Assembly: GCA_963721455.1 (NCBI GenBank)
Contig: CAVRJG010000045.1
Span: 83,365-147,364, forward strand
Direction of reading: 5' to 3'
Length of the DNA stretch: 64,000 nucleotides
Origin: an uncultured Methanosarcinaceae archaeon
GTDB taxonomy: Archaea; Halobacteriota; Methanosarcinia; Methanosarcinales; Methanosarcinaceae
Position numbers and translations under genes: made by a program. Below the pieces are notes generated by a model. It saw nothing but the letters and a program-made list of their open reading frames with translations. It was not told the DNA's origin and did no database searches. Positions 1 through 64,000 of this stretch are shown piece by piece; position 1 is the first letter of the stretch; every line of letters starts with the position of its first letter.

Positions 1-314
1 AGAAGATGCTGAGGAATTCCACTGAGGTCATGTTCGATCCAGTAATTATCTCGTTCGAGCAAAGTAAGAACGTTGACAAGGGATTGAGCTTTTTTAAAGA
101 CCTGATTTCCCATATCTGTCAATTCGTAGCTGCCATTTTTGTGAATAACCAGGTCACTGTCTGTAAGCCTTTTGATCTGGGGCAAGATAGCCGTGGGAGA
201 AACATCAAGGAGGGTCTTAATTTCTTCCATTGTCCTTGGTTCCTCTCCCAGGAGTAAAAGGAGGTCTCTTCTTTTCGGGGAACGAAATACGACATCTATC
301 AACTCAGGTTGCAT
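1..314 (-). CDS. Msr-family (winged-helix/DUF1724) methanol-specific transcriptional regulator, N-terminal part; runs off the window edge
   Basis: Not in the ORF track. Manual minus-strand translation from ATG at 314 gives MQPELIDVVFRSPKRRDLLLLLGEEPRTMEEIKTLLDVSPTAILPQIKRL...NYWIEHDLSGIP. Same family as 36492..37280 and divergent from mtaCB, as known for msr genes. Confidence 0.85.
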   Translation of the reverse strand, partial: MQPELIDVVFRSPKRRDLLLLLGEEPRTMEEIKTLLDVSPTAILPQIKRLTDSDLVIHKNGSYELTDMGNQVFKKAQSLVNVLTLLERDNYWIEHDLSGIPQHL

Positions 315-899
315 TCAAAATCACTCCTATCGCGTTTTTCTGTAAATATAGAATATCTGCATCATGTGACACTAAAAAATCCGCACAAAGGGGAATGAAA
401 ATTCGAGTTCCGGTCTGTTCGTGTACGACCCGAATAGGAGGAAAAGTTTGTGCCATATATTGGAGATAGTCGATATGCCCATTTATATAAAAGAATTTGG
501 ATGAATAATTTCAAACGTAAGAGAATCTAGACAACATAATATAAAGAGTTTAGAAGAATTATCGAATTTCAATGAAAACGATATCACTGGCCAGAGTTTA
601 GAGTTGCCGACACTTTAACTGAGCAAATAAGCAAGATACGTAAAATTGAAAGAGTACATTACGAACATTGAAATTTTTGACAGGCTTTATCTGAATAATA
701 ATATTGTTTAAAAAAAGATCGAATGTTTCGAAGATATAAAGTTTAAAAAAAGTTGATAACTTTAGCTAATTTGCCTCAAAAATTTAAAGCTTGTTTATCA
801 GGAAAAAGAGAGCAAAAAATTTCTGAGCACGAAGTAGAGCAATCGCCCCAAAATTTCAGACCCCATATTGCCATGTAAAAACCATGAAAAAATTTCCGT

Positions 900-1216
900 C
901 GGTTATGGTATATGTGATGATTTCCCCTAATTATGCTGTGTAAGCGTGTCGGTATTACAGATACGCAAACCAATCAAAAAGGTAAAAGTTCCGGCGAAGA
1001 AGGAGAGATTCTTTCGCAGGTATATACCAGGGAAAAATCCGGAGATCGAATCCGATAAATACGGATGCGCTGCGGTCTTTCCAGGGCTGAACACCACCGA
1101 AAGAAAAAGCTTCACGGAGGTAAAGCCGGAACCTCACGATGCCGAATATGTCCGGGAATGCAGACCTGGAACGGTGACGACCTTTTTGCCAAAAACTAAA
1201 ACGGAGGTTTATAAAT
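900..1216 (+). promoter_or_regulatory. Probable mtaCB promoter (TATA-like gtatatg ~908-914) and long 5' untranslated leader
   Basis: TATA-like element ~300 nt before the mtaC ATG; GC-richer leader; GGAGG RBS at ~1203. Long regulatory leaders are established for Methanosarcina mtaCB operons. Confidence 0.5.
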
Positions 1217-1993
1217 ATGTTGGACTTTACAGAGGCAAGTCTGAAAAAGGTATTAACCAGGTACAATGTGGCTCTGGAAAAGGCGATGACGCCTGAAGAT
1301 GCCGCAGAAGAGATCTATCCTAAAGACGAATTAATTTACCCGATTGCAAAAGCTATCTTCGAAGGAGAAGAAGATGACGTTATCGAGGGTCTCCAGGCAG
1401 CAATGGATGCAGGCAAGGACCCGATTGCCCTTATCGACGATGCTCTCATGGTCGGTATGGGTGTTGTCACAAAGCTCTACGACGAAGGTGTCATTTTCCT
1501 GCCGAACGTCATGATGTCTGCTGATGCGATGCTGAACGGTATCGAGTTCTGTAAGGAAAACTCCGAAACTGCCCATGAAACCAAGGGAACCGTTGTCTGC
1601 CATGTTGCAGAAGGTGACGTCCACGACATCGGAAAGAACATCGTTACAGCTCTCCTCAGGGCAAACGGCTACGATGTAGTTGACCTGGGAAGGGACGTTC
1701 CTGTGGACGAAGTTATTGCAGCAGTTATTGCAAACAAGCCCCTCATGGTCACAGGTACTGCACTCATGACCACCACCATGTATGCATTCAAGGAAGTTAA
1801 TGACAAGCTCCTCGAAAAGGGAATAAAGATCCCATTCGCATGCGGTGGCGGCGCAGTTAACCAGGACTTCGTGTCCCAGTATGCACTCGGTGTGTACGGT
1901 GAAGAAGCCGCTGACGCCCCCAAGATTGCTGACGCAATCGTTGCAGGTACCACAGATATCGCAGCATTAAGAGAGAAATTCCACAAGCACTGA
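1217..1993 (+). CDS. mtaC: Methanol corrinoid protein MtaC (probably isozyme 1)
   Basis: MLDFTEASLKKVLTRYNVALEK N-terminus; B12-binding motif EGDVHDIGKNIV; directly upstream of mtaB. Confidence 0.97.
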   Translation: MLDFTEASLKKVLTRYNVALEKAMTPEDAAEEIYPKDELIYPIAKAIFEGEEDDVIEGLQAAMDAGKDPIALIDDALMVGMGVVTKLYDEGVIFLPNVMMSADAMLNGIEFCKENSETAHETKGTVVCHVAEGDVHDIGKNIVTALLRANGYDVVDLGRDVPVDEVIAAVIANKPLMVTGTALMTTTMYAFKEVNDKLLEKGIKIPFACGGGAVNQDFVSQYALGVYGEEAADAPKIADAIVAGTTDIAALREKFHKH

Positions 1994-2003
1994 GGTGAAA
2001 AAA

Positions 2004-3389
2004 ATGGCAGCAAAAAGATACACTTCAATGGCATACGCAAGCGCAGACGAGATGACTTTCGGCGTATCCAAGCACCCGGTAAAGGCAGGCCTTGGCCTCG
2101 AGATCGGTGCAGGCTACACAATTCCTGAAGTTAACTACGCCCCGAGACCTGAAGCCGGTGCATCCAAGGAAAAACTCGTAAAGGAATACGAGAGGATCAC
2201 CACTGACATTATGGCAAGAATGGTCCAGGTTGGTTTCCCAGCAGTTATCCTCGAAACCGAACACGTTCAGCAGATGTCCAACAACCCCTCCTGGGGAGCA
2301 GAAGTCGCACACGCCCAGAAAACCATCATGGAAGAATACCACGATGAATACGGCATAAAGTGCGCACTCCGCCACACAATCGGCGACATCCGTGAGAACA
2401 GGGACTTCCTCCAGCTCAGAGGAGACAAATACTCGGTCTTCCTCGAAGCCTTCGAAGAGTGTGCAAAGGCCGGTGCTGACCTGCTTTCAGTAGAGAGCAT
2501 GGGTGGTAAGGAAGTATTCGACTACGCAGTTCTCAGGAACGATATCGCTGGTATGCTCTATTCAATCGGCTGTCTCGGCTCCATTGACATGGAAATGATC
2601 TGGTCCGATATTGCAGCAATTGCACAGAAGACCGGCACTGTTGCAGCTGGTGACACCGACTGCGCCCAGGCAAACACCGCAATGTTCATCGGCGGCGGAC
2701 TGCTCGACAAGAACCTCGCCCACACCCTCGCAATTCTCGCAAGAGCAATTTCCGCCCCAAGGTCCCTTGTTGCATACGAAGCCGGTGCAAAAGGCCCGGG
2801 TAAGGACTGCGGATATGAAAACATCATCATCAAAGCCATCACCGGTATGCCGATGACCCAGGAAGGTAAGACCTCCACCTGCGCCCACTCTGATGTAATG
2901 GGTAACCTTATTATGCAGTGCTGTGACTGCTGGTCCAACGAATCTGTTGAGTACCACGGTGAATTCGGCGGCACAACTGTTCAGTGCTGGTCCGAGACTC
3001 TTGCATATGACTGCGCCCTCATGAACACCGCTCTTGAAACCAAGAACGAAAAAGTTCTCAGGGACCTTCTCATGCTCTCCGACAGGTACAGAGACCCCCA
3101 GTCCTACGTGCTTGCATACGACAATGCATACAGAGTCGGCCAGGCAATTGTCAAGGACGGAGACAACATCTACCTCAGGGCAAAGAACGCTGCAGTCGAA
3201 TGCTGCGATATCGTCAGTGAAGGTGCAGCTGGCAAGCTCGCGCTCTCCAGGTTCGAAACCAAGGCTCTCGCAGACGCAAAGGCAACCCTTGATGCTCTTC
3301 CAGAAGATATGGACAGGTTCATGGACGACTGCCTCACAAAATACAAGAGTGAAGTTAAAGTCTTCCTGCCGGAGAACTACGGCTTCTAA
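2004..3389 (+). CDS. mtaB: Methanol:corrinoid methyltransferase MtaB
   Basis: MAAKRYTSMAYASADEM start at ATG 2004 after GAGGTG; LLSVESMGGKE, GDTDCAQANTA and GKDCGYE motifs. Confidence 0.97.
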   Translation: MAAKRYTSMAYASADEMTFGVSKHPVKAGLGLEIGAGYTIPEVNYAPRPEAGASKEKLVKEYERITTDIMARMVQVGFPAVILETEHVQQMSNNPSWGAEVAHAQKTIMEEYHDEYGIKCALRHTIGDIRENRDFLQLRGDKYSVFLEAFEECAKAGADLLSVESMGGKEVFDYAVLRNDIAGMLYSIGCLGSIDMEMIWSDIAAIAQKTGTVAAGDTDCAQANTAMFIGGGLLDKNLAHTLAILARAISAPRSLVAYEAGAKGPGKDCGYENIIIKAITGMPMTQEGKTSTCAHSDVMGNLIMQCCDCWSNESVEYHGEFGGTTVQCWSETLAYDCALMNTALETKNEKVLRDLLMLSDRYRDPQSYVLAYDNAYRVGQAIVKDGDNIYLRAKNAAVECCDIVSEGAAGKLALSRFETKALADAKATLDALPEDMDRFMDDCLTKYKSEVKVFLPENYGF

Positions 3390-3425
3390 GCCGAACCCTC
3401 CGGTTCCCTTTTTCTTTTTTAAAAC
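3390..3425 (+). terminator. Hairpin plus oligo-T terminator of mtaCB
   Basis: gaacc-ctcc-ggttc stem followed by cctttttctttttt right after the stop. Confidence 0.6.
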
Positions 3426-3660
3426 TAATTTTAATTCTGCACATTTCTGCAAGCTTCTCGCCGTTTGACCCTTGATTTTTTCACGGTTTTGCCGCCCTGT
3501 GCTTCTTTGCGGCCCCTGTACTTCTTAAGATAGCTCTGCACGTAAATACTTGCACCTTAATTCATTCTGGCCTTATAATCACGAAGGCAGGAAAAATTCA
3601 TTCCATATTATAGAATCACGGAAAACAATTACAGCCCTGAGAAAATTGTAACTTTGTAAG

Positions 3661-3770
3661 TTAGCCCTCTTGAGCGAAGCGAAATATAAATTCCTCTAAA
3701 TTAGTCCTCTTGAGCGAAGCGAAAAGGACATCGTGCTCCCGAAGCGAAACTCGGGAAGCGAAACTCGGGA
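3661..3770. repeat. Modular hairpin repeat family, copy A
   Basis: ttagtcctcttgagcgaagcgaaaaggac...ctcccgaagcgaaactcgggaagcgaaactcggga; related copies at 17375 and 53788. Confidence 0.85.
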
Positions 3771-3894
3771 TCGAAAAAAGAAGGAATAAAATCTGGAAAA
3801 TAGAATATATTTTCAGAGCATAAGAACAATACTTAATGAAATAATTACATAGAAAAAAGAAAAACATATATACATGAGAAGAGTATCGATAAAT

Positions 3895-4171
3895 CCTACT
3901 TTCGGCAGGTCGACGTTTAATTTTTGATAATTTTACTGATGGCGATTTTGAAATAATGCTCCTTACTTGTGTGTAATTGATAGGTTTACATATGACCAAT
4001 TATTAATTTCTCATACTAAACTTTAATGAAAAAATGATTTAGTATTTATATATGCTGTGGGAGTTGAGCCACCTGTTAACCAGCTTTAAACCTAATCTAT
4101 AGTTAGTGAATGTTCAAAAACGGCATCAAGAAAAATATTCTAATTTTTAATGTCGACCTGCCGAAAGTAGG
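3895..4171. mobile_element. 277-bp MITE with 20-bp perfect terminal inverted repeats and 6-bp target duplication (possibly IS1634-derived)
   Basis: cctactttcggcaggtcgac (3895-3914) and gtcgacctgccgaaagtagg (4152-4171); ataaat on both sides (3889-3894, 4172-4177); no ORF inside. Confidence 0.9.
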
Positions 4172-4362
4172 ATAAATAGTAGCGTGGGACCAAAAAAATA
4201 CATAAACAGACCAAAAAAGCATACGGACAGACCAAAAAAGCGTGCCATCAATGAGGAGTTTATATAACTCTCCCATGTTACTTCCTTTCCAATTTTATTT
4301 TTGCCTCCGCGTATTTTGGCTATTTTTCGAACTATTCAGGTTGTTTTAGAGAAGAAAAAAGT

Positions 4363-4524
4363 ATAGCGAAGCCTGAAGTTGTCCTGGAATGTATCAGGGA
4401 AGTCCTGGAAGAAGCGAAATACAGGAATAAAACAGAAAGGTTGCGCAGGCTTGCAAGAGAACTGGACGGACCTAAAGCCGTAAGAGAAATGCTTGAAAAA
4501 GAATTCAGGAAAAAGGATTCCTGA
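4363..4524 (+). pseudogene. 3' remnant of a GT-B glycosyltransferase-like gene
   Basis: Start-less frame IAKPEVVLECIREVLEEAKYRNKTERLRRLARELDGPKAVREMLEKEFRKKDS*, resembling the C-terminal helices of UDP-glycosyltransferases. Confidence 0.5.
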
Positions 4525-4581
4525 AAAACATCTCTACGTCCCTGCATGTTGGGCTGAGTGAAGAGAGCAATCAGGAAAAAC

Positions 4582-4641
4582 GTGAACAACTCCTCCCTAA
4601 ATTCTTCGCCTTAAGGCTCAGGATTTTGAGGAATGTGGCTT
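4582..4641 (-). mobile_element. Degenerate IS200/IS605-type end (hairpin)
   Basis: gtgaacaactcctccctaaattctt...aggattttgaggaatgtggctt, a variant of the gtgaactaccc end seen at 14506, 43775 and 54712. Confidence 0.55.
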
Positions 4642-4661
4642 TATGGATTATTGATATAAGT

Positions 4662-5306
4662 TTACTCAGGCAAAAGACTCTTCAGATAATCGAGAAGTGC
4701 AGCATGATTTTCGAACACAAGATCCGCATGCTGCACCTTCTCAGGTTCAAGCATGCTTGCAACCGCAATACAGTAAAGCCCGGCTCTTCTGGCAGCCGTG
4801 ATACCCAGAGGGGCGTTTTCAATTACAATGCACTCGTTCTCTGCCAGGTCAAGTTTCTCAAGCGCTTTAAGGTATGGATCAGGATCAGGTTTTCCGCGCT
4901 CCAGGTCGCCCCCGGCAATAATAACCTCGAAGCAGCCTGAAAAAAAATTATTGACAATTTTTTCAACTACATTGCGGTTCGACCCGGAAACCATAGCAAG
5001 CCTGAAATGCCGTTTTAATTGCTTGAGGCAGTCCAGAATACCTTCAAAAGGTTTTATCCGATCAAACTCAAGAGCTTCGCGTTTCTTTTCAGGTAGCTGC
5101 TCGAAGTGCCAGGGCTCAGGCTCTTTTCCGGCATTCTCGAAGATCGATTTAATTAGCCTTTTGTCGTTTGAGCCTTCAAGCTCGTAAATATCTTCCCTGC
5201 TGACGGTAATACCTGTTTCCTGAAAGGTTTTAACCCATGCTTCGGCCTGAAAACGCATGGAGTCTACAAGAACCCCATCAACATCAAACATAATTGCTTT
5301 TAACAT
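4662..5306 (-). CDS. HAD-superfamily phosphatase (beta-PGM-like)
   Basis: FDVDGVLVDS motif I, GKPDPDPY and IVIENAPLG motifs. Confidence 0.9.
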   Translation of the reverse strand: MLKAIMFDVDGVLVDSMRFQAEAWVKTFQETGITVSREDIYELEGSNDKRLIKSIFENAGKEPEPWHFEQLPEKKREALEFDRIKPFEGILDCLKQLKRHFRLAMVSGSNRNVVEKIVNNFFSGCFEVIIAGGDLERGKPDPDPYLKALEKLDLAENECIVIENAPLGITAARRAGLYCIAVASMLEPEKVQHADLVFENHAALLDYLKSLLPE

Positions 5307-5429
5307 ATATTCAATAGATTGTTATAATCTATAATAAATATTATGAAAATCAAAGTTCATGAAAATTTCTATATAGAGAGGTATCGGGTTTTATCGAGAG
5401 CCAGAGTAATTTTTCTTCACTGGCTTTTT

Positions 5430-5618
5430 TCATTTGAGATACTTATCGTACAGAAGTCCCCCCAGCCAGTACCCGAGTAAGGCAAAAATGAGAGTGCCTG
5501 GAGCGTAGATAGGGAGGTCTGATCCCCGGACCGGAAATAATAGATTGAAAAACAAAAGGTAGGAGATCAAGAAGATTAAAAATCCGATTACCTCAACCTG
5601 ATTTTTTGCTAGTTTCAA
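5430..5618 (-). CDS. Small two-helix membrane protein
   Basis: 62 aa, two hydrophobic segments, AGGT RBS before TTG. Confidence 0.6.
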   Translation of the reverse strand: MKLAKNQVEVIGFLIFLISYLLFFNLLFPVRGSDLPIYAPGTLIFALLGYWLGGLLYDKYLK

Positions 5619-5698
5619 GTTTTACCTGAGCCCCCTTTTCCCAACCCATAAAATCCCCGAATTTCAGAAGTTCGGCTTATGACGGCGGGTTTCACTTT

Positions 5699-6145
5699 TT
5701 ACTCTTCCTTCTTTCCTTCTTCGCCTTTCTCGTCCTCTTCCCCTTCTTTCTTGAAATTAAGAGAAACGGAATTAATGCAGTAGCGCTTCCCGGTTGGCTC
5801 AGGCCCGTCTTCAAAGACATGCCCCAGATGGCTTCCGCAGCGGGAACAGACTATTTCGATCCTGTTCATGAAATAACTGTTGTCTTCTTTGAGCCTGACC
5901 CTGTCACTGGAAACCACATCATAGAAACTTGGCCAGCCGGTTCCGGACTCGAATTTGGTATCGGAAGAAAAGAGTTCCTGCCCGCAGGCAGCACAGGTAT
6001 AAACTCCTTTTTCCTTGTTATAGTACAGGTTGCCGGAAAAGGGCTTTTCCGTACCTTTCTGCCGCAGGACCTGATATTGTTCAGGAGTGAGTACTTTTTT
6101 CCATTCTTCTTCGGATTTTTCAATCGTGTTCTGTGCCAGTCGCAA
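5699..6145 (-). CDS. msrB: Peptide-methionine (R)-S-oxide reductase
   Basis: [34 protein letters not shown] and RYCINS motifs. Confidence 0.95.
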
Positions 6146-6346
6146 ACCCCCTTTGTGTATGTAAGTTAGTTGTTTCGGAAATATTATTGTTTCTTCGAAT
6201 CAGGAAAACTGCTTGCAGAAAACGAAGTCGATGGTAAAAGTACGTATATGGAAAATAGAATTATAAAGTGAAGAGTATAATTATATAAAATAAATAAAAT
6301 TTAGCATAAATAATACCATGAATAAAACCTGTTAATTTGGGGTGGC

Positions 6347-6796
6347 ATGGAAGAAAATCCGGCGAGAGGAAAGGACCACAGCATAATAACAGCTGCCATT
6401 ATCTTTTTACTTCTTACGGCGGTCTTTATGGTTATCATTATTAAGCGGATTGATTTTGGGAAGTTTACGCTCCCATTTTATCTTATAGTAGCAGGAATGT
6501 TTTTCTTTGCCACGGCTATGGAAGCAGAAGGGAAAACAGGAGAATGGATTGCTTCCCTGGGCTGGACCCTTAACATGCTCAGCTTCGTCCTTTATTACCA
6601 GTATGCAACCGGAAACCAGGAAAGCTGGATCTACATCTGGCCGCTGGTTTTTCCTGTAGGAACAGGGTTGGGACAGCTGGGTTACGGAACGGTTAAAGCC
6701 AAAAAAGAATCCTTTGAGCGTGGAAAAGTTCTCATCCAGATAGGGTTTGGGCTATTTATCCTGATCCTGGTGCTTTTCAAGCTCTTTTTTCAGTAA
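6347..6796 (+). CDS. Hypothetical membrane protein
   Basis: 149 aa, about five hydrophobic helices. Confidence 0.7.
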   Translation: MEENPARGKDHSIITAAIIFLLLTAVFMVIIIKRIDFGKFTLPFYLIVAGMFFFATAMEAEGKTGEWIASLGWTLNMLSFVLYYQYATGNQESWIYIWPLVFPVGTGLGQLGYGTVKAKKESFERGKVLIQIGFGLFILILVLFKLFFQ

Positions 6797-7997
6797 AGTT
6801 ACTCTTTCGGGATTTACTCGTGCCTGAGTGAGTCAACAGGCTTCATTTTTGCGGCTTTCCTTGCCGGGTAGACCCCTGATACAAAACCTACCATAACAGC
6901 CACGAAGAATCCGGCTGCTATAAGGCTGAAAGGAAATACGACAGGCAGTTTGAGAAAGGTTTCAACGCCGTACGCACCGGCAATTCCTACTGTGCTTCCG
7001 AGGACGCCCCCGAAGACTCCGAGCAGGATTGACTCGACCATGAAAAGGAACAGGATATCAAAACCTGTAAAACCCAGGGACTTGAGCACTCCTATCTCCC
7101 TTGTCCTTTCTGTCACGCTTACAAGCATGATATTCATGATCCCTATCGAGCCGACAAGGAGAGAAATCAGGGCAACGGCTGTCAGAAAAGAACTGAGGGC
7201 TGCCGCCATCATATCAGTTTGTTTCAAAATCTCAGCCTGATTGATGAGGACATAAGGGCGCGACTCTTTATCTGCAAGTTCCCTTTCGGAAATCCCGAAG
7301 CTTCGGGCAAGGCGCTCGTCTACTTCGTCTGAGGTCTCCTGAACTGTCACAGGGTCTTCAGCCATTGCAAAAACACCCCCATAGTCCTTTTCGCCAAGAA
7401 TCTCGTTCATGACATCGATAGGGATCAGGACAGCCTCATTATCGTCGTAAGCCTGGACAACGGTATTTTCCGGGTTCTGGATTATTGCCTTAACCTTGAA
7501 GGTCTTTGTAACTTTTTCTTCTTCTCCGACCCTGAAGGTTATGTTTATGGAGTTCCGGACCGAAATATTCCGGCCGAACTTCTCATTTGCAACCTTGTGG
7601 CCTATAACCGCCACGTACCCGTCATTGTCATTAATAAAGGTCCCCTTCTGAAGTTTTGTATTTGCCACCTCATCGTAGGCTTCTCCGATCCCGCTTACCA
7701 TAATATTTTTGGTTTCGGACATGTACGTAACTTCTGCACTTTGCGTTTTTAAAGGAGAAATCCCCAGAACCCCTGGTGTATTTTCAACGGTCTTCAGCTC
7801 ATTGTCGTAAAAAAGCTTTGGCTGCATCCCCTGGATAAAAATGAAATTCGACCCGAGATTGGTTACCTCATTCGTAAAGTGCTGGTTGAAACTTGCCCCA
7901 AGGGACACATTCGCAATCACAGCTGCGACCCCTATGACGATTCCAAGCACTGTAAGGGTTGAACGCAGCTTTGCACTTTTAATGCTTCCAAGCGCTA

Positions 7998-9252
7998 GTG
8001 CATCGATTCCATACTTCTTGAATAAAAATTAATATAATACTTTAATTATAATAATATTTATGGGTCGTATAAGCCGCCGTTCCAAGTTATCACTTACTAG
8101 AGAAGAAGAAGATTACTTGATTAAGTTAAGTAATTCCAGAAGTCAATCAGCAAGCCTTGTTGAACGAGCTAAAATTGTGCTTTTAAGTGTTCAGGGAATA
8201 AACGATACTGAAATCTCTCTGGAATTAAACGTTGCTTACAATACCGTAAGAACTCGAATACAAAGAGTTTTGGATTTTGGAGTTAGAGAAAGCCTGAAGG
8301 ACAAAAAAGGAGGTGGAAGACCAAGAACTATTACAGACGAATCTCGTGCATGGATGATCAAGATTGCATGTATGAAACCAAAAGATTTTGGGTATCCACA
8401 TGAAATATGGACACAGAGACTCTTAACTAAATATGTGCAGAAAAACTGTGTCAAGGAAGGACATCCTGAATTATCAAAGATAAGTCAGGGAACGATTTCA
8501 AAAATCTTGAACGCAAGTAGCATAAAACCACATAAAATCAAGTATTACACCGCCAAAGTGGACCCAGATTTTGATGAAAAGGCAACGAAAGTTTTGGGCA
8601 CATATAAAGAAGTTAAAAAACTAAAAAAAAAATTAAAAAAAAGAAAACGTTAGATAGAGCAATATTTTCATGTGATGAAAAAACAGGTATTCAAGCTATT
8701 GGGAATAAGTATCCAGATCTGATGCCAGTAGAAGGAAAATATCCTAAGATGGCAAGGGATCATGAGTATATTAGACATGGTACTCTTTCATTATTTGCTT
8801 GTACTGATCTGATTACTGGGAAAGTTCATCACAAAGTTTTTGAAAAAAATAGAAGTCGTGAGTTTATTGAGATTTTGAAAGAAATAATTTCAGATTACCA
8901 GGATACAAAAATAGTCGTGATTCTTGATAACTACATAATACACATATCAGAAGAAACTAAAAAATATCTAAGTACCTTGGAAAAGGGAAAGTTAAAGTTC
9001 GTATTCACACCAATACATGGAAGCTGGTTGAATATTATTGAAAGTTTCTTCAGCAAAATGATTAGAAGCTTTTTAAGGGCAATAAGAGTAGAATCTGTAG
9101 AGGAATTGAAGGATAGGATTGCTCAATACATAAATTTACTCAATGAGGAACCTGTGATATTTATGTGGAAATATAAAGTTGAAGAAAAAGATAAGATTCC
9201 TGGTGGAATTGCGATATGAAAAAAATATGCAATTAATTTGGAATCGATGCAC
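7998..9252 (+). mobile_element. IS630-family insertion sequence (~1255 bp)
   Basis: Inverted ends gtgcatcgattcca / tggaatcgatgcac, TA duplicated at 7996-7997 and 9253-9254, low GC, transposase inside. Confidence 0.93.
8060..9219 (+). CDS. IS630 transposase in two frames (HTH 8060..8653; DDE part in the -1 frame to 9219)
   Basis: HTH part with RAKIVLL and GGGRPRTI; the -1 frame reads FSCDEKTGIQA...VILDNY...GSWLNIIESFFS; A10 run at 8623-8632 at the junction. Confidence 0.88.
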
Positions 9253-9670
9253 TAGTTTTCCTGCACTGAAAAAGGGGATCATGGCTGAAGACTCCGTTTT
9301 ACAGATTTTATGGGGGAAGGATAAAATTAAGAATTAAGATGAAAACTGATTTCCCTTAAACTTTCTTTAAATGAATACATCAAACATATAAATTCTGCTA
9401 AAGAGGAGAATATCGCTCCTGAGTAAAGAAGAACCTTTCCACGATTTAAATTGGAAATTTCTTGTTGCAGAATAGAAATATTCATATTTAACCGAAGTAA
9501 ACGATCTGGCCTTCGGGCAGCCTGCTGAAGGAAAACTCGTTGAAAACCTCAGGAAAAACCCGAAATTTATCCCTGAACTTTCGCTTGTAGCTGAAGTTGG
9601 TGGGAAAAATAGCTGGTCATATTCTATTTTTCCCTGTAATAATCAAACCAGCGGCAGGAAAGAAAGAAAT

Positions 9671-10294
9671 TCAGAGAGAAATAGTCAGGCTTGACTCGGC
9701 TCTTCTGAACTCAGGACCGGGAAGATTAGAAGTCGAGATCAATTTCCCGAAATCCCTTGCTTTTTCCAGAAGCTGGGGCCTGAAGGAAACTTCAAGCTTA
9801 TCCGTGCCTGCTGCAATGACCGTATCCAGGATATCAAAGCCCAGATAGTAGAGAATGCCTGCTGTATATTCAAAATACGGTTTGAAGGCATCCCTGTCCG
9901 AGCTGCCCTGGGAAAAGACAAGAATCAATTTTTTATTATCAAGTCTGCTCGAAAAATTGGGCTTTAAGAAGGCTGTCAGGCGGTCAACAAATATTTTAGT
10001 TTGGGCAGTCATCTGCCACATGTAGACAGGAGAGCCGAGTACAACAGTGTCTGCAGTCTGGATTTCCTGATAAAGTTTTTGCATATCATCGTCTATAATA
10101 CAGCAGCCTGATTCCTGGCACCTCAGGCAGGCATCACAGCCTTTAATATTTAGAGAAGCCAGATTGTAAATAACTTTATCTGCGCCGTTTTCAGCAGCTC
10201 CGTCAAGAATAGCGTTCACAAGCTTCGCAGTGTTTCCGTTAATATTAGGACTACCCACCAATCCAAGAATTTTAATGCTAGAACCCCCGTTCAA
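9671..10294 (-). CDS. Flavodoxin/iron-sulfur flavoprotein family protein
   Basis: GSPNINGNT, CDACLRCQESGCC and LGSPVY motifs. Confidence 0.88.
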   Translation of the reverse strand: MNGGSSIKILGLVGSPNINGNTAKLVNAILDGAAENGADKVIYNLASLNIKGCDACLRCQESGCCIIDDDMQKLYQEIQTADTVVLGSPVYMWQMTAQTKIFVDRLTAFLKPNFSSRLDNKKLILVFSQGSSDRDAFKPYFEYTAGILYYLGFDILDTVIAAGTDKLEVSFRPQLLEKARDFGKLISTSNLPGPEFRRAESSLTISL

Positions 10295-10562
10295 ACGTTT
10301 AAAAAGTTAGAGTTTTAATCAAAAGTAAACAAAAGTATAAATGACCGATCAGCATAAAAATGTTTCTCTTGTTTAAAAAAGTTAGTAAGTTGTATTAAAA
10401 AGCCCGCGAAGAAAAGGAAAAAGAAGAAAGAAAAAGGAAATTAAAACGGAAAAAAGACTGGAAAGCAGAAAAAAATTAAAAAGGAGAAGAAAATAAAGAA
10501 TTTCCTTCAAAACCGGAAAAACTGTTTTCTCGTTCTCCTTTTCTTTTTCTCCGGTTTTTTAT

Positions 10563-12665
10563 TTAATTTCTCTTTACTTTCAAAAGGGCGAAGGCCCCAA
10601 GCCCTGCAACAAATACCGAGAGTGCCTCGAATCCGGGAATTGGAGACTTCTTCTCTTCTGGCCCTGCTTTCAGAGGCAGTGCTGTATAGTTATCGTAATT
10701 GGAAATAGAAACCCCAAGAAAAGCAGAATCGTTTGAATAATAATCTGCGAGGCCAGCAAAGAGTTCCTGTATTGAAACTTTATCTTTAAAGCCTTCTTCC
10801 ACAGAGATTTCTATTATCCCTCTGGAACCTGCACCTCTTATCTCCCCCATCTCGAGGGCAATTGCATCAACAATACCTGGCACGGAGTTAAGCTCTTCAG
10901 GTTCCCCGGAATACGCTCTAATAATGAAAGAATCGACAAAAGGAGCGATTTTTTCAATCTGCGACGCGGTATAATTAAGCGGAAGACTTGCTGAGATTGA
11001 TATGTTTCCTCCGGCTCCTTGATGCCCGGTCTCAAAAAGTTTTTCATAATCAACGTCGCTTTCTTCTGGAGAGGGTTTTACGTAAATATCGATTCCGTCA
11101 AAGGGTGCAAGGGACTTTCCATTATAATCAAGTACAGTGTTCAGGGATGCCTGACAGGCGTCTTCACCCCCTTTTTCTGTGCAGTTCAGGTCTTCCAGAA
11201 TCACGGCATGTACGGAGATTCCGTTTTCATGGGCCGTTTTCACAAAGCGCTCGGATTGCCATACATCTTCGCTGTTCACACTGAGGAAAATGGTGTTTAT
11301 GCGTGAGGAATTAAGTTCTTTTACAAGGGCAGGGAAATCGACCCCGTATGAGGAAGAGAGTTTAATTCCGGAAATACCGACATCGTATTCAGGGAACACT
11401 TCCGGGGTACCTGCCTCCTCCTGGCTCAGGTTTTCCTGTGCCTGCGCAACCCTCCCGGAATTAGAGGTTTCGGAATTCAGCTCAGATCCGGGCGTGGCTT
11501 GAGGTTCGGAAACAACCTTCGGTTCAGAAATGACCTCAGATTTGGAAATATTTTCAGAGATGTTTTCAGAAAGGTCTTCCGCAGAAACTTCGGGTTCTGC
11601 CTTAGTTGAGATTACTCTGGCCGTGGGTTCGGTTTCGACAAATTTGCGAACCAGGACGTAGTCAACTGCCATATACCCTGTATTCTTCGAGGCGTCCTGG
11701 TAGGAAGCAGCATACAGGTAAATGTGCATTGGGAAATTGGTGATATAATCATTTGAGGCGAAGTCCATTCTTGAGTCTCGCACACCGTTTTTAAACCAGG
11801 CTACCTTGCGGGTATCGTTTTCCTCATACCAGGCGACCCCTGAGACATACCATTCCCCTTCGGGAACATTGACGTCAGTGAGATCAAAGAGGTTATGCCT
11901 TTCCTTCCTGTAAGCTGTTTCCCAGCCCACACGGCTTTCATTGGCAAGCTCGGTCTTATGCTTTATGTCGTTTTTTCTGCTGTCTACCTGGTCTATGAAA
12001 CCCTGCCACAGCAGAGGCCCTCTATTATCCGTGCCTGTGGTAACTTTCATTCTCTTGACCACAAAAATAGAATTGATGTTAAAACTGCCTTTGCTGTAGA
12101 TCATAGAGGAGTCATAAGCATGAACTTTGGGGGCTGCAATGGTACAGTTCCCATTATTAACATCAACCATGCCACCGCCTGCACTTTCAGCGTTCCAATC
12201 AAGTCCGTTGAGGTTACTACCATCAAAATTATCGAAAAAATCAAATGTATTTTCCCCACTGCTTGCAGCCGTAGCCCCAGGATTTCCATATCTCATGAGG
12301 ATTTTACGGGTTCCGTTTGCAGGGAGCGACGGAATTTTGACCCAGATAACAGCTTCCTTATTTTCAGGGTCCCACTTCTCAATCCAGTAATTGAGCGTTT
12401 TATCCCCGGAGGAGAATCGAAGGTCTGAGCCATCACTTTTTGCCATTGAAAAATTAAAATTCGAAGAGTTCAAACCGACAGGGACAGGGTATTCTGTCAG
12501 AATTTTACCGGCATTCTCAGTAATGACAATTTCCCGGGAGTTATTCCATGAGTTATCATTTGCGGACAGATTCCACTTGTCATCCGTGCTAGCCAGGGCG
12601 CAGCCTGTGAATAAAAATATCAAAAAAACAGAAACAATCCCGCATACCGTAAATTTTTTTTCCAT
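10563..12665 (-). CDS. Secreted surface protein with DUF2341 domain and PGF-CTERM anchor
   Basis: Signal peptide; DGSDLRF..LNYWIEKWD..IWVKIP..YGNP..FDFFDNF; C-terminal IPGFEALSVF-TM-KVKRN. Confidence 0.85.
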   Translation of the reverse strand: MEKKFTVCGIVSVFLIFLFTGCALASTDDKWNLSANDNSWNNSREIVITENAGKILTEYPVPVGLNSSNFNFSMAKSDGSDLRFSSGDKTLNYWIEKWDPENKEAVIWVKIPSLPANGTRKILMRYGNPGATAASSGENTFDFFDNFDGSNLNGLDWNAESAGGGMVDVNNGNCTIAAPKVHAYDSSMIYSKGSFNINSIFVVKRMKVTTGTDNRGPLLWQGFIDQVDSRKNDIKHKTELANESRVGWETAYRKERHNLFDLTDVNVPEGEWYVSGVAWYEENDTRKVAWFKNGVRDSRMDFASNDYITNFPMHIYLYAASYQDASKNTGYMAVDYVLVRKFVETEPTARVISTKAEPEVSAEDLSENISENISKSEVISEPKVVSEPQATPGSELNSETSNSGRVAQAQENLSQEEAGTPEVFPEYDVGISGIKLSSSYGVDFPALVKELNSSRINTIFLSVNSEDVWQSERFVKTAHENGISVHAVILEDLNCTEKGGEDACQASLNTVLDYNGKSLAPFDGIDIYVKPSPEESDVDYEKLFETGHQGAGGNISISASLPLNYTASQIEKIAPFVDSFIIRAYSGEPEELNSVPGIVDAIALEMGEIRGAGSRGIIEISVEEGFKDKVSIQELFAGLADYYSNDSAFLGVSISNYDNYTALPLKAGPEEKKSPIPGFEALSVFVAGLGAFALLKVKRN

Positions 12666-12899
12666 AATTAGCAGCCTCTAGTAAGTCCTTAATCAAACCC
12701 GATCAGATATCAATACCAAAACCTTAATAGATAGTGGTTATTAACCCAAAAACAATAAACCTTTTCATAAATACTTGTCAAAAATCATAAAGATAATGAT
12801 GTTAGTAATTGTGAGAAAAAGAAAATCGAAAAATGATAAAGTCCGGAAAGAACAGGAAATCCGAAACTGTAATAAAGAATCTTTGCAATTACAGTCTCA

Positions 12900-13415
12900 A
12901 TGACGCTTCTATCCAGCACCGAACTGAGAAAACTTGTACAGGCAAAGCCTCCTTTGCTTGAAAATGCAGTCGATATAGAAACCCAGATCCAGCCTAACGG
13001 GCTTGAACTCACCCTGAAAGAGGTAAAAACAATCGAAGGTCCTGGAGCTGTGGATTTTGATAATTCGGAGAGAAAACTTCCAGCTGGAAAAACCCTTGAA
13101 TTCGGGAGCGACGGCTGGATTCACCTGCCTGAGGGGATTTATAAGGTACTTTTCAATGAAATTGTAAATATTCCCATGAACCTGGCCGCAATTGCAAAGC
13201 CGAGGTCAAGCCTTATTCGCTGCGGGGCGACTCTTGAAACCGCCGTATGGGATGCCGGATACAGGGGACGCAGCGAGTCAATGCTGGTAGTTTACAACAC
13301 TGAAGGCTTCAAGCTGAAGAAAAATGCCAGGATCATGCAGCTTCTATTCTATACTCTGGACGCGGAAGTAGAAAAAGGATATTCAGGTGTGTATCAGAAC
13401 GAAAACACAAAATGA
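12900..13415 (+). CDS. dut: dUTPase (dCTP deaminase/dUTPase family)
   Basis: QIQPNG, PRSSLIRCG, VWDAGYRG and ARIMQL motifs. Confidence 0.88.
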   Translation: MTLLSSTELRKLVQAKPPLLENAVDIETQIQPNGLELTLKEVKTIEGPGAVDFDNSERKLPAGKTLEFGSDGWIHLPEGIYKVLFNEIVNIPMNLAAIAKPRSSLIRCGATLETAVWDAGYRGRSESMLVVYNTEGFKLKKNARIMQLLFYTLDAEVEKGYSGVYQNENTK

Positions 13416-13561
13416 ATTCTCAAAAAAAGCTTTTTTAAGCTTTTTAGCCGCCGGTTCATGAAGGCCAGACTCACACTGTATAAGCAAAAGAAATAATGAA
13501 ACCGATATCCTTAGAAAATACAGATAAAGTATATATTGTCTAATCCGCAATATCACAGGCT

Positions 13562-14359
13562 ATGAGCACTATAGGTAAATCCGTAAGGATGGAGCGTATT
13601 TTCAATAGAAACACCGGTAACGCCATTATTATTCCTATGGACCACGGAGTTGGTGCAGGTCCAATTGAAGGGCTTAAAAACCTTCAGGAAGCTGTAAACA
13701 GAGTCGCAGAAGGAGGGGCAAACGCCGTGCTCGGGCATATGGGGCTTTCCAAACACGGACACCGGGGATACGGGCATGATGTAGGGCTTATAATCCACCT
13801 CTCAGCTTCAACTTCCCTTGCCCTTGATCCGAACCACAAAGTTCTGGTAACAACCGTAGAAGAAGCTATAAAAGTCGGAGCTGATGCCGTCTCAGTCCAT
13901 ATTAACATAGGAGCTGAAGACGAGTATGAGATGCTACAGGGTCTCGGCTATGTGGCAGGAAAGTGTGACGAATGGGGAATCCCACTCCTTGCCATGATGT
14001 ACCCGCGTGGGAAAAAAGTTAGATCCGAATATGATGTGGATGTTGTAAAACATGCAGCCAGAATCGGAGCCGAGCTTGGAGCAGATATAATCAAGACAAA
14101 CTACACAGGAAGCCCGGAGACTTTTAAAGAAGTGGTTGACGGGTGTCCGGTACCTGTAATCATAGCAGGCGGCCCGAAGGTGGAATCCGAACAGGAATTG
14201 CTGGAGATGATCGAAGGATCTCTCAAATCCGGAGGGCGGGGTGTTGCCATTGGAAGAAATGTTTTTCAGGCAGAAGACCCCACAGGGCTTGTCCGGAGAA
14301 TTGCGAAAATCGTTCACGAAGGCGCGAGCGCGGAAGAGTTAACGAAAATGGGCAGGTAA
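13562..14359 (+). CDS. DhnA-type class I aldolase (ADH synthase / fructose-bisphosphate aldolase family)
   Basis: [27 protein letters not shown] and GRNVFQ motifs. Confidence 0.9.
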
Positions 14360-14505
14360 GCCTGAAGGTTAAAAGGCCTGACGTAAAAATTAAAAACTGA
14401 ATTTAAAAACCGGACAGAATGAAGAAAGTCAGGAAGAGCAAATTTATTCATTCCAGTGGAAATTAAAGGGATGTTATATTTTAGAAGGAAAGATCCATCA
14501 GAGAG

Positions 14506-14555
14506 GTGAACTACCCGCTAAATCAAAAGATTTAACGGGTTTTACGCTTCGTTCT
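14506..14555 (-). mobile_element. 50-bp minimal IS200/IS605-derived element (left and right end sharing one hairpin)
   Basis: Minus strand TTTAT|agaacgaagcgtaaaa-cccgttaaatc-tttt-gatttagcggg-tagttcac; both termini resemble those of the 54712..55100 element. Confidence 0.7.
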
Positions 14556-15280
14556 ATAAAGAATAAAAGTAAGGAACCTGAATAAGGCTTCAGTTAAGTT
14601 TCAGGAAAAAGAAATAATACTGTGTAAAAAATTTGAATTTGAAGCCCTGTATCTACTTAAAATCTCTCATTTGAGAGTTATTTTTCAGCATTTTGTTCCT
14701 TTCTCTGAATTTTATGTTCTTTTTTCAATGTTATGACCCTTAAAGCCATAATTTTAGCAATGGCTATCAAGGGTATCGTTTCAAGCGCATATTTTAGAAT
14801 AAAAGGAAGTGTCTCTTTAAACTGTAAGAAATTTTTTTCTGAGTATTTCTTATGCTCGATGAAAAAACATTGAGTTAAACTGTTATTCGCATATATATTT
14901 CATGAAAAATAGGCTGTTAATCCATAGATTGCAATGGAAATAAAGGGGTATTGAAACTCTCAGGGAAGGGAATAAAAATATGAGAGTGAATGCGTTTATG
15001 AAAATAAATATTTACATACAGTAGGTGGATTATAAGAGGTAAAGCTGCAGACAAAAATACCTCAGCGCCCTTAACAATCGCATCAAAAAGGAAAAGAGAA
15101 ACATCTTCGCATAAAAATGAAAATATGAGAGATAAATTGAAAAACATATAGAAAAGAAACAAAGAAGAGAGAAATGGAAGAAACAATGGTAGTAAAAAAA
15201 ATTAACCCACAAAAGTTTCCAGTGGAAATAAAAGGGTCCCTCTTAGAAGAAATAAAAGAAAATTAAAAGATTCTGAAGAC

Positions 15281-15345
15281 TTTTATAACAAATAAAATAA
15301 TTTATAATAAATAAAATGATTTATGATAAATAAAATGATTTTGTG
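15281..15345. repeat. AT-rich ~19-bp tandem repeat, about 3 copies
   Basis: tttataataaataaaatga-like units. Confidence 0.6.
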
Positions 15346-15456
15346 AATTAAAAATTAAAACCTGAATTGAAATGATTGGAAACTGAAGGCAAAAAATAGA
15401 GATAGCTTTAGAGAAAATCAAACTGTTATAAGAAAAAATGAAGGTAGAATCCGGAA

Positions 15457-16452
15457 TTAAAGGTCAACAAAAGGAACAAGATCACAGCCTGTACATTTCA
15501 GGCACATGGTCCTTGCAAGCCCTGGATTAAGCCCGTATTTCTTGAGTATCTCAGCTTCGATCTTCGCAAGCTTTAAAAGGCGCTCAGGAGATGGACGTTC
15601 TGTAAAACAGTCTCCAACCCTCAGAGGGTGCGGGTTTACCGGCCGCAGGACAGGAATTACCCCCATTTTTGCAAGAGTCTCTACCCCATCCCTGACAGAA
15701 TCATCACTTTCTCCAAGCCCGATTATAAAATTACTGAAAACACGGTTTTTTCCGAAAATAGTCACAGCGTCCTTGAGTTTATCCAGGATATAATCAAGGG
15801 AAAGATCCCCGCAAACCTTTTGAAAGATCTCACTGTCCATAGTTTCAACATTGTACTTGACTTCGGAAACGCCTGCTTCATAGAATTTTCTGGAACAGCC
15901 TTCTGTAGGGTACACCGAAACTCCAATGGGGACATTGTACTTTTTGAGAGCAGGAAGCAGTTTGAGTACACGTTCCACTTCTCCTTCGATTGAGGTTTCA
16001 ACTCCTGAGGTGAGTGAGATGGCTGTCAGATTTCCTGCCCGCAAAACCTCATCAATTATACGCAGGACTTCCTCCTTACTCTTAACATGCCCCTGCAATT
16101 TGGGCACAGGGCAATATTTGCAGTCAAATATGCACCTTTCGCAGAGGGTTATGAAAGCCTGATCAGGACAGTGGGCAGGAGCAGGCTCAAGTTTCCCCCG
16201 GGCAAGTTCTTTTCCTTCATAGAAAAGCGCAACATTTCCTTCGCCTTCTGCTCTTAAAATGGAAAGTGGAGAGTCTTTTTTTATGCTGAGCCTTACCCGC
16301 TTTTCTCCTGACCTGAAGAAAACGGAACTTATACCTGCCCCCGGACCCGCAGTGGAACCGCGAGCCTTTGGGATAAGTGAAGGATCTACGGAAACTGAAC
16401 CTATAGAAATAAGGAAAGCTTTAATTTCCGGTGTAATTGGCTTGCTTTGCAT
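15457..16452 (-). CDS. Radical SAM protein (biotin synthase-like)
   Basis: CIFDCKYC CxxxCxxC motif, STAGPGAG, C-terminal CLKCTGCD; start taken at ATG 16452. Confidence 0.88.
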   Translation of the reverse strand: MQSKPITPEIKAFLISIGSVSVDPSLIPKARGSTAGPGAGISSVFFRSGEKRVRLSIKKDSPLSILRAEGEGNVALFYEGKELARGKLEPAPAHCPDQAFITLCERCIFDCKYCPVPKLQGHVKSKEEVLRIIDEVLRAGNLTAISLTSGVETSIEGEVERVLKLLPALKKYNVPIGVSVYPTEGCSRKFYEAGVSEVKYNVETMDSEIFQKVCGDLSLDYILDKLKDAVTIFGKNRVFSNFIIGLGESDDSVRDGVETLAKMGVIPVLRPVNPHPLRVGDCFTERPSPERLLKLAKIEAEILKKYGLNPGLARTMCLKCTGCDLVPFVDL

Positions 16453-17374
16453 GCAAATATTCCTCAAAATAATTATTTTTCTGTAGCTCCGGCCTTTTCT
16501 CTCATCTTCACTAAGAGGTATATAAATTATTCTGTTGATATAATTTAGACTGTATACCTCCGGATTCAAGACCGGAAAAAGATTTTCTCAGACCTTAAAC
16601 TTGTCCTCTTAAACCTGAAAGTTAGGCTCGATATTCCACCTATCCTGCAAATTTGAGTTATAAAGCCGGAAAAAAGTCGCTTAGACCTGAGCATCAATTA
16701 AACTTCAGATTAACAGGAAGAAAAGGAGATGCAAATGCCTGATTTTTACAGGGCGCAGGATAACATTATAGAGGTAATATAACATTAAAATAATGGACTA
16801 ATGTTATAATGATATGTTAGTATTAGAGAGATAAAGTAGCATTATGTGTTAAAAATAATATATACTGTTGGCTCTTAGTATAACTTGCGTTCTCATCCCT
16901 TCAACACCCCACTAGTTGATATCTACTCCACAAGAAAAGGGATAAAAAGGAAAGGGAATAAAGAATAACAAAAACTCGCAACCCGTGAGTCCAGTACCTC
17001 AGTATCTCTTCCCACACAAAAATAAAAAGCATCTCTTAATGCCGTTCGGAACTTCCAGGTTCTTGGATGAGAACGCAAATCTATTTTTGAAAAATATTAC
17101 AATAATCACTGTTTTCTTTTCGAATCGTTCACTTCTCAGACCAGATACTCTTACTATGGAAAATAGTCTGATTTAGATACATCCGGTTTAGACACATTTC
17201 TTTTTTGAATATCATCCCGGATTCTTTCCGGTTCGGGTTATAATTTCAAACGTAAATATCTGCACAGAACTGAACTTTATAATGTAGTCCTCTCGAACGA
17301 ATACGAAAAAGAACGATATAACTGTCCCTGAATTAGTCACCTCGAAAAAGCGCAGCTCAGTATCTTTTTATAAA

Positions 17375-17554
17375 TTAGTCCGCTTGAGCGAGCGAAGCGA
17401 GTGAAACGGACCGCGTACTCCCGAAGCGCAATTCGGGAAGTGAAACGGACCCCGTGCTGTTGCGATTACATCGCAACTCCCAGAAAATCTCCGATTTCCT
17501 GTGATCCCGAAGCGGAACTCGGGAGCCGCAACTCTGCCGGCGCGACGCGAGCGG
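17375..17554. repeat. Modular hairpin repeat family, copy B (longest)
   Basis: ttagtccgcttgagcg...gttgcgattacatcgcaactcccagaaaatctccgatttcctgtgatcccgaagcggaactcggga; core near-identical to copy C. Confidence 0.9.
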
Positions 17555-17643
17555 TATTGCCAATTTTATATATATGGGAAAATAGATTATACATTTCAGA
17601 CAACCTAAAAAACAACTTTATTGCAATAAAAAAGGAGAGAGAC

Positions 17644-18744
17644 ATGAAAGTTATGATCATAGGGGGTTTTCTCGGAAGCGGGAAAACAACTACCATACTG
17701 AAAATCAGCAGGCAGCTCAGTAACGCAGAAAAAAGGACTGCAATCATCGTAAATGAGATCGGGGAAATCGGGCTTGATGGGGATATTCTCTCAGGCCCGG
17801 ACATTGTAACTGAGGAGCTTACAAGTGGCTGCATCTGCTGTACCCTCAGAATCAGTATGCAGTACACCCTTCAGACCCTTGAGGAAGAGTTTGGGCCTGA
17901 CATTGTTATTATCGAGCCGACAGGGATTGCCTTTCCAGGGCAGATAAGGGAAGAAATAGAAACAATGGGGCTTTCAGACCTCTCCTTTGCCCCGGTAGTA
18001 ACCCTTGTAGATCCAGGCCGTTTCGGGACCGAAGCAAAAGAAATCCCGAGGTTTATCGAGACCCAGATAAGGGAAGCCGAAATTCTCTGCATAAACAAGA
18101 CAGATATAACGCCTGCAGAAATTGTCCTGTCCACCGAGAAAATGATCCATGAGATAAACCCTGAGGCGCGGATTCTGAAATTCTCGGCAAAACGTGGAGA
18201 TGAGCAATTCGAAAAGCTGCTTCTCCATCTTGCTGTGCCAGGGCTGAAAAAACCTCCCGAAGAAAAGAAAAACTCAATTAAGCTTTCAGAAGTCTCGGCT
18301 TATTCAGTTCTCTATATCCTCCCATCCGGCGCTCTTAACCCTGAAAAAGGCGTGCGCTTTATAGAAGAGAACCTCAGGAATATTCAGGAAAGAGTCCGGG
18401 AAATTAATCCTGAATTTGTAGGGCATGTAAAGCTTTCCCTGAAACTTCCGGAATCTACGGTCAAGGGCAGTGTGACCTCCTCTAAAGAACCGCCTCAGGT
18501 AGAAATTATTCCGGATAGGAAAAGTGAGAAAGCCGAACTCAGGCTGCTTTCAGCAATTACAAAAGTCCCGAAAAATGAACTCACCGATATCATTGAGAGT
18601 GTTCTCGAAGAGAACCTTCGGAAATCAGCGATTACTTTTGAGAAAGACGTTCACGAGCACGAACATGAGCATGATGCTGAAGATCATAGTAAGCATGAAA
18701 AAGACCAAATGTGCAGGATTAATATATACAGGAAAGATGAATGA
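17644..18744 (+). CDS. CobW/HypB-type G3E GTPase (metallochaperone) with His-rich tail
   Basis: GGFLGSGKTT, NEIGE, GCICC, IEPTG and NKTD motifs; HEHEHEHD tail; GGAG RBS before ATG 17644. Confidence 0.9.
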   Translation: MKVMIIGGFLGSGKTTTILKISRQLSNAEKRTAIIVNEIGEIGLDGDILSGPDIVTEELTSGCICCTLRISMQYTLQTLEEEFGPDIVIIEPTGIAFPGQIREEIETMGLSDLSFAPVVTLVDPGRFGTEAKEIPRFIETQIREAEILCINKTDITPAEIVLSTEKMIHEINPEARILKFSAKRGDEQFEKLLLHLAVPGLKKPPEEKKNSIKLSEVSAYSVLYILPSGALNPEKGVRFIEENLRNIQERVREINPEFVGHVKLSLKLPESTVKGSVTSSKEPPQVEIIPDRKSEKAELRLLSAITKVPKNELTDIIESVLEENLRKSAITFEKDVHEHEHEHDAEDHSKHEKDQMCRINIYRKDE

Positions 18745-18881
18745 AAATAATGTAAAATTTAACTTAAAGATAAGGTGAAAACCTGCGACTTAACCGAGAA
18801 GAGTTATAATAACACTTAGCCTTTTCGGAACTTTTAAAAAATCCGGTTTCAATCAATAAAAATGAGAGATGGAGTTTTGGT

Positions 18882-19190
18882 ATGAACGAGGAAATCGATG
18901 AACTTGACGCTTATTTCGACAAAAAATGTGAACCGACTGAAGGCGAAGCCGTCAAACTGGAACATATGATGATGGAAAAGATTTCCATAAGCCCCGCAAG
19001 AAGAAAGCTTCTCCGGGTTGTCGGAGTCTTTGGGAAGACTGAAAAACAGCTAAAGGAAGAGTCAGGATTAAACGATTTCTTCTTTAAGTTCCATATGGAT
19101 TTCCTGCTAAAAGAGGGATTCCTGAAATCCGAAGAAGGGATGTACCGCCTGACGGATGCTGGAATTGCTATGCACGATTCTGTGTGTTAA
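18882..19190 (+). CDS. Small winged-helix-like hypothetical protein
   Basis: SPARRKLL...FHMDFLLKEGFL...YRLTDAG pattern; GGAG RBS. Confidence 0.7.
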   Translation: MNEEIDELDAYFDKKCEPTEGEAVKLEHMMMEKISISPARRKLLRVVGVFGKTEKQLKEESGLNDFFFKFHMDFLLKEGFLKSEEGMYRLTDAGIAMHDSVC

Positions 19191-19425
19191 ATAAACATTT
19201 TTTAACTTTCCCTCTATTTATTACTATTAATAATATAATTTTTGGTCGCGGGCGGGTTAACTCCATCCTGATTTCGGAAGGCTGCCTTTTGTTAAAAAGC
19301 GATAAGTTTTTATGTTTGTCTTGTCAATGGCGTTATGACCAAACTTTTCGATATCCTATGGAAGTTTCAAAAACGCCAATTTAATTTCCAGATATATCGA
19401 GCAACCAAAAGGAGTGTGAAAAAAT

Positions 19426-19608
19426 ATGCCAGCATTAGTTAATGCAGATGAATGTTCAGGATGCGGAAGCTGTGTCGATGAGTGCCCCTCTGAAGCAATT
19501 ACTCTTGATGAAGAAAAGGGAATTGCAGTAGTCGACCAGGACGAATGTGTAGAATGCGGTGCATGCGAAGAGGCATGTCCGAATCAGGCAATTAAAGTAG
19601 AAGAGTAA
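19426..19608 (+). CDS. 2[4Fe-4S] ferredoxin
   Basis: [12 protein letters not shown] and [12 protein letters not shown] motifs. Confidence 0.95.
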
Positions 19609-19698
19609 AACTGCAGTCAATTGGAATAATCTTTTTATTCCATTTTTCTTTTTCCTTTTTATCAATCATTTTTTATCTTTCCGGAGGTAGCTTTTTAG

Positions 19699-20727
19699 AT
19701 GGTAGCAATTAAAGCGGGTATTTTAGGCGCTACAGGCGCTGTCGGGCAGAGATTTGTAGAAGCACTTGCAAACCACCCCTGGTTTGAGATTACAGCCCTT
19801 GCAGCATCCGAAAGAAGCGCCGGCAAAACATATAAAGAAGCCGCGGGCTGGAGACTGGATAGAGCTATGCCGGAAAGTGTTGAAAACATCGAAGTTGTCC
19901 CCGTTGACCCAAAAGCCGTAGATGCGGACGTGGTTTTCTCGGCACTTCCTGCAGACCTTGCCCTCACAGTAGAACCCGAGTTCGCAAAAGCCGGGTTTGC
20001 AGTGGCAAGCAATGCGTCATCCTACAGGATGGAAAAGGATATCCCTCTGGTAATCCCCGAGGTAAATTCAGAACACCTTGGGCTTCTCGAAGTCCAGCAG
20101 GATACAAGGGGATGGGACGGATACATTATCACAAACCCCAATTGCTCCACGATTGTCATGACCCTTACCTTAAAGCCTCTCATGCAGTTTGGGCTCGAAA
20201 CCATACAGGTAGCCACAATGCAGGCGATCTCAGGGGCAGGATTTTCCGGAGTTGCCGCAATGGCAATCTATGACAATGTAATTCCCTATATCGGAAGCGA
20301 AGAAAAGAAGATGGAGACTGAAACCTTAAAGCTCCTTGGAGAGTTCAATGGCTCTGAAATCGTGCCTGCAGACATAAGAGTCAGCGCTTCCTGCCACAGA
20401 GTCCCTGTTATCGATGGGCATACTGAAGCTATCTGGGCTGGAATGAGGGATAAACCGACAGCTGAAGAAGTAAGGGAAGCCTTCCTGAATTTTGACCCCA
20501 GGCTGGGAGAACTTCCTTCCGAACCTAAAAAAGCCCTGATCGTAAGAGACGAAATTGACAGGCCTCAGCCGCGCCTTGACCGTAATATGGGGAAAGGCAT
20601 GAGCGTCTCAGTGGGCCGGATAAGAGAAGGAATCCGCTACATCGCAATGGGGCATAACACCATCCGCGGAGCAGCCGGAGCAAGTGTCCTTAATGCGGAA
20701 CTTCTGCATTCCATGGGCAAGCTCTGA
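19699..20727 (+). CDS. asd: Aspartate-semialdehyde dehydrogenase
   Basis: [26 protein letters not shown] and HNTIRGAAG motifs. Confidence 0.96.
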
Positions 20728-20926
20728 TCAAAAATAGAAAATAACAGAACAGAAATGAAATGAAAAGTAAAAGCTTCAGGGATTTAGACTTTTGCTTTTC
20801 TACTTCACTTTCCCACTTTCCTGTTCTACTCGATTCTATTGAATCCTTTTCAATTCTCCGGAACCTTCTCGGGATTAAATCAGCGCAATTCTTCTGTTTT
20901 TACTTTCCTCATGTCTTTTGAGATTT

Positions 20927-22117
20927 TCAGGAAAAGAGTTTTCTTGCAGCCTCTTCTGTCCTTCTCATGACCTCTCTTACAGGAACACCGCTGATTTTTG
21001 CGATTTTCTTGCAGTCCTCAAACTCAGCAGAGATATTAAGCAGGATACCTTCCGAGTCCCTGGCAATCTTGACCGCAGCTTCATATACCTGCCCTTCGAC
21101 CTCAAGTTTAACCGTTTCAATTTTTCGGGCGGCCATCAGCCTGTGCCGGGTAGGGATAATTCTAACCCCCAGAGACCCTGTTTCGATGATGATTTTACGG
21201 GCGAGCTTCGCAGTATCTTCAGGCTTTGCAATGACCTTGATAATATGAGCAGGACGGCCTTTTTTCATTGTTGCCGGGATAATTGCAACATCCCTTGCCC
21301 CCATCGCAAGCAATTCCTCGAACAGGTTCCCCAGGACTTCTCCGCTCACATCGTCAGCATTAGTTTCGAGCACCTCAATTATATCCGGGATCAGGCAGGA
21401 ATCAAGTTCGGAAAGTACTCCCTGAAGCACGTTGGGCCCGGCCAGGTCTGAGTCTCCGGCCCCGTAGCCTATTGAAATTACCCTGCCCTGAGGAAAAGCT
21501 TCCACTGGCCTTGCAAAATGGGCAAGAATAGCAGCCCCTGTAGGGGTAAGAAGTTCCTTTTTCTCACCGCCTCCCCTGAAATAGAATTTCCCTCTCCTGA
21601 GAAGTTCAAGGGTAGCAGGAGCTGGCACAGGCAGAGTTCCGTGCGCACATTCTAGCGCCCCGCTGCCCACATTTATAGGGGTGCAGTAAACAGAACCGCA
21701 GTCAAGGGCATGGATAGCTGCCGAAGAGCCTATTACATCGGCAAGGGCATCACTCTGCCCCACCTCATGAAAATGGAGTTGTTCAAGGTCAGACTGCCCG
21801 TGGACTGAAGCTTCGGCTTCCGCCATCTTCAAAAAGATGTCAAGAGCACTTGCCTCCACCCTCGAAGGCAGCTTTGCAGCCTTTACCAGATCCACGAGTT
21901 CCGGATATGTGCGGACAGGTTCTTTTTCAGGAACTGTTATCCGGACATCCAGAGCTTTTATTCCTCTTTTCAGAACTTCTCTTATATCCACGGATACATC
22001 GACAGAAGCTTCTATCAGTTCTTTAACCGCTTTCCTGTCAGCCCCGAGATCAAGAGCGCATCCGAGGATCATATCTCCTGCTGCCCCTGAAAAAGGATTG
22101 AATACAAGCGCTTTCAT
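20927..22117 (-). CDS. larC: Nickel insertion protein LarC
   Basis: SGAAGDM, HFHEVG, AHGTLPVPAPAT, LTPTGAA, ETNADD and MKKGRP motifs. Confidence 0.92.
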   Translation of the reverse strand: MKALVFNPFSGAAGDMILGCALDLGADRKAVKELIEASVDVSVDIREVLKRGIKALDVRITVPEKEPVRTYPELVDLVKAAKLPSRVEASALDIFLKMAEAEASVHGQSDLEQLHFHEVGQSDALADVIGSSAAIHALDCGSVYCTPINVGSGALECAHGTLPVPAPATLELLRRGKFYFRGGGEKKELLTPTGAAILAHFARPVEAFPQGRVISIGYGAGDSDLAGPNVLQGVLSELDSCLIPDIIEVLETNADDVSGEVLGNLFEELLAMGARDVAIIPATMKKGRPAHIIKVIAKPEDTAKLARKIIIETGSLGVRIIPTRHRLMAARKIETVKLEVEGQVYEAAVKIARDSEGILLNISAEFEDCKKIAKISGVPVREVMRRTEEAARKLFS

Positions 22118-22162
22118 AAAGACCCCTTCCTGAATTTCATTTTCAATTTATCCCCCTGTTTA

Positions 22163-22967
22163 TTATCCTTCCTGAGCTTCATTTTCTTTCTTCCCGTGGG
22201 TCCCAGCAGCCGCAATCATGTTTGCGATCCGGGCTGCATACGCTCCCGCAACAAAGCCCGCATCAATATTTACTACTGCAAGAGTAGAACAGGATTGGAG
22301 CATTGACAGCAGGGCAGCTTTTCCTCCGCCGCCTGCCCCGTAACCTGTAGAGACCGGAAGCCCGATTACAGGCACATCGACAAGTCCCGAGACTATTGTG
22401 GGAAGCGTTCCTTCCCTGCCGGCTGCAACAACGATTGCTCCAGGCATCATAGATTTTAGCTTATGCAGTTCGGGAATCAGCCTGTGGATTCCTGCAACCC
22501 CTACATCATAAACAGTAATAGTTTCACAGCCCATTTCTGAGGCCACAACCCTGGCTTCTTCCGCAGCCGGGATATCTGCCGTGCCTGCCGAAACAATTCC
22601 TACAACGCCGCCTGTTCTGGGTACAGGAGTGCCGTCATGGATAATAACTGTGCGGGCCCTGCAGTTCCACTCAAGTTTATCCTGACCGAAGGCCTGCTTT
22701 AAGGCTTCAAGATGTACTGGGGAGACACGGGTAATGAGGGCTCTTTTGCTCTCTGCAACCATGACTCTGGCAATCTCCACCACATCCTCAGGCTCCTTGC
22801 AGTCAGCAAGGATGGCCTCAATTATTCCTGTCCTGCTTTTCCTGTGGGAATCAAGCTTTGCAATGCCTAGCATAGGAGACAAAACCCAGGCCACGGGCTT
22901 GCTTTTCCGCAGCCTCAACATCCATTTTTCCGTCTTTGACAGCCCTTAGTATATCAGTGAGGTCCAT
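22163..22967 (-). CDS. larB: LarB (PurE-like NaAD carboxylase); one-base frameshift near 22868
   Basis: MDLTDILRAVKDGK...GLGFVSYA from ATG 22967 continues in another frame as GIAKLDSHRKSRTG...AGTADIP...DVGVAGIHR...VVNIDAG. Confidence 0.85.
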
Positions 22968-23299
22968 GTACCACCCTTCGCCTAGAAGAATTAGATACTT
23001 TAGCAATAAACAGTTTAAATACCAAGTTGTTAGATAACAATTTATTATTTTGGAGGCTCTTTAGAGTTTCGCGCTATACTCATATAAGCTTGATTTTCAG
23101 AATTATTTGGGTTATTGCTTTGCAATTTGAGGTAAAAATTCAAAATTCTAAAGCTGGATGAGTATAAAGCTGGATGAGTATAATTAACTGAACTTGAAGA
23201 TAAGCAGCGGAAAATGGAGATATTGTTTAATCTTTCAATAAAGTCAGCTTAAACAATATCTTCATTTTGTCTTTTTGGCACTTCGAATCGTTCTCGCTT

Positions 23300-24502
23300 T
23301 TAAGTCCGCTTGAACATCTGTTTTGCCATGGCAACTCTCTGCTCCAGAGTCAGGTCCTTCCAGTTCTTCTACAACGGATTCGAGAATCGTTGGTATGTCA
23401 AGGTGCTGGGGACATTTTTCAAGGCACTGTCCGCATTGTACGCACAGGGATGCAAACTCGGGTTCTCCGACGGACAGGACGCTACCCAGCCTTGCAGCAT
23501 ACATGAACTTTGCTTCGTCTGCATTGCCGGACCATGTACAGGTTGTTGTACGATTCGAAACAGAGTGGAATATTCACCCCTCCGGACAGGGCATACAGTA
23601 CCGGCAGCCTGTACAGCCTACTTTCATCAGTTCACGGTACTTCCGCTCTACTTTTTTTACCAGCTGCAGTTCAGCTTCAGTCAGAGAATTTGGGTATGCT
23701 TTGTCTGCTACTGTAAGATTCTCTTCAATATGTGTTTCCTCATTCATCCCGGAGAGGACAACCGTGACCTCCGGGTGGTTCCATACCCAGCGAAGAGCCC
23801 ATTCTGCAGCGGTCCTCTTCGTCGGAGCCTCATCCCAGATCTCTTTCACGGCAGGAGGCACGGGGCTTGTCGAGGTTCCCTCCGCGGAGGGGCTCCATAA
23901 TGATTACTCCAAGGCCTTTTGAGGCTGCATATTCCAGACCCTCGGTACCTGCCTGGTTCTTTTCGTCCAGGAAGTTGTACTGGATCTGGCAAAAGTCCCA
24001 GTCATAGGCGTCCACTATCCGATTGAAATCCTCTCCCGCGCCGTGGAAGGAAAAACCTGCGTTAATTGATGCGGCCGTCAGCTTTGGCTTTGTCAAGGAA
24101 ATCAGCTACACCCAGCTTTTCAATATTGTCCCACAGATCACCAACGAGAGCGTGGATGAGGTAATAGTCGATGTGATCTGTTTTGAGTTTCTCCAGCTGA
24201 GCATTCAGGAACTTATCCATATCCTCCCGGCTCTCTATAAGCCAGGAGGGAAGTTTTGTGGCGAGTTTAACTTTTTCGCGGTATCCGTCAGCAAGAGCAC
24301 GACCTAAAAAAGGCTCGCTCTGTTCCATGTGATAGGGCCAGGCCGTATCAACATAGTTTACTCCGTGGTCGATTGCATAGCGTACCTGCTTAGTGGCTCT
24401 TTCTTCATCTATACTACCGTCTTCTTTCACTGGAAGGCGCATGCATCCAAACCCAAGTATCGAAAGCTCGTCTCCATTTTTAGGCATTTTTCTGTACAGC
24501 AT
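23300..24502 (-). pseudogene. Aldo/keto reductase with C-terminal Fe-S domain, broken by several indels (decay or assembly error)
   Basis: Consecutive fragments ILGFGCMRLP..VDTAWPY / [15 protein letters not shown] / CTGCRYCMPCP / CVQCGQCLEKCPQ in shifting frames. Confidence 0.85.
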
Positions 24503-24721
24503 TTTTATTCTCCTGAATTTTTGAATTGTTTTACTTGCTCCTGATTGATCTTTTGATTGACTGCTTATTTTTACGATAAATCATTCGTTAATTTTTGCAC
24601 CTGATTGACTGGTCACTCACATGTGGAGTGAAAAAATTATTTTTTAGCTAGACCTCTCCAGATAATTCCTTGAATTTCTGTTCGCTTAATTCTACCCTGT
24701 TCATTGTATGTTCTGCTCCAA

Positions 24722-25261
24722 TCAAATCGCTTTTCCCATTTCATATGCCTGCTTCATTGCTTTGCTTCCTTTAATGTCTCCCATATGCCAGGCACCAGTT
24801 CCATAAATAGTACCCTTTTCCGTTGCTCTTTCAAGGCAGGAAGTAAATCCCCGGAATCCTTCCAATGTTCTCTCCATAGCCTGCTTACTATCGTCGGCTG
24901 CCGTTACAATAAAATAAAAATCCTTGTCGTTGATTTCTGTGTAACGGGAGCAAGTGCGGTCAATTAGAGTCTTCATTTGACCATTCATCGTGTAGAAGTA
25001 CACCGGCGTTGCCATTACAATCGCATCTGCCGCAAGCATTTTTTCCAGAATTTCTGCCATATCGTCTTTTTGGGGGCAGCTATTTTCCATGTTATAACAG
25101 GCTCCACATCCTGTGCAGTAATTGATTTCCTTGTCATTCAAGAATATCTTCTCTGCAGTGTGTCCGGCTTCTTTTGCTCCAAGCATAAACTGGTCGCACA
25201 ACAGGTCGGAGTTTCCGCCTTTCCTCGGGCTGGCGGACAGCACCAATACTTTTTTACTCAT
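24722..25261 (-). CDS. Flavodoxin/iron-sulfur flavoprotein family protein
   Basis: SASPRKGGNS, CTGCGAC..C and ATPVYF motifs. Confidence 0.9.
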   Translation of the reverse strand: MSKKVLVLSASPRKGGNSDLLCDQFMLGAKEAGHTAEKIFLNDKEINYCTGCGACYNMENSCPQKDDMAEILEKMLAADAIVMATPVYFYTMNGQMKTLIDRTCSRYTEINDKDFYFIVTAADDSKQAMERTLEGFRGFTSCLERATEKGTIYGTGAWHMGDIKGSKAMKQAYEMGKAI

Positions 25262-25432
25262 TGAAATTATCCTCCGTATTTTGAGTTATGCGAATTTATC
25301 AAAACAATTTTTTGCATCCAGCATCCTGCTTTCACTCTAAGCGGACATTCGGAATCCGCTTATCTACACCCTCATAACTGTATTCATCTTTATTTGTCAA
25401 GCAAAGATGCTAAAAAATGATACTCGAACAGT

Positions 25433-25972
25433 TTATGAAATCATACCAATTTTAGTCAACCAATTCGTAACATCTTTTTTCGCAGCACTCACACGAGAGC
25501 CATGGATAGCCAGCCCCTTTAAAAGCGTTGCTTTCGGACAAAGTTTTGCAATATCTTTTTCACTGCGGCCTAATCCGCTTCCTTCATGTGTACAAAATGG
25601 AATAATAGTTTTATCAGAAAAATCATATTCTTCCAGGAATGTAAACACCGGCATCGGCATCGTTCCCCACCAGTTAGGATAACCCAGGAATATCACATTA
25701 TAAGAATCCATATTTTCTACATGGCTGGAAAGCTCCGGTCTGGAATTGTCATGCAGTTCTTTTTTTGCCACGTTGGTGGTTTCCGTATAATCCTCAGGAT
25801 AAGACTTTACTGTATCAATACGAAAAACATCGCCTCCTGTCATTTCCTGAATCATCTTTGCTACTACTTTTGTGTTACCGATGGGCAAATTCACGATCCT
25901 TCCACTAACATAGTTATTCCCCTCACGTGAATAATAGGCTATCAGACATTTCTCTTCTTTTAAATTCATCAT
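25433..25972 (-). CDS. Flavodoxin
   Basis: AYYSR, GNT, LGYPNWWG and FCTHEGSG motifs. Confidence 0.9.
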   Translation of the reverse strand: MMNLKEEKCLIAYYSREGNNYVSGRIVNLPIGNTKVVAKMIQEMTGGDVFRIDTVKSYPEDYTETTNVAKKELHDNSRPELSSHVENMDSYNVIFLGYPNWWGTMPMPVFTFLEEYDFSDKTIIPFCTHEGSGLGRSEKDIAKLCPKATLLKGLAIHGSRVSAAKKDVTNWLTKIGMIS

Positions 25973-26077
25973 TTCTTATTCCTCGCTTTCTTTTTGCTTA
26001 TTCGTTGCCGAACATTATAAATAATAATTATTCTCCCCTGGGAAAATACAATACTTTCATAAATTGTTGTTTCCATT

Positions 26078-26494
26078 CTATTCCAAAGCGAGATATTCTT
26101 CATCCGTTACGGGTTCCAGCCATTCGGCATCTCCCTTTTGGGCATTAGTACTTATCGCGAGATGTACAAACCAGCTATCCGGTGTAGCACCGTGCCAGTG
26201 TTTCACATTCGGATGGATTTTTACTACGTCCCCTTCCTGAAGCACCTGTACTGGCTTGCCTTCTTCCTGAAAATATCCTTTGCCGCCGGTAACAAGCAGA
26301 ATCTGCCCACCCGGATGTTTATGCCAATTATTTCTTGCGGCTGGTTCAAAAGTTACATTACCTATCGGGCAATTAAAGGTGCTGTCATTAGAAACCAGCA
26401 TTTCAAGCCATGCTGTCCCTATGAAATAGTCATTCGTAATTTTTTCGCCTTTCGGGAAGATTACACTTTCACTTAAATTGTTTGATTTATTCAT
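26078..26494 (-). CDS. Cupin domain protein
   Basis: NVTFEP..NWHKHPGGQIL and KHWHGA motifs. Confidence 0.9.
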   Translation of the reverse strand: MNKSNNLSESVIFPKGEKITNDYFIGTAWLEMLVSNDSTFNCPIGNVTFEPAARNNWHKHPGGQILLVTGGKGYFQEEGKPVQVLQEGDVVKIHPNVKHWHGATPDSWFVHLAISTNAQKGDAEWLEPVTDEEYLALE

Positions 26495-26652
26495 GTTTTA
26501 TTCTCCTTTAAATTTTTTCATGGGACTACTTTCTTGTAACTCACGGATATGACTCCTGATTGATTTTCTGCTTAGCTGGGTATTTTGAGGCAGGTTTTCA
26601 ATTAATTTCTGTATTTGATTGACTGATCACTCACGCGTGGAGTGAAAAAAAA

Positions 26653-27231
26653 TTATTTTTTAGCCAGACCTCTCCAGATAATCTGGAATCCATCCTCTAA
26701 AATCTTATTTTCATCCTGCGATGGATCTGAATCAAGGATCAGGTTCACTACCGCCCTGCTAGCCTGATAAAACATTGCAATGGTCAGCTCCGCAGAAAAG
26801 TCTCGGATCTCTCCCGTTATTATTCCTTCATTCACAAGATTATGGAGAAAGATATACTCTTTCATTACTTCTTCACGCGTAAATTTAGTTATATAAGGAG
26901 AAGAGCAGAACTGCCCGACAAAAAGAAATTCTTCCTGATTGTCTACTCCCCACTTGATTAAATTTGACCATATTTTTCTTAATTTATCTTGGAAGGTACT
27001 CTGTGCTTCAACTTCTTTCCCCATACTGTGACTTAATTGCCCTTTTACTTCGGAATACAGGCTGTTTATAAGATCTTCCTTTGTAGGAAAGTAATTGAAA
27101 AGGGTGCCTGTGGCTACACCTGCTTCTTTTGAAATCTGAGCAGTGGATGTACCCTGGAAGCCTCTTTCAGTGAAGAGCTTCAGGGCTGCTTCCATAATGG
27201 CTGTTCTTTTGTCTTTGACCTGTTCTTTCAT
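26653..27231 (-). CDS. TetR/AcrR-family regulator
   Basis: AALKLFTERGFQGTSTAQISKEAGVATGTLFNYFPTKEDL HTH. Confidence 0.93.
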   Translation of the reverse strand: MKEQVKDKRTAIMEAALKLFTERGFQGTSTAQISKEAGVATGTLFNYFPTKEDLINSLYSEVKGQLSHSMGKEVEAQSTFQDKLRKIWSNLIKWGVDNQEEFLFVGQFCSSPYITKFTREEVMKEYIFLHNLVNEGIITGEIRDFSAELTIAMFYQASRAVVNLILDSDPSQDENKILEDGFQIIWRGLAKK

Positions 27232-27247
27232 GCATGATCTCTACAAT

Positions 27248-27261
27248 TGACTGATTAGTCA
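27248..27261. promoter_or_regulatory. Candidate TetR operator TGACT-N4-AGTCA
   Basis: tgactgattagtca just upstream of tetR; variants tgactgatcactca (~26620) and tgactggtcactca (~24606) lie upstream of the cupin and aldo/keto reductase genes. Confidence 0.6.
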
Positions 27262-27310
27262 GTTATGTTGTAATATTATGTTATTATAAATACTTTATGG
27301 TGCTTTTTTC

Positions 27311-27771
27311 TTAACTCTCAGCCAAATATTTTAACCCTTCTTGTCACTAATAAAGGAAGCTGAAATTGCCCCTGCCAAAAATACAGCCAAAGAGCAATAT
27401 ATTTCACAGAACGCATCGTATATCGTGTAAATTCTCCATATTGCATGCTTTTTTTGCTAATTTAAACACGTCCTCTATGAGAGATCTGATTAGGTCATAT
27501 TCTCGTTTCAAACTGGCAAGTGTACGCTGCAAACGTACACCAAAACTAAGAGTTAAAACCCAAAAGATAATTACAGGATCAATTTTACGTTCACATATTA
27601 TAAGACCAGTTTCTTTGGCAGTTTGCTTTAACCACTCTTCGGAAAACATTTCCTGAAGAGAATCTTCAAGAGTATGTGGGAGGCAAGAAGGCGTAGATAC
27701 AGAGAGATTCAGGTCTTAACTTAAAAAAAGTGTACAAAAGCGCTGATTTAATGCTTAACCGATGACGCATG
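27311..27771 (-). mobile_element. Fused remnants of two IS elements (IS4-like left end and N-terminus; C-terminus of another DDE transposase)
   Basis: End motif catgcgtcatcggttaag at 27771; MFSEEWLKQTAKETGLI..RKIDPV..FWVL then abruptly IRSLIEDVFKLAK..LH. Confidence 0.6.
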
Positions 27772-27867
27772 AAGCTGGATGAGTAAATTGAGGATTTTTG
27801 GTGACTTAAGGAAAAAGTATTCAGCGATACATTTAAAAATCCGAATTGTTAATGTGTAGAGATCATC

Positions 27868-28570
27868 ATGCTCATAGTACTCTCATTAGGCGGTTCAATT
27901 CTCGCAAAAGACCTTGACTCGGATCGTTTTTTAAAATATGCAGATGTTCTCCGGAATATCTCGAAAAAGCACACACTGCTCGTGGTAACCGGAGGAGGAG
28001 AAGCCGCAAGGCACTATATCGAGGCTGCAAGGGCTATGGGAGCCGATGAAGTAACCTGCGACTATATAGGCATCGAAATCACTCGCCTGAACGCACGGCT
28101 GCTTGCCGCAGCCCTCGGGTCCGACGCATACCCTGAAATCCCGACAAACTACGTGGAAGCCTCAAAAGCAATGAGTTCGGGGAAGATCGTGGTAATGGGA
28201 GGAATCACACCTGGCCAGACCACGGATGCGGTAGCCGCAATTCTTGCGGAGTTCCTGCGGGCAGACTTGCTGACTATTGCGACCTCGATTGACGGAGTTT
28301 ATTCTTCAGACCCGAACTGTGATCCCATCGGCAGTAAAATATGACAAAATCTCCCCTGAGAAACTAATAAGCATAGTCATGGCAATTGAGATGAAAGCAG
28401 GCTCCAAGTCCCCTGTTGACCCTGTAGCCGCAAAAATTATCGAACGCTGCAAGCTCGATGCCCTTGTTATGGATGCCCGGGACCCTGCCCTGCTTGGAAA
28501 AGTTCTCGACGGAGAAGCAGCCGGAAAATCTCCGGTATCCTGTGGAACCTGGATCACAACACGAAAATAA
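27868..28570 (+). CDS. pyrH: UMP kinase; apparent +1 frameshift near 28325
   Basis: VLSLGGS, VTGGGEAAR, PGQTTDAVAA and DGVYSSDP, then an extra C in gatcccatcg; continues SAVKYDKI..GSKSPVDPVAAKII. Confidence 0.9.
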
Positions 28571-28758
28571 GACCCGGAACAGCCTTAATAGCCAGACGAA
28601 ATAAAGTCCGAAAAGTAAAAGCTGGCTTTAAAGCCCTTATTTTTACGGAAGATGAAAACTTAAACATAGAGGTTCCGACATACATTCCTATTACAGGGAG
28701 CAGGCCGTAACGCCGGTTTCGATTCCCTGGAGTATCTGGAAAGAAGGAGGACCTGGGC

Positions 28759-29955
28759 TTGAGCCTGCCGGAAAAAAAGAGTTCTTTTAAACATACAGGG
28801 TTTATTTTCCGTTTTTTTTCCATACTTCTATTCCTGATTGTCTTCTGCACTGAGATCAGTCCTGCTTCTGCAGGGATAAACGGGACAGCCCCTGAAGAAG
28901 AAAGACAGGGAAATATCGTTATCACTGATTTTTTCTCAGACCATGAACTCTCTGATGCAACAGTTCGGTTTGAACAACCTCTTGAAAATGCCTCGCTTGT
29001 TTTTACTTTGTCTTCGGGAAAGAAACTGCTGAAATCGGAAACTTTCCCTCTGGGCCCTGTGGAGAAAGGACAGGAAGTTAAAAAAGTCCTGTTCTGGGGG
29101 CTTGAAAACGGCTTCGGAAAAAATAGGGACTCCGAAAAGGATAGAGACTCTTATACAGCACAGCTTTTTGTAAAAAATGACAGCGAAAACCTTGCCTCAA
29201 GAGAACTTTCATTTTCCTACCGAAATCCCACTCTTTCAAAGCTTAAGCTTGTTGACTTTTCTGCAGACTCCGAAAAAGCTTCTGTTTTGATAACTCTTAC
29301 AAACCCTGCAAGCTTCGGGAGTGTGCAGATGCCTGAACCCGGTATGATAGATCTTGACCTGAAGCTCCTCTCGGGCACGGAAATTGTGTATTCCGAAAGC
29401 CAGAAGAATATCCCTGTTACGGATGCCTATTACAAACAAATTTACTGGCCCTTCCTCCTCGAAAAGGGCAGAAACTATACAGCCCTCCTGAAGGTTCACT
29501 CCCACTCTCCTGACATTACTACAGCCTATAGATCGGATTTCACGGCAGAAGAAAAAGTGGAAATTCTCGACCCGGATATCGATGTGGACGAATACGGAGC
29601 AAGTGTCACTATCACCGGGAAATCCCAGGTGCCTTTTGACGGCGTTATAAGGGTTGTGCTGACTCCTGAAGAAGGGAAAGTGCAGGTTTTTGAAGAAACC
29701 GCAGATATCCTGACAGCGGGAAAAGAAGATACTGTAGGAATAATCTGGCAGGGAGTCCCAAAGGGAGACTATAATGTAAAGATTTATGTGCTGAACCTGG
29801 AAGGAAAAGTCCTGGACAGCCATGAGACGGTTCTCAGGGTCTTTGAGCCCGTAGCCGAAGCAAGCTCTGTCGAAGAATCCCCGGCTTTTGACTTCCTCGC
29901 AGCTCTGGGAATTTTCCTGTCCGCTGGGATCTTGCCAGGAAGGAAAGGGAAATAG
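28759..29955 (+). CDS. Secreted beta-rich surface protein with PGF-CTERM-like anchor
   Basis: Signal peptide; C-terminal ESPAF-TM-GRKGK; first gene of an ABC operon. Confidence 0.75.
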   Translation: MSLPEKKSSFKHTGFIFRFFSILLFLIVFCTEISPASAGINGTAPEEERQGNIVITDFFSDHELSDATVRFEQPLENASLVFTLSSGKKLLKSETFPLGPVEKGQEVKKVLFWGLENGFGKNRDSEKDRDSYTAQLFVKNDSENLASRELSFSYRNPTLSKLKLVDFSADSEKASVLITLTNPASFGSVQMPEPGMIDLDLKLLSGTEIVYSESQKNIPVTDAYYKQIYWPFLLEKGRNYTALLKVHSHSPDITTAYRSDFTAEEKVEILDPDIDVDEYGASVTITGKSQVPFDGVIRVVLTPEEGKVQVFEETADILTAGKEDTVGIIWQGVPKGDYNVKIYVLNLEGKVLDSHETVLRVFEPVAEASSVEESPAFDFLAALGIFLSAGILPGRKGK

Positions 29956-30005
29956 AAGTTTCTGAAAGCCTTTAAAACCGTGTAAAATTCGAATGCGGGA
30001 TCATC

Positions 30006-31121
30006 ATGTTTGACCTCATCATCCGAAATATAATGAACAGGAAGGTCAGGAGTGCACTGACAGTCTGTGGGATTGCACTTGGGATTTTTGCCGTTATCGT
30101 TATGGGTGCCATGTCCGAAAATTTCCACCAGACTTTTGAGCGTTCCATGAGTGTGACCAGCGACAAGATCCGGGTCTTTGCCGAAAGCGGGGTCTTTGGA
30201 GGGGGACTCACGGACGATAAAGTGAGTGACGTGCTCAGGGTGGCAGGGGTGAAAGATGCTTACGGGCTTCTAATGACTACTTTTGATGAGGATAAAATGG
30301 GAATGACCGGAAAACAGATACTTGGTGTTCCCCCGGAAAAATCCAGCGTTGCCCTTTATCCGGTTGAGCTGAAGGCAGGCCGTTTCCTCAATCCAGGGGA
30401 TTCCTATAATGTTGTTGTCGGAAGCAATATAAAAAGGGAATATGAACTCCAGATAGGGAGCAAATTTGAGATCCATGACAAGTACTTTACCGTGATAGGA
30501 ATCCTTGATTACACAGGCTCGATTTTTGACAATGCGGTAATTATTCCCCTTGAAACCGCACAGGACCTCTACAATGTGGGCGATTCGGTTTCCTATATCT
30601 TTGCAGTACCTGATGAACGGGTGGATGCCGAAATGCTCTCGAAACGCATAGAATTCAGCGTAAAAGGCACAAGCACCCTTTCTCCAGGAGAACTTGAGGT
30701 GCAGGCAAAGCAGTCCTTTATGATTTTCAGCGTAATCACTATCAGCTCAGGGCTCCTTGCAGCAATCATAGGCGGGCTTTGCGTGATGAATACCATGCTC
30801 ATGTCCGTTGCCGAGAGGACAAGGGAATTCGGGATTTTAAAAGCCATTGGGGCCGAAACCAGGGATATTTTGCTCCTGACACTTGGGGAAGCTTCATTTA
30901 TGGGCCTTTTCGGCGGAATCCTGGGAATTCTTGTGGGCACTGGGGCTGTTTATATTATGAATGCCTGGCTTGCAAATACAAGGATAGTGCTTTTCCTGAT
31001 AACGCCCAGGCTTCTTGTAATTGCCATGCTCTTCGCCTTATTGATAGGGGCTCTTTCAGGGCTTTATCCTGCGTACAGGGCCTCGAAAATGAGTCCTATG
31101 GAGGCTTTGAAGCATGCCTGA
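30006..31121 (+). CDS. MacB/FtsX-family ABC permease
   Basis: RKVRSALTVCGIALG, MNTMLMSVAERTREFG and YPAYRAS motifs. Confidence 0.92.
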   Translation: MFDLIIRNIMNRKVRSALTVCGIALGIFAVIVMGAMSENFHQTFERSMSVTSDKIRVFAESGVFGGGLTDDKVSDVLRVAGVKDAYGLLMTTFDEDKMGMTGKQILGVPPEKSSVALYPVELKAGRFLNPGDSYNVVVGSNIKREYELQIGSKFEIHDKYFTVIGILDYTGSIFDNAVIIPLETAQDLYNVGDSVSYIFAVPDERVDAEMLSKRIEFSVKGTSTLSPGELEVQAKQSFMIFSVITISSGLLAAIIGGLCVMNTMLMSVAERTREFGILKAIGAETRDILLLTLGEASFMGLFGGILGILVGTGAVYIMNAWLANTRIVLFLITPRLLVIAMLFALLIGALSGLYPAYRASKMSPMEALKHA

Positions 31122-31414
31122 AATGGAGATTGAAGGGAAAGGTTTAAAACTGCGGAAAAGCCTAGGATCTCTTGAAAATATTCCTATTGCGTTCGACAAC
31201 CTTTCTTTATGCACCTGAACCGTAGCCCTTCTAGCTATAAATGGATCTTCCAAATTTATTTTATTCAAATCAGTTGGAACTGAGTTGCCAAAAGCAATCG
31301 ATTTAATATCATAGTCGTACGACTTTTTGTCTCATAACGTGACCAATATGATATAAACTGGATAAAACGAAGCACCCAATGTTTCAATCCCTACAAATGT
31401 GAAAGCGCTCAAAG

Positions 31415-33742
31415 TCAGTCAGGGACACGCTTTTCAAGATACTCAAGTTCTTCTTGATCGCTGGGTGTGAGTCCCTGAGTTTCTCCTAATTCATATTCGT
31501 TATAGAAGGCTCCTCCTAGATCCGCCCTTGCCTCCATTCTATAGCGTTGGCGTAAGATCTCATTTTTGCGTCTCCTCATCATATCAAGTATTGCATTCAC
31601 TTGTTGTTTTAGTTCTTCCAACTCCGATCGGCTGTAGATTTTTTCTCTCACCAGTAAGCCATAATCATTTTTGATCAAGTACTTTATTACTTTCATTCCC
31701 CGTGAACTATTTATCTCATTCAAGAAAGCAATATATGGGACGCTATAGATCATCCGTACATCCTTAACAGTTCTATCATGAGCCATAGTACTGCTAAGCT
31801 TCATCCTTTGGCTTGTGAATCAAAGTTTCAGCTTGTTTAGATAGGTATTCATACCTCTGTTTCTGTGTTTCTGGAGCAATTCCAGGTTTTATTTTCGGTC
31901 CTGTAAACTTGTTCATTAGGACTGACAGGCTAGCACCAACTTCAATCAGGTTAAGTGTTCCTGTTTGATCGATGAATGAGACATCCACATCTTCTGATAC
32001 AGGAGTAGTTTTGTCGGCGAATACTCCTGTAGCTGAGTAATTCGAGCCACTAAAAACTTTTTCGCCTATTTGGGGTCCGATTCTGCTAGCAGAGACCAAT
32101 GCCTCTAATTCTGCGTTTACCCCTTTAAGTGTCGTTACAAATCCGTCTAACACTTGTCCTCCTTCACCTACGAGATAATAATCCGGAGGCTTTTCCCATA
32201 TGCTACTGAAAGCCCTATGAAGCATATCTTCTATACCTTTAAGTTCTATCCTTTCTTTGAGTCCTATTATGGTATTTAGTAGATCCAGAGTCAGTTGAGT
32301 TTCCGATTTATAACCTTTTACTGTCATCAAGGCGAGTTTATACTTGAACTCCAATTCTGATCTTCCTGGGGTAAATTGAGTAACTACGTCGGCATCCGTA
32401 CCCCAGAACTGAACGGAAAAAATCGATCCTAATTGTGATGTCAAATCCTCTCTTGGTGTCGGTCTCTGGCTCTTCTTTGGCGGCGGTCTTTAGCGATTTC
32501 TTGGAGTCGGTCTTTCGCCGATTAAGAAGCGCTTTTCGATTTGGAAAAATTGTGCCATCTATAGATTGAAGGTATCCTCGTAGAATCTCGTCTCCACCGT
32601 TTTGTTCAGTGACTGCCTTTGCTTCACGAGAACCAAGGATGTCATTGTAGACTTGAAGCCATTCCATCTGGTGATTCTGAACCGTCTCAACCACTTTTTT
32701 GTCTTTGAGAATATTCCATACAATGAACGTAAATACTCCCTGAATTATGGGAAATAAGGGAGTGCGGAGATTTTTTATAAAGAGTTGATTTCGTAATGAA
32801 TCGTTGCCCTTGCTAAGGATGCGTACTTTCATGACATCCGCTTCATGCTCCAGACCCTCGTCATCATTAATGGGAACCCCGTCCTTCAACTGCATCGTAG
32901 GGTTTACTCTACCCTGTGCCTGCTGCACCACATGCCACGCCTCATGCGGCAAATGCTTCTCCTGCCCCGGAGCTACATGAATATCTGTTCCCTGAGTATA
33001 AGCCAAAGCCCCTACTTCAGCAGGCTTCGATGAGTTATAATGCACCCTCACATCACTCATATCAATTCCAGACAAACTCTCCACGCCAGCCTTGAGGTTA
33101 TCTGGCATTCCAGTGTTATTCTCCCTCTTTGTCTGAAGAGGCTCTTCTTCCTCAGGGATTTCCTGACGCTGGATACTTTCAAATTTACCTTGAAGAAGTT
33201 CCTCTTCTTCTGGGATTTCCTGCCTCTGCACTATAGGAGCTGCGAAACACGAAGGGCAGGCTATTTCAGGCTTGTTTTCAAACTTGCCTTGAAGAGGTTC
33301 TTCTTCCTCTGGAATTTCTTGGCGCTGGATAGTTCCTATCATTTTTCCTTGAAGAGGTTCTTCCTCTTCAGGAATTTCTTGCCTTTGCATGCATGAAGGG
33401 CATGTTTCTTCCTCAGGCCCACCTTCAAACTTACCTTGCAGCGGTTCTTCTTCCTCAGGTATTTCCTGGCGTTGGACCAGCTCTTGACGTTGAACAGGCG
33501 GTGCTTGTTTAGCTTTTGAAGGAATCAGCCCAATTTCTGATAACAGCCTGCCAACTGCCCGATTTCCAATAGTACTGCTGAAGCTGCATGACATCAGCGT
33601 GTGTGAGAGATTTTGGATTGATTCTGGCACGCTGGATGATAGCCATTGGATGTGAACTAGGAGCCTGGATTCGGGGAGTTGCTTGCTTTTGAGAAGTAGT
33701 TTTTGATTCTGTGGATTGCTGGGTTTGCTGATGTTCTGGCAT
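31415..33742 (-). pseudogene. DUF4157 (eCIS-associated) protein with repeats and a variable C-terminal domain; three frame breaks (~33572, ~32450, ~31805)
   Basis: MPEHQQ..DVMQLQ / TIGNRAVGRLL; 5x QRQEIPEEEE(P/L)LQ; NNTGMPDNLKAGVESLSG..VRVHYNS..AYTQG..HLPHEAWHVVQQ; downstream frames 31794..32444 and 31415..31804. Confidence 0.8.
33130..33480 (-). repeat. Five coding repeats QRQEIPEEEE(P/L)LQ(G/T)K with two CPSC spacers
   Basis: Directly visible in the 32338..33630 translation. Confidence 0.9.
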
Positions 33743-33941
33743 GAAAAACATCCCTGTGGAAGATGACTGTATAATTCTTCAAAAAAATTGATAATATTAA
33801 GATGTCACAGTACAAGATACTTTCTGTTTTAAAATAAATTTCATTGAATAGAATATTGTTGAGAAAAAGACTGAGATTTAACATACTGTTTTGTGGAGGC
33901 AAAGATAATGATTATATCATATAGCCTCACTATAGGGAACT

Positions 33942-34223
33942 ATGGCAGCTACAACTACAATTTGCCTTGAACCTGAAGTAAAAGAGTTGCTTAATGGATT
34001 GAAGATCCATCCGCAGGAATCTTACAACTCTGTCGTGAAACGATTGGCTACCAGTGCTTATGACTGGGAACCGCTTAGCGAAGAGTCGATCAAACAAATC
34101 GAAGAAGGGCTGCGTGATTATAGAGAAGGCAAATTTTTCACTCATGAAGAAGTCTGGGGAGAAATCGAAAAGGAAGGAAAAGAAAAGACCGGGAAAACAA
34201 AGGTTGGAGAATGTACCGAATAA
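33942..34223 (+). CDS. Antitoxin of a RelE-type TA pair
   Basis: TTTICL..VKELL..ESYNSVVKRL RHH-like N-terminus; EEGLRDYREGKFFTHEEV; overlaps the toxin start. Confidence 0.8.
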   Translation: MAATTTICLEPEVKELLNGLKIHPQESYNSVVKRLATSAYDWEPLSEESIKQIEEGLRDYREGKFFTHEEVWGEIEKEGKEKTGKTKVGECTE

Positions 34224-34474
34224 TTTATTCTCCGGCAGCTAAAAGAGATTTGAAAAGGTTGCCTGCAGATGTTCAGGATCGGGTGCGAGATGCTCTTGAT
34301 GAGATAGTGGATGATCCTTATGAACATGTCAAGAAATTAAGAACTCCTTCTAACTCCCCTATTTTTGCTTATAGAGTCGGCAAGTACAGGGTTGTTATGT
34401 CGATTCACGATTTTGAACTGATAATTCTGGTTCTTGAAGTCGGAGATCGGAAAAATATCTATCGAAAATTTTGA
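34211..34474 (+). CDS. relE: RelE/ParE-family toxin
   Basis: YRIIYSPAAKRDLKRLP..YRVGKYRVV..VLEVGDRKNIY. Confidence 0.9.
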   Translation: MYRIIYSPAAKRDLKRLPADVQDRVRDALDEIVDDPYEHVKKLRTPSNSPIFAYRVGKYRVVMSIHDFELIILVLEVGDRKNIYRKF

Positions 34475-34629
34475 GCTGGGACTGCAAGAATGCAGAATTT
34501 TTACAATAAAAACTGTGTATATTAAATTAGTGTTTACAAAACTTTCGTACGTTGTCTGCAAAAAATAAATTAAACCCCTTAGAATACTAAATAAGAATTC
34601 GAAAATACCCCCGATGGAGGCTTTGAAAC

Positions 34630-35391
34630 ATGCCAGAAACAGGAACTGAAGGGCCAAAAATAATAAAAAAGTCAGTAAAAGAAGAGGACAAACCAGGCAG
34701 TTCCGAAGAAGTGGGGCAGAAAGTCATAATGCAGGTTGAAAACCTTTCCAAAACCTATTTCCAGGGCAAAATCCCTGTCCATGCCCTTCGCTGTGCCTGC
34801 ATAACCGTAAGAAAAGGGGAACTTCTTGCGATAATGGGGCCTTCAGGTTCAGGAAAATCGACTCTTCTCGCCCTGATAGGCACACTTGAAAAAGCCACGG
34901 ACGGGAAAATAATTCTTGACGGGACAGACCTTACTTCTGTGCCTGAAAAACTGCTTCCCCGCGTGAGAAGAGAAAAAATCGGCTTTATTTTCCAGCACTA
35001 TAACCTCATTCCCACCCTTTCTGCGCTTGAAAATGTGGAGCTTGCCATGCGCTTTTCCAGGGTGCCAAAAAAAGAAAGGAAAGAAAGGGCAAGGAACCTG
35101 CTTGAAGAACTTGGCCTTGGAGACCGTCTCACCCATAAACCCTCGGAACTCTCAGGAGGAGAACAGCAGAGAGTTTCTATTGCCAGGGCACTTGCGAATA
35201 AGCCTGCCCTTATCCTGGCTGACGAGCCCACAGGAGAGGTGGACAGCAAAACCAGGGATTCAATTGTCAGGATCTTCAAGGAGTTAAGCGAAAAAGGGCA
35301 GACAATTCTTGTTGTGACACATGATCCGGAGGTTGCAAAAGAATGTTCGAGGATACTGCGGATCACGGACGGGATTATTAAAGATCATTAA
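34630..35391 (+). CDS. LolD/MacB-type ABC ATP-binding protein
   Basis: GPSGSGKST, LSGGEQQRV, ILADEPTG and VTHD motifs. Confidence 0.95.
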   Translation: MPETGTEGPKIIKKSVKEEDKPGSSEEVGQKVIMQVENLSKTYFQGKIPVHALRCACITVRKGELLAIMGPSGSGKSTLLALIGTLEKATDGKIILDGTDLTSVPEKLLPRVRREKIGFIFQHYNLIPTLSALENVELAMRFSRVPKKERKERARNLLEELGLGDRLTHKPSELSGGEQQRVSIARALANKPALILADEPTGEVDSKTRDSIVRIFKELSEKGQTILVVTHDPEVAKECSRILRITDGIIKDH

Positions 35392-35496
35392 AGGCACTGG
35401 AAGAAAAATGATTAAAGAGAGATAAAATGGTAAAGAGAGGCAAATGTAGTAAAAAGAGATAAGGATGGGCTAAAAATTAGCATTTACTTAAACCTT

Positions 35497-36420
35497 TCAA
35501 ATTTCTCCAAGCTCCCAGCCAAGGTGTTCTTTTATGACAGTATATGCCATTGCAGGCGGGATGATCCCGATATCGGTTACGATCATATCTATGTATTCGG
35601 CAGGGGTGAAGTCAAAAGCCGGATTTCTTACCTGCACATGAGAAAGTTCTTTCAGGATTGCAGGGTCTACGACTTCATCTACAGCCCTTTCTTCGATTTC
35701 TATGGGGTTTCCGACAATCGTGCTCGGGCTAAACTTGAAGGTCTCGGCAGCTACCATGAAACTTTTTCTGGCCTCATGGGCAGCAAGGGCAAGCTGGGAG
35801 GTTCCTATCTTGTTTACCAGGGCGCCGTTAGCTGCAATAGCATCAGCCCCGACAATGACCTTATCCACCTCTTTCATGTAGTAGCGCACTGCAGAATCCA
35901 CGATCAGGGTTGTGGGAATCCCGAAATCGTTAAGGTGACGGATTGTCAATAAGCCCTGGCGCCTGGGGCGGCTTTCTGTGGCAACTACCGAGATGGCCTT
36001 TCCGTCCTCAAACGCTGTAGTGATAATGGAGAGGGCAGCATGGGAGTTGCAGTGGGTCATAATAACGTCTCCATCCCGGATCCTTCTTGCCCCGATTTTT
36101 CCGATTTTTCCAAGGGCTTTGTCAGCTCTCTCGATAAAGAGGTTTGCATTTTCAATGATTTCCTGCCTTGCCTCTTCCACATTTCCTGAAGAGTACTTTG
36201 AAGCGAGTTTTACGGCATTAGGAAGAGAAACGGCTGTAGGGCGGGTACTGATTAGAAAATTTGAAACATCCCTGATGCTGGTACTGAATTCCTCCATTGA
36301 AGCCACTTCCAGCCCTGAGGCATAATCCCTGATAGCTTCAGCAGCAGCTTTTGCAATCCTGCCCGCGCCCCGGATTTCCATTGTCCGGATCTTTTCTGCG
36401 GTTTCCTGAACTTTTTCCAT
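35497..36420 (-). CDS. Ribose-1,5-bisphosphate isomerase (eIF2B-like)
   Basis: MEIRGAGRIA, TRPTAVSL, THCNS, ESRP, NKIGT and NPAFD motifs. Confidence 0.9.
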   Translation of the reverse strand: MEKVQETAEKIRTMEIRGAGRIAKAAAEAIRDYASGLEVASMEEFSTSIRDVSNFLISTRPTAVSLPNAVKLASKYSSGNVEEARQEIIENANLFIERADKALGKIGKIGARRIRDGDVIMTHCNSHAALSIITTAFEDGKAISVVATESRPRRQGLLTIRHLNDFGIPTTLIVDSAVRYYMKEVDKVIVGADAIAANGALVNKIGTSQLALAAHEARKSFMVAAETFKFSPSTIVGNPIEIEERAVDEVVDPAILKELSHVQVRNPAFDFTPAEYIDMIVTDIGIIPPAMAYTVIKEHLGWELGEI

Positions 36421-36491
36421 AATATAAAGGATAGATAGAGTCAGATTTATAGCTATCTTCCGGTTTTTCTGGCATCTGCCCCAACAAAAAT

Positions 36492-37280
36492 TCAGATTTC
36501 AGTTATTTTATCAGAGATATTCCTGTAGTGAGCAAAGAGGTCTTCCCCCCACTGAAGGGCAACAGAGTCGAAGCACAGGACATCTTCCTTATGGTCAAAA
36601 GTGCCGTCAGAAAAAGGCAGGGTAAGCGAGAGAAACCTGTCACTAACTACATGGGAGAGTTCTATTTTTTTGCTGCATACGTAAAAACTCGCATTCTCGA
36701 ATTTAAGAAACTCAGCTAACTCGGCCCCGAATTCTTCCTTTATCCTTTCATAAATCGGGAGAGTTACAACGATAGAGATATCCACTCCCTTTTTTGCAAA
36801 AGTCAGGAAAAGTGATGGATAAAGAGGGTGAAAAACAGAGGCAATGCCATTTATTTTTTTTGAATTCATCAGGTTTTCCACAAATTCCCTGTGAGGTTCA
36901 AAGAGGCGTGTCCTGTCAGGAGGTTCGGAAAACGTGCAGTTTGCCAGTTCTCCGATCCTTTTCCGCAAAGGAACAGGTAAGCACTCGACTGCATGGTTTG
37001 CCCAGTAATCATATTTACTTCCGAAAACGTTTAAAACATCCGCCATTGCCTGCATTCTGCCAGCTACCGCTATACCGAGGGGAGACAGGCTGTAAACGTC
37101 TCCTGTCTTTAAGATCAGGAAATTTTCCCTCAGTTTTTTTAGCTGGGGAAGAATTGCCACCGGACCTACATTTAACGTTTTTTTAATCTCTGAGATAGAT
37201 TTTGGCTCATCCTTTAAAAATAAAAGAAGATCGGTCCTTTTTTCGGAGAGGAAAATCAATTCGAGAAGCGGACTGTTCAT
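36492..37280 (-). CDS. Winged-helix/DUF1724 (Msr-like) regulator
   Basis: FLSEKRTDLLLFLKDEPKS..ILPQLKKL..YW..RIGEL..ALQWGEDLF. Confidence 0.88.
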   Translation of the reverse strand: MNSPLLELIFLSEKRTDLLLFLKDEPKSISEIKKTLNVGPVAILPQLKKLRENFLILKTGDVYSLSPLGIAVAGRMQAMADVLNVFGSKYDYWANHAVECLPVPLRKRIGELANCTFSEPPDRTRLFEPHREFVENLMNSKKINGIASVFHPLYPSLFLTFAKKGVDISIVVTLPIYERIKEEFGAELAEFLKFENASFYVCSKKIELSHVVSDRFLSLTLPFSDGTFDHKEDVLCFDSVALQWGEDLFAHYRNISDKITEI

Positions 37281-37570
37281 GTTTTTGTCATATATGCAGC
37301 TACTTAATAAATATCTTCCTGATTTTGCAGCTGCTTTTGTCCTGAAAATATTTGTTATTACAGGGGATTTATTGAAAACTTATTAACAGAGTTAGAATGA
37401 CTGCAGAAGGGTGAACCCTCGTACATAAAATTAAATTTTGTACAAAGAATAAAAGAAATTGAAGGCTTACAAATCGGCTTTTGAGTCCAATAAACCGAAT
37501 TTTGAGGTGGCTAAATAATTTAATGCGAAGCAAATTTTAAAGTCGTGTAGGTTATATACGTTTATAACAT

Positions 37571-37690
37571 AAAGAGAAAGTCAACGATTAAGAGTTAAGG
37601 GTTTTTCTCTTAATCGTAGGGGTTGAATCACGCGATTGGGAGCCAATCAGAGGTGGCGAAAGGCTCCCAATTATAGCAAAATCTTTTTAA
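37571..37690. ncRNA. Candidate ~100-nt two-hairpin small RNA
   Basis: Perfect stems acgattaagag/ctcttaatcgt (37584-37617) and attgggagcc/ggctcccaat (37635-37671) in an AT-rich intergenic region, with TATA-like boxes on either side. Confidence 0.5.
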
Positions 37691-38087
37691 AGAATTTTAC
37701 ATACAATAAATATTTTAATTTTAGATCATTTTTTTTCAAGAGATAATTTATGGAGTTATTTGAATAGCATTCGAAAAATATTAATTAAATGATTTTAGAT
37801 CATATTCCGATTTTTTCCAGCAGCTTATTAAGTAAACATGAAAGATTTTATTTTGAGACTCGATCTTTCTGCGGTTTCAAGAAAGAAAACCCATAAAAAG
37901 GAACAGAGAGATTAAACATATGCCGACTTCTCAAATATAAAAAGCAAGCCTTTTATTATTACCAGGAAACTTTTTTGTAACATTAATCGAATAAGAAATT
38001 TATAAATAGTATTCAGATGATATGGAATTATTTCATCAAAATTAACCACATCTAACATGAAGGTTAACGGAATTAGGAGTCAAAAAC

Positions 38088-38672
38088 TTGGATTTTGATA
38101 CTACTGTACAGTTTCACGGGCATGTCTGCCCCGGACTTTCCATTGGCTACAGGGTAGCAACACTTGCTGCCAATCACTTTCGAGACCGCAGCAAAGATGA
38201 AGAGCTGGTTGCAATTGTGGAAAACCGGTCCTGCGCCGTGGATGCCATCCAGGCAATAAATGGCTGCACCTGTGGGAAAGGGAACCTTATTTTTAAAGAT
38301 CACGGAAAGCATGTGTACACATACTTCAAAAGAGGTGATAAAAAAGCCCTGAGGATTTCCCTGAAACCCGACGTTCTCCCTCAGGATGAAAAGCATACTG
38401 TACTCTTTGCAAAATTGAGGGCAGGAACTGCAAATCCTGAGGAAACAAAGGAGTTTCGGGCCTCGCACGAAGCGAAAAGCCAGAGGGTTCTGGAAATGCC
38501 AGAGGAAGAACTTTTCTGGGTCAGAGAAGTGGAAATCGAGCCCCCTGAAAAAGCTATAGTTTATCCCACCCTGATCTGCAGCAAATGCGGGGAAGGTTTT
38601 ATGGAACCTCTCGGCAGGGTGAAAAGCGGAAAAATAGTCTGCATCCCCTGCTTTGAGGCAAAAGATGAATGA
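38088..38672 (+). CDS. FmdE-family protein with C-terminal zinc finger
   Basis: FHGHVCPGL, CAVDAIQ..GCTCGKGN and CSKCGE..CIPC motifs. Confidence 0.9.
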   Translation: MDFDTTVQFHGHVCPGLSIGYRVATLAANHFRDRSKDEELVAIVENRSCAVDAIQAINGCTCGKGNLIFKDHGKHVYTYFKRGDKKALRISLKPDVLPQDEKHTVLFAKLRAGTANPEETKEFRASHEAKSQRVLEMPEEELFWVREVEIEPPEKAIVYPTLICSKCGEGFMEPLGRVKSGKIVCIPCFEAKDE

Positions 38673-39114
38673 AAATCCTGAGGTTCCCGAAACAATCGAA
38701 ATGATCCCTGTAGGCTACGTGGAAAACGATTACATTGAGCCGGTGTACAACGAAGAGGTCTACAGGAAGGTTTCAAAGATAGTCCTGAAGGAAGAATTTA
38801 CAGATGGGCTTTACCGGATCGAAGACTTTGAAAAACTGTACGTTCTCTTCTATTTCAACAAGTCGAAAGGATATGAACTCATCCACCGCCGCCGTTATGA
38901 TGGAGAGATTTCCGGAGTCTTCGCAAGCAGAAGCCCTTACCGCCCTAACGGGATAGGGCTAACGGTTGTAGAGCTTTTGAAAGTAGAGGATAATGTGCTC
39001 CATATAAAGGGCCTTGATGCTATTAATGGGACACCTGTGCTCGATATTAAGCCCTACATAAAAGAGACTGAAGAAAAGGATGAAGAAAAAGAGCAGGTTA
39101 AGAAAACGGGCTAA
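38665..39114 (+). CDS. tsaA: TsaA/TrmO-family SAM-binding protein
   Basis: GVFASRSPYRPNGIGL and GLDAINGTPVLDIKPY motifs. Confidence 0.88.
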   Translation: MNENPEVPETIEMIPVGYVENDYIEPVYNEEVYRKVSKIVLKEEFTDGLYRIEDFEKLYVLFYFNKSKGYELIHRRRYDGEISGVFASRSPYRPNGIGLTVVELLKVEDNVLHIKGLDAINGTPVLDIKPYIKETEEKDEEKEQVKKTG

Positions 39115-39221
39115 GTAAAAGTATCCGAACCTGAAGAAAATAGAAAATAGAAAAAAAATAAAAAATATGAGAATGAAGCAACCTTAAAGAACCCGAATCC
39201 ATAAGCCCGAATGAGCATTTA

Positions 39222-39902
39222 TCATTTGAACTTTGCCAGAACTGCAAGGTGATCTTCATGATAGGGCATCAGGTCCTTTGCATTAAGAATCTCGAATTTG
39301 GGCTCAAAAGCCTGTTCAAGTTTTCTTACTTCTTCCTTAAAGATTTCTTTGGGATTTGCTGCAGTGTCGATACTCCGGGCCTTGATGGAAAGCAGGAGAT
39401 ATCCATCCTTTTTCAAAAAGCGGGCAGCATTCCTTGAAGCTATTTCTGCCTGGTTGGGCTGAGCAACGTCCTGGAAAATAAGGTCCACAGGTTCAACCAG
39501 ATGGGAATAACTGTCCGGACTTCCCGCATCAGCCAGAATTGGGTGGAGATTTTTCCGCCTTGATGCAAGCCCTATCAGATCTCTCATGCTTCGTGGGGCA
39601 AACTCGACGGCATAAACGGCACCTTCTGAGACGATATCCGAAACATGGCTGACAGTTGTGCCTGAAGCCGCCCCAAGGTAAAGAACTTTAGAATCTTCCT
39701 GCAGGGGGATATCGAATTTCTTGAGGACCATAGCTCCAAGCTTGCTCCGGCGAGGGTCCCATATCCGGTACTCAACTCCTTCAACCGGGATCAGCTTTTC
39801 TCCATAAACCACTTTTCCAGGGTCAAGGTTCTTTGTAGCAAGCTGTTTTTTGTCCTTAATAACTTCAAAAATTCCGTCCGACAGCTTTCTGACTTCAGAC
39901 AT
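39222..39902 (-). CDS. flpA: Fibrillarin-like rRNA/tRNA 2'-O-methyltransferase
   Basis: VYGE, WDPRRSKL, VLYLGAASGTTVSHVSD and QDVAQPNQ motifs. Confidence 0.96.
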   Translation of the reverse strand: MSEVRKLSDGIFEVIKDKKQLATKNLDPGKVVYGEKLIPVEGVEYRIWDPRRSKLGAMVLKKFDIPLQEDSKVLYLGAASGTTVSHVSDIVSEGAVYAVEFAPRSMRDLIGLASRRKNLHPILADAGSPDSYSHLVEPVDLIFQDVAQPNQAEIASRNAARFLKKDGYLLLSIKARSIDTAANPKEIFKEEVRKLEQAFEPKFEILNAKDLMPYHEDHLAVLAKFK

Positions 39903-40913
39903 TTATTTCCTCCTCTTTTTCTTTATTTTTGCCCCGCTTTCCTGCTTTTTTTGAGGAGGCCTGGGGTTCAAAGCCTTGATCTGCAGGACCTTTGTTTCAA
40001 GCTTTTCTGCAAGAGAGAGATCTTTTTTCCCGGAATAAAAGTCGATGCGTGCAGCAAGAGAAAGCTTTGCTGCAACGGCTCTTGCTATCTTTCCCCTTAC
40101 CCACCAGGGCGCGGTATTTATTAGAGGATGGCTATAGATCACACCGTGCTTCGGAGATGGAGCCCGAGCCCGGAGATGCTTGAAAAGAGCCTTGCTGGCT
40201 CCTATAACCTGAATGGTGCTGGAGGGAAATACAGCAAGTTTTTTGAGGCTCCCTGCAATACTTATCAACCTTGCCCCGAGCATGGGGCCCGCGATAAGGT
40301 TCAGGTTGGGTGCGACCACTTCCATGCTGTTCTGAATATAAGCCTCGATCTGTCTCCTCCGTTCATACAGGCTGCAGACGCTTTCTGCAAAACCTTTAAG
40401 AAGCGCTTCATCCGCAGCTTCAAGTTTTGCGCCCATAGAATCCCTGGCTTTCGAATAAAGCGGATCTTCAGAACCAATATTATCACGGGAACCGTATTTT
40501 GCAATAAAAAGTGCAAGGGCTTCTCCGCTTAGCCCGCTTTCGGGAAAATAACCTCCGTACCATTCAAAAAGCCTTTCCGAAAGGGAGTTTGTCGTTTCAT
40601 TGATGTCGTCCAGAGCTTCCACAGCCTGGATAATTCGCTGGTCAGGAGTTAGAGCTCCTGAGACCTGGATTTTTGCAGCTTCCAGAGTGACTTCGTGTAA
40701 AAGGGAGTAGTATTCGGCAGGGGATTCTACAAATCCGCATTCGATAGCTGCGGCTTTCAGGTCAAAGCCTTCAGGAGGGAGATTCGACCTGCTGTCCCTT
40801 AAAGAAAGAGAGTGCAGGGCAAGCTCCCGGATGCCCTTTGAAAGAAGCCCGAATTCCAGAATTTCCCCTGCCCTGCCTGTTTCAAGGACTCCAAACCAGG
40901 TGTCGACTTTCAA
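39903..40913 (-). CDS. nop5: C/D box sRNP subunit Nop5
   Basis: ERLFEWY, APNL, PSSTIQVIGASKALF, PKHGVI and RGKIAR motifs. Confidence 0.93.
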   Translation of the reverse strand: MKVDTWFGVLETGRAGEILEFGLLSKGIRELALHSLSLRDSRSNLPPEGFDLKAAAIECGFVESPAEYYSLLHEVTLEAAKIQVSGALTPDQRIIQAVEALDDINETTNSLSERLFEWYGGYFPESGLSGEALALFIAKYGSRDNIGSEDPLYSKARDSMGAKLEAADEALLKGFAESVCSLYERRRQIEAYIQNSMEVVAPNLNLIAGPMLGARLISIAGSLKKLAVFPSSTIQVIGASKALFKHLRARAPSPKHGVIYSHPLINTAPWWVRGKIARAVAAKLSLAARIDFYSGKKDLSLAEKLETKVLQIKALNPRPPQKKQESGAKIKKKRRK

Positions 40914-41881
40914 TCAGGACCCCCCAAAATGTCCGCACCACGGTTCTTTGCCTTTGTAAGCAATACTTTCCCGCCAAGAGACTCGTCAAGCATGCGCTGG
41001 GCTTCTAGCTGGAGCCTTTTGCCTTCTCCAGCGCTGCCGACAATTCCGTAAACTACGGGCCCGAAAGAACTGATGCCTGAGCCGCTTGCTCCGTTATCCC
41101 GCATGTACTCCATAATATCCAGAACAGGGCGCGACTGAAGTTCGACTTCCCTCCTCTTAAAACCTGTAATCTGGAAGTGGTTAATTGCCCTGCCGAAACT
41201 TTCCAGGTCTTCTTCCACAAGTGCAGGAAGCATCTGCATGAGGATTACGTGGCAAATTTCCTGAACTTCGGCAAGGGGAATTGGACAATATTTTTTGAAA
41301 ATGTTCACTTCTTCCGCATCATGAGCCCCTTTACTGTTAGGGATTACAAGGACAATAGGCCAATCAGGGAAATTTCTTCTGAAAAGGACAGGGCCTGGAG
41401 GTACGTGGCTGGCCGCAGAAGGAGAAAATGCACCTTTATCCTTGAACTTGTGTCCACCGTCCAGAATGAAACCGCCGTTTTCAAAAGCAGCAACCCCTAT
41501 TCCGGAAGTGCCGCCTCTACCGACAGCAACTGCAAGTTCCCGAACGCTTTTCCCAAGTCCGTAGATTTTATTTACGGCTGCTGCTGCTGACAGTGCAGCC
41601 TGGGTCCCGGAGCCGAGCCCTACATGGTCAGGAAGACTATCGTTAATATGGAGTCTTATTCCTTTTCCTGCCGGGAGCAAAGCTTCTGCAGCTTTCCGCA
41701 TCCTGCCTGCGAGAAGAGGATCACCGAAGACTTCGATATTATCAGCTTCAGTTGCGGAAATTTCCAGGCAGGGAGATTCCAGGGCGATTCCTGCTCCCCC
41801 ATCGACCCTGCCGAGCTCTGCATTGAGGTCTATCAGGGTAAGATGTAGTCTGGATGGAGACACTACTTTAATCATGTTCAT
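40910..41881 (-). CDS. mptG: beta-RFAP synthase (methanopterin biosynthesis)
   Basis: PSRLHLTLID, RVDGG, HVGLGSGTQ, GRGGTSGIG and SSFGP motifs. Confidence 0.9.
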   Translation of the reverse strand: MNMIKVVSPSRLHLTLIDLNAELGRVDGGAGIALESPCLEISATEADNIEVFGDPLLAGRMRKAAEALLPAGKGIRLHINDSLPDHVGLGSGTQAALSAAAAVNKIYGLGKSVRELAVAVGRGGTSGIGVAAFENGGFILDGGHKFKDKGAFSPSAASHVPPGPVLFRRNFPDWPIVLVIPNSKGAHDAEEVNIFKKYCPIPLAEVQEICHVILMQMLPALVEEDLESFGRAINHFQITGFKRREVELQSRPVLDIMEYMRDNGASGSGISSFGPVVYGIVGSAGEGKRLQLEAQRMLDESLGGKVLLTKAKNRGADILGGPD

Positions 41882-41909
41882 CTGTATCCTCGTTACCTAT
41901 TCATAAAGC

Positions 41910-42812
41910 TTAGGAGTGAAACTTCCATTTACCCCGGAGTTTTTCCATAATAATCGAATAAGTAAAAGACAAAGTTTTCCAGTTAAATATAAATTTAATG
42001 ATTGGAAAAATCAGAGAATATATCTTAACACGTATCTCCGCATTTCCCCGGAAATCCAGCATTGGATTCATGAACAAAGGATTAATGGAAAAACTGCAGT
42101 GCCTGCACCGGCTGTAGGCCAATCCCATAATAGCATGTAAAATCCCACAAAGCATGCCCGTATCTGCCGGATCGGAAAGGCCAAAAGTCATGTAAGATTC
42201 CAGACGCTTAATTTTTATCCCATTTAGCAAATCGGAAAACAGATGAAATAAAGGTATTCGGAGAGATTTAAATGCTTCCAGACCCAGGTGAAGTTTTTCT
42301 CTGGCAGTCATCCCCTCTTTTGCCTTTTCTTCACTTTCGGTCCTGATTTTCTTTTTTCCTCGTAATTTAGCAATTATTCCTGTTTTTTCTTTTTTCTCAC
42401 TTACTTCTATTGTTTTTTCCTTATTCTCACTTACTTGTATTCTTTTTTCTTCCGGTTTTTTTTCTTCAATCTCTTTTCTGCCCTCCACTTCAATTTTACC
42501 CTCTGTTTTTATAATGTCTTCTGCGCTCTTTTGAGTCCCCTCCGGAAATTCTTCACCTTGATTACGTTCTACTATTCTTTCCTTTTTCGGCTTTTCCGCC
42601 CCTTCAAAAAGGTTCACTTTTTCTCCGGGCTCTCCGACTAAAAAGGTATGGGAAAAAAGTAGCCATTTTACAGTAAATATGCCTCCGAATTCTTTCTTTT
42701 CTTCCAGACTGAGAACCTTAAGCTTGAAAGTGAAGCCTATTGCCGTAAAAAGTATGAATAAAATCAATAGAAAAACCAGCAGGAGAAGATAGATGGCCAG
42801 CATATTAAACAA
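41910..42812 (-). CDS. DUF2953 (YtfI-like) membrane-anchored protein
   Basis: N-terminal TM, charged linker, FGLSDPADTGMLCG motif. Confidence 0.75.
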   Translation of the reverse strand: MFNMLAIYLLLLVFLLILFILFTAIGFTFKLKVLSLEEKKEFGGIFTVKWLLFSHTFLVGEPGEKVNLFEGAEKPKKERIVERNQGEEFPEGTQKSAEDIIKTEGKIEVEGRKEIEEKKPEEKRIQVSENKEKTIEVSEKKEKTGIIAKLRGKKKIRTESEEKAKEGMTAREKLHLGLEAFKSLRIPLFHLFSDLLNGIKIKRLESYMTFGLSDPADTGMLCGILHAIMGLAYSRCRHCSFSINPLFMNPMLDFRGNAEIRVKIYSLIFPIIKFIFNWKTLSFTYSIIMEKLRGKWKFHS

Positions 42813-42920
42813 GTTCAGGAAAAATGGACAGTCCTGACTGTCCTGACTATCCTGAAAACCCCGACTTCTGAGTCCCGGTTCCTGGAAAAATCCTTTAAAA
42901 GGGTTTAAATTCCAGAAAAT

Positions 42921-43397
42921 TTAGTGAAAGCATCCTCCTTCTTCGACCTTGACCTCTATTTCTTCTATGGTCTCCTTTTCTCGAGCTTCTTTTTCTTTAA
43001 TTTCCTTTTCTTGCAATTTCTCTTCTTTTTTGCTTTTACCTCTCATGCCTTTGAGCTTGTCCATAATCTCAGGCACAAGATCCGGAATTGAACTAAGAAT
43101 TGATCCGACGTCGCTCCTCTCAGAAATCCGGAAGATTCTGGCTTCCTCTTCAGAAAGCATAATGAATGCAACAGGCTCGATCTTCGCGCCTGCACCGCCG
43201 CCGCCTCCATATCCGGATTCGGTTTCCTTCTTGCCTTCCCCACCGCCTGCTCCGAAACCCAGAGTAATCCTTGAAATTGGAATAATTGTTTTCCCGGCAG
43301 CAGTAATAGGTTCTCCAACTACGGTTTTGGTAGTCGCGATTCTCTCAAGTTCACCTGCGATTTCTTTGATAGTGGCTTCTACACCCATCTTTTCCAT
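42921..43397 (-). CDS. GerW/YtfJ-family protein
   Basis: TVVGEPI..TIIPISRITLGFGAGGG..GGGGGAGAKIEPVAF. Confidence 0.88.
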   Translation of the reverse strand: MEKMGVEATIKEIAGELERIATTKTVVGEPITAAGKTIIPISRITLGFGAGGGEGKKETESGYGGGGGAGAKIEPVAFIMLSEEEARIFRISERSDVGSILSSIPDLVPEIMDKLKGMRGKSKKEEKLQEKEIKEKEAREKETIEEIEVKVEEGGCFH

Positions 43398-43774
43398 CCC
43401 CTATTTTGTATATTGTTTCGTCTATAAGGATAATAAAGGTTTTCTATTATTTTTAATTTCCACTCTAATTTAAATAAATTTAAGGTAAATTAAGTTCGAA
43501 TTTAATTATATTTGAGTAATCCTGCATTCATTGTTTTAAATGCAGCTTTAATTTCAGGAAAATACTTTAGTGTTCTTAAGAGGCCAATTATTCTTTTTAT
43601 TAGACCATATGAATTGAGATATAACTCCTTGATCTTATAAAAGAATATTTTAAGATAATTAATCTAATGTCATATATTGGCAGAAATGTTGGAAATCGAA
43701 ATCAATATTGCTATTTTAAAAACTCGGGCTTAGAACGTTTTTTATCCATTAAAACCAGCTTCATAGCCTGACTG

Positions 43775-43797
43775 GTGAACTACCCCTCACCTTTAAA
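43775..43797 (-). mobile_element. Truncated IS200/IS605-type right end
   Basis: gtgaactacccctc abutting a 5'-truncated gene. Confidence 0.55.
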
Positions 43798-43799
43798 AC

Positions 43800-44469
43800 T
43801 TCGTCTCTCAACTCCGGATAACAATACCCTTTCAGGAAATACAGCATATGGCAACGGCAGAGGAGTCCATTTTGGCAGCTCTGACGGTAACATACTCTCA
43901 GGCAATACCGTCCGAAACAACAATGTTTACGGTCTTTATGTCTGTCCCAGAAGCGACACTAACCTTATTTACAACAATTATTTCAATGACACCAATATGA
44001 CTATTCGAAACGGGATCGGAAACGCTTACAGTACCACAAAAACAACAGGTACTAATATTGTAGGCGGACCGTATATAGGAGGCAACTTCTGGGGAAAACC
44101 TGATGGCACGGGATTTTCCGATACCGCAGTGGATAAGGATGGGGATGGAATTTCCGATTCCGCTTATACTAATATAACAGGCAGCGTCTACTCAGATTAC
44201 CTGCCTTTGTAGCTTTAAAACAGGTACCAGTTGCAAACTTCAGCAGCAATGTAACCTCAGGAAAAGCACCTCTCGGCATAAGTTTTACTGACACGAGCAC
44301 AGGAACGCCAACAGCATGGAACTGGAGTTTTGGAGACGGGACATATTCAACAGTACAGAAACCAAAGCACACTTATTCAAAAGCAGGAACCTATTCAGTA
44401 ACACTTAATGCAAGTAACGCAGCCGGCACTGGTACGAAGACCAGAGCCAATTATATAGAAATAACATAA
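43800..44469 (+). pseudogene. 3' remnant of a NosD/parallel beta-helix plus PKD surface protein, frameshift ~44208
   Basis: NLIYNNYFN..GTNIVGGPYIGGNFW..DKDGDGISD..DYLP, then in another frame PVANFSSNVTSGKAPL..FTDTSTG.PTAWNWSFGDG ending TAA 44467-44469; no start. Confidence 0.85.
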
Positions 44470-44597
44470 GTAAAAGCTTTATAGAACCGGGTTGCAAAAA
44501 ATCTGTTTAATAAACAATTTAATGCCTGAAAAAGAAAAGTGAAGGAATTTTCGAAAAAAAACCATATTCAAAAACTGAGTGAGGGAGCTGCGTGCTT

Positions 44598-46922
44598 TCA
44601 AAGTTTTTCTGCAAGGCTCCCGAACTCCAGCCGACTTGAAGCCGGAGATTCCGGCTCTTTCTTTTCAGGGTTATTCGGCGTGATGTGCGCAAAAAACTCT
44701 TCCATGAGACTTCCCACATCCCTTGGCGCAACATCAATAAATTCTCTTTTTTCTTCAGGTGGGAAATAATCAAAGACCGAAAATTTGCCGAGTTTACGCA
44801 TCTGTGAACCCTGGTAGCGGGAATCAAGGAGAATCCTTACTCCAAAGTCCTCCGGAGAGCGTACTACCCTTCCCATTGCCTGCCTGACCTTCCTGATTGT
44901 CGGCACCTGGACTGCAAACTCCCAGCCATCCCCACAGCTGAAAACCGTATCATATGCAGACTCGACAGCCTTGATTCTGTCGTTTAGAGCCGGGTACCCG
45001 ACTCCCACTACAATCACTGTCCTGCCTCGACCGTCTCTGAAATCAACGCCTTCGCTCAACGTTCCCCAGAGATAGGTTATAAGTACGGCTTTTTCTCCCT
45101 GTTCCCCTATTTTGAAAAATTCCTCCCGGATTTCCTGGGCTGAAACCCCTACCTCGTCAAGGAAAATGGGAATGGAAAGCTCAGGCTCAAGGAGTTTGGT
45201 ATAGCGGAGCGCTTCAGCATAGCTCTGGAAGTAAATAACCACATTGCCCGCTGATGCAACAGCAGCCGCAAGCAGAGTTTCTTTCAAACTCTCAAGAGTC
45301 TCGGGGCTGTCCCGGTTTTTTGCAAAAAGGGGTGGAATTGAAACCGCAAGAGTAAGCCTTCTTTCCTGAGGAAAGGTAGTTGCATAGGTGATTTCTTCCA
45401 CTTCCCTTGAGATGCCAAGTGTGGACCTGACCATCTCGAAGGGGCGAAGTGTAGCCGACATGAGCACTGCCGTGTAAACGGAATCAAGCAAAGGCTGGGT
45501 CACGTTTTTAGGGATGCATGTGAAGAGTTCGATCCTGCCGGCTACCCTATCGCTTTTAAAGTCCCTGCGCACGTTCAGGATCGGATAATAGTTCTGCCTG
45601 TCAGAAAGTACAAGGTAAGAGGATAGAAAATCGGCAACATACCGGATCTGGGAACGTTTCGGGACTGAGAGAAGCCCTTTTTTGTAGTTTTCCGCATAAA
45701 TCTCTTCCAGCCTGCCCCCGAACTCGCCAATTTCCCGCAGCCGGGTCAGAACCTTTTCTTCATCTGCAAAGCCTTCTTTTTGTGCGTCCCGCAAAAAACG
45801 AACTTTAAGGATGTCAAGGCGTTCATAAGGGTCGCTTATCTGAATGTCCTGCCAGTTCTTTCCAAGCCTGTTCCTTTCCCCGAACTTTAACTTCGAGTCA
45901 TATGTGTCCCTGAGAGCGGCCAGCAGGCAGGAAAACAGCCTCTTCGCATACAGCCTGACCGCATAGTCCTGATCAAGAGGAATGCCGTTTCCTGAGCCAG
46001 CTCCCGGCCCGAATACAGGAGAGCTGTCGGAATTAGGGACTTCCCCTATTTCAGAAAGGGCTTTTTCAATGGTAAGTTCAGAGAGCATTATGGAGGAATG
46101 TGAGCGGGCCGACGCCTCAATATTATGCGCCTCGTCAAAGATGAGAATAATATCTTCCGGGTCGTGTTCAAGCCATTTAAGCAGTGTCATGAAGATTTCG
46201 GCACTGAGCACATGATGGAAATTACAGATCAGAAGTTCGGTATGTTTGAGTTCTTTTTTAAGCAGTTCATACCCGCACATATCCCGGTCTTCTGCATATT
46301 CCATTACTTCTTCAGGGCTCCTTACATCGGAAAAGAGCCAGGAGGAAAACTCGTTTCCTTCGAACTTAAGCACCTCGTAAAGCTTTGGGCAGGAGTGGCT
46401 CCTCAGAGACTGAGCCTTTTTCCGGGCTTCTTCGACTTCCTTTTCAAGCTCATTCCTTAAGGCATAAAGGGACTGATCTTTAGTCCGCTTATACTTTTCA
46501 TAGGCGTCCTTGAGCTCTTTTTCCTTTGAAGCAACTTCCCTCTCAAACTCGAGAAGATCATAGGTGTTTTCTCCTTTTAACTTGCATTCCTCGTAGTCGA
46601 GATTTTCAGGGCACATAGAAGTCTTGCCCTTAAAAACGATTGTTTTTATGCTGTTGTCCCGGGAAATATCTCTTGCTTCGGTTATAAACTGGACCATTTG
46701 CTGGTGGACATTGGTGACTATGATAACGATTTTATTAAGTTTCTTCCCAACACTCAATGCAGGAGCAAGTGCACTCAGAGTCTTGCCTGTCCCACATGCC
46801 CCCTCAAAAAGCACGATTTTCTCCTTCAGGAGAGCCGAGTTAATTTTCTCCATGGCTTCTGCCTGGTTAGGGTAGCAACTTTGTTTTGTAAAATACTTCA
46901 TGTATCCATTCTTTTGCATCAT
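44598..46922 (-). CDS. XPD/Rad3/DinG-family helicase
   Basis: YPNQ, GACGTGKT, Fe-S cysteines, FDEAHN, MSATL, SEGVDF and QAMGRVVR motifs. Confidence 0.93.
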   Translation of the reverse strand: MMQKNGYMKYFTKQSCYPNQAEAMEKINSALLKEKIVLFEGACGTGKTLSALAPALSVGKKLNKIVIIVTNVHQQMVQFITEARDISRDNSIKTIVFKGKTSMCPENLDYEECKLKGENTYDLLEFEREVASKEKELKDAYEKYKRTKDQSLYALRNELEKEVEEARKKAQSLRSHSCPKLYEVLKFEGNEFSSWLFSDVRSPEEVMEYAEDRDMCGYELLKKELKHTELLICNFHHVLSAEIFMTLLKWLEHDPEDIILIFDEAHNIEASARSHSSIMLSELTIEKALSEIGEVPNSDSSPVFGPGAGSGNGIPLDQDYAVRLYAKRLFSCLLAALRDTYDSKLKFGERNRLGKNWQDIQISDPYERLDILKVRFLRDAQKEGFADEEKVLTRLREIGEFGGRLEEIYAENYKKGLLSVPKRSQIRYVADFLSSYLVLSDRQNYYPILNVRRDFKSDRVAGRIELFTCIPKNVTQPLLDSVYTAVLMSATLRPFEMVRSTLGISREVEEITYATTFPQERRLTLAVSIPPLFAKNRDSPETLESLKETLLAAAVASAGNVVIYFQSYAEALRYTKLLEPELSIPIFLDEVGVSAQEIREEFFKIGEQGEKAVLITYLWGTLSEGVDFRDGRGRTVIVVGVGYPALNDRIKAVESAYDTVFSCGDGWEFAVQVPTIRKVRQAMGRVVRSPEDFGVRILLDSRYQGSQMRKLGKFSVFDYFPPEEKREFIDVAPRDVGSLMEEFFAHITPNNPEKKEPESPASSRLEFGSLAEKL

Positions 46923-47293
46923 ACGCTTAACCCTGATATCTCCGATTTCCGAAAGTTCTCAGTGACTTTCCGACCTGCCGATAATTTATGAATTGAACTT
47001 TCTATGAATTGAACTTTCAAAACTTTAAATGTTTTGAAAATATTGTTGAATGTATTCTAAATTCGCCTATTGCCAACTATATTCCAAATTCGTTATATTT
47101 CTGAATCAAGTAAAAACAGAATCCAGTACTGACACCAACATACAGGAACATGAATTATTTTTACTTATTGCGTGGGTGTTTGTTATTTTAGAACCTTTCT
47201 GAAATTAACCAGAAACAAATTTCTCAAAGAAACCAGAGAAGGCAGCCAGTTGAATAATCACTGTTTATCCTGAATCCATTCTCTGCCGAACAA

Positions 47294-47644
47294 TTACTGT
47301 TTACCCATGGTACATTCTCTGCCAAGATACTCATTTCCCCATTTGCAGAGAGCGTCCAGAACAGGAAGCACCGTTTTTCCGAACTCGGTCAGAGAATACT
47401 CAACTTTAGGCGGGATTTCAGGATAAATCTTCCTGAGAATAAGCCCATTTTCTTCAAGTTCCCTCAGCTGTTTCGTAAGCATTTTAGGAGAAATACCCGG
47501 CATGCTTTGCTGGAGCCCTGAAAAACGCAGCTTTTCCGCCCTTAACTGCCAGAGGATGATAGGCTTCCATTTGCCCCCGATTACCTCAAGGGTTGCTTCC
47601 ACAGGACACTGATAATGTTTATTGTTTTGTATCTCACTTACCAT
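47294..47644 (-). CDS. HxlR-family regulator
   Basis: CPVEATLEVIGGKWK..ISPKMLTKQLRELE..PPKVEYSLT. Confidence 0.93.
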   Translation of the reverse strand: MVSEIQNNKHYQCPVEATLEVIGGKWKPIILWQLRAEKLRFSGLQQSMPGISPKMLTKQLRELEENGLILRKIYPEIPPKVEYSLTEFGKTVLPVLDALCKWGNEYLGRECTMGKQ

Positions 47645-47845
47645 ATGCTCTCATAATATCCATTTTGTTAGTTAGTATCCGGATTGGATGTATAGTATAT
47701 AAGTATAGTTGCTGCAAATTAGATATCAACAAATACAGATGCTTAAAGAAGGAAAAACCGGTATAAATTCAAAAAATAACCCGGTATAAATTCAAAAAAC
47801 AAATTCAGGGTAGATTAAGTTTAAAGAATGAGAGGCATGAATAGA

Positions 47846-48403
47846 ATGAAAGTCATAGGTATTGTAGGAAGCCCCCGGAAGAACGGAAATACAAACGCTG
47901 TTGTCCAGCAGGTTCTTGAAGGGGCAGCCGAAGCAGGAGCCGAAACCCGGACATTTTTCCTGAACGAAATGAATTACAGAGGCTGCCAGGCCTGCAACTA
48001 CTGTAAGGCCCATGAGAAGTGCAAGCTTGAAGACGACCTTGCCGAGCTGTTTGAAGAAATGAAAGAAGCGGATGGAGTGGTCTTTGGGGCTCCGATCTAT
48101 TTTGCCCAGTTTTCAGGCCAGATGAGGCTCTTCCTGGACCGCTGCTATTCCCTGGTAAACCCGGACTATTCCTCCCGCCTTCCAGCCGGAAAAAAAGCCG
48201 TGATTGTGGGAGCCCAGGGCATGCCTGATCCTGCAGCTTATAAAGGAGTCTATGAGGAATTCGGAGGCGAAATTTCCCGCTTTATGGGGATGGACGTAAA
48301 AGATATCCTTGTTTCAGCCGGCTACCAGGCTCCGGGAGAAGTCAAAAATAATGCAGAGCTTATGGCGAAAGCAAAGGATACAGGCCTTAACCTGCTCAAG
48401 TAA
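47846..48403 (+). CDS. Flavodoxin/iron-sulfur flavoprotein family protein
   Basis: GSPRKNGNT and CQACNYC..C motifs; start could also be 47828 or 47837. Confidence 0.9.
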   Translation: MKVIGIVGSPRKNGNTNAVVQQVLEGAAEAGAETRTFFLNEMNYRGCQACNYCKAHEKCKLEDDLAELFEEMKEADGVVFGAPIYFAQFSGQMRLFLDRCYSLVNPDYSSRLPAGKKAVIVGAQGMPDPAAYKGVYEEFGGEISRFMGMDVKDILVSAGYQAPGEVKNNAELMAKAKDTGLNLLK

Positions 48404-48499
48404 TGGAAGAATAACGAAAAAAATTCAGTAAAAAAGGAAGCCCATACATCAGGGTTTCCCCACCTATTTCGGTTCGGTAAAAGGAGATGAAACATCAGT

Positions 48500-49024
48500 A
48501 TGGATACTCTTGAAGCAATTCACACTCGGAGAAGCATTCGAAAATATACAGACAGGCCAGTTCCTCGGGAGCTTGTTACTGAACTGCTCCGGGCTGCTAT
48601 GAGCGCTCCTTCTGCTGTCAATTCCCAGCCCTGGGTCTTTATTGTTATTGATGACAGAAAGCTCCTCGAAGAAATTCCCACATTCAGCCCTTATGCTGGC
48701 ATGTGCAGGGAAGCGCCCCTTGCAATCCTTATCTGCGGAGACACGACTCAGGAAAAAGTTCCCGGATACTGGGTGCAGGACTGTTCGGCAGCAACCCAGA
48801 ACCTCTTGCTTGCAGCTCACGCTGTCGGGCTCGGAGCAGTCTGGACAGGAATCTATCCGATGGAGGACCGGATTGAAGGTTTCAGGAAAGCTTTTGGGCT
48901 GCCTGACCACGTAATTCCTCTGGCCTTTGTACCCATAGGCTATCCTGCCCAGAACCCCGGACTTCAGGACCGGTACAGCGAAGAGAAAGTTTACCACAAC
49001 ATGTACGGTCAGAAGAAAAAATGA
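48500..49024 (+). CDS. Nitroreductase family protein
   Basis: RRSIRKY, APSAVNSQPW and NLLLAAHAVGLGAVW motifs. Confidence 0.93.
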   Translation: MDTLEAIHTRRSIRKYTDRPVPRELVTELLRAAMSAPSAVNSQPWVFIVIDDRKLLEEIPTFSPYAGMCREAPLAILICGDTTQEKVPGYWVQDCSAATQNLLLAAHAVGLGAVWTGIYPMEDRIEGFRKAFGLPDHVIPLAFVPIGYPAQNPGLQDRYSEEKVYHNMYGQKKK

Positions 49025-49294
49025 AGCTGTAAAACCGGCAAAATCAAGACTCTGTACTGCTCCAGGAAAAGAATAGAAAAATAGAGGATCTCAAAGATTC
49101 AACTCTGCAAACGGAGTATTAAAGGAGCCAAAATTTGTATATGATAGCCTGTTTGAGGAACAGATCCATGCTTCCAGGTACTTGAATGCAGGAAATGCAA
49201 AAAAGCCTGCCCACAGCAAATCCCTGGCAGAAAGAAGCTAATGGAAGTACGGAAATTTTAGGAAAATAATTTTTGTTAAGAAGCTGGTGATTTA

Positions 49295-49585
49295 TTGACA
49301 ATAAGAGTAGTTGCAAAAAATTATGTCAAACCTGATAAAGTTCAAGAATTCATGGGCTTGTGTAAAAACCTTGTTGAAGAGTCACTAAAAGAAGAAGGCT
49401 GCATAGAATACGGGCTGTATCAGGATTTGGAGAATTCAGGAATCCTGACAATATTAGAAGAGTGGAAAGATGAAAGCAGCCTGGATGAACACTTAAACTC
49501 CAATCATTTTAAAGAAATATTTCCCTTGATGTCGGAATGTCTTGAAAAAGAAGCTGAGATCAACGTATACAAAAAAAAGCTGTGA
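49295..49585 (+). CDS. ABM/putative quinol monooxygenase
   Basis: EEGCIEYGL..EEWKDESSLDEHL..HF. Confidence 0.85.
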   Translation: MTIRVVAKNYVKPDKVQEFMGLCKNLVEESLKEEGCIEYGLYQDLENSGILTILEEWKDESSLDEHLNSNHFKEIFPLMSECLEKEAEINVYKKKL

Positions 49586-49692
49586 TTTATCTCTTTTATT
49601 CTTCAAATCCTGCTCCCGTTCATTTTTTTGAAGAAGCTCCATCAAACTCGATATAACACATGAATGCATAAATAGGCTGGGGGAAAGTAACC

Positions 49693-50268
49693 ATGATGGC
49701 AGAGAAAATCAAGATCAATAACAACGTATTCGTCTATCCTATGCCAGTAACCCTCCTTGGGGCAAACGTTAAAGGAAAAGCCAATTTCATGGCTCTTGGC
49801 TGGGTCAGCCGTGTGAATGCAAGCCCTCCGATGATTGGAGTGGGAGTACACAAATCCCATTACACGCGAGAGGGTATAAAGGAGAATGGGAGCTTCAGCG
49901 TCAATTACCCCGGTGAGGAGATGGTTAGAGAAACCGATTACTGCGGGCTTGTTTCCGGGGAAAAGATCGACAAATCCGGCATGTTTGAAGTATTTTACGG
50001 AGAGTTAGAAACAGCGCCCATGATCAAAGAGTGTACTTTGAACCTCGAGTGCAAGCTGGTCGAAACCCTGGAGTTCCCAACAAACTACTTTTTTGTGGGA
50101 GAAATTATTGCCGCTTATTCCGAAGAACAGTACCTTACTCAGGGGAAGCCCGATATTAAGAAGATGGAACCCCTGCTCCTTACCATGCCTGACAACAGCT
50201 ACTGGACCGTGGGGGACTATACCGGAGCCGCCTGGAAGATAGGAAAAAGCCTGAAAGGGGACGAATAA
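49693..50268 (+). CDS. Flavin reductase (flavoredoxin) family protein
   Basis: YPMPVTL, NFMALGW, DYCGLVSG and APMIKEC motifs. Confidence 0.9.
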   Translation: MMAEKIKINNNVFVYPMPVTLLGANVKGKANFMALGWVSRVNASPPMIGVGVHKSHYTREGIKENGSFSVNYPGEEMVRETDYCGLVSGEKIDKSGMFEVFYGELETAPMIKECTLNLECKLVETLEFPTNYFFVGEIIAAYSEEQYLTQGKPDIKKMEPLLLTMPDNSYWTVGDYTGAAWKIGKSLKGDE

Positions 50269-50320
50269 GAGAAAGAATGGATAAAAATGGAGAAAGATAG
50301 TGAATTGGAGGAGTGGAGAA

Positions 50321-50896
50321 ATGAAAGTCGTTGCGTTTAACGGAAGCCCGCGAAAAGAAGGCAATACAGCTGCACTTATAAAGCACGTTCTTACAGAACT
50401 TGAAAATGAAGGAATCGAAACCGAAACCGTGCAGGTCGGGGGAAAGAGCATCCACGGCTGCACTGCCTGTACCAAATGCTACGAAAGCAAAGACAAAAAG
50501 TGCGTAATTGACAAAGATATTGTCAATGAATGCATCGAAAAGATGCTTGAAGCCGATGGTATTATTCTTGCCTCTCCCACCTACTTTGCAGACCTGACCC
50601 CTGAGCTCAAAGCCCTGATAGATAGGGCAGGATTTGTTGCCAAAGCCAACGGCGAGCTGTTCAGGCACAAGGTGGGAGCAGCCGTTGTTGCAGTAAGAAG
50701 GGCCGGGTCAGTCCATGTCTTTGACTCCATCAACCATTTCTTTACGATATCCCAGATGATAATTCCGGGGTCGAGCTACTGGAATATAGGGATAGGCCTT
50801 GCTGAGGGAGACGTTGAAAAAGATGAAGAAGGCATCCGGACCATGGAAGTCCTGGGGCAGAATATGGCGTGGCTTTTGAAAAAGCTCAACGCGTGA
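50321..50896 (+). CDS. Iron-sulfur flavoprotein (Isf-like)
   Basis: [17 protein letters not shown]-x7-C, ASPTYF and RRAG motifs. Confidence 0.9.
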
Positions 50897-51042
50897 TTAG
50901 CTAATGCAGAAATTTAGTTTAATGCATAGCTGATTCATAAGTTCAAGACATCATTTTTCGTATGCTTCCGCCTCAAAGATGGGGGCAACCTTACTTTTTT
51001 ATTCAGGGAAATGAATTTCATAGATATAATTGGGGGAATTAA

Positions 51043-51684
51043 ATGAAAATTTTGTACATTTACGCCCACCCGGAACCGAAATCTTTTAACGGTGCTTTGA
51101 AAGATACAGCCCTTGCCGCCCTGCAGGAAAAAGGGCACGAAGTAAAGCTTTCCGACCTTTATGCAATGAACTTCAATCCTGTGCTCAATGCAGGAGACTT
51201 CACAGATAGAAAAAAGCCGGATGTTTTCAAGCCGTTCTTTGAAGCGATCCAGGCCTCCAAAACAGGAGCTTTTGCGCCTGACATTAAAGAGGAAATGGAA
51301 AAAGTAAAATGGGCAGACCTCTTAATTTTTCAGTTCCCGATCTACTTCACAGCCATGCCTGCAATCATGAAAGGCTGGATAGACAGGGTCCTGGCTCCGG
51401 GCTTTGGCTTCAACCCTATCACAAACAACGCCTATGAAACCGGACTCCTGAAAGGAAAATCTGCAATGCTTGCCACCACTACAGGGGCTTCAAAGGAGTG
51501 GTATTCCGAAGGAGGGGAACACGGGAACCTGAACAGGCACCTTGAGTCGGTCACTCACTGTGTCTTTGAGTATATGGGGATAAAGGTGCTACCGTCCCAT
51601 ATTATCTACGAGGTGAGCAGCCTCTCAAAGGAAAAGGGGGCTGAAGAACTCGAGAAATATAGAAAGAGAATATCTGAACTATAA
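51043..51684 (+). CDS. NAD(P)H dehydrogenase (quinone), flavodoxin-2 fold
   Basis: AHPEPKSFN, SDLY, QFPIY and PAIMKGWIDRV motifs. Confidence 0.92.
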   Translation: MKILYIYAHPEPKSFNGALKDTALAALQEKGHEVKLSDLYAMNFNPVLNAGDFTDRKKPDVFKPFFEAIQASKTGAFAPDIKEEMEKVKWADLLIFQFPIYFTAMPAIMKGWIDRVLAPGFGFNPITNNAYETGLLKGKSAMLATTTGASKEWYSEGGEHGNLNRHLESVTHCVFEYMGIKVLPSHIIYEVSSLSKEKGAEELEKYRKRISEL

Positions 51685-51806
51685 ATAGAGAAGAAAACGC
51701 ATTTATTTCTTTTTTGAGAATTCAGGACTGGAAAGCAGCCTTAACCTTTATATTACTTTATACAATAATAGATGCACACTGTATTTTTATAAAAACCTAT
51801 ATTAAC

Positions 51807-51830
51807 CGTTATGTGTTTTCAGACATATCA
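51807..51830. promoter_or_regulatory. ModE-like box just downstream of a TATA box
   Basis: cgttatgtg-ttttca-gacatatca after aaaaacctatattaa; same geometry as 62414-62437. Confidence 0.55.
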
Positions 51831-52083
51831 TAAGAATTCCATACAGGTGCACGGATCTAAATATTTGCTCAGCAGCCCTTAAGAGTCCGGAAAAGAAGCT
51901 TGCGCCGTGTTCATAGCTGCAAATGTCAGGAGAATAAGAGGAACGTAATCAGGAATAAGATTAACAGAACAAGAAATAAAGTGAACATGGATCGGGAGCA
52001 AGGAAATTGATACGAAAAACCGGCAGCAAAGGAAATAGAAACATAAAATAAGGAATTTATAAAGGAAATTTTTGAGGCAAAGC

Positions 52084-52875
52084 ATGATAGACCTTTTTGA
52101 CCTTTACTTTTTCGAAGACTGCCCCTATCAGGATGAAAGTGCAGAACTGCTCAAACTTGAAGGTAGGGGAAAAATAAGGATTGTTTCTAGAGAAAAGGGG
52201 ACCTGTGCCTGCGCCGGGGAGCTGACAGAGTATTACGAAAGAAAAGGCCTGAAAAACCTGAATTGCCTCAGAGACGGCATGATTTTCAAGCCAGGAGATG
52301 CAATTTTCGAAGCCGAAGGAGATCTCAAACTCCTGTTCAAACTCTGGAGAGTCTCCCAGACCTTCCTTTCCCTCATGTGCGCCATTGCCACAAAAACTGC
52401 CTCTATGGTAAGTGCAGGCCGAAAGGCAAACCCGGACCTTATTATTGCAACCAGCCGAAAAACCCATCCCGGATCCCGGATATTTGAACTCAGAGCCGTC
52501 CGGGCAGGCGGAGGAGACATCCACCGAAACTCCCTCAGCGATTCCATCCAGATCAGCCAGAACCACCTGGAAGTTTCCGGGGAACTGGGAGAACTCAGGG
52601 CTATGAAAAAAATAGAAATCGAGCCCAGGTCAAGGGAAGAAGCATTCAAATATGTCAAAATGGCAGATATAATGCTCCTTGACCATCTTTCCCCGGAGGA
52701 ACTTCAGGAACTCGGACCCGAACTTAAGAAACTCAACCCTAAACTTGAACTTGCAGTGGGAGGAATCGAAGCTTCCAGGATCCCTGAATACGCCCCTCTT
52801 GTCGACATTATCGTCATAAGCGCCCCCTATTATGCAAATCCCCTTGACTTTACAACGAAGATCGAAAGGATATGA
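52084..52875 (+). CDS. ModD-like (NadC/QPRTase fold) protein
   Basis: EDCPYQD, LWRVSQ, IATKT, TSRKTHPG, HRNSLSDS, IEIE and MLLD motifs. Confidence 0.8.
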   Translation: MIDLFDLYFFEDCPYQDESAELLKLEGRGKIRIVSREKGTCACAGELTEYYERKGLKNLNCLRDGMIFKPGDAIFEAEGDLKLLFKLWRVSQTFLSLMCAIATKTASMVSAGRKANPDLIIATSRKTHPGSRIFELRAVRAGGGDIHRNSLSDSIQISQNHLEVSGELGELRAMKKIEIEPRSREEAFKYVKMADIMLLDHLSPEELQELGPELKKLNPKLELAVGGIEASRIPEYAPLVDIIVISAPYYANPLDFTTKIERI

Positions 52876-52900
52876 GAAAAAGAGATAAAAAGGTAGCAGC

Positions 52901-53869
52901 ATGTCAGAAACAGAATACTCGGGAGGAGCAAAATCCCCTGAAAAAGAAGAAAAAAAGGAAAAAAATGGAATGAAAGGGGAAGGAAAAGAAGCAGAAGAAA
53001 CTGGAATTCTGCCCGCTCTTGTAAGTGCGCTCAAAAACGACCTGGGCCCTACCCTTGAGGAAATCGAAGTAAAGGATGTCAGGATAGGGCTCGCCTATAC
53101 CGGTATCCTGCTTTCCGAAAACTACGGGGGCGTTGCCTGTACCCCTCTCTACGAGTTTTCCTGTTGCCCTGCCCTGAGTTTTACGGATGCATTAAAAGGC
53201 AAAACTGCGGATAAAGTGCTTGAACTTGCCCTGTCAGAAAACCCTCTTGAAGCCGCAATCGGGATTGCAACTGCAAATGCCCTATCTCACATGCTTCAGA
53301 ACCTTGAACCTGAGAACTTTCCTGTTTCAAACATAGACGTCCTTGACCTTATAAAACCTGAAGATCGTGTTGCAATGGTAGGTTATTTCGGCCCTCTCGT
53401 CCCGAAAATCCTGAAAATAACCGAGAAACTCACAGTTCTTGAAAAGCGTGAAATCGAACTTCCAGAAACCAGGACACTCCCCTCGGAAAAAGCCAGAGAA
53501 GTCCTTCCCGTATCCGATGTAATCATCCTCAGCGCAAGTACTCTCGCCAACAGGACTTTCGATGAACTCCTTTCTCTCCGGGGAGCAGCAAGAGAAGTAC
53601 TCCTGCTCGGCCCAAGCGCCCCTCTCTACCCGGAGCCCTTTTTTCAAAGGGGAATTACCGCAGTAATGGGAACCCGGATCTTTGATTCCCTCGCTATGCT
53701 TACAGTGGTAAGTGAAGCAGGAGGAACGAAAAAACTTCACCAGTACTGCGGAGAGAAAATTGCTTTCAGAAGAAGCGAACAAAAAAATAGTCCGCTTGAG
53801 CGAAGCGAAACGGACCTCGTGCTGTTGCGATTACATCGCAACTCCCAGAAAATCTCCGATTTCCTGTGA
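52901..53869 (+). CDS. DUF364/DUF4213 (enolase-N plus Rossmann-like) protein; last ~27 codons come from repeat copy C
   Basis: VRIGLAYT, AAIGIATANAL, VAMVGYFGP, STLANRT and LLGPSAP motifs. Confidence 0.85.
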   Translation: MSETEYSGGAKSPEKEEKKEKNGMKGEGKEAEETGILPALVSALKNDLGPTLEEIEVKDVRIGLAYTGILLSENYGGVACTPLYEFSCCPALSFTDALKGKTADKVLELALSENPLEAAIGIATANALSHMLQNLEPENFPVSNIDVLDLIKPEDRVAMVGYFGPLVPKILKITEKLTVLEKREIELPETRTLPSEKAREVLPVSDVIILSASTLANRTFDELLSLRGAAREVLLLGPSAPLYPEPFFQRGITAVMGTRIFDSLAMLTVVSEAGGTKKLHQYCGEKIAFRRSEQKNSPLERSETDLVLLRLHRNSQKISDFL

Positions 53870-53903
53870 TCCCGAAGCGAAACTCGGGAAGCGAAACTCG
53901 GGA
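53788..53903. repeat. Modular hairpin repeat family, copy C
   Basis: tagtccgcttgagcgaagcgaaacggac..gttgcgattacatcgcaac..tcccgaagcgaaactcggga. Confidence 0.9.
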
Positions 53904-54178
53904 AGCGAAGCAGAGGAACGAAAAAACTACACCGGTACTGCGGGAAGAAATTTACTTTTAGAAAAAACAAGTCGTATTCGTGAGTTATTCATTAATTCTT
54001 GCAAAAAGGGCACACTTGCTTTGTTTGTCCAGATTTGTATAGTACCAAAATGGAACTGGAATTTACTCAACGTTTAACTTTTACGTCGTCCGCTGTTGTA
54101 TCGTGTATTGAACTTTCAACTGTTTTTGAATCTGCGAAATCATTTCAGGATACAACACTATATTGTATGGGTGAAATA

Positions 54179-54610
54179 GTGAGAAAAGCACTGATTATAT
54201 TGATAGTGTTGTTCGGCGTATTCCTCGCAATAGGATGCGCGGGAGATAAACCGGTAACTCCAAATGAAACCGGGATCCCAGAACAGGCTGTAACTCCAGT
54301 TGAAGTAGTTACTTCAATTGGAGAAAAGGCAACTGAAAGACAGACTGCAAGTGAAATGCAGAATGTGATAGAGAAATCGGGAACAAAAGAATATACACTT
54401 GAAGAACTTGCAGAGTACAACGGTAAAAATGGGAAGGCATACGTTGCCTATCAAGGCCAGGTCTATAATGTCTCTGATAATGATCTTTGGAAAAATGGCA
54501 GTCATAAAGGATGCAATGCTGGGATAGATCTCACTGGAAAAATGGACACGGCACCACATGGGGCTGAAATATTAAAGGGTTATCCTGTTGTCGGGACTTT
54601 GAAAAAATAA
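54179..54610 (+). CDS. Lipoprotein with cytochrome b5-like heme/steroid-binding domain
   Basis: GTG after GGTGA; lipobox LAIGC; YTLEELAEYNGKNG.AYVAY.G.VY.VS..W..G.H..AG.DLT..APHG. Confidence 0.85.
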   Translation: MRKALIILIVLFGVFLAIGCAGDKPVTPNETGIPEQAVTPVEVVTSIGEKATERQTASEMQNVIEKSGTKEYTLEELAEYNGKNGKAYVAYQGQVYNVSDNDLWKNGSHKGCNAGIDLTGKMDTAPHGAEILKGYPVVGTLKK

Positions 54611-54711
54611 CATAACTCTGCAATCTAAGTTTAACTAGGGCTCTCTTAAACTCACTATCAAACTGAAGATTATTTCTCTTTTTTCCGTTAATTAAGGTGA
54701 ATAATGGTTCC

Positions 54712-55100
54712 GTGAACTACCCCCGACTGAAGTCGGAGGCTTCCTACTTCATTCCCCTGCCCAACCGGCAACGAGTCCATAGGCTCTACCCGCAGTCCCT
54801 GCGGTGAAAAGTGTGATCGTGATACTAGAGATACTTTCCAGCTTCCGGTTTTCTCCGGCTTAGAGTTCCCAATCCCTTTGGGTATTTTGCCCTGTTTCCA
54901 GCTTCCCGATGCTTAGTACATTCCGCTTGGTTGTCGCTAATTGAAAGGAATGCACCATTAATAGCGATGGAATTGTGGTGACAGCAATGTATTATATAAT
55001 TGGGCAGGAATATAGAAAAACGTTTGCAGGAGACATATTATGAGAGGGTTGACGGATTCATCCCGCCACTGAAGTGACGGGGATTCTCATTTTTCGTCCT
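54712..55100 (-). mobile_element. 389-bp non-autonomous IS200/IS605 element retaining both hairpin ends and an omegaRNA-like 3' module
   Basis: Minus strand: aggacgaa..ccccgtcac-ttca-gtggcggg (left end), ttatataa, caccgcagggactgcggg..gagcct.tggac..gaagcctccgac-ttca-gtcgggggtagttcac (right end); no tnpA/tnpB ORF. Confidence 0.75.
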
Positions 55101-55471
55101 AAAAAAAGTACATCTTATTTTCTACCTAATTTAGATGTAGGGCATAAATAGTGAGGATAACTGTAAATTACGGAATTAGACAAAGAAAGGAACTACAAGC
55201 TTTCTCTGAGTAAAGAAATAAAGAGGAGGCTATATTTTTACTAATATAGATTGAATACGAAAAATAATAAATATAAAGCATTAAAAATAAAAATTAAAGT
55301 TTATTAAGCGTTTAAATAAGGGTTGAATAATTAAAATACTGTTTTTATTAGGAAAGCAATAAGATTCTATTTAAGCAGCGGAATAAACTTTATAAGCCTT
55401 TAATTAATAATCATTTTGGGGATAATATATTGAGAGATTTATAAAAAGGACGATTTGGGAGTATAACTAAT

Positions 55472-56200
55472 ATGTTTGGGGAAAATGGAACAAACCTGTC
55501 TAAAAAAAAAGATTTCTGGATAGAGTTTTTCGCAGGTAGGAGAGACGGTGGCCACAGATCTTCAGCTGAGGAATTTATTTCCATGGAAGCAAAAGAAAAA
55601 CTATTCCATCTGGATGGAGGCAAAACACTGCTTGACTTTGGATGCGGTGCAGGCGAACTCCTGGTTTACTACGCGCCGGAATATGAAAGAATGGTAGGAG
55701 TTGATTTTTCCGCATCCATGCTTGACGAAGCAAGCAAAAGAATCAAAGAAAGAAAATGTGGGAATATATCATTAATCCAGGCTGATGACAAAACTGTCTG
55801 GAACAAACTGGAATGCTCCTTTGATCGAATAACCGCAGCTGGAGTAATTCAGTATTTGACATTGCAAGAAATTGACAGCTTTATCTTTAATGCATCAAAT
55901 TATCTCAATAAAGGGGGTAAAATAGTGTTGTTCGACATATTGGACCCTCGCCTATACCCATTGTGGAAAATAGGGCTGTTCTCACAAGACGCAGACCTCT
56001 GGAAAATTTTACGCAAAATCGGTTTTGAGTTTAAGGTTATATTATCGGCAAGCTTGAATAATCGACCAAGGGATATTCTAGGGTTTGCCCATGATCCCAA
56101 TACAATTAGAAAAATAGCAGATAAATATGGTTTTGAAACTACTTTTGTAAAATCAATGTACTACGAATACAAGTATCATGCAATAATATCTAAGACTTAA
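55472..56200 (+). CDS. Class I SAM-dependent methyltransferase
   Basis: LLDFGCGAG, GVDFSASML, FDRI and LNKGG motifs. Confidence 0.88.
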   Translation: MFGENGTNLSKKKDFWIEFFAGRRDGGHRSSAEEFISMEAKEKLFHLDGGKTLLDFGCGAGELLVYYAPEYERMVGVDFSASMLDEASKRIKERKCGNISLIQADDKTVWNKLECSFDRITAAGVIQYLTLQEIDSFIFNASNYLNKGGKIVLFDILDPRLYPLWKIGLFSQDADLWKILRKIGFEFKVILSASLNNRPRDILGFAHDPNTIRKIADKYGFETTFVKSMYYEYKYHAIISKT

Positions 56201-56359
56201 AGGGCCGGGAGTCTCAAGATCAAAGTCTTAAAAAAGGATTAGAATAGCTAAATCGCCACCTTAAGTTTTCCAAGAAATAGAGTAGGAGAGAAACTATTCC
56301 CTCCCTTGGATTGTTTGTTCCCTTCAGTTTATATGCAGAAAGGAAAAACTGTAAAGGAT

Positions 56360-57661
56360 TTACTTCCTTGCTTTTATCTTCTCAAAGAGCTGCTTCAGGG
56401 TATCCTCGTTGCTCTTCGTGAACTCAAAAGGCGAACTCGTGAAAGGTTCAAAGTGCACTGCCACATCGTCAAGCCTGTAGAAAGTCCCGTCACATTCCAT
56501 GGCGTCTATAACGCCCGGAAGCACGACGTCTGAAGCAACGGTGGTCGGGCAGGGAGCGATATCCAGGCAGACCAGGGGGATTTCGGCGAGGTAAGAGGCG
56601 CAGTCTGCAGGAATGTGGCAGACAAGGTCAGCGCACATCACAAGGGCTGCATCCACGTCTTTTTCTCGAAGCACGTCCACGGTTGTAAATTCCCCGGGGT
56701 TGTAACGCGGACATCCGCGTGTGAAGTCAAGCCCGAAGGGGTAGCCGTACATGTAGGAAGCGACCTGGTTAAAGCCTGCCACATTGCAGTGGCCGCGGAG
56801 AGCTCCAAGGGTGAACTTGGCGTAATTGTTCAGTTCCTTTACAAGGTTCATGGCAATTTCGGCGTTCCTGTGCTTTCCGATGGATGACGAAAGGCCAAGA
56901 CCTACTGAGATGGCTCCGAAGTTGCAGTTCTTCATCATATCGAGCAGCTCTTCCATCACAGAGATAGGAACCCCGGTGATCTCTTCTACTGACGGATGAG
57001 GAGTTTTTCCGTGGAGCAGGGTAAGAAGTGCACTGATCAGTTCATAATCGGAGTTCGGTTTGAGCTGCACGTGCAGGTCGGAAGCTTCGGAAGTCGGAGT
57101 CTTTCTCGGGTCCACGGTTATGATGGTCCGGTCAAAGCGCCCGCGTTTGGTCCAGTAGCCTCTGGGGAAAACTCCGTACCTGGACATTTGCCTCGGCATG
57201 GATTCAAGAGGATTGGTTCCCCAGTAGACTATCAGGTCGCCCCTGTTTTTCTTCTGTCCTTCGGTTGCACCTACTTTCCCGGATTCCTGAATTCCCATGG
57301 CTGTTGGCCCGTGACAGATAGTAGCATTGGAGTCAACAATCGCACCCAGGTATTCCCCTATCTTGAGCCCGACTTCATGCGCTTCACAAGAAGTCTCGCT
57401 GCCTAAGAAAAGCAGGGGACGCTTTGCCGAAATCAGGATATCGGCAGCTTTTTCAAGAGCTTCATCCCAGGCGGCAGGCGTCAATTTTCCCCCTTCCTTT
57501 ATAAGGGGCTGCCTGAGCCTATGGGAACTTACAACTTCCTGGAATTTGGCATTTCCCATCTTACATGCATTTTTAGCTTCAATCTTTCCGTCCCCGAATT
57601 CAACCTGGATGTCATCACAGGCTGCCCCGCAGACCGGACAGACTATGTTTTTGAAAATCAT
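56360..57661 (-). CDS. fmdB: Formylmethanofuran dehydrogenase subunit B
   Basis: CPVCGAACDD, SNATICHGP (Cys ligand), LRGHCNV and GTFYRLD motifs. Confidence 0.95.
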   Translation of the reverse strand: MIFKNIVCPVCGAACDDIQVEFGDGKIEAKNACKMGNAKFQEVVSSHRLRQPLIKEGGKLTPAAWDEALEKAADILISAKRPLLFLGSETSCEAHEVGLKIGEYLGAIVDSNATICHGPTAMGIQESGKVGATEGQKKNRGDLIVYWGTNPLESMPRQMSRYGVFPRGYWTKRGRFDRTIITVDPRKTPTSEASDLHVQLKPNSDYELISALLTLLHGKTPHPSVEEITGVPISVMEELLDMMKNCNFGAISVGLGLSSSIGKHRNAEIAMNLVKELNNYAKFTLGALRGHCNVAGFNQVASYMYGYPFGLDFTRGCPRYNPGEFTTVDVLREKDVDAALVMCADLVCHIPADCASYLAEIPLVCLDIAPCPTTVASDVVLPGVIDAMECDGTFYRLDDVAVHFEPFTSSPFEFTKSNEDTLKQLFEKIKARK

Positions 57662-57663
57662 AC

Positions 57664-58053
57664 TCACTGCCCTCCGACATAAACTTTCAACACTACATCT
57701 TCGGCGCTAAGAACCTCTTCTTCCGCGGGCTCAATTTTTACAGGGGAGCCTTTATAGAGAGGGGAGCCCGTAGAAAGGGTATCAGAATCGATGACAACAT
57801 TCGACCAGATGGCCCTCGGCATAAACACATGCCCTGTCTGGACTGAATCCGTACATTTCGTATAAACAACAATCGAATGTTTCCCGTCCCTGCTTGTTAC
57901 TTTTACTTTATCAGGGGAACAAAGTGACACGAAATCCACAGGAGAAATCCAGCAGGATGCACACTCCATAGTGTACTCGTCCGTGAACTTGTCCCCGCCT
58001 TTGGCAAGCCTGCCTTCTTCAATCGTACTTCCTGTAAGGAGTAATACTTCCAT
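57664..58053 (-). CDS. fmdD: Formylmethanofuran dehydrogenase subunit D
   Basis: MEVLLLTGSTIEEG..GHVFMPRAIWSN..TGSPLYKG. Confidence 0.93.
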   Translation of the reverse strand: MEVLLLTGSTIEEGRLAKGGDKFTDEYTMECASCWISPVDFVSLCSPDKVKVTSRDGKHSIVVYTKCTDSVQTGHVFMPRAIWSNVVIDSDTLSTGSPLYKGSPVKIEPAEEEVLSAEDVVLKVYVGGQ

Positions 58054-58063
58054 ATATCTCACC

Positions 58064-58969
58064 TCAGAGCTCCGGGTTTGCGTCTGCAACCACGTAAAGC
58101 ACTCCTTTTGCCCGCTTGCTGATCGCATAGTCCCCTGTGAACTTCTTGAATTCGCCTATTAACTCAACCTCTCCCGAAGTGACTCTATTTTCCATAGATA
58201 CATATTCGAAACCCGGAGAGAAGCGCTCTATTTTGCCCCCTATGACTATGGTGCCGCCTGCCATTTCAGCGCCTACTCCACGAAGAGCTCTGCCTTTTAC
58301 AACGATGAGCCCGCCGTTCTGGCGGATCCCGCAGAAGCCTTCAACATTGCCATCCACAAGAATTTCCCCTCCGTCCATGCCGCCTCCGAGCTGGTGCCGC
58401 GCCGAGCCTTCGATAACGATGCGCCCGCCTTTCATGCCGTGCCATTTGCCTCTGTAAGCACAGCCCACATGGTCTCCGGCATTGCCTTTAATGTGCAGGA
58501 GTCCGCCTGTCATTTCCATACCTGCCCAGGAATCCACATCTCCGAAAACGAGGATCTCGCCTCCTTTCATCCCGGTCCCGACATGCATGCCTGCGGAACC
58601 CTCAATTTCAATTTTTCCTGCACTCATGCCTTCTCCGATCCTTTTGACCCTCATTGCGTCGCCTTTTATGCGGATAAGAGTCTCAGCTGCAGAACTGCCT
58701 CCGTTGCCTTTTACTTCAAAAAAATCGGAAAGAGGATAGGTCTTTGGCCCCTGCCAGACGGAAAGGTTTCCTATTTCCCCGGCATTTTTGCCTGCAAAGG
58801 AATCAGGAGTTATAACATCTGCTTCCAGTTTAATGTCAATTGTTCTTTTAGGAATAAGCATTACTTCTTCCATTTCTCCAGTACTTTTTCCAGTAAAGGA
58901 GTCAGATTTTATAACTGCCTCGAGTTTACTATCGATACTTTTTTTATGAATAAGCATTCCCTCTGTCAT
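58064..58969 (-). CDS. fmdC: Formylmethanofuran dehydrogenase subunit C
   Basis: Repeated G-x-x-M-x-G-G-x-I-x-I-x-G beta-helix; VGCAYRG. Confidence 0.95.
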   Translation of the reverse strand: MTEGMLIHKKSIDSKLEAVIKSDSFTGKSTGEMEEVMLIPKRTIDIKLEADVITPDSFAGKNAGEIGNLSVWQGPKTYPLSDFFEVKGNGGSSAAETLIRIKGDAMRVKRIGEGMSAGKIEIEGSAGMHVGTGMKGGEILVFGDVDSWAGMEMTGGLLHIKGNAGDHVGCAYRGKWHGMKGGRIVIEGSARHQLGGGMDGGEILVDGNVEGFCGIRQNGGLIVVKGRALRGVGAEMAGGTIVIGGKIERFSPGFEYVSMENRVTSGEVELIGEFKKFTGDYAISKRAKGVLYVVADANPEL

Positions 58970-58973
58970 GACT

Positions 58974-60728
58974 TCACCTCTCACTATTAACCTGTATAGG
59001 AGTCGGGTTTGCCAGGAATTTCTCTGGAGTCGGATAGTTGGCAAAGCCCAGGGTGTAGTACCTGAACCACTCCTTCACGTCGACCAGCATCTCCTTTTCC
59101 CTTTCGTCTTCTACGTGTACTTCAGAATAATAAGTCCGCTTCTCAGGCAAGGAAACGATCTCTCCCCTAACAGCCACGATTTCTCCTCCCTTCACGGTAT
59201 ATTCTGCTTTCCTGAAGGTTCGGAGGAGAGCCTCGTAGTTGTTAGGATCGAGCTGCTGCGGGTTTATGTTGTAGACAGTAACATCCCCGTCTGCACCTAC
59301 TCCAAGAGAGCCTTTTCTGTGGACCATGCCGATTGTCTTAGCAGGGTTAGCCCTGGTCAGGATCGCAAGGTCATAGAGGGAAAGTTCCCGGTTTACGCCT
59401 CCGAGTGCGCTCCTGTCATTTGCCCACTTGTGGCACTCACTGAAAGTCTGTTTCCTGAAAGCCTCGGACATGAGCCAGGTCATAACCTCAGGATATTTCG
59501 TAAACGGCCCACCGTTGGGACTGTCTGTAGTCATGATGGTTTTCCAGGGGTCGTTGATAAGCAGGAGACATTCAAGCCCCATTGCCCACTGCAAACTATG
59601 TACCGGGTTGGACTTGAGGTAAGTGAAGGGGATGACACCTGACCCACCCTCCATCTCAACGTCAGTATTCGACCACTTGTTTCCTGTAAGCGTATAAAGA
59701 TCGTGAATGGCAGGCCCGTCTCCGGTCATAACCGTGGCTTCTCCGAAGGGCGTGCATCCGCTGTCGATTACTACGTGATCCTTATTGTTGATGTAGTCTG
59801 CAATGTCTTTTACTCCGGATTCACAGTCTGCCCATGTGGTACCTGCAAAACTGTTGAACATCAGATGGGTGAGGTATACGGAACGGTCCCTGGCAGGATC
59901 CATTTTGGTTTCAGCCCATTCCACGTCCATGTTCTGCCTGGGCTTTACTCCGTCGGGGATTTTGAGGGAATCCTTAGTAATTGCATAGCAGCCGGGGTGC
60001 CCCAGGTTGTTTGCATGTAAGTGGACAGGCATTGGCATTCCAAGGCGCTCGTTGACCTCAGTAAGCCCTTTAATTACCTCTCTTGGGGTAATTTCGAAAT
60101 GGATGTTGGCCTCATCAAGAGAATTTATGTTTTTACCCCAGCCCCAGTTTTCGACTCCTGCAGGGTTGACACATTTAATTCCATAGGTCTTGTGAGTTTT
60201 CATCATCCAGGCAACATAGGCAGCAGCCCTTTCAATGTCCCCGTCCCGGAAGTAACGCATCAAAAAAAAGTTATTTCCGAGTATCAGGTACCCGCCCATG
60301 TCAAGAAGCGGAGTTGCCCGCATCTCTTCATGGGTGTGGCGAGCTTCAAGAGGAGGAACAGCAGCTTCAAAGACTGTTGTGTAACCCATTGCTGCGTAAT
60401 CATACCCCTGTTTGTAGACAGAGGGGACAGTGTATCCTGAACCTGAATGGGTGAGTGAAGTTTTCTGGAGAGTCGCTTTATAGTGGTCTTCCGGACGCAG
60501 CATCCTGCCGGCGTTAACCTTTGCACCTGCAACGTGAGAATGGGAGTCGACTCCTCCAGGCATGACGGTCATACCTGAGGCATCAATAACCTTTGCAGTT
60601 TTCAGTTCGGCCGCAGAAAGCTCTTTTACGACTTTTCCGTCCCTGATGAAGATATCCATAATTTCCCCATTTATTTCATTAAGGGGATCAAAGACGTATC
60701 CGTTCTTGATTGCAATTGTTCCTGCCAT
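58974..60728 (-). CDS. fmdA: Formylmethanofuran dehydrogenase subunit A
   Basis: DSHSHVAG, MGYTT, KCVNPAG, HLHANNLG and TTDSPNGG motifs. Confidence 0.96.
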   Translation of the reverse strand: MAGTIAIKNGYVFDPLNEINGEIMDIFIRDGKVVKELSAAELKTAKVIDASGMTVMPGGVDSHSHVAGAKVNAGRMLRPEDHYKATLQKTSLTHSGSGYTVPSVYKQGYDYAAMGYTTVFEAAVPPLEARHTHEEMRATPLLDMGGYLILGNNFFLMRYFRDGDIERAAAYVAWMMKTHKTYGIKCVNPAGVENWGWGKNINSLDEANIHFEITPREVIKGLTEVNERLGMPMPVHLHANNLGHPGCYAITKDSLKIPDGVKPRQNMDVEWAETKMDPARDRSVYLTHLMFNSFAGTTWADCESGVKDIADYINNKDHVVIDSGCTPFGEATVMTGDGPAIHDLYTLTGNKWSNTDVEMEGGSGVIPFTYLKSNPVHSLQWAMGLECLLLINDPWKTIMTTDSPNGGPFTKYPEVMTWLMSEAFRKQTFSECHKWANDRSALGGVNRELSLYDLAILTRANPAKTIGMVHRKGSLGVGADGDVTVYNINPQQLDPNNYEALLRTFRKAEYTVKGGEIVAVRGEIVSLPEKRTYYSEVHVEDEREKEMLVDVKEWFRYYTLGFANYPTPEKFLANPTPIQVNSER

Positions 60729-61769
60729 TTATTTCACCTCTCTTTTCACAAGCCAGATCGCATCAACAGGGCAGATCATGGCGCAGGCTCCGTCTGCTCC
60801 GCAGCAGTCCTGGTCTACTACCGAAATTCTCCCGTTCTTAACCTCAAGGAGAGTTTTTTCGTCCATGTCGTTCAGGTACCCTGCAGCAAGTTCACGGCTA
60901 TTGAGAGCATTTACAGGACAGACAATTACACAGTTCCCGCAGCCCAGGCATGCAGCTTCATCCGTTTCCAGGCAGGTACGGAGCAGAGCTTCCGGAACAG
61001 GGGCTTCAAGCAGCTTTTTCTCAAGAACGCCCTTTTTCTCAACATCCGGTAGAATTGCAGTTTTTCTGACATCAATAGCATCTACAGGGCAGGCAACCGC
61101 ACAGGCCCCGCAGTAAATGCAGGCATCCGGGCGGTGAGTGATCTTTTCGACTCTTTCTCCAGGCTTAGCCTTTTTGTTAAAAAGAGCATTTGCAGGACAG
61201 ACTTCCACACAGGTGTGGCAGGTCTGACAGACATCTTCGCCCCGGGTCCAGCGCCCTTCAAAGGGTTTTTCCACAGAAATAGCATGCACCGGACACACCG
61301 CAGCACACCAGCCGCAATGGACACAGCACTCCGAATCAATATGGGTCTTTCCGACCAGCTTCAGGCGCCCGTCCGTTGAAATCTCACGGGTTACCTCAAT
61401 ACAGCCTCTGGGACAGATATCCTCACAAAGTCCGCAGTGGACGCAGCTTTCATTTACTGACGTCGGTCTCATGGCCCTGAAAAGGTAGGACATATCATTG
61501 AGGGTTTTTCCTTCCTGCTTTAATTCAAGAGCGCCTGTGGGACAAACTTTCGCACAAATCCCACAGACGATGCACTCTTCACTCTCCTTTATTTCCAGGA
61601 AATCAGCATCCAGGAGTCCTCTTGCTATAGCTCCCACGGCCCCCACCGCCAGGTTACCTTTAGGGCATGCCTGCACACAGGTCCCACAGCCGATGCATTT
61701 TTCAGGTAAATAGACCAGTTGTTTGTCTTTTTTTTCGGCAAAGACAGACAATCGCATATCATCTTGCAT
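60729..61769 (-). CDS. fmdF: Formylmethanofuran dehydrogenase polyferredoxin subunit F
   Basis: Eight CxxCxxCxxxCP-type motifs; ATG 61769 after GAGGT. Confidence 0.93.
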   Translation of the reverse strand: MQDDMRLSVFAEKKDKQLVYLPEKCIGCGTCVQACPKGNLAVGAVGAIARGLLDADFLEIKESEECIVCGICAKVCPTGALELKQEGKTLNDMSYLFRAMRPTSVNESCVHCGLCEDICPRGCIEVTREISTDGRLKLVGKTHIDSECCVHCGWCAAVCPVHAISVEKPFEGRWTRGEDVCQTCHTCVEVCPANALFNKKAKPGERVEKITHRPDACIYCGACAVACPVDAIDVRKTAILPDVEKKGVLEKKLLEAPVPEALLRTCLETDEAACLGCGNCVIVCPVNALNSRELAAGYLNDMDEKTLLEVKNGRISVVDQDCCGADGACAMICPVDAIWLVKREVK

Positions 61770-61786
61770 TTTGTTACCTCTCGACA

Positions 61787-62413
61787 TTATTCTGTGCATC
61801 CGCCGCACAGCAGCTCATTATCATGCTGAATGAACATTTCACCACATTTTTTACAGCACTGTATCCGCTTTTTCTTTCGAACCGGAACTTCAATGTCTAC
61901 AAGTTTCCAGGAATACACTTTTTCTCCTGCAGCCAGGAGGATTGGTACAACCTCCTCATGAGGAAGCTTTTCAGTGTTCAGGAACCAGGCATGGAGTTTG
62001 GGATAGTCTTTTGTCTTCTCAGGGTCGAGGAGGATTCGGACACCTTTTATGCTGTTCACTCCTTCAGGCGCCTGTTTATTTACCGTGACCGCCATCTTCC
62101 CCAGGTAATTGATCTTCAACCCATTGTTTCCGATGGTAGCCGCTGCAAGGATCTGGAATGGGTCAGGCATGCAGCTTTTCGTTTCGCAGGTCACGTATAT
62201 GCGCTCCCCGTCCTGGACATCGAGCACCCTTCTTGCAATATTGAGCATCTGGATGCCGATTAATGCCCCAGAGGTGAGGAAGCCGTGAAAGGGGACGACC
62301 TTTTCAATCTGTGAAAGCAGCTCTGGATCTTTTACCTGCTTTAGGATTGCTTCCATATGGTATTTTTCTTCATCTGAATTTTTATGCAATGTATGCACCG
62401 CCATGGATTTCAT
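61787..62413 (-). CDS. fmdE: Formylmethanofuran dehydrogenase subunit E (start uncertain, 62356-62413)
   Basis: FHGFLTSGALIG, CETKSCMPD and CKKCGE..CGGC motifs; first gene of the fmd operon. Confidence 0.9.
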   Translation of the reverse strand: MKSMAVHTLHKNSDEEKYHMEAILKQVKDPELLSQIEKVVPFHGFLTSGALIGIQMLNIARRVLDVQDGERIYVTCETKSCMPDPFQILAAATIGNNGLKINYLGKMAVTVNKQAPEGVNSIKGVRILLDPEKTKDYPKLHAWFLNTEKLPHEEVVPILLAAGEKVYSWKLVDIEVPVRKKKRIQCCKKCGEMFIQHDNELLCGGCTE

Positions 62414-62437
62414 CGTTATGTTTAATCTAACATAACG
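62414..62437. promoter_or_regulatory. ModE-like palindrome CGTTATGTT-N6-AACATAACG
   Basis: Perfect 9-bp inverted repeat upstream of fmdE; weaker copies at 62498-62521 and 62678-62701. Confidence 0.75.
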
Positions 62438-62815
62438 CAGGAGAATACGGAAGCCCGGATGTAAGATATTAGGGAGCAGTGGGAATCCGAGATATCACAT
62501 TATGTAGAGATAAACATAACGAAAGGAAACATACTATAATATTAAATGGGTTTTGACAGAAAATCAGCCAATTTTACAGGGCTGAGGGATTGATAAACTC
62601 CAGCCTCCGAACCAAAGCTTGCGAGAAGAACCGCAGAGCAATGGATAGTCCGAAATCTGGTTTTCATTAGTTTCCACAGGTATGTCAGACGTAACATATC
62701 CATGTAAAAGTAAGATAAGACTATTGCGCTCAAATTTATATAAACAAGTATTTTATAAAATTGTCGATAGAGAATGGTTATTCTCAAGCAAGATGCCGCA
62801 GATGTAAAGGAAATC

Positions 62816-62947
62816 GGACTTACGCACTTGAAGTACAAAATCAAGCATACTTGGCGTTGTGACTGGTTTAGTGTTTTAGCGACTGATTTAGTGTTTTAAC
62901 AGTTGGGGTTTAATGCTATTGATTTCTCAGTTCAACCACGTAAGTAC
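62816..62947. mobile_element. ~130-bp MITE with GGACTTACGCA-type ends, copy 1 (degenerate right end)
   Basis: ggacttacgcacttg...tattgatttctcagttcaaccacgtaagtac; homologous to 63890..64000. Confidence 0.7.
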
Positions 62948-63008
62948 TATATCCGCGTAAATCCTGTATATCCGCGTAAATCCTGTATATCCACGTAAAT
63001 ACTGTATA
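62948..63008. repeat. 19-bp tandem repeat, 3 copies
   Basis: tatatccgcgtaaatcctg twice, then tatatccacgtaaatactg. Confidence 0.85.
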
Positions 63009-63040
63009 ATACGTTATATTTGTATTACAGGAGTGGAATA

Positions 63041-63868
63041 ATGAGAAAAGAACTGATAATTCTGTTAGTATTGCTAAGCGTATTCCTTGCAATAGGATGC
63101 GCTGGTCAGAAAGGTGAAGCTCCAGATGCAACGGTGACTCCAGTTACAGCAGTAACTCCAGCTACAGCAGGGCCTGAAGTTATAACAGTTTCTGCGGCTG
63201 CTAGCCTTAATGACGCTTTTACGGACATTGCTTCCCAATATGAAGCGAAAAATCCTGGAACGAATGTAAGCCTGAATTTCGGAGGCTCAGGTAGCCTGCG
63301 TATGCAAATAGAAGGAGGAGCTCCTGTCGATGTTTTTGCCTCAGCGGACGAGAATCAGATGGACATACTTGCCAATGAATCAGTTATCACAAACAATTCA
63401 AGAAAAGACTTTGCTCACAATTCACTTGTGCTTATTGCCCCTGAAAACAATACCCTTAATATAACTGACATAAAAGATCTGGCTGACCCTAAAATTCAGA
63501 AGATAAGCATTGGAAACCCTGATATAGCCCCTGTCGGAAAATATACACGCCTTGCGCTGACTGAAGCGGGCTTGTGGAGTCAGCTTGAAGATAAGATGGT
63601 ACTTGCTGAAGACGTCAGACAAGTACTTGTATACGTGGAAAGAGGAGAAGTTGATGCAGGGTTTGTATACATAACCGATGCAAAAACTGCAAAACCAGGC
63701 GCTATTGAAATAGTTACAAACGTGTCTGTTAGTACCCCTGTTACATATCCGATAGCTGTTGTTTCTTCTTCCGAACACAAAGAAAAAGCTCAGAAGTTCC
63801 TTGATTTCGTAACCGGGAAAGAAGGACAGGAAATACTGAAAGAATATGGTTTTGTTCCCCAATCTTGA
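63041..63868 (+). CDS. modA: Molybdate ABC transporter substrate-binding lipoprotein
   Basis: Lipobox LAIGC; SAAASL, GGSGSL..QIEGGAPVDVFASA, APVGKY and DAGFVY motifs. Confidence 0.95.
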   Translation: MRKELIILLVLLSVFLAIGCAGQKGEAPDATVTPVTAVTPATAGPEVITVSAAASLNDAFTDIASQYEAKNPGTNVSLNFGGSGSLRMQIEGGAPVDVFASADENQMDILANESVITNNSRKDFAHNSLVLIAPENNTLNITDIKDLADPKIQKISIGNPDIAPVGKYTRLALTEAGLWSQLEDKMVLAEDVRQVLVYVERGEVDAGFVYITDAKTAKPGAIEIVTNVSVSTPVTYPIAVVSSSEHKEKAQKFLDFVTGKEGQEILKEYGFVPQS

Positions 63869-63889
63869 TAAAAGATGGGACTTACAATA

Positions 63890-64000
63890 AGACTTACGCA
63901 GTTGATATGTAAAATCAAGTACATCAGACGTTGTGTTAAAGGTATTCATTAGGCAGTTGAAGGCTTACTATTATTGATTTCTCAGTTCAACTGCGTAAGT
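63890..64000. mobile_element. MITE with GGACTTACGCA-type ends, copy 2 (cut by window end)
   Basis: agacttacgcagttga...tcaactgcgtaagt, inverted match at both ends. Confidence 0.75.

Follow-up and report, generated by a model that had tools for sequence, protein, structure and literature searches.

PATE stands for palindrome-associated transposable element and is, together with standalone omegaRNA element, the name given to the kind of mobile DNA to which the locus described here belongs. PATEs are defined, and traced back to core deletion, in PMC3119063, a paper on Haloquadratum walsbyi which predates the recognition of omegaRNA and which, in the sections describing the elements, treats them as DNA repeats only. 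In the passages of PMC10055086 concerned with such elements, PATEs are stated to 'often encode omegaRNAs' that need the action of TnpB in trans, and PATE-like elements of Geobacillus stearothermophilus are described there. Mobilised standalone omegaRNAs have been found and work in trans, as stated in PMC10691335 with reference to Altae-Tran et al. 2021, and the same portion of that paper notes a high recent mobility of TnpB in Methanosarcina. For Halobacterium salinarum, the relevant part of PMC4615843 describes sotRNAs, which are expressed RNAs located at the 3' end of IS1341-type tnpB genes and possess a stem with a UUCA/UUUA tetraloop, as well as two intergenic ncRNAs (99 and 275 nt) with fused left- and right-end parts and no tnpB. 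Elements lacking tnp genes, whose omegaRNAs act in trans, are hence already published, going by the sections of these reports that deal with them (PMC10055086, PMC10691335, PMC4615843). A partial literature search found no description of the Methanosarcina element family that is the subject of this work.

The element in question is located in a stretch of 64,000 nucleotides from an uncultured Methanosarcinaceae archaeon (the window, by which the whole stretch that was analysed is meant), where it occupies positions 54712 to 55098 or 55100 of the minus strand and constitutes a protein-less IS200/IS605 derivative of 387-389 bp. It is a non-autonomous derivative, devoid of protein-coding capacity, of a tnpB-bearing IS200/IS605 element of Methanosarcina, and it retains the left and right ends, a TATA-like box and a structured RNA gene of ~275 nt. 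Its identification as a PATE with an omegaRNA-type scaffold is close to certain. Open reading frames of 40 aa or more are absent from both strands in 54611-55410; a Pfam search with a read-through translation of the core of one relative gave no match; and a tblastn comparison of two TnpB proteins with the window copy remained at chance level, with 87 of 300 shuffles scoring equally well. Similarly, no Rfam match at the gathering score was obtained across the whole window, and the lone match within 54600-55200, to sR10 (E = 4), is of the level expected by chance. The left-end hairpin, the TATA box, the CACCGCAGGGACTGCGGG hairpin and the right-end hairpin with its end, which had been read from the letters in an initial annotation of this DNA, are all present on the minus strand, and they take their places among the following features:

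55099-55110, minus strand: left flank, a T-run plus AG, forming the target or transposon-adjacent motif region; it ends in TTTAG, or in TTTTT when the AG is counted as element
55048-55098, minus strand: left end, beginning GACGAAAAATGAGAAT, with a hairpin at 55082-55062 that has a UUCA-type loop, and then ATGAATCCGTCAAC
55017-55009, minus strand: second AT-rich box, TTCTATATT
54992-54999, minus strand: TATA-like box TTATATAA, a putative promoter
54973-54987, minus strand: start of the conserved core, TTGCTGTCACCACAA, from which family-wide conservation begins in the alignments
54915-54956, minus strand: long-form expansion stem, GGTGCATTCC / GGAATGTACT, with the loop GCGACAACCAAGC at 54937-54925 (family consensus GCGAAAACCAAGC)
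54845-54907, minus strand: remainder of the tnpB-derived 5' domain, consisting of the GGAAGCTGGAAAC block and two hairpins
54882-54868, minus strand: 5'-domain hairpin CCCAA-AGGGA-TTGGG
54858-54845, minus strand: 5'-domain hairpin CCGG-AGAAAA-CCGG
54712-54834, minus strand: 3' module, an omegaRNA-type scaffold made up of a linker, hairpins 1 and 2 and the right end
54806-54789, minus strand: hairpin 1, CACCGCAGGGACTGCGGG
54788-54773, minus strand: GAGCC..GGAC block
54771-54757, minus strand: hairpin 2, followed by GGGAATGAAGTAGGAAGCC
54739-54720, minus strand: right-end hairpin, with a UUCA-type loop in this copy and UUUA in most relatives
54721-54712, minus strand: terminal GGTAGTTCAC
54692-54711, minus strand: flank readable as a guide, GGAACCATTATTCACCTTAA, directly after the invariant TTCAC

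The arms of the two terminal hairpins (55082-55062 and 54739-54720) are 86% alike as direct repeats, and inverted terminal repeats are not present. The lack of such repeats, the near-terminal palindromes of the IS605 type, the absence of a target duplication and the derivation by core deletion are shared with the PATEs of H. walsbyi as these are characterised in the descriptive part of PMC3119063. With the standalone omegaRNA loci, as outlined in PMC10691335, the window element has in common that it is mobilised, lacks both effector and transposase and has its guide just outside the transposon end, and also that the host genomes hold effector-containing loci; however, it differs from them, so far as that outline goes, in being archaeal, in possessing a TATA-like box of its own and in having a 5' half derived from internal tnpB sequence and not from the 3' end of the gene, and its function in trans is presumed. 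Judged by their text description in PMC10055086, the PATE-like elements of G. stearothermophilus likewise possess ends of the full-length type, lack genes, have kept the omegaRNA and depend on TnpA and TnpB from elsewhere, whereas they belong to another host domain and another sequence family. The UUCA/UUUA loop of the H. salinarum sotRNAs recurs in the right-end hairpin of the window element and its relatives, although genus and sequences are different, and, according to the account of the sotRNAs in PMC4615843, a BRE-TATA is lacking upstream of them, whereas a TATA-like box is conserved here.

That the element is an insertion is indicated by the genomes in which the site is unoccupied. In the closest genome searched (G081), whose flanking sequences are 98% identical, the element is absent and both flanks lie 2 nt apart, the empty site being TTTTTTAG / GGAACCATTATTCACC, with the right part beginning GGAACC. 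Six further genomes of the genus (viz. G069, G063, G029, G071, G003 and G016) also have an empty site with flanks within 3-16 nt, three of them, namely G069, G063 and G029, having been read at the sequence level. As the flanks abut at the same site in these seven other genomes of the genus, the window element is interpreted as an insertion, and comparison of the occupied site with the empty site of G081 reveals no target duplication. For the left boundary there are two candidates 2 nt apart, 55100 and 55098. Because the AG is already there at three empty sites (G081, G063 and G029; it is lacking in G069), 55098 is preferred. Upstream of this boundary, the initial annotation had given TTTAT as the motif; this does not apply to the window copy, which has TTTTT or TTTAG. 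TTTAT precedes 12 of the 12 left ends listed among the 17 others that were found, and some relatives are preceded by TTAC or TTTTT. The atypical TTTTT/TTTAG motif, in place of the TTTAT/TTAC of the family, could block both re-mobilisation and TnpB cutting at the window copy.

The initial annotation had proposed that copies of the 389-bp form be counted and the covariation of its interior be tested, the latter being described further below. The genome to which the window belongs (3.94 Mb, 73 contigs) has a single intact copy of the 389-bp form, together with two degraded relatives (C19 and C3), and elsewhere in it only the ends recur. When a short-form copy was used as query, 37 of 59 genomes of the genus gave a match at E <= 1e-8. 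Matches that include the 5' domain (i.e. extending from query position 62 or before to 177 or beyond) number at least 79 in BLAST searches and are distributed over 27 of the 59 genomes, the count having been made by hand and the copy numbers being lower bounds. Several of these genomes are multi-copy, G030 holding at least 5 copies of 93-100% identity. Beyond the genus, five other families of the order, represented by 24 genomes, gave no matches, and a strict two-block signature searched across 185,579 species returned 18 exact matches, all from Methanosarcina/Methanosarcinaceae/Methanosarcinales save for one Methanobacteriota MAG. The element family is thus Methanosarcina-wide and recently mobile.

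The members of this family are built on a common plan, consisting of target motif, left-end hairpin, AT-rich stretch, core and right end, which was seen in 35 of the 35 further copies that were fetched. The core in the family copies begins with (T)TGCTGTCACCACAA, and the right end GGTAGTTCAC is followed by unrelated flank. Of 40 family copies, 60% or more have a TAATATTA-like box in the corresponding position, where the consensus of the box region (at the same level) is T.TAATATTA..T.TT.CTGTCACCA. There are two length classes and the window copy represents the long form, with ~46 extra nt. The 12-mer GGAAGCTGGAAA occurs twice in the window copy at a distance of 60 nt, as was pointed out in the initial annotation; as a feature of the family this repeat was rejected, since only 1 of 42 family copies has it. 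The genome further contains about ten end-only elements of ~55 nt, each composed of the left-end start, one hairpin and GGGTAGTTCAC, which the 'terminal-only' PATEs of H. walsbyi, as described in the corresponding part of PMC3119063, resemble. Because such end-only mini-elements exist in the same genome, the interior of the element is dispensable for mobility. Three related ends had been proposed within the window, and they are of unequal standing: that at 14506 is a clean end-only mini-element of ~55 nt (E 7.8e-7), whereas at 43775 there is half a hairpin followed by GGGGTAGTTCAC, with no profile match, and the sequence at 4582 has merely a loose similarity to the element ends.

The relationship of the element to full-length transposons can be seen at its two ends. 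The region 55091-55048 of the window (positions 20-63 of a 419-nt query) is 77-89% identical to the left ends of the C66 and C50 tnpB elements, and the right end is 71-79% identical to those of tnpB elements in the same genome, the comparison of ends having taken in C50, C66 and C52. Positions 175-286 of a profile of the core matched, in nhmmer searches, the stretch from the tnpB stop codon to the right end on C50, C66, C46 and C52 (E 2e-17 to 5e-13), and the equivalent stretch following tnpB was matched in 22 of 22 tnpB loci from the genus. Going by this homology, the 3' ~110 nt of the element is the conserved scaffold and right-end part in which the omegaRNAs of TnpB elements lie. The reading of the locus as a tnpB-less IS200/IS605 element is supported, and the full tnpB elements with the same ends, which it was suggested should be sought, are those on C50, C66, C46 and C52.

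Proteins which could serve such an RNA are encoded in the same genome. The initial annotation had named the absence of a cognate tnpB as an observation that would speak against it; intact genes are present, among them the C50 gene, which encodes 370 aa with the domains HTH_OrfB_IS605, OrfB_IS605 and Cas12f1-like TNB. The C50 TnpB aligns with ISDra2 TnpB over residues 3-364, i.e. over its full length (E 1.4e-69), and it was at the level of this protein that the ISDra2 TnpB-omegaRNA structures (PDB 8BF8, 8EXA, 8H1J) were compared. The C46 TnpB has an open frame of 397 aa and is 70% identical to that of C50. Overall, the genome has 12 TNB-domain matches and five matches to Y1 transposases; at least two of the former, C50 and C46, are full-length TnpBs that have an open frame and belong to the cognate clade. 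The C46 tnpA located beside a left end of the family type is broken by a stop and a frame break, and none of the intact Y1 transposase genes (C15, C53 and C39) is near a left end of this family. At a cut-off of E <= 1e-30, the TnpB clade is found in 43 of the 59 genomes of the genus, viz. in 21 of 27 with the element and 22 of 32 without it, counts which, the genomes being kin, do not amount to a statistical test; an association between the element and the TnpB clade across genomes was considered and gave no clear signal. The six element-bearing genomes in which a TnpB of this clade is absent at this cut-off are G015, G065, G033, G072, G022 and G031, and of these G015, G065 and G033 are complete, in one contig each.

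The 5' part of the RNA gene has a different origin. Based on its alignments, the 5' ~165 nt was pieced together from decayed stretches of the tnpB interior, in the neighbourhood of the RuvC-II codons, and this mosaic has been kept as a fold. A profile of this domain has its best match at the RuvC-II codons (..ISENQA..LETLN..) in 22 of 22 tnpB genes, with E values of 9e-4 to 0.65 in 28 kb, these matches being mutually dependent due to the homology of the 22 genes, and the real profile score for C46 and C50 was reached by 0 of 300 codon shuffles. Local-alignment z values range from 0.7 to 4.9 for the zone from RuvC-II to SSK, being 2 or higher in 8 of 12 comparisons; the last 150 nt and the 5' half give values near 0. 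In a MAFFT alignment, two chunks are colinear with tnpB (RuvC-II, followed by AEWFGK..SSK) and the last ~165 nt of the ORF is deleted; in some lineages the last ~15 tnpB codons align too. In ISDra2-type systems, the 3' end of the tnpB ORF contributes the 5' part of the omegaRNA. Because this region of the ORF is absent from the element, the window RNA may be an incomplete scaffold, lacking the last ~165 nt of the tnpB ORF. A different assignment of the 5' domain, to the decayed last ~45 tnpB codons encoding the zinc ribbon, was also considered and was dropped in favour of the RuvC-II/AEWFGK zone. It had come from a tblastn match of 39% identity over 33 aa (E = 0.003) in copy L031, with weaker matches in L029 and L049, and 0 of 300 shuffles reached the L031 and L029 scores; however, L031, L029 and L049 are close, near-identical relatives, three other copies, including that of the window, were at chance level, the z for the last 150 nt was about 0 and Pfam gave nothing. 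The extra 5' domain, which the initial annotation had left unexplained, is in this manner accounted for by internal tnpB sequence. An alignment of the interior to decayed tnpB had also been named there as an outcome that would contradict the idea of a guide RNA, and such an alignment is what was found; nevertheless, the idea survives it, because the remnant shows compensatory base-pair changes and behaves as a conserved fold.

The evidence for this fold comes from the comparison of copies. The pairing-rich interior proposed in the initial annotation is upheld by covariation across 40 copies and not by the folding of the window sequence singly, where z = -1.84 and 9 of 200 shuffles fold equally well, for which reason the stability of the single sequence was rejected as evidence. 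In the 40-copy alignment, 91.8% of cells are paired in the RNAalifold structure versus 83.6% in shuffles, and the covariation score is 0.269 versus 0.131 in shuffles (0 of 500 reaching it) and 0.04-0.07 with slid partners, the structure tested having been predicted from the same alignment that scored it. Changes on both sides are observed in 24 of 61 pairs, the 5'-domain hairpins included, with helix 5 of this domain showing double changes in 3 of 5 pairs and helix 6 in 3 of 4. Helices 10-13 of the 3' module also covary, which supports hairpins 1 and 2 and the right-end hairpin, whereas the proposed long-range helices, with double changes in 0 or 1 pair each, are uninformative in this respect. 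The extra sequence of the 19 long-form copies forms an irregular stem with partial covariation and a near-invariant loop, GCGAAAACCAAGC (GCGACAACCAAGC in the window), which matches the RuvC-II codons in 22 of 22 tnpB genes. Across the copies, the linkers vary while stems and loops hold, and many of the conserved pairs are G-U on this strand (UG in 27 of 40 copies at pair 140-150 and in 25 of 40 at pair 280-290), a richness which suits RNA better than DNA. The interior of the element is therefore a conserved fold, supported by covariation across copies.

Some of the nucleotides from which this fold was derived may also stand out within the full-length genes. In a codon alignment of 22 tnpB genes, the amino-acid-normalised synonymous diversity has its gene-wide minimum at the RuvC-II stretch NQAIALETLNVK (residual -0.18, permutation p = 0.01), a lead that comes from related genes and one statistic and for which selection for codon accuracy at a catalytic motif is a possible confound. 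In the same 22 genes no synonymous dip was seen at the RuvC-I and RuvC-III motifs or in the last 60 codons. The mini-elements keep the RuvC-II stretch as a near-invariant hairpin loop, which persists in copies where it has changed its place, whereas they have deleted the last 60 codons.

With regard to expression, small portions of the stretch are represented in two metatranscriptome runs. The contigs of run X1 lie on flanking genes only, and run X2 contains one 160-nt contig (depth 4.2, 1 other letter) covering 54818-54977, which is wholly within the element. This contig may be RNA, contigs of this kind showing neither strand nor ends, nor whether their source was RNA or DNA. Its end at 54977 is 15 nt behind the TATA-like box and ~8 nt upstream of the start expected from the box at 54999-54992, the usual archaeal spacing from TATA to start being longer than 15 nt. 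In either run, no RNA-library contigs were found on 54614-54761 or 54984-55871, an absence of cover that carries no weight, and no contig crosses the right end into the guide. In all aligned copies the sequence diverges directly after TTCAC, and the earlier proposal that each insertion creates a new guide agrees with this, the sequence at this place being different in every copy. The first 16 nt of the putative guide occur only here in the genome, even when 1 mismatch is allowed, and are identical in the empty site of G081. Because the flank guide is unique in the genome, a role in homing or retention fits better than a host target.

Taking these observations together, we consider it probable that the element acts as a trans-loaded guide RNA, which, as has been suggested for elements of this kind, parasitises TnpA for its movement and TnpB for its retention. 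According to this proposal, TnpA (Y1) made elsewhere would move the element by means of its two ends. Transcription would start behind the TATA-like box and read through the right end into the flank, and this read-through would append a guide of ~16-20 nt predicted to be identical to the insertion site. TnpB supplied by full-length copies (e.g. by the intact 370-aa gene on C50) could then bind the RNA of the element in trans. Should TnpA excise the element, the TnpB-RNA complex would cut the site left empty and resealed, and the element would be restored by recombination with its sister copy. The start of transcription, the read-through into the flank, the binding of TnpB and the cleavage are steps that we infer.

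The same observations can also be interpreted differently. If the element were an inert relic, i.e. a dead internal-deletion derivative of tnpB that is copied by TnpA via its ends and whose RNA, if made, is functionless, then one would look for features such as the alignment of the interior with decayed tnpB sequence, the presence in its own genome of one intact copy and two degraded relatives, the lack of the TnpB clade in 6 of the 27 genomes that have the element and the atypical motif at the left junction, all of which are seen. However, a relic should not have interior hairpins that keep their pairing through changes on both sides, with variable linkers between constant stems and loops, nor a near-invariant loop motif persisting even in the rearranged copies L071 and L080; further, the interior has been kept in at least 79 matches in 27 genomes, though the 55-nt end-only elements move without it. 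In view of this, we regard an inert relic as unlikely. It should also be considered whether the conserved folds serve as single-stranded DNA in TnpA-mediated transposition and not as RNA. The left and right hairpins undoubtedly also function as DNA signals, and IS200/IS605 transposases recognise same-strand DNA hairpins, as stated in the portion of PMC10055086 that deals with them. However, the ~55-nt end-only elements have a single hairpin and no interior, the conserved G-U pairs would in DNA become weak G-T pairs, with A-C mismatches on the opposite strand, and the 3' module lies where the omegaRNA is known to be located; it is thus very improbable that the folds act as DNA.

A further explanation accepts a structured RNA and assigns it a role that is independent of TnpB or antagonistic to it, viz. 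that of a regulatory small RNA, of a decoy soaking up TnpB or of a partial mimic of the tnpB mRNA. This would be in accordance with a 5' domain that differs from the canonical scaffold part taken from the 3' terminus of the ORF, with a loop identical to the RuvC-II codons of tnpB, where the synonymous diversity is at its gene-wide minimum (permutation p = 0.01), and with the persistence of elements in genomes without the TnpB clade. However, the anatomy on the guide side, where the scaffold ends in GGTAGTTCAC right at the flank, is exactly that of full-length elements, and a second match to the flank guide is absent from the genome. Such a role is accordingly doubtful, and a guide RNA loaded in trans by TnpB remains the interpretation that we favour.

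The widespread occurrence in Methanosarcina of mini-transposons that contain only a guide RNA, beside many copies of tnpB, provides a tractable archaeal system in which the borrowing of TnpB in trans, the provision of a usable guide by each insertion and the parts of the RNA that are needed are questions open to study. For annotation, the element accounts for an 860-bp 'empty' intergenic region and for several of the short hairpin repeats in the genome. It is also conceivable, although rather unlikely on present indications, that the element has selectively kept a nucleotide-level module which is also found inside full-length tnpB at the RuvC-II codons (GCGA[A/G]AACCAAGC...TGGAAAC). If this were true, the TnpB elements of this clade would possess a signal, in RNA (or DNA), at a great distance upstream from the omegaRNA as now accepted, serving perhaps for TnpB binding, for processing, as an internal start or for autoregulation, and the mini-elements would reveal which parts of the 3' half of tnpB matter as nucleic acid. 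Together, the mosaic 5' domain and the synonymous constraint in tnpB offer a concrete hint that, in this clade, the functional RNA may be longer than the omegaRNA of the textbooks.

The transposon family to which the 387-389 bp protein-less element belongs has a minimal form, the "end-only" element of ~55 nt, in which TTTAT is followed by the start of the left end, a single hairpin and GGGTAGTTCAC. About ten of these are present in the element's own genome (the window and other contigs), where members of the family longer than these are also found:

Window 14506-14561, minus strand: end-only element
C53:69825-69879: end-only element
C54:48221-48276: end-only element
C33:120344-120396: end-only element
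C46:11084-11136: end-only element
Contigs C12, C25, C39 and C15: end-only elements
C46:63353-65063: IS605-type element, tnpB open, left and right ends of the family type
C19:49765-49933: degraded relative, internal deletion
C3:43619-43771: degraded relative, internal deletion

The Y1 transposase gene of the IS605-type element is broken, with a stop inside it and a shift in its reading frame, and the relative on C19, truncated at its left end, retains a TATA-like box and GCTGTCACTACAA. On the minus strand of the window, one arm's worth of a hairpin comes before GGGGTAGTTCAC at 43775, probably what is left of a truncated right end; the sequence at 4582, GGAGTTGTTCAC, shows only a loose similarity. 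In the closest relative (G081), an unrelated insertion of ~2 kb (L094:734-2755) lies ~30-40 nt to the left of the empty site; its coding content comprises a 308-aa protein built of ...ERPLLKAAALKKAMSEE... repeats in tandem, along with transposase-like fragments.

When synonymous diversity was compared among tnpB genes (genus loci L116-L135 and those on contigs C50 and C46), the gene-wide minimum was found at the RuvC-II codons ..LISENQAIALETLNVK.. (permutation p = 0.01). The omegaRNA is expected to overlap the tnpB ORF across its last 60 codons, and no dip in synonymous diversity was seen there in the same genes.

Some copies of the element are variants. Two of them, both in genome G078, are rearranged:

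L071:108-405: rearranged variant of the element
L080: rearranged variant of the element

In these copies the hairpin displaying GCGATAACCAAGC is located upstream of TTGCTGTCACCACAA rather than downstream, and the motif is nonetheless retained. Further, in L072, L048, L050, L030, L074 and L076-L078, the RNA core is common with the family and the left and right ends are of another type, which has a long GC-rich hairpin (AAGGCG..CCTTCCTCGG type). The joining of one RNA core to two types of ends suggests, from these sequences, that modules have been exchanged between the end types, and thus perhaps between transposases.
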